Shown: one piece after another, positions 1-1,031 of the stretch | Layout: each line of letters begins with the position of its first letter | Numbering within the stretch: the first letter of the stretch is position 1 | Source: Escherichia coli | GTDB taxonomy: Bacteria > Pseudomonadota > Gammaproteobacteria > Enterobacterales > Enterobacteriaceae | NCBI RefSeq assembly: GCF_003334355.1 | Contig: NZ_QOWP01000098.1 | DNA length: 1,031 nt | Strand: one strand, 5' to 3' | The notes under the pieces: model-generated | What the model was told of the DNA's origin: nothing | Seen by the model: the letters and a program-made list of their open reading frames with translations, nothing else | Database searches by the model: none | Program-made: the position numbers and the translations under genes

Positions 1-120
1 ATTGGTGCCCCCACCGGCGTGGCCTGTTCGGTGTGCCCCGGCGGAGTGACGTCCGGCCATCCGGTCAATCCCCTGCTCGGTGCAAAGGTCCTTCCCGGTG
101 AAACCGACATCGCCCTGCCC
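1..120 (+). other. C-terminal part of a PAAR-like domain (PAAR_RHS type) within the Rhs CDS; domain boundary approximate
   Basis: The segment IGAPTGVACSVCPGGVTSGHPVNPLLGAKVLPGETD has two Cys and one His in a Gly/Pro-rich context, consistent with the metal-binding cone of PAAR domains. It resembles the region just after the N-terminal PAAR motif of E. coli Rhs proteins. The start of the domain and of the gene should lie roughly 100 nt upstream of the window. Confidence 0.55.
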
Positions 121-1031
121 GCCCCGCTGCCGTTCATCCTCTCCCGCACCTACAGCAGTTACCGGACAAAAACGCCCGCGCCGGTGGGGAGCCTCGGCCC
201 CGGCTGGAAAATGCCTGCGGATATCCGCTTACAGCTGCGCGATAACACACTGATACTCAGTGATAACGGCGGCAGAAGCCTGTATTTTGAGCACCTGTTT
301 CCCGGTGAGGACGGTTACAGCCGCAGCGAGTCACTGTGGCTGGTGCGCGGCGGCGTCCTGAGACTGGATGAAGGTCACCGGCTGGCCGCACTCTGGCAGG
401 CGCTGCCGGAAGAACTCCGCTTAAGTCCGCATCGTTATCTGGCGACAAACAGTCCGCAGGGGCCGTGGTGGCTGCTCGGCTGGTGTGAGCGGGTGCCGGA
501 AGCGGATGAGGTGCTGCCTGCGCCGCTGCCGCCGTACCGGGTACTGACCGGGCTGGTGGACCGCTTCGGGCGCACACAGACGTTCCACCGCGAAGCCGCC
601 GGTGAATTCAGCGGCGAAATCACCGGCGTGACGGATGGTGCCGGGCGTCACTTCCGGCTGGTACTGACCACGCAGGCGCAGCGGGCAGAAGAAGCCCGGC
701 AGCAGGCCATTTCCGGCGGGACGGAACCGTCCGCTTTTCCTGATACCCTGCCGGGTTACACCGAATATGGCCGGGACAACGGCATCCGTCTGTCTGCCGT
801 GTGGCTGACGCACGACCCGGAATACCCGGAGAATTTACCTGCCGCGCCGCTGGTGCGCTATGGCTGGACGCCACGCGGCGAACTGGCGGTGGTGTATGAC
901 CGTAGTGGCAAACAGGTGCGCAGCTTTACTTACGATGATAAATACCGGGGCCGGATGGTGGCGCACCGTCACACGGGCCGGCCGGAAATCCGTTACCGTT
1001 ACGACAGCGACGGGCGGGTGACAGAACAGCT
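1..1031 (+). CDS. Rhs-family protein (PAAR-linked polymorphic toxin, probable T6SS effector), N-terminal region; partial CDS open at both ends, codon phase starts at nt 1
   Basis: Frame +1 is open for all 343 codons, which is very unlikely by chance over 1 kb. The translation carries hallmark Rhs N-terminal stretches (GAPTGVACSVCPGG, NPLLGAKVLPGETD, LPFILSRTYSSYRTKTPAPVG, GPWWLLGWCERVP, LPAPLPPYRVLTG, GEITGVTDGAGRHFRLVLTTQAQRAEEAR) and ends in YD-repeat motifs (RYRYDSDGRV). Codon usage (ctg, ccg, gcg, ggc) fits Enterobacteriaceae. The family is recognised from memory of E. coli Rhs proteins; the paralog (rhsA/B/C/D-like) cannot be assigned without a search. Confidence 0.9.
   Translation, partial: MGAPTGVACSVCPGGVTSGHPVNPLLGAKVLPGETDIALPAPLPFILSRTYSSYRTKTPAPVGSLGPGWKMPADIRLQLRDNTLILSDNGGRSLYFEHLFPGEDGYSRSESLWLVRGGVLRLDEGHRLAALWQALPEELRLSPHRYLATNSPQGPWWLLGWCERVPEADEVLPAPLPPYRVLTGLVDRFGRTQTFHREAAGEFSGEITGVTDGAGRHFRLVLTTQAQRAEEARQQAISGGTEPSAFPDTLPGYTEYGRDNGIRLSAVWLTHDPEYPENLPAAPLVRYGWTPRGELAVVYDRSGKQVRSFTYDDKYRGRMVAHRHTGRPEIRYRYDSDGRVTEQ
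880..939 (+). other. YD-repeat-like motif within the Rhs CDS (ELAVVYDRSGKQVRSFTYDD)
   Basis: YD dipeptides followed by R/G-rich turns fit the beta-hairpin YD/RHS repeat pattern. This is a protein-level repeat, not a DNA repeat. Confidence 0.5.
976..1031 (+). other. Canonical RHS/YD repeat within the Rhs CDS (GRPEIRYRYDSDGRVTEQ)
   Basis: RYRYDSDGRV matches the RHS repeat consensus RxxYxYDxxGR(L/V). This marks the start of the repeat shell that continues beyond the window. Confidence 0.7.

Follow-up and report, generated by a model that had tools for sequence, protein, structure and literature searches.

The 1,031-nucleotide stretch of Escherichia coli DNA analyzed here (the window, at its full length) very probably comprises codons 28–370 of a chromosomal rhs gene of the RhsA/B/C(F) subfamily. 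Such a gene would encode a polymorphic toxin of approximately 1,400 residues, and the window would specify the N-terminal closure of the container in which the toxin is held. It matches annotated rhs genes in two E. coli records, NZ_CP147048 (L001) and NZ_CM143727 (L002), at every nucleotide (1031/1031, 100%), and in both copies the window corresponds to nucleotides 82–1112 of the gene. The first-pass annotation had described the window as the 5′ portion of an Rhs gene. The assignment to Rhs stands, but the very 5′ end of the gene is not included, as the first 81 nucleotides (27 codons) are absent. The features that we assigned to the window are listed in Table 1.

Table 1. Features of the window, with coordinates in nucleotides from its first letter
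Feature	Coordinates	Strand	Basis
Internal segment of the rhs core ORF, RhsA/B/C(F) subfamily	1..1031	+	Frame 1; codons 28–370, gene nucleotides 82–1112
C-terminal 20 residues (protein residues 28–47) of the predicted 47-residue N-terminal fragment	1..60	+	Position relative to the aligned cleavage site; description of Tse5-NT
Predicted self-cleavage site His47|Pro48 (window residues 20|21, SGH|PVNPLLGAKV)	58..63	+	Scissile bond between nucleotides 60 and 61; alignment with Tse5 and RhsA
Predicted DUF6531 N-terminal plug, which would cap the N-terminal opening of the Rhs cocoon	55..288	+	PF20148 and Tse5 alignment
Predicted first strands of the β-cocoon shell, rest of the "clade-specific" region	289..1031	+	RHS_core to position 378; Tse5 block; weak RHS_repeat matches

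We used megablast to compare the window with 5,426 complete E. coli genomes. The window was present in 3,887 of these genomes (72%), at a total of 12,456 places, with a median of three copies per genome and a maximum of eight. Identity to the window was at least 99% in 2,464 records. Among the matches listed, all fell under genes annotated as rhsA, rhsB, rhsC, or "RHS element core protein." The content of the window is a known, well-annotated gene, and there is nothing novel within the window itself. Nine of the matches were labeled as plasmid; these were megabase-size or tiny, non-mobilizable records, probably misfiled chromosomal sequence, and we rejected a plasmid or other mobile origin. 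Elements of the rhs ("rearrangement hot spot") family were among the first repeated elements to be described in E. coli (1984).

The window has the properties of protein-coding DNA. Frame +1 (nucleotides 1–1029) runs without a stop over 343 codons, as the first-pass annotation had reported. The three plus-strand frames contain 0, 9, and 15 stops and the three minus-strand frames 12, 6, and 4, and when the window was simulated 20,000 times with a first-order Markov model, frame 1 stayed open in only 4 cases. The GC content of frame +1 at the first, second, and third codon positions is 0.70, 0.53, and 0.73, a coding-like pattern. Along the window GC content is 60%–69%, well above the E. coli genome level of roughly 51%; high GC is a long-known trait of rhs cores.

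We also considered whether an antisense gene, a gene in another frame, or a functional RNA might be a real feature of the window. Minus-strand ORFs of 130, 106, and 84 amino acids are present, but antisense ORFs are expected anyway at 60%–70% GC and these have no NCBIfam match, the best hit (E value 0.064) falling far below the cut-offs. Moreover, the annotated genomes (L001 and L002) call rhs alone over the window. We rejected the three ORFs as artifacts of GC-rich sequence, and a search for structured RNAs returned no Rfam match with an E value of 1 or better in the window. The probability that any such feature is real is negligible. Other candidates were likewise set aside. The only DNA repeats in the window are short two-copy matches that we judged not to be meaningful; one of them, an 18-nucleotide pair at 115–132 and 514–531, is the peptide LPAPLP coded twice. 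A single Chi site (GCTGGTGG, at 552–559) was examined as the basis for the "hot spot"; since at least one Chi site occurred in 17 of 200 shuffled sequences, its presence is not significant.

Profile searches placed the translated frame near the start of the Rhs core. Window residues 1–343 aligned colinearly with positions 28–378 of the 1,261-position NCBIfam model NF041261 (RHS_core; E value 6.7e-211, 703 bits), and residues 19–96 aligned with the full length of Pfam PF20148 (DUF6531; model positions 1–74 of 74, E value 2.4e-17). Both matches bear out the Rhs N-terminal signature noted from the sequence earlier. Because it is a fragment, the window alone scores below the curated RHS_core cut-off of 2000 bits. 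The full-length L001 and L002 proteins score 2644.2 and 2643.6 bits, respectively, against that cut-off. They also match YD_repeat_2x (TIGR01643; 141 and 133 bits, with the 141 bits spread over six stretches) and Rhs_assc_core (TIGR03696; 82 and 80 bits) at residues 1170–1247. Thus, when the ORF is extended beyond the window, as had been proposed in the first-pass annotation, Rhs and YD-repeat profiles are readily matched.

Within the window, the evidence for YD repeats is of two kinds. YD-type motifs (YDRSGKQV, YDDKYRGRMV, and YDSDGRVT) can be recognized by eye near the 3′ end, in the last ~50 codons, whereas the Pfam RHS_repeat matches in this region (window residues 291–342) are individually insignificant, with E values of about 1. 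When the window was lengthened by 50 residues, the first significant RHS_repeat match was found at protein residues 361–392 (E value 1.3e-4), spanning the end of the window. The YD-repeat signatures that had been claimed for this stretch are therefore visible as motifs but are not significant as single profile matches.

To place the gene among the rhs paralogs, we aligned the window with those of K-12 MG1655. Nucleotide identity is 99.3% to rhsA, 99.3% to rhsB, 98.2% to rhsC, and 76.2% to rhsD. Given the near-identity to rhsA, rhsB, and rhsC and the 76% identity to rhsD, we assign the window to the RhsA/B/C(F) subfamily, which is the rhsABCF subfamily of Wang, Zhao, and Hill (1998), as summarized by Jackson et al. 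(2009; PMC2935791). In K-12 RhsA, RhsB, and RhsC, the corresponding segment lies at the same position in the gene (nucleotides 82–1112) and differs from the window by four to seven amino acids, with substitutions that include A41 for G, L120/R121 for A/K, and G215 for W. K-12 RhsD has the same architecture as the window's gene, a 47-residue leader followed by the PVNPLLGAKV plug, but its alignment with the window at 76% nucleotide identity requires 13 gap openings, and the residue before the cleavage-site proline is Asn, rather than the His of the window. The whole window stretch corresponds to the "clade-specific" N-terminal domain, which is kept within Rhs subfamilies and not between them (Jackson et al., PMC2935791). 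The drop to 76% against rhsD fits this pattern of conservation.

A search of PDB sequences with the window, using phmmer, identified Tse5 of Pseudomonas aeruginosa (8cp6; E value 2.6e-22) and RhsA of Pseudomonas protegens (7q97; E value 1.1e-7). Window residues 21–158 aligned with residues 1–143 of the Tse5 shell (domain E value 1.3e-17), a second Tse5 block aligned with window residues 259–336 (E value 6.6e-4), and the plug region aligned with residues 238–368 of RhsA. In Tse5, the plug consists of residues 48–124, which make up the DUF6531 domain (PMC10684867). By homology, the window can be divided into four predicted parts: the tail of a leader, a cleavage site, the DUF6531 plug, and the first strands of the YD cocoon, in which degenerate YD-type hairpins are recognizable from about nucleotide 871. 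Tse5 has the same layout as the E. coli gene, consisting of a 47-residue PAAR-like fragment, a DUF6531 plug, a YD cocoon, and a DPxG...DPxG aspartyl-protease plug. It is nonetheless a distant homolog that aligned only in the two blocks, between which the E. coli protein contains ~55 extra residues. P. protegens RhsA has a plug, or "cork," of the same fold family.

The alignments also point to a site of N-terminal cleavage. Cleavage has been mapped experimentally to K47|P48 in Tse5 (PMC10684867) and to H304|P305 in RhsA (PMC8765631). Chain B of 8cp6, the Tse5 shell, starts with PVNPMLGSK, and this start (PVNPMLGSKLLPEEVD) aligned with the window from residue 21 onward (PVNPLLGAKVLPGETD). The RhsA segment STHPVHAATGAKV aligned with SGHPVNPLLGAKV of the window, at the same cleavage position. 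Tse5 is cut immediately before PVNP(M/L)LG(S/A)K, matching the site predicted in the window. By analogy with these two proteins, the E. coli protein is predicted to cleave itself at H47|P48. The residue preceding the proline is Lys in Tse5 and His in the window; the window shares its His|Pro dipeptide with P. protegens RhsA. For Tse5, N-terminal cleavage is dispensable for activity (PMC10684867).

Tse5-NT is a 47-residue, PAAR-like fragment, of which the last 18 residues (30–47) are anchored inside the shell (PMC10684867). The leader segment of the window (nucleotides 1–60) is too dissimilar in sequence to Tse5-NT for a significant match, so we assign it from the architecture of the protein. 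Most of the PAAR-like region lies upstream of the window, and only 47 residues precede the plug. A PAAR profile search, which the first-pass annotation had suggested, supports a vestigial PAAR-like stub and not a complete PAAR domain: protein residues 2–20 aligned with positions 51–69 of the 70-position Pfam PAAR_motif model (PF05488) at an E value of 0.2, and the PDB PAAR proteins 9rce_c (E value 0.018) and 4jiv_D (E value 0.34) match the leader via their last repeat only. P. protegens RhsA differs in this respect. Its N-terminal region spans 304 residues, with room for a prePAAR motif, transmembrane helices, an anchor helix, and a PAAR domain that is complete, whereas just 47 residues lie before the cleavage site in the E. 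coli protein.

In both 100%-identical contexts, the reading frame continues without interruption. The ORF is intact for 27 codons upstream, to an ATG, and downstream to give proteins of 1,394 amino acids in L001 and 1,399 amino acids in L002, with no stop or frameshift just outside the window. The first-pass annotation had given ~1,400 residues as the length of Rhs proteins. The gene is ~4.2 kb long and ends ~3.07 kb past the end of the window. The same annotation had anticipated a DPxGL-PxxxxDPxGL motif followed by a toxin and a small gene, with the variable content located 3–4 kb downstream. We found the boundary at residues 1221–1247, followed by a tip of ~150 residues and a small downstream gene; the tip begins 3.66 kb from the start of the window, 2,630 nucleotides past its end. 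In L001, DPIGL is at residue 1221 and PVNSMDPLGL at residues 1238–1247. In L002, DPIGL is followed by a variant second motif, IDSMGL, in which the Asp is kept and the Pro is replaced by Ser.

The two tips are different. The 147-residue L001 tip matches Pfam DUF4329 (E value 3e-15), a domain that PMC7216683 describes as an RNase domain, attributing this to Ma et al. (2017). The 152-residue L002 tip has no Pfam match. The small gene directly downstream is dsORF-f3 in L001 and ybfC in L002. Over residues 1–400 the L001 and L002 proteins are 100% identical, and they remain 94%–99% identical to residue 1200, after which they are unrelated. Both tips also differ from those of full-length K-12 rhsA, rhsB, rhsC, and rhsD (20%–35% identity). 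Taking L001, L002, and K-12 RhsA, RhsB, and RhsC together, five mutually unrelated tips (20%–35% identity) lie behind window copies with identities of 98% or more. Since these unrelated tips are found at different sites behind such similar copies, the window identifies neither the locus nor the toxin.

One concern was that the window might derive from a truncated, frameshifted, or otherwise pseudogenized rhs copy. Loci of this family are rich in fragments and pseudogenes, such as ybfO, yibJ, ylbH, and ybbD in K-12, and insertion sequences adjoin the rhs genes in both of our contexts (IS1 in L001 and ISAs1 in L002). However, the known orphan fragments are pieces of the 3′ core; ybfO, for example, starts with MWPDNRIARD..., a sequence located well downstream in the core rather than in its 5′ region. 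In addition, both identical contexts are intact genes (1,394 and 1,399 amino acids), and the 343 codons of the window are free of stops and frameshifts. We consider a pseudogene origin highly unlikely and infer from the identical copies that the source copy is probably an intact, full-length gene.

The two contexts occupy different chromosomal loci. In L001, the rhs gene lies between rpmE and yiiX and has downstream of it a gene annotated "RHS element protein dsORF-f3" and an IS1 with a frameshift; the neighbors are rpmE, priA, dsORF-f3, IS1, and yiiX. The L002 gene sits at the K-12 rhsC locus, flanked by ybfA and, downstream, by ybfC and ISAs1 elements; here, the neighbors are ybfA, kdp, ybfC, and ISAs1. 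The neighbors of the K-12 rhsA–D loci are yibF, nikR, ybfA, and ybbP.

Comparison of L002 with K-12 suggests how such tips may be exchanged. Positions 12400–13800 of L002, which take in the gene's 3′ end and the sequence downstream, are 99.8% identical to the K-12 orphan module ybfO-ybfC, and the L002 tip is that of the K-12 orphan ybfO. The tip of K-12's own rhsC and ybfB are absent from L002. By sequence, the L002 gene is a putative recombination product, consisting of an rhsC core joined to the ybfO-ybfC module that is an orphan in K-12. This arrangement would be the expected outcome of a deletion by homologous recombination between a full-length core and a downstream orphan core fragment. 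As such, L002 is a concrete example that fits the C-terminal displacement model (PMC2935791). Near-identical cores, present at a median of three per genome, could serve as substrates for homologous recombination through which toxin tips would be swapped.

The scheme with the best support is the standard one for Rhs proteins. The protein would form a sealed β-cocoon of YD repeats around a C-terminal toxin, with the DUF6531 plug encoded by the window closing the N-terminal end. The short, 47-residue PAAR-like leader would be cut off before Pro48, and an aspartyl-protease plug at the cocoon end (DPxGL-x17-DPxGL) would release the variable toxin of ~150 residues. The product of the small downstream gene would neutralize the toxin in the producing cell. 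The toxin activity of the tip and the immunity activity of the small gene are, likewise, predicted. By analogy with Tse5 and RhsA, the protein would be delivered into neighboring bacteria on a type VI secretion (T6SS) spike.

Delivery is the least secure part of this scheme. One alternative is that the gene encodes a genuine Rhs toxin that is not delivered by a T6SS and instead serves as a silent reservoir of cores and tips or is exported or used by another route. No vgrG, EagR/Eag (DUF1795), or other T6SS gene was seen up to 9 kb from the gene in either L001 or L002, or in the few-kilobase flanks of the K-12 rhsA–D loci. Overall, no vgrG, EagR, or PAAR genes flank rhs in the six loci, and the E. 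coli protein itself has only a PAAR stub. K-12 is not known to have a T6SS, yet this "orphan" RhsA/B/C clade persists there. Tse5 is both linked to VgrG and experimentally secreted by the T6SS, whereas the E. coli clade has no vgrG linkage. An in-silico study of EHEC states that it is not clear whether a VgrG carries RhsA/B/C or, if so, which one (PMC7216683). T6SS effectors need not be encoded beside such genes, so the lack of linkage makes delivery by a T6SS less likely without being decisive. Tse5, the nearest relative of known structure, combines a 47-residue PAAR-like leader with a plug and a shell in the same way, and the T6SS secretes it on VgrG1c (PMC10684867). A core identity of 94%–100% between loci and strains, together with the intact ORFs, also argues that a function has been maintained. 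We regard a toxin gene without T6SS delivery as unlikely, and the analogy with Tse5 and RhsA leads us to favor the T6SS as the probable route for the E. coli protein.

Novelty, if there is any, would be expected outside the window. It is very unlikely that the unseen downstream part carries an undescribed toxin/immunity tip or that the vgrG-unlinked RhsA/B/C clade, with its 47-residue PAAR-like stub and His|Pro site, is processed or exported independently of the T6SS. As an observation on the window itself, nothing in it points to an undescribed tip or to T6SS-independent processing or export.

As a discovery, the window has little value, for thousands of genomes already carry a correct annotation of the rhs gene. 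Two points are nonetheless relevant to how such sequences are read. A stretch from within the rhs core, where near-identical copies carry at least five unrelated tips, reveals neither its locus nor its toxin. Moreover, the 5′ region of rhs is not featureless, as it encodes the plug and a predicted N-terminal cleavage site. If it were true that the clade uses a T6SS-independent route, this would bear on an old question, namely the role of Rhs proteins in strains such as K-12 that lack a T6SS.

The predicted N-terminal self-cleavage site of the Rhs core, a His↓Pro dipeptide, aligns with sites that have been mapped experimentally in P. aeruginosa Tse5 (K47↓P48; PMC10684867) and P. protegens RhsA (H304↓P305; PMC8765631). 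In K-12 RhsD the corresponding dipeptide is Asn-Pro, whereas the window has His↓Pro. The leader that precedes the predicted site resembles the PAAR domain solely in the last repeat (Pfam, E 0.2; PDB 9rce_c, E 0.018). It has the same length as the "PAAR-like" N-terminal fragment of Tse5 (47 residues); the sequence match between the two is not significant.

Two blocks of the window can be aligned to Tse5, separated by approximately 100 residues in the window versus approximately 45 in Tse5. This segment contains a Gln/Ala-rich stretch, TTQAQRAEEARQQAISGG, and may represent an insertion, specific to the subfamily, within the early part of the cocoon. We also examined motifs and repeats at the DNA level. 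The single Chi octamer in the window is not significant (expected count, 0.09; at least one copy in 17 of 200 shuffles). Both copies of an 18-nt direct repeat encode LPAPLP (aa 39-44 and aa 172-177), and the repeat is probably a chance or compositional effect.

Nine matches in a plasmid sequence collection (H26-H34) included records in which the chromosomal rhs core is filed as plasmid, such as NZ_CP069926.1 (1660-2690). Several of these core-bearing "plasmids" are 1-4.8 Mb in size, and a 5.2-kb Klebsiella oxytoca "plasmid" among the matches carries an rhsB fragment that is 99.3% identical. The plasmid-filed copies are probably mis-binned or contaminant sequence.

Features of the window and of the rhs loci of NZ_CP147048 (L001) and NZ_CM143727 (L002)
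Feature	Position	Remarks
47-residue leader	L001:8920-9000 and window 1-60	L001 part, the 27 codons directly 5′ of window
Predicted self-cleavage dipeptide His↓Pro	window 58-63	in SGH↓PVNPLLGAKV; alignment to Tse5 and RhsA sites
18-nt direct repeat	window 115-132 and 514-531	89% identical
Segment between Tse5-aligning blocks	window 475-774	aa 159-258
Chi octamer GCTGGTGG	window 552-559	+ strand; single copy
Second cleavage motif PVQYIDSMGL	L002:12631-12660	protein aa 1238-1247; variant of PxxxxDPxGL
IS1 remnant	L001:13499-14191	frameshifted; directly 3′ of toxin/immunity module
ISAs1 (H-repeat) copies, remnants	L002:13911-16315	directly 3′ of toxin/immunity module

Insertion-sequence remnants 3′ of toxin/immunity modules belong to the classical description of Rhs elements, with which both loci agree. 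In the second motif of the predicted C-terminal autoproteolysis site of L002, the Asp of PxxxxDPxGL is retained and the Pro is replaced by Ser; outside the motif, this region and the K-12 orphan ybfO region share 99.8% identity. When we compared L002:8920-13685 with the K-12 rhsC locus (1584-8220), the tip of the full-length rhs gene of CFIAFB20180511, the strain carrying L002, corresponded to the K-12 orphan ybfO-ybfC (99.8% identity over 1401 nt), and the K-12 rhsC tip and ybfB were absent from the L002 interval. The arrangement looks like a deletion in which the core recombined with the orphan fragment. Such recombination would have put a new toxin/immunity pair in place.

What the first reader, a model, noticed from the sequence alone, without database searches (positions are those of the whole stretch)
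1..120. PAAR-like N-terminus implies T6SS spike-tip loading; gene start and a probable vgrG partner should sit just upstream
The window opens inside a Cys/His-containing, Gly/Pro-rich segment that resembles the end of a PAAR domain. Established knowledge: PAAR-Rhs proteins cap the VgrG spike, and their genes commonly sit directly downstream of vgrG (and sometimes an EagR/DUF1795 chaperone gene). Because the frame is already open at nt 1, the start codon must be upstream.
Basis: partly seen in the sequence, partly recalled or inferred. Interest (0 to 1): 0.4.

Follow-up and report, generated by a model that had tools for sequence, protein, structure and literature searches.

The report
Start of an orphan E. 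coli rhs gene
The window is the well-known 5' part of an E. coli Rhs toxin gene: a PAAR motif does lie 27 codons upstream, but it is only one of the three repeats of a true PAAR domain, and in E. coli this gene start sits behind housekeeping genes, not behind vgrG.

Summary
The window (frame 1 open throughout) is codons 28-370 of an E. coli RHS element core gene. It is 100% identical to copies next to rpmE and next to ybfA. The ATG lies 81 nt upstream and gives MSGKPAARQGD…, so the predicted upstream start and a literal PAAR motif are real.

Three parts of the reading fail or need correcting:
- Only nt 1-6 belong to the PAAR-like match. Nt 7-60 encode an invariant CxxC-containing linker. Nt 60|61 aligns with the Tse5 K47|P48 self-cleavage site. 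Nt 55-288 encode the DUF6531 plug.
- The PAAR element is a single repeat, equal to the last third of a PAAR domain. It scores below the family thresholds and lacks the metal-ligand residue. Sister Rhs proteins with three repeats before the same linker pass easily.
- No vgrG or Eag gene lies upstream. Four housekeeping junctions (yibF, ybfA, rpmE, nikR) account for 11,734 of 11,760 copies in 5,426 E. coli genomes.

The module is vgrG-linked elsewhere: in 25 of 51 loci in other Enterobacterales and in a paralogue in E. coli's own T6SS cluster. The closest known relatives are Tse5 ("cryptic PAAR-like" N-terminus) and the published "neighborless" E. coli Rhs family. This is already known and of low interest.

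The parts
1..1031 (+). Internal part (codons 28-370 of 1394-1399) of an E. coli RHS element core gene, frame 1
   Evidence: The frame is open throughout. The window is 100% identical to rhs genes in NZ_CP147048 and NZ_CM143727. NCBIfam RHS_core matches positions 28-378 at 703 bits on the fragment. The full-length proteins score 2644 bits against a cutoff of 2000.
1..6 (+). Last two codons (I28, G29) of the single PAAR-like repeat (protein residues 2-29); the rest of it lies upstream of the window
   Evidence: PAAR matches cover residues 2-29 only and align with the last repeat of PAAR proteins: NF033420 positions 68-94 of 94, 9rce_c residues 71-98, 4jiv_D residues 67-93.
7..60 (+). Conserved linker (residues 30-47, APTGVACSVCPGGVTSGH), inferred to be the anchor segment that threads through the plug into the shell
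   Evidence: It is invariant across Enterobacterales. It has the same position and length as Tse5 residues 30-47, which are anchored inside the shell (PMC10684867). The Tse5 sequence for this stretch comes from P0291. The anchor role is inferred: AlphaFold left residues 1-44 below pLDDT 50.
25..36 (+). Invariant CxxC (C36-S-V-C39); function unknown
   Evidence: It is present in 199 of 204 short-N-terminus relatives and also in the three-repeat relatives. Tse5 has a single Cys in this stretch.
58..63 (+). Predicted N-terminal autoproteolysis site, H47|P48 (between nt 60 and 61)
   Evidence: PVNPLLGAK aligns with the first residues of the Tse5 shell chain 8cp6_B. Tse5 cleaves at K47|P48, shown by N-terminal sequencing (PMC10684867). 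P48 is invariant and residue 47 is variable. Cleavage in E. coli Rhs is inferred, not shown.
55..288 (+). DUF6531 domain, the N-terminal plug of the Rhs shell
   Evidence: Pfam PF20148 matches window residues 19-96 at E = 2.4e-17 and full-protein residues 46-123 at E = 4e-18. The AlphaFold model is confident from about residue 45 onward. Its best PDB match is the Tse5 shell, E = 5e-29.
289..1031 (+). First strands of the YD-repeat shell
   Evidence: RHS_core profile match. The model has pLDDT of about 90 or more for most of residues 125-420, which is beta-rich. Weak RHS_repeat and YD_repeat hits fall at window residues 291-343.

Best explanation
The window is the 5' part of an orphan ('neighborless') E. 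coli rhs core gene. The complete protein begins 27 codons upstream with a 47-residue N-terminal fragment built like that of Pseudomonas aeruginosa Tse5. It has three parts:
- One PAAR-like beta-hairpin repeat (residues 2-29), homologous to the third repeat of a real PAAR domain.
- An invariant 18-residue CxxC-containing linker (residues 30-47, window nt 7-60), which most likely threads through the DUF6531 plug and anchors the fragment inside the Rhs shell.
- A probable self-cleavage site, H47|P48 (nt 60|61).

The likely mechanism is that, in strains with a T6SS, the exposed PAAR-like repeat docks the loaded Rhs cage onto a VgrG spike encoded elsewhere in the genome. In E. coli that would be the VgrG of the T6SS cluster, whose own downstream rhs carries the same module. 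The C-terminal toxin would then be fired into neighbouring cells.

Shown here: the gene identity, the start codon, the domain boundaries, the single-repeat nature, the absence of vgrG and Eag genes upstream, and the vgrG linkage of the same module in relatives. Inferred: anchoring, cleavage, and loading onto VgrG in trans.
For: Identity: the window is 100% identical to E. coli rhs genes, and the full-length proteins score 2644 bits against the RHS_core cutoff of 2000.

Start: ATG at -81 nt with an AAGGA RBS and upstream in-frame stops in two unrelated flanks. Homology between rhs copies begins at the RBS/ATG, and GC content jumps from 47-49% to 60-67% there.

Single repeat: PAAR matches are limited to residues 2-29 and to the last repeat of the profile.

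Three-repeat relatives: P0215, P0214, P0172 and P0226 have three repeats followed by the same IG..G.ACS.CP…G|PVNP linker. They pass the PAAR profiles at E = 2e-13 to 3e-21 (NCBIfam, three of them tested) and 2e-19 (Pfam, P0215).

Tse5 parallel: the numbering is the same (47|P48), DUF6531 follows immediately, and the Tse5 shell is the best sequence and fold match. Tse5 residues 17-47 share the GSxxVx(I/V)G…C.P…G|PVNP layout. Tse5-NT is described as a cryptic PAAR-like domain needed for VgrG1c-dependent delivery (PMC10684867, PMC7376260, PMC4067218).

vgrG linkage of the module: 25 of 51 loci in other Enterobacterales have VgrG (TIGR03361, 601 bits) ending 16-169 nt before the ATG with no gene between. 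2,932 of 5,426 E. coli genomes have a vgrG-rhs junction whose Rhs starts with the same module; in the O103:H2 example examined it lies within the T6SS cluster. Orphan and vgrG-linked copies within a genus have nearly identical N-termini.

Literature: neighborless Rhs-CTs are reported to be related to T6SS2-Rhs. Rhs-CT5 (Z5014) is reported to mediate antagonism, and killing by Rhs-CT3 (a gene annotated rhsA_2 in ETEC) is lost in a ClpV2 (T6SS2) mutant (review PMC6730261).
Against: - One repeat cannot form the threefold PAAR cone. The position that supplies a His or Cys metal ligand in real PAAR repeats is Tyr15 here and varies in relatives.
- E. coli K-12, which to my knowledge has no T6SS, keeps four intact rhs genes with this N-terminus.
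- The orphan and the vgrG-linked E. coli N-termini differ at more than ten positions, so use of that VgrG is not assured.
- AlphaFold gave no confident structure for residues 1-44.
- Cleavage and anchoring have never been shown for an E. coli Rhs protein in anything I could read.
- The primary paper behind the 'neighborless' Rhs experiments (Ma et al. 2017b) was not readable here; I rely on a review's summary.
Confidence: 0.7

Rival explanations
1. The single PAAR repeat is a vestige. Orphan E. coli Rhs proteins would then not be loaded on VgrG at all and would act independently of the T6SS, for example as intracellular toxin-antitoxin-like modules or through another export route.
For: - The N-terminus fails the PAAR family thresholds and lacks the metal-ligand residue.
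- 99.8% of E. coli copies are unlinked to vgrG.
- K-12 keeps intact copies, apparently without a T6SS.
- Salmonella Rhs elements are reported to behave as type II toxin-antitoxin modules inside macrophages (PMC7043789; title and abstract only).
- The EHEC in-silico study says it is unclear which VgrG, if any, moves RhsA-C (PMC7216683).
Against: - Residues 1-47 are under strong constraint across genera. Several positions are invariant or nearly so out to Betaproteobacteria (D11, G22, V26, G29 and G33 invariant; P5, A6, R8 and S23 at 90% or more), which is unexpected for a vestige.
- The same module lies directly after vgrG in half of the non-E. coli loci and in E. coli's own T6SS cluster.
- Tse5, with the same layout, needs VgrG1c (PMC4067218).
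- A review reports antagonism by Z5014 and loss of Rhs-CT3 killing in a T6SS2 mutant (PMC6730261).
Confidence: 0.17
2. The Rhs protein does ride on VgrG, but a separate full PAAR protein caps the spike. In this reading the conserved linker, plug or shell makes the VgrG contact, and the single repeat is only accessory.
For: - The linker (residues 28-42) is more conserved than the repeat.
- One repeat cannot cover a threefold tip.
- The VgrG upstream of the E. coli paralogue is canonical, with about 80 unassigned C-terminal residues that could be an adaptor.
Against: - In Tse5 the equivalent linker is buried inside the shell, not exposed (PMC10684867).
- No stand-alone PAAR gene was seen between vgrG and rhs in any locus; the gaps are 16-169 nt.
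- Three-repeat sister proteins place a full PAAR exactly where the single repeat sits, which argues for the same docking role.
Confidence: 0.1
3. One reading: the window ends a canonical PAAR domain of a PAAR-Rhs effector whose gene lies directly downstream of its vgrG, possibly with an EagR chaperone gene between them.
For: - There is a literal PAAR motif upstream and the start codon is upstream as predicted.
- The architecture is common in the wider Rhs family (PMC4524185).
Against: - The element is one repeat, not a domain.
- rpmE or ybfA lies upstream in the identical loci.
- 11,734 of 11,760 E. coli copies sit at four housekeeping junctions.
- There is no DUF1795 gene, and no hydrophobic segment in the first 150 residues (maximum hydropathy 1.03).
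Confidence: 0.03

Closest known systems
Tse5 / RhsP1 (PA2684) of Pseudomonas aeruginosa, PDB 8cp6
   Same: - It has a 47-residue N-terminal fragment described as a 'cryptic PAAR-like' domain.
- The fragment is followed directly by a cleavage site before Pro48 (PVNP…) and by the DUF6531 plug.
- It is the best sequence hit (E = 8.5e-17) and the best fold hit (E = 5e-29, 31% identity).
- Tse5 residues 17-47 share the GSxxVx(I/V)G-linker-Cys-Pro-Gly layout.
   Different: - tse5 lies directly downstream of vgrG1c and depends on it (PMC4067218), whereas this E. coli gene lies behind housekeeping genes.
- Tse5 has one Cys in the linker rather than the invariant CxxC.
- The residue before the cleavage site is Lys rather than His/Asn/Ser.
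- The sequence of Tse5 residues 1-16 was not available to me.
'Neighborless' E. coli PAAR-Rhs family (Rhs-Nb) and T6SS2-Rhs, from Ma et al. 2017b as summarised in PMC6730261; 'orphan' rhsA-D in PMC7216683
   Same: This is that family. The genes are E. coli rhsA/B/C-type, lie outside vgrG islands, and are evolutionarily related to the Rhs encoded after vgrG in the T6SS cluster. My junction census and the O103:H2 locus reproduce this picture.
   Different: Those papers speak of an 'N-terminal PAAR motif' or 'PAAR domain'. My tests show it is one repeat of three and scores below the family thresholds. I could not read the primary paper.
Canonical PAAR proteins (e.g. Vibrio cholerae VCA0105, PDB 4jiv; Pfam PF05488; NCBIfam NF033420)
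   Same: Residues 2-29 (GKPAARQGDMTQYGGSIVQGSAGVRIG) align residue for residue with the last repeat (GKPAARVGDAVDCGG-VLQGASSVNIG).
   Different: - There is one repeat instead of three.
- The metal-ligand Cys/His position is Tyr15.
- Scores are 14-17 bits, far below the thresholds.
Three-repeat PAAR-Rhs sister proteins (P0215, P0214, P0172, P0226; metagenomes and a Burkholderiaceae MAG)
   Same: They share the linker (IG..G.ACS.CP..), the PVNP site and the DUF6531 plug. P0215 lies inside a T6SS cluster directly after vgrG.
   Different: They carry about 60 extra N-terminal residues, which make two more PAAR repeats. They pass the PAAR profiles at E = 2e-13 to 3e-21 (NCBIfam, three tested) and 2e-19 (Pfam, P0215).
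prePAAR / Eag-chaperoned Rhs effectors (P. protegens RhsA 7q97; E. cloacae RhsA/RhsB; S. marcescens Rhs1)
   Same: They share the Rhs shell, the DUF6531 plug and the N-terminal cleavage position.
   Different: - Those proteins have N-terminal regions of roughly 25-45 kDa (RhsA, Rhs1 and TseI; PMC10684867) with predicted transmembrane segments and a full PAAR domain.
- E. cloacae RhsA/RhsB and S. marcescens Rhs1 have an EagR (DUF1795) gene upstream (PMC4524185).
- None of these features is present here.

Membership tests
E. coli RHS element core protein (NCBIfam NF041261 RHS_core) | End-to-end match to the equivalog profile above the curated cutoff of 2000 bits | tested here: met
   The full-length proteins of L001 and L002 score 2644 bits over profile positions 1-1261. 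The window fragment alone scores 703 bits over positions 28-378.
E. coli RHS element core protein (NCBIfam NF041261 RHS_core) | GC-rich core followed by an AT-rich variable C-terminal extension after a DPxG…DPxG motif | tested here: met
   The core is 58-67% GC, against 47-49% in the flanks and 30-42% in the C-terminal region. DPIG-N18-DPLG lies at residues 1221-1246 of the L001 protein. My regular expression did not find the motif in the L002 protein.
PAAR domain (Pfam PF05488; NCBIfam NF033420) | Profile match above the family threshold | tested here: not met
   NF033420 gives 15.3-17.3 bits against a cutoff of 124 (E = 0.004-0.016). PF05488 gives E = 0.051 at 14.3 bits. None of the 120 listed relatives carries a precomputed PF05488 call.
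PAAR domain (Pfam PF05488; NCBIfam NF033420) | Three PAAR repeats that together form the cone | tested here: not met
   Only residues 2-29 match, and only to profile positions 68-94 of 94. Just 47 residues precede the plug. Sister proteins with 101-108 residues there have three repeats.
PAAR domain (Pfam PF05488; NCBIfam NF033420) | His/Cys metal ligand after PAARxGDxxx in each repeat | tested here: not met
   Tyr15 aligns with Cys of 4jiv_D and His of 9rce_c. The position varies (K, I, T, M, V) in relatives. That this residue is a metal ligand rests on my own knowledge of PAAR structures.
PAAR domain (Pfam PF05488; NCBIfam NF033420) | Binds the tip of the VgrG beta-helix | not testable with these tools
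   This needs a complex structure or an interaction assay. No multimer prediction was available.
Tse5-type Rhs (short cryptic PAAR-like N-terminal fragment) | An N-terminal fragment of about 47 residues, immediately followed by P48-VNP and the DUF6531 plug | tested here: met
   In addition, 170 of the 223 collected relatives have exactly 47 residues before PVNP.
Tse5-type Rhs (short cryptic PAAR-like N-terminal fragment) | Tse5 shell is the closest solved structure | tested here: met
   Foldseek rank 1 is 8cp6_B, at E = 5e-29, TM-score 0.67 (query-normalised) and 31% identity.
Tse5-type Rhs (short cryptic PAAR-like N-terminal fragment) | Autoproteolysis at residue 47|Pro48, with residues 30-47 anchored in the shell | not testable with these tools
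   This is inferred from alignment only. AlphaFold left residues 1-44 below pLDDT 50.
Tse5-type Rhs (short cryptic PAAR-like N-terminal fragment) | Gene directly downstream of its cognate vgrG | tested here: not met
   rpmE or ybfA lies upstream in the identical loci, and 11,734 of 11,760 E. coli copies sit at housekeeping junctions. The feature is met by 25 of 51 relatives elsewhere and by the E. coli T6SS-cluster paralogue.
prePAAR / Eag-dependent Rhs effectors | DUF1795 (Eag) chaperone gene upstream | tested here: not met
   No such gene appears in the 12 kb upstream of L001 or L002. In vgrG-linked relatives the gap between vgrG and rhs is 16-169 nt.
prePAAR / Eag-dependent Rhs effectors | N-terminal transmembrane segment(s) between a prePAAR motif (AARxxDxxxH) and the PAAR domain | tested here: not met
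   The maximum 19-residue hydropathy in the first 150 residues is 1.03. The motif reads AARQGDMTQY, with Tyr in place of His. The motif definition is from my own memory of Ahmad et al. 2020.

The most novel reading that the evidence does not exclude
The 47-residue fragment (one PAAR repeat plus an invariant CxxC linker) may be a distinct, minimal spike-docking device rather than a degenerate PAAR. For example, three Rhs N-termini might together build a PAAR-like cone on one VgrG trimer, or one repeat might bind a single face of the tip. Either arrangement would allow many unlinked 'neighborless' rhs genes to share one VgrG in trans. No structure has resolved this part; Tse5 residues 1-29 are disordered.
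Probability: 0.12. Interest if true: 0.5.

Novelty: already known. Interest (0 to 1): 0.13.

Why it matters
It matters little beyond correct annotation. Rhs elements of E. coli have been known for decades. Their lack of linkage to vgrG has been published ('orphan' or 'neighborless' Rhs), and the short cryptic PAAR-like N-terminus has been described for Tse5.

The useful corrections are:
- Calling this N-terminus a 'PAAR domain' overstates it, because it is one repeat of three.
- The window segment itself is the conserved linker, cleavage site and plug, not PAAR.
- Synteny with vgrG cannot be assumed for this rhs clade in E. coli.

The open question it touches is how a single repeat docks on a threefold spike, and why strains without a T6SS keep these genes. 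That question is real but cannot be settled from sequence.

Tried and rejected
- AlphaFold2 of residues 1-1200 with a 22-sequence alignment gave mean pLDDT 62 and below 50 for residues 1-126, so it said nothing about the N-terminus.
- AlphaFold2 of residues 1-420 with 52 sequences gave a good model (pLDDT 87) from about residue 45 on, but residues 1-44 stayed below 50. The hairpin and the anchoring could not be tested.
- I tried to obtain the Tse5 N-terminal fragment from the PDB sequence search. No chain turned up, probably because the deposited chain has fewer than 20 residues. A protein search with the Tse5 shell start returned only two short fragments; one of them gave Tse5 residues 17-47, but residues 1-16 remain unseen.
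- E. cloacae RhsA/RhsB were considered as experimental precedents for the short type and rejected, because both have EagR genes upstream and so belong to the long-N-terminus class (PMC4524185).
- The consensus scan found no sigma-70-like promoter upstream in L001. It found only the rpmE terminator-like hairpin.
- No Rfam match on either strand of the window at E up to 1.
- The repeats found in the window are short two-copy matches of no evident meaning.
- I could not cross-tabulate, genome by genome, the presence of the T6SS vgrG-rhs junction against the presence of orphan copies, because the search tool lists only one place per record.

Full report
**What the window is.** Frame 1 is open over all 1031 bases, and the other forward frames are full of stops. 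The DNA is 100% identical to rhs genes in two E. coli chromosomes and at least 99% identical in 2,464 more. NCBIfam RHS_core aligns window residue 1 with profile position 28. The full-length proteins of the two identical loci (1394 and 1399 aa) score 2644 bits against a curated cutoff of 2000. Pfam finds DUF6531 at window residues 19-96. The window is therefore codons 28-370 of a classical E. coli RHS element core gene. GC content is 58-67% in the core, 47-49% in the flanks and 30-42% in the variable 3' end, which is the textbook composition of an Rhs element.

**The upstream sequence.** One perfect match lies between rpmE and an IS1/yiiX region (L001). The other lies between ybfA and ybfC, which is the K-12 rhsC position (L002). 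In both, the annotated CDS starts 81 nt before window nt 1. The two flanks are unrelated up to AAGGA-N7-ATG, and each has an in-frame stop 12 or 5 codons before the ATG with no alternative start between. The completed N-terminus is MSGKPAARQGDMTQYGGSIVQGSAGVR|IGAPTGVACSVCPGGVTSGH|PVNPLLGAK…, where the first bar marks the window start.

**Is it a PAAR domain?** It is not. On the completed N-terminus, NCBIfam T6SS_PAAR_dom gives 15-17 bits (cutoff 124, E = 0.004-0.016) and Pfam PAAR_motif gives E = 0.05. Every match covers residues 2-29 only and aligns them with the last of the three repeats of real PAAR proteins: profile positions 68-94 of 94, 4jiv_D residues 67-93 and 9rce_c residues 71-98. 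The residue aligned with the Cys or His of those repeats is Tyr15, and it varies in relatives. None of the 120 listed relatives carries a precomputed Pfam PAAR call.

An exhaustive HMMER search then found sister Rhs proteins with 101-108 residues before PVNP. These residues form three consecutive PAAR repeats followed by the same IG..G.ACS.CP…G|PVNP linker. The three tested against NCBIfam pass the PAAR profile at E = 2e-13 to 3e-21, and P0215 passes Pfam at 2e-19. One of them, P0215, sits inside a T6SS cluster directly after vgrG. The E. coli type is therefore a version that keeps only the third repeat. Of the 223 collected relatives, 204 have 41-55 residues before PVNP, and 170 have exactly 47.

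- Only nt 1-6 (I28, G29) fall inside the PAAR-like repeat.
- Nt 7-60 encode residues 30-47, the most conserved part of the N-terminus. IGAPTGVACSVCPGG is invariant from Escherichia to Rahnella, and the CxxC is present in 199 of 204 short-type relatives.
- Nt 61 onward (PVNPLLGAK) aligns with the very first residues of the Tse5 shell chain 8cp6_B.

In Tse5, N-terminal sequencing placed a self-cleavage between K47 and P48. Tse5 residues 30-47 are anchored inside the shell by the DUF6531 plug, and residues 1-29 are disordered (PMC10684867). A fragment identical to Tse5 (P0291) gives its residues 17-47, VISTGSPTVHVGSSAVGLADRVSACVPLVGK|PVNP, which has the same layout as ours. An AlphaFold model of residues 1-420 is confident from about residue 45 onward (mean pLDDT 87), and its best PDB match is the Tse5 shell (E = 5e-29, 31% identity). 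Residues 1-44 stayed below pLDDT 50, so the anchoring and the hairpin remain inferences.

**Is vgrG upstream?** It is not for this sequence. The 201-nt 5' end occurs at 11,760 places in 3,882 of 5,426 complete E. coli genomes. Junction-specific 280-nt queries count 3,737 genomes for yibF-rhs, 3,703 for ybfA-rhs, 2,177 for rpmE-rhs and 2,117 for nikR-rhs. Together these make 11,734, or 99.8% of the places. Sampled loci agree. No DUF1795 (Eag) gene is present, and the first 150 residues hold no hydrophobic segment.

The module is vgrG-linked elsewhere, however. In species-representative genomes of other Enterobacterales, 25 of 51 loci have a VgrG ORF or VgrG fragment (TIGR03361, 601 bits for the representative) ending 16-169 nt before the rhs ATG with nothing between. 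The other 26 loci are orphans behind assorted housekeeping genes. Within a genus, orphan and linked copies have nearly identical N-termini. In E. coli itself, 2,932 genomes hold a vgrG-rhs junction. In O103:H2 it closes the main T6SS cluster (tssB…hcp-vgrG-rhs), and that Rhs starts with the same one-repeat module. Its VgrG is canonical.

**Literature.**
- Wood et al. call the Tse5 N-terminus a 'cryptic PAAR-like' domain (PMC7376260).
- Hachani et al. show that tse5 lies next to vgrG1c and needs it (PMC4067218).
- A review of Ma et al. 2017b reports 'neighborless' Rhs-CTs (Rhs-Nb) related to the T6SS2-cluster Rhs, antagonism by Rhs-CT5 (gene Z5014, the O157 rhsA locus), and loss of Rhs-CT3 killing in a ClpV2 (T6SS2) mutant (PMC6730261).

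My census and comparisons reproduce that picture independently.

**Mechanism and verdict.** The most likely reading (confidence 0.7) is a Tse5-like layout. An exposed single PAAR-like hairpin is tethered by a linker buried in the shell, with probable cleavage at H47|P48. In T6SS-positive strains it would load the Rhs cage onto a VgrG encoded elsewhere. Three points count against this or remain open:
- How one repeat docks on a threefold tip is unexplained.
- The invariant CxxC has no known role.
- Intact copies persist in K-12, which to my knowledge has no T6SS.

The main rival is that the repeat is vestigial and the orphans act without the T6SS. The strong conservation of residues 1-47 and the direct vgrG linkage of the same module in relatives argue against it.

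Everything essential here is already known, so interest is low. The residual novelty lies only in the unresolved docking mode of the one-repeat module.

Noticed in passing
window 25-36 (tgt tcg gtg tgc); protein C36-x-x-C39: An invariant CxxC lies in the linker between the PAAR-like repeat and the cleavage site. It is kept in both one-repeat and three-repeat relatives, while Tse5 has only one Cys there. Its role is unknown (metal site, or a disulfide staple?).
   Followed up: partly
L001 11840-11960, L002 11840-11960, L004 8921-9041, L008 5113-5233: The rhs copies behind ybfA and yibF share about 80 nt of leader upstream of the ATG. The copies behind rpmE and nikR share only about 17 nt (AAAAGGATTTTACG). 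So the duplicated unit extends beyond the CDS in two pairs of loci.
   Followed up: partly
(annotation columns); L001 11920-16104: The PGAP gene names rhsA, rhsB and rhsC are assigned regardless of chromosomal position. For example, the rpmE-linked gene is called rhsC and yibF-linked genes are called rhsB. The names cannot be used to infer the locus.
   Followed up: no
L011, L035, L051, L062: Contigs binned as Lentisphaerae, Oscillospiraceae, Collinsella and Akkermansia muciniphila MAGs carry this enterobacterial rhs 5' end at 72-99% identity, three of them with a vgrG fragment upstream. These are most likely mis-binned Enterobacteriaceae contigs.
   Followed up: no
P0290, P0291: Short fragments labelled Klebsiella pneumoniae and Salmonella sp., from contigs of 231-261 nt, are 82% and 100% identical to P. 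aeruginosa Tse5. This is probably contamination or mislabelling in the source assemblies.
   Followed up: no
L059 8001-8379 and L061 8001-8379 (Citrobacter amalonaticus): Two orphan rhs copies are frameshifted right after the CxxC…GG (stop after about 46 codons), so they are pseudogenes. Several other loci (L013, L015, L019, L022, L042, L044, L050, L055) have rhs ORFs truncated at 150-830 codons.
   Followed up: no
L065 12529-17242 (E. coli O103:H2): The T6SS-cluster rhs is followed by ydcD and ISAs1 remnants. From memory, K-12 rhsE is also followed by ydcD, so K-12 rhsE may be the remnant of the vgrG-linked copy.
   Followed up: no
window 115-132 and 514-531: An 18-nt direct repeat (89% identical) encodes LPAPLP twice (…ALPAPLPF… and …VLPAPLPPY…). 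It may be a recurring strand motif of the shell or a chance match.
   Followed up: no
L069 8001-12829 (Paracidovorax avenae): A betaproteobacterial one-repeat Rhs is also an orphan, sitting behind ars genes. It carries a TseH-type toxin with an Imm58 immunity gene and a string of small downstream ORFs. So the unlinked arrangement is not peculiar to E. coli.
   Followed up: partly

What the first reader, a model, noticed from the sequence alone, without database searches (positions are those of the whole stretch)
1..1031. High GC content with a local AT-rich dip at about 241-300
Hand counts on 60-nt blocks give about 72% GC (1-60), 68% (181-240), 72% (301-360) and 67% (361-420), against 43% (241-300) and 52% (901-960). 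I did not count the whole window, but it looks to be about 60-65% GC. Established knowledge: Rhs core regions in E. coli are markedly more GC-rich than the roughly 51% host genome, a classic sign of horizontal origin. The dip at 241-300 encodes DNTLILSDNGGRSLYFEHL and may simply reflect D/N/I/Y/F codons.
Basis: seen in the sequence. Interest (0 to 1): 0.25.

Follow-up and report, generated by a model that had tools for sequence, protein, structure and literature searches.

The report
GC-rich start of E. coli Rhs gene
The window is the first kilobase of an Escherichia coli Rhs toxin gene, whose GC-richness is long known, and the small AT-rich dip is the codon footprint of a conserved Asp/Asn/Ile/Phe-rich peptide in the protein's N-terminal plug, so the finding is real but ordinary.

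Summary
The window is 64.9% GC (GC3 72.6%).

The window is 100% identical to nt 82-1112 of a chromosomal E. coli rhs gene. That gene has a 62.3% GC core and a 31% GC tip, and sits in 52.7% GC flanks. This is the textbook Rhs composition.

The dip is not a breakpoint and not a DNA signal.
- The amino acids alone predict 51.5% GC for this block, the lowest of 17 blocks.
- The homologous block is the lowest-GC block in 22 of 33 homologues from about 14 enterobacterial species, where the peptide LILNDNGGRSIHF is conserved.
- Once amino acids are accounted for, no AT excess remains across those homologues (-0.8 ± 3.4 points).
- Among 11 E. coli alleles only one site in 241-300 varies.
- The peptide aligns with the last hairpin of the N-terminal plug (DUF6531) of the solved Rhs toxin Tse5.

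One nuance on the "horizontal origin" reading: the Rhs segment exceeds its host flank by 5-16 points in all 26 loci tested, and 6.1 of the window's 10.8-point excess comes from amino-acid composition. So GC-richness here does not by itself show recent import into E. coli. Verdict: already known, low interest.

The parts
1..1031 (+). Open reading frame 1 with no stop: codons 28-370 of a 1394-codon E. coli rhs gene, in the GC-rich 'core' part
   Evidence: Translation. 100% identity to NZ_CP147048.1 153255-154285, inside the CDS at locus L001 19920-24104. NCBIfam NF041261 RHS_core, E = 6.7e-211, profile positions 28-378.
1..60 (+). End of the short N-terminal fragment (protein residues 28-47), up to the predicted N-terminal self-cleavage site His47|Pro48 (window aa 20|21, nt 58-63)
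   Evidence: Chain 8cp6_B of Tse5 starts at the residue aligned to window aa 21. Tse5 is cleaved between Lys47 and Pro48 (PMC10684867). Cleavage in the E. coli protein is inferred, not shown.
55..288 (+). DUF6531, the N-terminal plug domain that closes the Rhs shell
   Evidence: Pfam PF20148, aa 19-96, E = 2.4e-17 and 8.5e-18 on the N-terminal 200 residues of the gene product. The Tse5 N-terminal plug is residues 48-124 and corresponds to DUF6531.
241..300 (+). The AT-rich dip (45.0% GC). It encodes DNTLILSDNGGRSLYFEHLF, the last beta-hairpin of the plug
   Evidence: GC count. GC expected from the amino acids is 51.5%. The block aligns with Tse5 residues 105-124, which include Gln114 and Arg116-Pro121, the residues that anchor the Tse5 N-terminal fragment. 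Peptide and dip are conserved in homologues.
301..1031 (+). Beginning of the YD-repeat beta-shell of the Rhs protein
   Evidence: Alignment to the Tse5 shell, query 259-336 against chain residues 189-269. Weak Pfam RHS_repeat hits at aa 291-342.
901..960 (+). Second, shallower GC low (53.3%), encoding RSGKQVRSFTYDDKYRGRMV
   Evidence: Expected GC from the amino acids is 55.6%; P(simulated <= observed) = 0.33.

Best explanation
The window is the 5' kilobase of an E. coli rhs gene of the RhsA/B/C/F subfamily. It encodes the end of the N-terminal fragment, the DUF6531 plug and the first YD repeats of the shell that encloses a C-terminal toxin. Its high GC (64.9%) is the known compositional signature of Rhs cores. 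That signature has two parts: a Gly/Pro/Arg-rich and Lys/Ile/Asn/Met-poor protein, and GC-rich synonymous codons. The local dip at 241-300 is a passive consequence of protein sequence. The conserved plug hairpin (consensus LILNDNGGRSIHF) is made of amino acids whose codons are AT-rich at positions 1 and 2 and which take A/T-ending codons more often. It is neither a junction between DNAs of different origin nor a DNA-level signal. Shown here: the identity of the gene, the composition figures, the amino-acid accounting, and conservation across species. Inferred: the structural role of the hairpin, from its alignment to Tse5.
For: Identity and copy number. Composition: core 62.3%, tip 31.3%, downstream ORF 30.6%, flanks 52.7%. 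Source of the excess: 10.8 points over neighbouring coding sequences, made up of 6.1 points from amino-acid composition and 4.7 points from synonymous choice. Dip: expected 51.5% against observed 45.0%, with P = 0.06 before correction for 17 blocks, and r = 0.89 between observed and expected block GC. Family-wide pattern: the homologous block averages 51.3 ± 3.9% against 60.8-72.4% for the other blocks, and is the lowest block in 22 of 33 homologues. Residual after conditioning on amino acids: -0.8 ± 3.4 points, negative in 55% of homologues. Synonymous conservation is average: 0.578, within a range of 0.47-0.625. Among 11 E. coli alleles only one variable site (276) lies in 241-300. Structural mapping to the Tse5 N-terminal plug. 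The GC-rich core with an AT-rich tip is described in the literature (PMC2935791).
Against: In this particular allele the block is 6.5 points (4 bases) below the amino-acid expectation. It uses several A/T-ending or rare codons (ATA, AGA, AGT, ACA, GAT x2, TAT, TTT x2). That is nominally P = 0.06, so a small lineage-specific synonymous contribution cannot be excluded. RhsD shows only a shallow dip there (58.3%). The structural role rests on a sequence alignment to Tse5, not on a model of this protein.
Confidence: 0.93

Rival explanations
1. The GC excess is an unameliorated relic of a fairly recent transfer of the Rhs core into E. coli from a high-GC donor. This is the classical reading, which the first reader cites.
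For: GC3 is 72.6% in the window and 73.2% in the core, against 58.4% in 32 neighbouring genes. The element is absent from about 28% of complete E. coli genomes (3,902 of 5,426 have a match). [quoted passage not shown]
Against: The same excess, +5.1 to +16.4 points, is present in all 26 loci with full flanks, from about 14 enterobacterial species with flanks of 50-59% GC. So the excess is a property of the family, not of an E. coli import. Amino-acid composition accounts for 6.1 of the window's 10.8 points. Jackson et al. 2009 conclude that the lineages predate the Enterobacteriaceae. Polymorphisms polarised with E. albertii give S>W 41 and W>S 28 on 65% GC sequence, so per-site rates are about equal and there is no clear decay towards host GC. 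This last test is weak.
Confidence: 0.2
2. The dip at 241-300 marks a recombination breakpoint or mosaic junction between segments of different ancestry.
For: The window is strongly mosaic: the four-gamete test gives a minimum of 13 recombination events (Rmin) among 11 alleles, and one of the 13 intervals (138-336) spans the dip. In strain WL297 a 3,241-nt internal deletion has its left end at window nt 320.
Against: The interval 138-336 is long only because no informative site lies within 139-335, so nothing places an event in the dip itself. Sequence on both sides of the dip is equally GC-rich and belongs to one domain. The dip and its peptide are conserved in homologues of 53-94% amino-acid identity, which a junction formed within E. 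coli would not be. The WL297 deletion is a single-strain event 20 nt past the dip, at a 3-nt CAG microhomology.
Confidence: 0.03
3. The dip is a functional DNA or RNA element inside the gene, such as an internal promoter, a nucleoid-protein nucleation site or a translational pause made of rare codons.
For: It is the most AT-rich 60 nt in the window and contains the rare codons ATA and AGA. This allele is 6.5 points below the amino-acid expectation.
Against: There is no sigma-70-like site anywhere in the window. There is no systematic synonymous AT enrichment across 33 homologues. Synonymous-site conservation is average. At 45% GC the block is only slightly below the E. coli genome average.
Confidence: 0.03

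Closest known systems
E. coli K-12 RhsA, RhsB and RhsC (the RhsA/B/C/F subfamily of Hill and colleagues; clade I of Jackson et al. 2009)
   Same: 99.3%, 99.3% and 98.2% nucleotide identity over all 1031 nt, colinear and without gaps. Same gene layout: a GC-rich core, then an AT-rich tip, then a small downstream ORF.
   Different: The 100% match sits between rpmE and yiiX/metJ, not at the K-12 rhsA, rhsB or rhsC sites. It is followed by an ORF annotated 'dsORF-f3', so the locus looks RhsF-type (the RhsF assignment is from memory of Zhao & Hill 1995, which is not held). The window carries VLR instead of VAK at aa 119-121.
E. coli K-12 RhsD (RhsD/E subfamily)
   Same: Homologous over the whole window with 76% nucleotide identity. 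It is GC-rich (64.0% over its first 3600 nt), and the block homologous to 241-300 is also its lowest.
   Different: Its dip is shallow: 58.3% GC and GC3 75%, with peptide DDGLILNDNGGRSIHFEPLL.
Pseudomonas aeruginosa Tse5 (PDB 8cp6, 9i9y), a T6SS Rhs pore-forming toxin
   Same: The N-terminal plug and first shell repeats align with the window (E = 2.6e-22). The processed chain starts at the residue aligned to window aa 21, and protein numbering gives a 47|48 junction in both.
   Different: A distant relative: the matched stretches cover query 21-158 and 259-336, the latter weakly. The residue before the cleavage site is Lys in Tse5 and His here. The toxin domain differs: the parent gene's tip is DUF4329, not the Tse5 pore-former. 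Many E. coli strains carrying this rhs, K-12 included, have no T6SS (from general knowledge, not tested here).
Rhs family protein of PDB 7q97
   Same: Plug region aligns (E = 1.1e-07, query 14-138).
   Different: It has a much longer N-terminal region (the match starts at chain residue 238) and similarity is low.

Membership tests
E. coli Rhs element core protein (NCBIfam NF041261 RHS_core; RhsA/B/C/F subfamily) | Sequence match to the RHS_core profile and to annotated rhs genes | tested here: met
   703 bits, E = 6.7e-211, over profile positions 28-378 of 1261. The 2000-bit cut-off is for a whole protein and cannot be reached by a 343-aa fragment. 100% nucleotide identity to genes annotated as RHS element core protein or RhsC.
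E. coli Rhs element core protein (NCBIfam NF041261 RHS_core; RhsA/B/C/F subfamily) | GC-rich core of about 1200 codons, much richer than the host chromosome | tested here: met
   Window 64.9%, core nt 1-3600 62.3%, flanks 52.7%, and neighbouring genes at most 58.7%. The feature is defined in PMC2935791.
E. coli Rhs element core protein (NCBIfam NF041261 RHS_core; RhsA/B/C/F subfamily) | AT-rich variable C-terminal tip after the core, followed by a small AT-rich downstream ORF | tested here: met
   This lies outside the window, in the parent gene of L001. Gene nt 3751-4185 is 31.3% GC and the downstream ORF is 30.6% GC. The tip matches Pfam DUF4329.
E. coli Rhs element core protein (NCBIfam NF041261 RHS_core; RhsA/B/C/F subfamily) | YD repeats and the conserved core end (Pfam RHS PF03527; ...DPIGL motif) | tested here: met
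   Within the window there are only weak RHS_repeat hits (E about 1). In the parent gene, PF03527 matches at E = 4.8e-16, and the DNA encoding QGRYITQDPIG is seen at gene nt 3640 onward.
E. coli Rhs element core protein (NCBIfam NF041261 RHS_core; RhsA/B/C/F subfamily) | Toxin delivery with a cognate immunity protein (contact-dependent competition) | not testable with these tools
   This needs competition assays.
DUF6531 (PF20148), the Rhs N-terminal plug | Full-length match to the Pfam model | tested here: met
   Model positions 1-74 of 74, E = 2.4e-17.
DUF6531 (PF20148), the Rhs N-terminal plug | Self-cleavage immediately before the plug's first proline | not testable with these tools
   Only the alignment of His|Pro to the Tse5 Lys47|Pro48 junction is available. 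Confirmation needs protein chemistry.

The most novel reading that the evidence does not exclude
The GC-richness of Rhs cores is not a fossil of foreign origin. Instead it is actively maintained wherever the family lives, for example by GC-biased gene conversion among paralogues that recombine very often, on top of a Gly/Pro/Arg-rich shell. This would fit three observations: the excess is seen in every enterobacterial host examined, there are at least 13 recombination events among 11 alleles within 1 kb, and there is no clear GC-to-AT decay.
Probability: 0.2. Interest if true: 0.35.

Novelty: already known. Interest (0 to 1): 0.07.

Why it matters
It matters little. The GC-rich core and AT-rich tip of Rhs genes have been described since the 1990s, and the dip has a trivial protein-coding cause. 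Two modest points come out of the check. First, codon-position and amino-acid accounting should come before any "foreign GC" argument: here 6.1 of 10.8 points are protein composition. Second, the excess is family-wide rather than specific to E. coli, so it cannot date or direct a transfer event.

Tried and rejected
- **Shuffle tests for the dip within the window:** not significant (p = 0.12 and 0.16).
- **Recombination breakpoint:** an alignment of 11 alleles and a four-gamete analysis found mosaicism everywhere and nothing specific to 241-300.
- **Promoter and terminator scan:** no promoter-like site. Two overlapping terminator-like hairpins at 715-732 sit inside the ORF and are close to the shuffle expectation.
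- **Repeat search:** only short two-copy matches, probably chance.
- **Synonymous AT enrichment and synonymous conservation across 33 homologues:** neither is present.
- **Polarised substitution spectrum with E. albertii as outgroup:** S>W 41 against W>S 28. This is inconclusive, because the sample is small and the outgroup belongs to a recombining multigene family.
- **Primary papers of Hill's group:** PMC107404 and PMC176749 are not held. The RhsF assignment and the original GC figures therefore rest on Jackson et al. 2009 and on memory.
- **K-12 rhsE:** it lacks this part of the core, so it gave no match.
- **Structure prediction:** not run, because the sequence alignment to a solved Rhs structure was enough for this question.

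Full report
**1. Observation**

The window is 1031 nt and 64.9% GC. Frame 1 is open from end to end, with GC1 69.5%, GC2 52.6% and GC3 72.6%.

The lowest sliding 60-nt window starts at 241-242. Taken alone, that minimum is not unusual for a 1-kb sequence of this composition. A minimum this low appears in 11.5% of mononucleotide shuffles and 16.3% of codon shuffles.

**2. What the window is**

Megablast against 5,426 complete E. coli genomes finds 12,456 places in 3,887 genomes, with a median of 3 per genome, almost all chromosomal. Two records match at 100% and 2,464 at 99% or more. All matches lie inside genes annotated as RHS element core protein or RhsA/B/C. NCBIfam RHS_core matches profile positions 28-378 with E = 6.7e-211.

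In strain 19M19 the window is nt 82-1112 of a 4,185-nt gene between rpmE and yiiX/metJ. That gene is followed by an ORF annotated "RHS element protein dsORF-f3" and a frameshifted IS1. The window is 99.3% identical to K-12 rhsA and rhsB, 98.2% to rhsC and 76% to rhsD.

**3. Is the GC anomalous for the host?**

Yes. In locus L001 the composition is as follows:

| Region | GC |
|---|---|
| Core, gene nt 1-3600 | 62.3% (GC3 73.2%) |
| Tip, gene nt 3751-4185 | 31.3% |
| Downstream ORF | 30.6% |
| 35.6 kb of flanking chromosome | 52.7% |
| 32 flanking genes, pooled | 54.0% (GC3 58.4%; highest single gene 58.7%) |

[quoted passage not shown] 2009, PMC2935791).

**4. Where the excess comes from**

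If the window's protein is re-encoded with the codon usage of the neighbouring genes, the result is 60.3% GC. So of the 10.8-point excess over neighbouring coding sequences, 6.1 points come from amino-acid composition and 4.7 points from synonymous choice. The relevant composition differences are Gly 10.8%, Pro 9.0% and Arg 9.6% against 7.5%, 4.3% and 5.8% in the flanks, with Lys, Ile, Asn and Met depleted. For the whole core the split is 3.3 and 4.9 points.

**5. The excess is family-wide**

A scan of species-representative genomes returned 43 loci from about 14 enterobacterial species: E. albertii, Citrobacter, Pseudocitrobacter, Phytobacter, Buttiauxella, Atlantibacter, Lelliottia, Trabulsiella, Yokenella, Rahnella, Serratia and others.

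In all 26 loci with a full upstream flank, the segment homologous to the window is 58.5-68.3% GC and the upstream 9.7 kb is 49.7-58.6%. The excess ranges from +5.1 to +16.4 points, with a mean of +10.5.

Jackson et al. conclude that the rhs family is ancient and mostly predates the Enterobacteriaceae. Taken together, this means GC-richness is a property of the gene family. It does not by itself demonstrate a recent import into E. coli.

A rough polarised polymorphism count gives S>W 41 and W>S 28 on a 65% GC sequence. That shows no clear decay towards host GC, but the test is weak.

**6. The dip**

*This allele.* Conditioning on the amino-acid sequence and the core's own codon usage, block 241-300 is expected to be 51.5% GC. 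That is the lowest expectation of the 17 blocks. Observed and expected block GC correlate at r = 0.89. The remaining -6.5 points amount to 4 bases and have a one-sided P of 0.06 before correction for 17 blocks. Block 901-960 is likewise explained (expected 55.6%).

*Other species.* The peptide is conserved, with consensus xxLILNDNGGRSIHF. The homologous block averages 51.3 ± 3.9% GC against 60.8-72.4% for the other blocks, and is the lowest block in 22 of 33 non-identical homologues. After conditioning on amino acids the residual is -0.8 ± 3.4 points, negative in 55% of homologues. Codon identity at identical residues is 0.578, average for blocks that range from 0.47 to 0.625.

So the dip is real and old, but it is fully accounted for by the protein.

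**7. Why the peptide is conserved (inferred)**

Pfam places DUF6531 at aa 19-96. The solved Rhs toxin Tse5 (8cp6) aligns with E = 2.6e-22. Its processed shell chain begins at the residue aligned to window aa 21, and window aa 81-100 align with Tse5 residues 105-124.

In Tse5, residues 48-124 form the N-terminal plug (DUF6531) that closes the shell. Gln114 and Arg116-Pro121 anchor the N-terminal fragment (PMC10684867). The dip therefore encodes the last hairpin of the plug.

**8. Breakpoint hypothesis**

Among 11 E. coli alleles only one site (276) varies within 241-300. No parsimony-informative site lies within 139-335. Variation elsewhere is patchy, for example at 357-362, 414-423, 591-599 and 903-911, and the four-gamete test gives Rmin = 13 across the window. 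One of those 13 intervals (138-336) spans the dip, but only because that stretch holds no informative sites. Nothing singles out 241-300.

One strain, WL297, has a 3,241-nt internal deletion from window nt 320 to gene nt 3640 at a CAG microhomology. This is a single-strain pseudogene.

**9. DNA-signal hypothesis**

There is no sigma-70-like site in the window and no notable repeat.

**10. Verdict**

The feature is already known and has an ordinary cause. The only open point of any interest is whether the family-wide GC excess is maintained intrinsically, for example by biased gene conversion among recombining paralogues, rather than inherited from a foreign donor. My data neither establish nor exclude that.

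Noticed in passing
window 139-335: Among 11 E. coli alleles with 51 parsimony-informative sites in 1031 nt, none lies in this 197-nt stretch, where about 9.7 would be expected if they were spread evenly. It covers the second half of the plug domain and includes the dip. Across distant homologues synonymous conservation here is only average, so recent homogenisation by gene conversion seems more likely than a DNA-level constraint.
   Followed up: partly
window 357-362 and 903-911: Substitutions cluster into compact multi-base patches that assort independently among alleles. Examples are GTCCTGAGA (VLR) against GTGGCGAAA (VAK) or GTCCTGAAA (VLK), and AGTGGCAAA (SGK) against AGCAATACA (SNT). With a four-gamete Rmin of 13 among 11 alleles, this looks like short-tract gene conversion between rhs paralogues.
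   Followed up: partly
window 58-63 (aa 20|21, His|Pro; residues 47|48 of the whole protein): The processed shell chain of Tse5 (8cp6_B) begins exactly at the residue aligned to this proline. Tse5 is cleaved between Lys47 and Pro48, so the E. coli protein probably has the homologous N-terminal self-cleavage site at the same residue numbers.
   Followed up: partly
L007 3920-4863 (E. coli WL297, same rpmE-yiiX locus); left end at window nt 320: A 3,241-nt internal deletion removes nearly the whole core. It joins window nt 320 to gene nt 3640, just before the QGRYITQDPIG core end, at a 3-nt CAG microhomology. It shifts the frame and is annotated as two pseudogene pieces, DUF6531 and DUF4329.
   Followed up: yes
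window 552-559 (+): One exact Chi site (GCTGGTGG). At least one occurs in 17 of 200 shuffles, so it is unremarkable on its own.
   Followed up: yes
L015 (Oscillospiraceae MAG, 2.7-kb contig), L045 (Rheinheimera sp. A13L, 553-nt contig), L047 (Akkermansia MAG), L048 (Lentisphaerae MAG): Short contigs filed under unrelated phyla carry this Rhs core. L015 is 97.9% and L045 is 99.6% identical in nucleotides to the window; L047 and L048 are 67.5% and 75% identical, with frameshifts or stops. These are most likely mis-binned or contaminating enterobacterial DNA rather than true occurrences.
   Followed up: partly
L001 19920-24429 (strain 19M19) and hit tables: Annotation names do not track the locus. 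The gene at the rpmE-yiiX site is called 'rhsC' although it is followed by 'dsORF-f3' (RhsF-type). Near-identical copies at one position are variously named rhsA, rhsB, rhsC or 'RHS element core protein'.
   Followed up: no
L001 23700-24429 and 24499-25191: The parent gene's AT-rich tip (about 31% GC) matches Pfam DUF4329. It is followed by a 108-codon, 30.6% GC ORF that is presumably the cognate immunity gene, then by a frameshifted IS1.
   Followed up: partly
window 421-813 (-), 257-577 (-), 620-874 (-): There are long stop-free antisense ORFs of 130, 106 and 84 codons. These are expected in GC-rich coding DNA and nothing supports them as genes.
   Followed up: no
window 61-180: Strong negative GC skew (down to -0.48), reflecting a run of Pro/Leu/Thr/Ser codons (PVNPLL...LPAPLPFILSRTYSSYRTKTPAP).
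   Followed up: no

What the first reader, a model, noticed from the sequence alone, without database searches (positions are those of the whole stretch)
1..1031. Multi-copy conserved Rhs core: recombination and assembly caveat
Established knowledge: enterobacterial genomes often carry several rhs paralogs whose conserved regions are near-identical over kilobases. They act as substrates for homologous recombination (the original 'rearrangement hot spot') and commonly cause collapsed or chimeric assemblies. This window lies in that conserved portion, so its linkage to any particular downstream toxin tip should be verified.
Basis: established knowledge. Interest (0 to 1): 0.25.

Follow-up and report, generated by a model that had tools for sequence, protein, structure and literature searches.

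The report
Multi-copy E. coli Rhs toxin core
This 1-kb window is an ordinary piece of the conserved body of an E. coli Rhs toxin gene that most strains carry in about three near-identical copies, so it cannot say which chromosomal site or which toxin end it belongs to.

Summary
Frame +1 is open across all 1031 bases and encodes residues 28-370 of an E. coli clade-I Rhs protein of the RhsA/B/C/"F" subfamily (NCBIfam RHS_core 703 bits; Pfam DUF6531). In 5,426 complete E. coli genomes, 3,887 carry the segment, at 12,456 places: median 3 per genome, range 1-8. The window matches at 100% at two different loci carrying different toxin tips: rpmE-yiiX in strain 19M19 and kdp/ybfA-ybfC in strain CFIAFB20180511. 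It matches at 99.9% at a third locus, nikR-yhhH. These two 100% copies first differ at the base just after the window ends. Shared homology starts at the ATG and runs about 3.7 kb, leaving about 2.6 kb of shared core between the window and the tip. Same-genome paralogs share exact runs of 1.4-3.3 kb; K-12 rhsC is the exception. Their variant sites form a recombinant mosaic. Public records and one paper show rhs-caused contig breaks and misfiled contigs. Two caveats: whether rhs drives natural chromosomal rearrangement is disputed, and the window's own source genome and reads could not be examined.

The parts
1..1031 (+). Internal fragment (codons 28-370, ORF nt 82-1112) of a clade-I rhs core ORF of the RhsA/B/C/'F' subfamily. 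High GC: 64.9% overall, 72.6% at third codon positions.
   Evidence: Open frame +1. RHS_core 703 bits. 100% match to the rhs gene at L001 11920-16104. 99.3% to K-12 rhsA and rhsB, 98.2% to rhsC, 76% to rhsD. GC values.
1..60 (+). C-terminal end (protein aa 28-47) of the short PAAR-like N-terminal fragment. By homology with Tse5-NT this part threads into the shell.
   Evidence: The full-length protein starts MSGKPAARQGD.... In Tse5, the NT fragment is M1-K47, is PAAR-like, and has residues 30-47 anchored inside the shell (PMC10684867). Assigned by homology only.
58..63 (+). Predicted N-terminal self-cleavage site His47|Pro48 (window aa 20|21, codons CAT CCG).
   Evidence: PDB 8cp6 chain B, the Tse5 shell fragment, begins at PVNP, which aligns to window aa 21. 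Tse5 is cleaved between K47 and P48. Codons checked. Cleavage in the E. coli protein was not tested.
55..288 (+). [quoted passage not shown]
   Evidence: Pfam PF20148 at aa 19-96, E = 2.4e-17. The Tse5 plug, residues 48-124, is DUF6531. Tse5 aligns to window aa 21-158, E = 1.3e-17.
775..1026 (+). First YD/RHS repeats of the cocoon wall.
   Evidence: Two weak Pfam RHS_repeat matches at aa 291-324 and 317-342, E about 1 each. Second Tse5 alignment block at aa 259-336, E = 6.6e-4. The region is covered by the RHS_core model.
3..72 (+). The only three sites (window positions 3, 45, 72) that separate the rpmE-locus copy from the kdp-locus copy in genome 19M19. Window 73-1031 is identical in both.
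   Evidence: The exact run between these two paralogs covers ORF nt 154-2888.
873..981 (+). Cluster of 9-10 variant sites that travels as a block. It is shared by the yibF-locus copy of 19M19 and the kdp-locus copy of K-12, and looks like an inter-locus exchange tract.
   Evidence: Mismatch lists. Variant matrix.
552..559 (+). One Chi octamer, GCTGGTGG. Not enriched.
   Evidence: 1 match, and 17 of 200 shuffles give at least 1. A second Chi lies at ORF nt 2433.

Best explanation
The window is part of the conserved 3.7-kb core of an E. coli clade-I rhs gene. It encodes three things: the end of a short PAAR-like N-terminal fragment with a predicted His47|Pro48 self-cleavage site, the DUF6531 plug, and the first YD repeats of the cocoon that encloses a variable C-terminal toxin. 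This core subfamily sits at up to four chromosomal sites: kdp/ybfA-phr, nikR-yhhJ, yibF-yibH and rpmE-yiiX. Homology starts at the ATG and ends at the PxxxxDPxGL motif. Because the copies are 97-99.7% identical over kilobases, they exchange sequence by homologous recombination. Two kinds of exchange are visible: patches moving between cores, and whole toxin tips with their immunity genes moving between loci. In practice the 1031 bases are not locus-specific. Identical copies occur at different loci with different tips, and about 2.6 kb of shared core separates the window from the tip. Short-read assemblies therefore break, collapse or mis-join here. Shown here: identity, copy number, extent of homology, the mosaic, different loci and tips for the same sequence, and examples of broken or misfiled contigs. 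Inferred: the protein-level roles (by homology with Tse5), and that the mosaic arose by RecA-type conversion.
For: - Identity and domains.
- Copy number: (12,456 places in 3,887 of 5,426 genomes, median 3, maximum 8).
- Loci: rpmE-yiiX, 100%; ybfA-ybfC, 100%; nikR-yhhH, 99.9%; K-12 rhsA/B/C.
- Extent of homology and end motif.
- Within-genome near-identity. 19M19 F/C differ at 14 of 3500 bases with an exact run of 2735 bp. H1 A/B differ at 12 with a run of 3275 bp. K-12 A/B differ at 18 with a run of 1811 bp and no differences in the window segment.
- Mosaic and recombination test.
- Different tips.
- The two 100% hits are identical over ORF nt 1-1112 and differ first at nt 1113.
- Tip displacement at the 19M19 yibF locus: an rhsB-type DUF4329 fragment plus yhhH lies upstream of yibA, while the nikR site is empty.
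- Assembly artefacts in public records.
- Literature: PMC2935791, PMC3045373, PMC10684867, PMC5809092 (putative conversions in rhsB and rhsC).
Against: - The source genome is unknown. At least one E. coli genome has a single copy and 1,539 of 5,426 have none at megablast sensitivity, so multi-copy status of the actual source is probable, not shown.
- Not every paralog pair is homogenised. K-12 rhsC differs from rhsA and rhsB at 100 of 3500 sites, with a longest exact run of 341 bp.
- Jackson et al. 2009 state that cores cluster by position and that inter-locus core recombination is infrequent if any. They also deny a natural rearrangement role.
- The very high within-genome identity in 19M19 and H1 could be partly inflated by repeat collapse or short-read polishing in those assemblies.
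Confidence: 0.9

Rival explanations
1. In the window's own genome this is a single-copy rhs gene, so the caveat is moot for this sequence.
For: The lowest count of places per positive genome is 1, and 28% of complete E. coli genomes have no copy. Jackson et al. describe a group of pathogenic strains that lack the clade-I expansion.
Against: The median is 3 places per positive genome. All 30 listed genomes with at least 99.9% identity to the window have 3-5 places. The three genomes I dissected each have three copies.
Confidence: 0.08
2. The near-identity of paralogs within 19M19 and H1 is largely an assembly or polishing artefact. Multi-mapping short reads would homogenise repeat copies, so no biological conversion is needed.
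For: In both genomes paralog differences survive only near the edges of the 3.7-kb repeat, where unique flanks anchor reads. The exact runs span ORF nt 154-2888 and 193-3467. Misfiled and error-rich rhs contigs exist in public records.
Against: K-12 MG1655, finished from ordered clones (my knowledge), also shows rhsA/rhsB closer to each other (18 differences) than to their positional counterparts in H1 (42 and 44). Variant blocks are shared between different loci in independent assemblies, for example window 873-981 in 19M19-A and K12-C. Polishing within one genome cannot create that. True conversion also predicts tracts internal to the homology block.
Confidence: 0.3
3. The paralogs are similar because each lineage duplicated its rhs gene recently and independently, or because purifying selection freezes the sequence. 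Inter-locus recombination would then play no part.
For: Jackson et al. infer that positions 10 and 11 arose by duplication of position 5, and position 9 arose later. The core encodes a structurally constrained cocoon.
Against: The same flanking genes bound the loci in all strains examined, so the loci predate the strains. Half of informative site pairs are four-gamete incompatible, and nearby sites are more compatible than distant ones. Selection cannot explain 2-3 kb runs identical at every synonymous site when positional counterparts between strains differ at 1.2-2.9%. About half of the variable sites lie in codons that stay synonymous.
Confidence: 0.05

Closest known systems
E. coli K-12 rhsA, rhsB and rhsC (Hill-lab RhsA-B-C-F subfamily; Jackson et al. 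2009 clade I, positions 10, 9, 5 and 11)
   Same: 99.3%, 99.3% and 98.2% nucleotide identity over the whole window without gaps. Same ATG-to-PxxxxDPxGL core of about 3.7 kb. Same chromosomal sites. High-GC core (62%) and AT-rich tip (31%).
   Different: The exact sequence is not in K-12. The 100% matches are at the rpmE-yiiX site, which is empty in K-12 and H1, and at the kdp site of another strain. The attached tips differ from the K-12 rhsA and rhsC tips.
E. coli K-12 rhsD / rhsE (second clade-I subfamily)
   Same: Same architecture and the same N-terminal residues.
   Different: Only 76% nucleotide identity with 13 gaps over the window. This is too divergent to be found by megablast or to recombine efficiently with this copy.
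Pseudomonas aeruginosa Tse5 (PDB 8cp6/9i9y) and P. protegens RhsA (7q97), T6SS PAAR-Rhs effectors
   Same: The short PAAR-like N-terminal fragment, a proline at position 48 at the N-terminal cleavage point, the DUF6531 plug and the YD-repeat shell align to window aa 21-158 and 259-336 (PMC10684867).
   Different: The residue before the scissile bond is His rather than Lys. Cleavage, T6SS dependence and VgrG partner are untested for the E. coli protein. K-12 lacks a T6SS (my knowledge).
Other dispersed kilobase repeats that break bacterial assemblies (rRNA operons, IS elements, tufA/B)
   Same: rhs elements are listed alongside these as causes of contig breaks in E. coli shotgun assemblies (PMC3045373).
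   Different: rhs repeats are protein-coding. Each copy ends in a different functional toxin/immunity module, so a mis-join changes the predicted phenotype and not only the contiguity.

Membership tests
Rhs element core protein (NCBIfam NF041261 RHS_core; E. coli clade I) | Sequence match to the curated RHS_core model | tested here: met
   703 bits, E = 6.7e-211, over model positions 28-378 of 1261. The 2000-bit whole-protein cut-off cannot be reached by a 343-aa fragment. The full gene at the 100% match is annotated as an rhs element protein in RefSeq.
Rhs element core protein (NCBIfam NF041261 RHS_core; E. coli clade I) | YD/RHS repeats forming the cocoon | tested here: inconclusive
   Inside the window only two weak Pfam RHS_repeat matches, E about 1. 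They are supported indirectly by alignment to the Tse5 shell. Most repeats lie downstream of the window.
Rhs element core protein (NCBIfam NF041261 RHS_core; E. coli clade I) | Core ends at the PxxxxDPxGL motif, followed by a variable AT-rich tip and a small immunity ORF | tested here: met
   This lies outside the window and was tested on the exact-match locus. PVNSMDPLGL is at aa 1238-1247, the tip is 147 aa at 30.9% GC, and dsORF-f3 follows. The same layout holds at the other loci.
Rhs element core protein (NCBIfam NF041261 RHS_core; E. coli clade I) | Core GC content well above the host genome | tested here: met
   Window 64.9%, core 62.1%, against 52.9% for 11.9 kb of flank.
RhsA-B-C-F subfamily (positions 5, 9, 10, 11 of Jackson et al.) | At least ~97% nucleotide identity to rhsA/B/C cores and location at one of the four flank-defined sites | tested here: met
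   98.2-99.3% to K-12 rhsA/B/C against 76% to rhsD. The exact and 99.9% matches are at rpmE-yiiX, ybfA-ybfC and nikR-yhhH. The position table is in PMC2935791.
   Median 3 places per positive genome. Exact runs of 1409-3275 bp in 7 of 9 within-genome pairs. Not testable for the window's own genome.
   2367 of 4753 site pairs are four-gamete incompatible. PHI-type test: 0 of 2000 permutations. Cores cluster by genome, not locus. The same tip type occurs at different loci. Caveat: possible polishing artefacts in two of the three genomes.
T6SS PAAR-Rhs effector | PAAR-like N-terminus, N-terminal autocleavage, secretion through a VgrG spike | not testable with these tools
   Only homology is available: the PAARQGD motif at aa 5-11 of the full protein and P48 aligned to the first residue of the Tse5 shell chain.

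The most novel reading that the evidence does not exclude
The four 'almost identical' clade-I rhs cores of E. coli (kdp, nikR, yibF and rpmE sites) may evolve in concert through frequent inter-locus gene conversion. A core would then resemble the other cores of its own genome more than the core at the same site in another strain. In my sample the median is 25 differences per 3.5 kb within a genome against 67.5 for the same site between genomes. This would contradict the 2009 conclusion that these cores cluster by position and can be treated as positional orthologs. Core sequence would then carry no locus information, and only flanks and tips would.
Probability: 0.5. Interest if true: 0.3.

Novelty: already known. 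Interest (0 to 1): 0.15.

Why it matters
The value is practical, not conceptual. Anyone typing Rhs toxins, predicting toxin/immunity repertoires, calling SNPs or inferring phylogeny from short-read E. coli data should mask the 3.7-kb core or resolve it with long reads. This segment can be joined to the wrong flank or the wrong toxin tip without any visible error. The public-record examples found here show that this happens: an E. coli rhs contig filed as a Klebsiella plasmid, 10-15 kb 'plasmids', and 'phage' nodes. The side observation that cores group by genome rather than by locus would, if confirmed with long reads, refine how rhs orthology is assigned. It would not change the understanding of what Rhs proteins do.

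Tried and rejected
- **Rfam scan** of both strands at E up to 1 found nothing, so there is no structured RNA.
- **Minus-strand ORFs** of up to 130 aa are the usual by-product of a 65% GC coding region. No evidence supports them.
- **Internal repeats:** only trivial 14-24 nt pairs.
- **Chi site:** one in the window, not enriched, since 17 of 200 shuffles also give at least one. I rejected it as an explanation for recombination proneness.
- **Tip naming:** NCBIfam found nothing for four tips. Pfam named the 19M19 rpmE-locus tip DUF4329 and found nothing for the ybfC-linked tip.
- **'RhsF' name:** I tried to confirm it from the original Hill-lab papers (PubMed 7868617 and 9696756, PMC176749). None is held. 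The link rests on the RefSeq product name 'dsORF-f3', Jackson's position 11 and my recollection.
- **EHEC 'RhsF/RhsFI'** in PMC7618764 lies in S-loop 44 and uses a different naming scheme, so I did not use it.
- **Subfamily guess:** I first guessed from memory that the protein was RhsD-like. The BLAST comparison showed the opposite.
- **Copies in one record:** the search tool lists only the best place per record, so the other copies in 19M19 and H1 had to be located by synteny.

Full report
**What is there.** The window has one open frame, +1, with 343 codons and no stop. The other two forward frames are full of stops, and the minus-strand ORFs are short. The product matches the NCBIfam equivalog model RHS_core (NF041261) over its whole length, at model positions 28-378 of 1261, 703 bits, E = 6.7e-211. 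Pfam finds DUF6531 at aa 19-96, E = 2.4e-17, plus two weak RHS_repeat matches near the end. GC is 64.9% overall and 72.6% at third codon positions. This compares with 52.9% in 11.9 kb of E. coli flank, 62.1% for the whole core and 30.9% for the toxin tip. Rfam finds nothing on either strand.

**Where it sits in the gene.** A 100% match places the window at ORF nt 82-1112 (codons 28-370) of a 4185-nt rhs gene in E. coli 19M19. Compared with K-12, the window is 99.3% identical to rhsA and rhsB, 98.2% to rhsC and 76% to rhsD. It therefore belongs to the RhsA/B/C("F") subfamily. Homology between paralogs begins at the ATG, and upstream flanks are unrelated to within 1 nt of it. It runs ungapped for about 3.7 kb and ends at the PxxxxDPxGL motif, aa 1238-1247, after which the tips are unrelated. 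About 2.6 kb of shared core therefore lies between the window's end and any tip.

**What this part of the protein does (by homology).** The best solved relative is P. aeruginosa Tse5 (8cp6). Its chain B, the shell fragment, begins at PVNP, which aligns to window aa 21, or Pro48 of the full protein. The Tse5 paper shows four relevant things (PMC10684867):
- Tse5 self-cleaves between K47 and P48.
- The 5-kDa N-terminal fragment is PAAR-like.
- Residues 30-47 of that fragment are anchored inside the shell.
- The N-terminal plug, residues 48-124, is DUF6531.

By this homology the window encodes the following:
- nt 1-60: the end of the PAAR-like fragment.
- nt 58-63: a predicted His47|Pro48 cleavage site.
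- nt 55-288: the plug.
- From about nt 775: the first YD repeats.

None of this was tested biochemically for the E. coli protein.

**Copy number.** Megablast against 5,426 complete E. coli genomes finds 12,456 places in 3,887 genomes, with a median of 3 per positive genome and a range of 1-8. In 3,879 genomes a place covers at least 80% of the window. All 30 listed genomes with at least 99.9% identity have 3-5 places.

**The same 1 kb at different loci with different tips.** The window is 100% identical to two copies at different sites:
- In 19M19 it lies between rpmE and yiiX. The tip there is a DUF4329 type, followed by 'dsORF-f3'.
- In CFIAFB20180511 it lies between ybfA/kdp and ybfC. The tip there is unrelated to the 19M19 tip and has no Pfam match.

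It is also 99.9% identical to the copy between nikR and yhhH in strain H1, which carries the K-12 rhsB tip. The two 100% copies are identical over ORF nt 1-1112 and first differ at nt 1113, the base just after the window ends. The window therefore cannot be assigned to a locus or a tip. These sites are positions 11, 5 and 9 of Jackson et al. 2009. That paper calls the cores at positions 5 and 9-11 'almost identical' and notes that the same tip can sit at different loci (PMC2935791).

**Within-genome comparison.** I located all copies in three genomes by synteny:
- 19M19: rpmE, yibF and kdp sites. The nikR site holds hicAB instead.
- H1: yibF, nikR and kdp sites. The rpmE site is empty.
- K-12: rhsA, rhsB and rhsC.

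Over ORF nt 1-3500, within-genome pairs differ at 12, 14, 18, 22, 25, 27, 36, 100 and 100 sites (median 25). Copies at the same site in different genomes differ at 42-101 sites (median 67.5). Longest exact runs within a genome are 1409-3275 bp, except for K-12 rhsC, where the longest is 341 bp. In 19M19 the rpmE copy differs from the kdp copy at only three window positions (3, 45, 72). In K-12, rhsA and rhsB do not differ at all in this segment. UPGMA groups the cores by genome, not by locus.

**Evidence of exchange.** Among ten cores there are 158 variable sites in the first 3500 nt, shown for eight of them. Of 4753 pairs of informative sites, 2367 fail the four-gamete test. Neighbouring sites are more compatible than shuffled ones (PHI-type statistic 0.457 against 0.498 ± 0.010; 0 of 2000 permutations as low). 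Variant blocks cross loci and strains. The cluster at window 873-981 is shared by the 19M19 yibF-site copy and the K-12 kdp-site copy. The cluster at 357-362 is shared by K-12 rhsA, rhsB and rhsC. Tips also move. At the 19M19 yibF site an IS3-interrupted core is followed by an rhsB-type DUF4329 fragment plus yhhH, then yibA. This is the tip-displacement arrangement modelled by Jackson et al.. An evolution experiment lists putative gene conversions in rhsB and rhsC (PMC5809092).

**A caveat on my own analysis.** In 19M19 and H1 the paralog differences lie only near the edges of the repeat. True conversion would produce that pattern. So would multi-mapping short reads homogenising repeat copies during polishing. 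K-12, which I recall was finished from ordered clones, still shows rhsA/rhsB (18 differences) closer to each other than to their positional counterparts in H1 (42 and 44). Cross-strain shared blocks also cannot be polishing artefacts. Even so, the strength of the 'cluster by genome' result needs long-read confirmation. Jackson et al. concluded the opposite: that cores cluster by position and inter-locus recombination is infrequent. Their network, however, included the tips.

**Assembly consequences in public data.**
- The plasmid collection holds a linear 5,191-bp 'Klebsiella oxytoca plasmid unnamed17'. It is E. coli kdpA-kdpF-ybfA plus 2,771 nt of rhs core, and the contig ends inside the core.
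- There are non-mobilizable 7-15 kb 'plasmids' with rhs core at 84-96% identity. The one inspected (CP088628.1, 10.2 kb) has only three short ORFs called.
- Megabase-sized 'plasmids' in the same hit list are evidently chromosomal pieces.
- The phage collection holds 1.6-kb and 3.3-kb records that contain rhs core. The 1.6-kb one is marked UNVERIFIED_ORG and is a coverage-2 assembly node.
- Lyons et al. 2011 list rhsA-E among 62 common contig breaks in K-12 shotgun assemblies. [quoted passage not shown]

**Verdict.** Two nuances apply:
- The 'rearrangement hot spot' label comes from a selected recA-dependent rhsA x rhsB unequal crossover. Jackson et al. dispute a natural rearrangement role. What I see is consistent with conversion-like exchange and tip shuffling.
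- Copy number and linkage in the window's own genome remain untested, because neither the genome nor the reads are available.

This is established knowledge applied correctly, so interest is low.

Noticed in passing
L007 25064-34303 (NZ_CP147048.1 525063-534302) and L010 11562-12669: In strain 19M19 the yibF-site rhs core is a pseudogene cut by an IS3. It is followed by an rhsB-type DUF4329 tip fragment plus yhhH, placed ahead of the usual yibA/yibG array. The nikR-yhhJ site, which holds rhsB in K-12 and H1, carries a hicAB toxin-antitoxin pair instead. This looks like a tip displaced between loci.
   Followed up: partly
L013 (NZ_CP069926.1, whole record 1-5191): A linear 5.2-kb record deposited as 'Klebsiella oxytoca plasmid unnamed17' is E. 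coli chromosomal DNA: kdpA, kdpF, ybfA and 2,771 nt of rhs core at 99.3% identity to the window. The contig ends inside the core. It is probably E. coli contamination plus a repeat-induced contig break.
   Followed up: partly
L014 (CP088628.1, 10,245 bp); also CP088347.1, CP048292.1, CP061233.1, CP061260.1, CP061270.1, CP099174.1, NZ_OL790696.1: Several non-mobilizable 'plasmids' carry this rhs core. The small circular ones match at 84-96% identity. CP088628.1, the one inspected, has only three short ORFs called, which suggests error-rich long-read artefacts. The records of 0.28-4.8 Mb look like chromosome pieces filed as plasmids.
   Followed up: partly
L015 (OR844800.1, 1-1611) and OR845342.1: Two short 'Escherichia phage' records (1.6 and 3.3 kb) match the rhs core at over 99% identity. 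The 1.6-kb record is marked UNVERIFIED_ORG and is a coverage-2 assembly node. This is host DNA, not phage.
   Followed up: partly
window 1031 / L001 13032 versus L008 7032: The two database copies that match the window at 100% sit at different loci in different strains. They are identical from the ATG to ORF nt 1112 and first differ at nt 1113, the base immediately after the window's last base.
   Followed up: yes
L004 3584-7777 (K-12 rhsC): K-12 rhsC is an outlier. It differs at about 91-102 of 3500 core sites from every other core examined, including kdp-site copies of three other strains and its own genome's rhsA and rhsB. Homogenisation is therefore not universal.
   Followed up: partly
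window 552-559 (+); L001 14352: There is one Chi octamer in the window and a second later in the core, both on the coding strand. This is not more than composition predicts.
   Followed up: yes
L001 16106-17191: At the rpmE-yiiX site the rhs gene is followed by 'dsORF-f3' and a frameshifted IS1 transposase. The name 'RhsF' is used in recent EHEC papers for a different locus (S-loop 44, ECs0604 region), so the rhs letter names are ambiguous. RefSeq itself labels near-identical cores variously as RhsA, RhsB or RhsC.
   Followed up: partly

Follow-up and report, generated by a model that had tools for sequence, protein, structure and literature searches.

The stretch of DNA analysed here (1031 bases, referred to as the window) can be assigned with high confidence to residues 28–370 of an Rhs core protein of the E. 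coli RhsA/B/C/F type, in which a plug is followed by degenerate hairpins and then, from residue 321, by hairpins with the full YDxxGR signature. Position 880 of the window, at which codon 321 begins, is the point from which the repeats can be recognised in the sequence, and not the start of the shell. Based on the alignment to a solved relative and on a predicted model, the shell fragment starts near nt 61 (Pro48) and its barrel near nt 292 (residue ~125). An earlier note on this DNA had read nt 880 as the transition into the β-shell; that boundary is off by about 270 residues, and the start lies about 800 bases further 5′.

Rhs proteins of this kind are polymorphic toxins, the core of which would fold as a closed β-hairpin shell round a variable C-terminal toxin. 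Following the window from its 5′ end, the last 20 residues of a PAAR-like fragment lead into the DUF6531 plug and then into ~200 residues of degenerate hairpins and family-specific insertions, with the first hairpins that retain the full signature beginning at nt 880. By analogy, the latter would lie in the barrel wall close to the N-terminal aperture, and each DxxG(R/K) would form the tight turn of its hairpin. The shell would enclose the C-terminal toxin (the DUF4329 tip in the gene of strain 19M19), which may be freed after cleavage at the DPIGx18DPLG motif. Cargo encapsulation and delivery of the type VI secretion (T6SS) type are likewise suggested by the known relatives. The coordinates of all features are presented in Table 1.

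Table 1. Features of the window, with the evidence on which each is placed
Feature	Window nt	Residues	Strand	Evidence or detail
End of short PAAR-like N-terminal fragment, equivalent of Tse5-NT	1..60	28–47	+	Tse5 alignment starts at 48
N-terminal plug, DUF6531 (PF20148)	55..288	46–123	+	Pfam E 1.5e-16, model positions 1–74 of 74
His47-Pro48, homologous to the Tse5 self-cleavage site Lys47/Pro48	58..63		+	Alignment
First part of the barrel wall (predicted), degenerate hairpins without the Tyr-Asp signature	292..879	125–320	+	Model strands, Tse5 alignment
Cryptic YD-type repeat pair VLTGLVDRFGRTQTFHRE...ITGVTDGAGRHFRLVL	541..681	208–254	+	hhalign; turns DRFGR 214–218, DGAGR 239–243
First barrel hairpins with recognisable YDxxG(R/K)	880..1031	321–370	+	Turns DRSGK 327–331, DSDGR 362–366
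VVYDRSGKQVRSFTYDD	889..939	324–340	+	Motif coordinates
RYRYDSDGRVTEQ	991..1029	358–370	+	Motif coordinates

The rhs gene and its occurrence in E. coli genomes

The window belongs to the conserved core of the E. coli rhs genes (RhsA/B/C/F subfamily, 100% identity), and frame 1 of the + strand has no stop over all 1031 bases. In all three fetched contexts the gene starts 81 bases 5′ of the window, the first base of which is gene nt 82 (codon 28), and the whole gene has 1394 codons, up to about 1411 in these contexts. The placement at roughly codons 30–375 given in the earlier note was essentially right, the content being codons 28–370. For the continuation 3′ of the window, genes of 100% identity in other records were used. 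The product of one such gene (locus L001) matches the NCBIfam equivalog RHS_core (NF041261) with 2644.2 bits (cut-off 2000), residues 1–1247 aligning to profile positions 1–1261; this full-length match above the cut-off assigns it, as judged from its sequence, to the Rhs core proteins of the RhsA/B/C/F subfamily. That the window encodes an Rhs protein, as had been proposed, is borne out by this score and by the annotation: all genes among the matches listed are annotated as rhsB, rhsC or ‘RHS element core protein’.

Megablast against complete E. coli genomes found the window in 3887 of 5426, the median genome having it in three places, with 100% matches in two records. A 100%-identical copy is located at the rpmE–metJ site of strain 19M19, with ‘dsORF-f3’ next to it (L001 7001–8031); another is found in CFIAFB20180511 between ybfA and ybfC, which is the rhsC site, and in strain H1 a copy with 99.9% identity occupies the rhsB site (nikR–yhhH). 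The latter two copies are at L003 5001–6031 and L002 7001–8031, in this order. Since the same 1031 bases occur at differing rhs loci across strains, the paralogue of origin cannot be named; the rhs core is homogenised among paralogues.

The G+C content is 0.59–0.68 across the core and 0.30–0.35 from locus position 10600 (L001), that is, a G+C-rich core is followed by an A+T-rich tip. In the 19M19 gene the tip is a DUF4329 domain (E 1e-15). A PxxxxDPxGL junction is present, together with a DPxGx18DPxG aspartyl-protease motif (DPIGx18DPLG) of putative catalytic function. Directly 3′ of the 19M19 rhs gene is a small ORF of 107 aa annotated as dsORF-f3, presumably the immunity gene, for which NCBIfam gave no match. 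The core, tip, junction and small downstream ORF are the hallmarks of E. coli RhsA, RhsB, RhsC and RhsF (NF041261), and the window DNA, identical or 99.9% identical to rhsB/rhsC, differs in nothing from these: it is a member. A frameshifted IS1 transposase lies 3′ of dsORF-f3 in L001, where the stretch 10600–12191 takes in the tip, dsORF-f3 and this transposase.

As to other possible content, the ORFs on the minus strand and in the other frames, which reach 130 aa, were discounted, since a G+C-rich coding region within an annotated gene gives such ORFs as by-products. On the minus strand, inside rhs, there are ORFs at 421–813 (130 aa) and 257–577 (106 aa). An Rfam scan of the whole window returned zero matches. 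The name ‘RhsFI’, which refers to an EHEC locus under another name (PMC7618764), was also set aside.

Recognisable repeats at nt 880–1031 and downstream

The window contains two YDxxG[RK] motifs, at residues 326 and 361, where 0.008 are expected; none of 20,000 composition-preserving shuffles reached two. They are located in VVYDRSGKQVRSFTYDD and RYRYDSDGRVTEQ, the strings at which the earlier note saw the first clear appearance of the YD consensus. For the literal Y-D consensus, and at the sensitivity of single-sequence or Pfam searches, this holds (shuffles, Pfam and an HMM of the protein's own repeats). The Pfam RHS_repeat match at 318–351 is sub-threshold (E=4.8), and the earliest significant one is at 361–392 (E=4.7e-4), starting at nt 1000; the end of the window falls within the second YD repeat. 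The own-repeat HMM, built solely from eight repeats 3′ of the window, matches 320–340 (−1.3 bits, E 0.13) and 358–375 (6.2 bits, E 5.8e-4), and finds nothing before residue 320. In the profile–profile comparison (hhalign) with the canonical repeats at 420–760, residues 321–370 score 46.8 (probability 95%). A DNA-level repeat search of the window gave only short weak pairs, none of them inside nt 880–1031, so the repeats exist at the protein level only. We take the repeat region given for RhsA/B in UniProt to begin near residue 320.

In the AlphaFold model, strands are found at 322–326, 332–338, 346–351, 357–361 and 367–371 (pLDDT about 95), and the turns of the two YD motifs sit between 322–326/332–338 and 357–361/367–371. 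Along the full protein, Pfam RHS_repeat has 11 matches with E<=0.002 at 361–892; nine with E<=0.001, plus weaker ones, span residues 318–981. TIGR01643 (YD_repeat_2x) matches with 141 bits in 10 stretches, PF03527 (RHS) is located at residues 1143–1179 and TIGR03696 (Rhs_assc_core) at 1170–1247. The repeat scan along the extended ORF, which the earlier note had named as a check, thus yields at least 10 further significant RHS_repeat matches, the TIGR01643 stretches and the RHS-associated core domain.

These data leave next to no probability for a reading in which the two YD-like strings are meaningless chance matches in a G+C-rich frame. The motifs are indeed short and the first one is under the Pfam threshold, but their number is far above the shuffled expectation, the segment which holds them scores well against the canonical repeats, the repeats carry on downstream, and the motifs fall exactly at predicted hairpin turns.

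Plug, early barrel and the start of the shell

The closest solved relative is Tse5 (8cp6_B; sequence match E 1.2e-129), with a contiguous alignment over query residues 48–916 (E 1.6e-90). Residue 1 of the 8cp6_B chain (Pro48) falls on query Pro48. The Tse5 shell fragment comprises residues 48–1168; its N-terminal plug, 48–124, corresponds to DUF6531 and is directly followed by the barrel, which has 40 hairpins with the DxxGR motif as the turn and ‘significant sequence variability’ (PMC10684867). In the query, the DUF6531 plug is aligned to Tse5 48–124 and also directly precedes the barrel. The model strands of the plug are 55–65, 73–79, 103–106, 110–114 and 120–124; its hairpin turn is DNGGR at 115–119, with D115, G118 and R119 conserved in 32–34 of 35 homologues. 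Homologue counts here and below come from an alignment of 43 Rhs-sized sequences, drawn from a library with representatives at most 50% identical pairwise.

AlphaFold2 prediction of residues 1–1200 gave a mean pLDDT of 87.8 and a pTM of 0.79, with strands beginning at residue 55. According to Foldseek, the model matches the Tse5 shell 8cp6_B with a TM-score (normalised by target length) of 0.86 (E 2.5e-89) and RhsA 7q97_A with 0.84; the predicted fold is the closed spiral of β-hairpins that makes up such a shell. Between the plug and nt 880, the predicted strands are 131–134, 139–143, 173–176, 183–187, 206–213, 219–225, 234–238, 244–251, 289–298 and 312–316, which pair into hairpins at 131–143, 173–187, 206–225, 234–251 and 289–316, and the predicted helices are 156–160, 164–167 and 252–266. 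Helical or loop insertions break up the early barrel at 156–167 and 252–288. The pLDDT of this block (125–320) is mostly 78–96, with 58 at 191–200. Homology and the predicted model together point to its being barrel.

Repeats without the tyrosine are also found in this block. The pair VLTGLVDRFGRTQTFHRE and ITGVTDGAGRHFRLVL scores 50.8 against the canonical repeats 420–760 (hhalign probability 91.5%, E 8.5e-7), whereas 40 column shuffles of residues 125–320 have a mean of 12.2 (sd 3.0, maximum 25.7) and the reversed block 9.8. Residues 125–207 (9.4) and the plug 48–124 (14.2) have no convincing similarity to these repeats, and 255–320 (18.0) is marginal and not significant; parts of 125–207 and 255–320 are insertions, not repeats. 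The two turns of the pair lie between the model strands 206–213/219–225 and 234–238/244–251. Also, the window has five DxxG[RK] motifs (residues 115, 214, 239, 327 and 362), where 0.2 are expected, and in 20,000 shuffles the count stayed below four throughout. D239, G242, R243 and G217 are the same in all 38 of 38 homologues; the first turn of the recognisable repeats is conserved less than these upstream ones, with D327 present in 25 and G330 in 29 of 39. Judged by profile and turn conservation, residues 208–254 are a genuine repeat pair without tyrosine, ~340 bases 5′ of nt 880–1031 and separated from it by an insertion. Pfam did not detect the pair, and the upstream blank of the own-repeat HMM reflects limited sensitivity, as the profile–profile comparison did pick it up. 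The phrase ‘first appears clearly’ is limited accordingly, since the tyrosine-less pair scores 50.8 and the YD segment 46.8 in the same comparison.

At the level of the sequence, nt 880 is nevertheless a boundary. Across residue 320, Pro falls from 10.3 to 3.5% and Leu from 13.2 to 7.9%, whereas Tyr rises from 3.7 to 6.8%, Asp from 4.4 to 8.3% and Thr from 6.6 to 10.8%. The AT skew of the coding strand climbs from near 0 to values of +0.16 to +0.29 at L001 ~7900 (window nt ~880–900) and is high through the remaining core. Generic YD-repeat proteins longer than 2500 aa never have a best match to the Rhs protein that starts before residue 306, and mostly start at 405–435, whereas Rhs-sized homologues align from residues 1–3 or 45–48.

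What this boundary stands for can be read in more than one way. If the shell did begin structurally at residue 321, residues 28–320 would be a distinct N-terminal domain outside it, in line with Pfam RHS_repeat and the own-repeat HMM, which have no significant match before ~318–320. We consider this very improbable, and the transition into the shell that the earlier note placed at nt 880 did not hold: the Tse5 shell fragment is aligned from residue 48, in Tse5 the barrel comes straight after the plug, DUF6531 is found upstream of residue 124, the model has hairpins before residue 321 (those at 206–251 with DxxGR turns) and the TM-score given above against the shell of Tse5, and the cryptic pair lies within the supposed non-shell domain. 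A milder reading, compatible with the degenerate hairpins and adding to them, is that nt 880 is an evolutionary seam, at which a subfamily-specific N-terminal module (plug and diverged early barrel) was joined to a generic YD array. The start points of the very large generic YD proteins and of the Rhs-sized homologues, the shift in composition and the rise in skew (at window nt 900) are in its favour; however, the shift may just stem from the first barrel turn and the insertions being less constrained, without a separate origin, and the cryptic repeats show that the upstream part itself derives from YD repeats. We regard the seam as a tentative suggestion, with the odds somewhat against it.

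The preferred reading, a plug and degenerate hairpins followed by recognisable ones, has little significance beyond correct annotation, and its useful point is one of method. By motif or Pfam scan the YD repeats are detectable only from residue 321–361, ~270–310 residues past the real start of the shell at residue 48, so if the boundaries are set by repeat scans only, the plug and the first turn of the barrel receive the wrong label of an ‘N-terminal domain’.

Concerning the insertions, residues 252–292 are largely missing from Tse5 in the alignment and, as far as the sequences indicate, look like a subfamily-specific insertion of the early barrel. That residues 125–320 are not just decayed repeat but include surface insertions which are specific to the subfamily and have their own function is an unlikely idea in our estimate, the candidates being the helices at 156–167 and the charged helix 252–266 with the loop to 288. 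If it were true, the insertions might dock to a partner or to a membrane, a role that has been proposed for Tse5's helical protrusions, and could bear on the delivery of the E. coli RhsA/B/C/F proteins. The segment at nt 673–795 (residues 252–292) consists of the charged helix TQAQRAEEARQQAIS (252–266 in the model) and then a less confidently modelled loop (pLDDT 78–80).

N-terminal fragment and comparison with solved shells

Residues 28–47 (nt 1–60) are the only part of the window outside the shell fragment. Residues 1–47 match T6SS_PAAR_dom weakly (E 0.0015; 18.6 bits, where the cut-off is 124) and over profile positions 68–94 of 94 only, and the Pfam scan of the protein reported no PAAR domain; in the model, residues 1–30 have a pLDDT below 50. 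The N-terminus (MSGKPAARQGD..., L001 6920–7060) resembles the PAAR-like stub of Tse5-NT more than it does a full PAAR domain. Query 48-PVNPLLGAKV pairs with PVNPMLGSKL from residue 1 of 8cp6_B, and the motif PVNP(L/M)LG(A/S)K is conserved. In Tse5, N-terminal sequencing located the cleavage between Lys47 and Pro48, and the position matching Lys47 is a His in RhsA; Tse5-NT comprises residues 1–47, of which 30–47 are anchored within the shell with the last residues threading into it (PMC10684867). By analogy, self-cleavage may take place at His47/Pro48 and at the C-terminal DPxG motifs.

The similarities to P. aeruginosa Tse5 (8cp6; PMC10684867) include the PAAR-like N-terminal fragment of ~47 residues, the PVNP start of the shell at residue 48, the DUF6531 plug, the YD-hairpin barrel and the C-terminal plug with DPxG motifs, with near-identical N-terminal numbering; the TM-score of 0.86 is reached at 30% identity. 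The E. coli protein differs in having extra segments within 190–300 (alignment gaps and the model helix 252–266), a His before Pro48 where Tse5 has Lys, and a DUF4329 tip in place of a pore-forming toxin. A YD β-hairpin spiral shell closed by plugs is shared with RhsA (7q97), Rhs1/Tre23 (7pq5), RhsP (8h8a), YenBC (4igl), TcdB2-TccC3 (4o9x) and teneurin-2 (6fb3). All of these are among the Foldseek matches with probability 1.00, at an identity of only 10–24%, and other Rhs cocoons, Tc BC toxins and teneurins rank below Tse5 and RhsA. In RhsA and Rhs1, unlike the E. coli protein, the plug is preceded by long N-terminal regions that contain transmembrane helices and full PAAR domains, whereas in Tc toxins the shell is divided over two proteins and teneurins are eukaryotic receptors. 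Everything described here is established Rhs biology and was already known.

The last full codon of the window (nt 1027–1029) encodes Gln370, which is kept in 34 of 40 homologues and pairs with Tse5 Gln326 in the alignment. Tse5 Gln326 is among the residues which anchor the N-terminal fragment in the shell, next to the cleavage site (PMC10684867).
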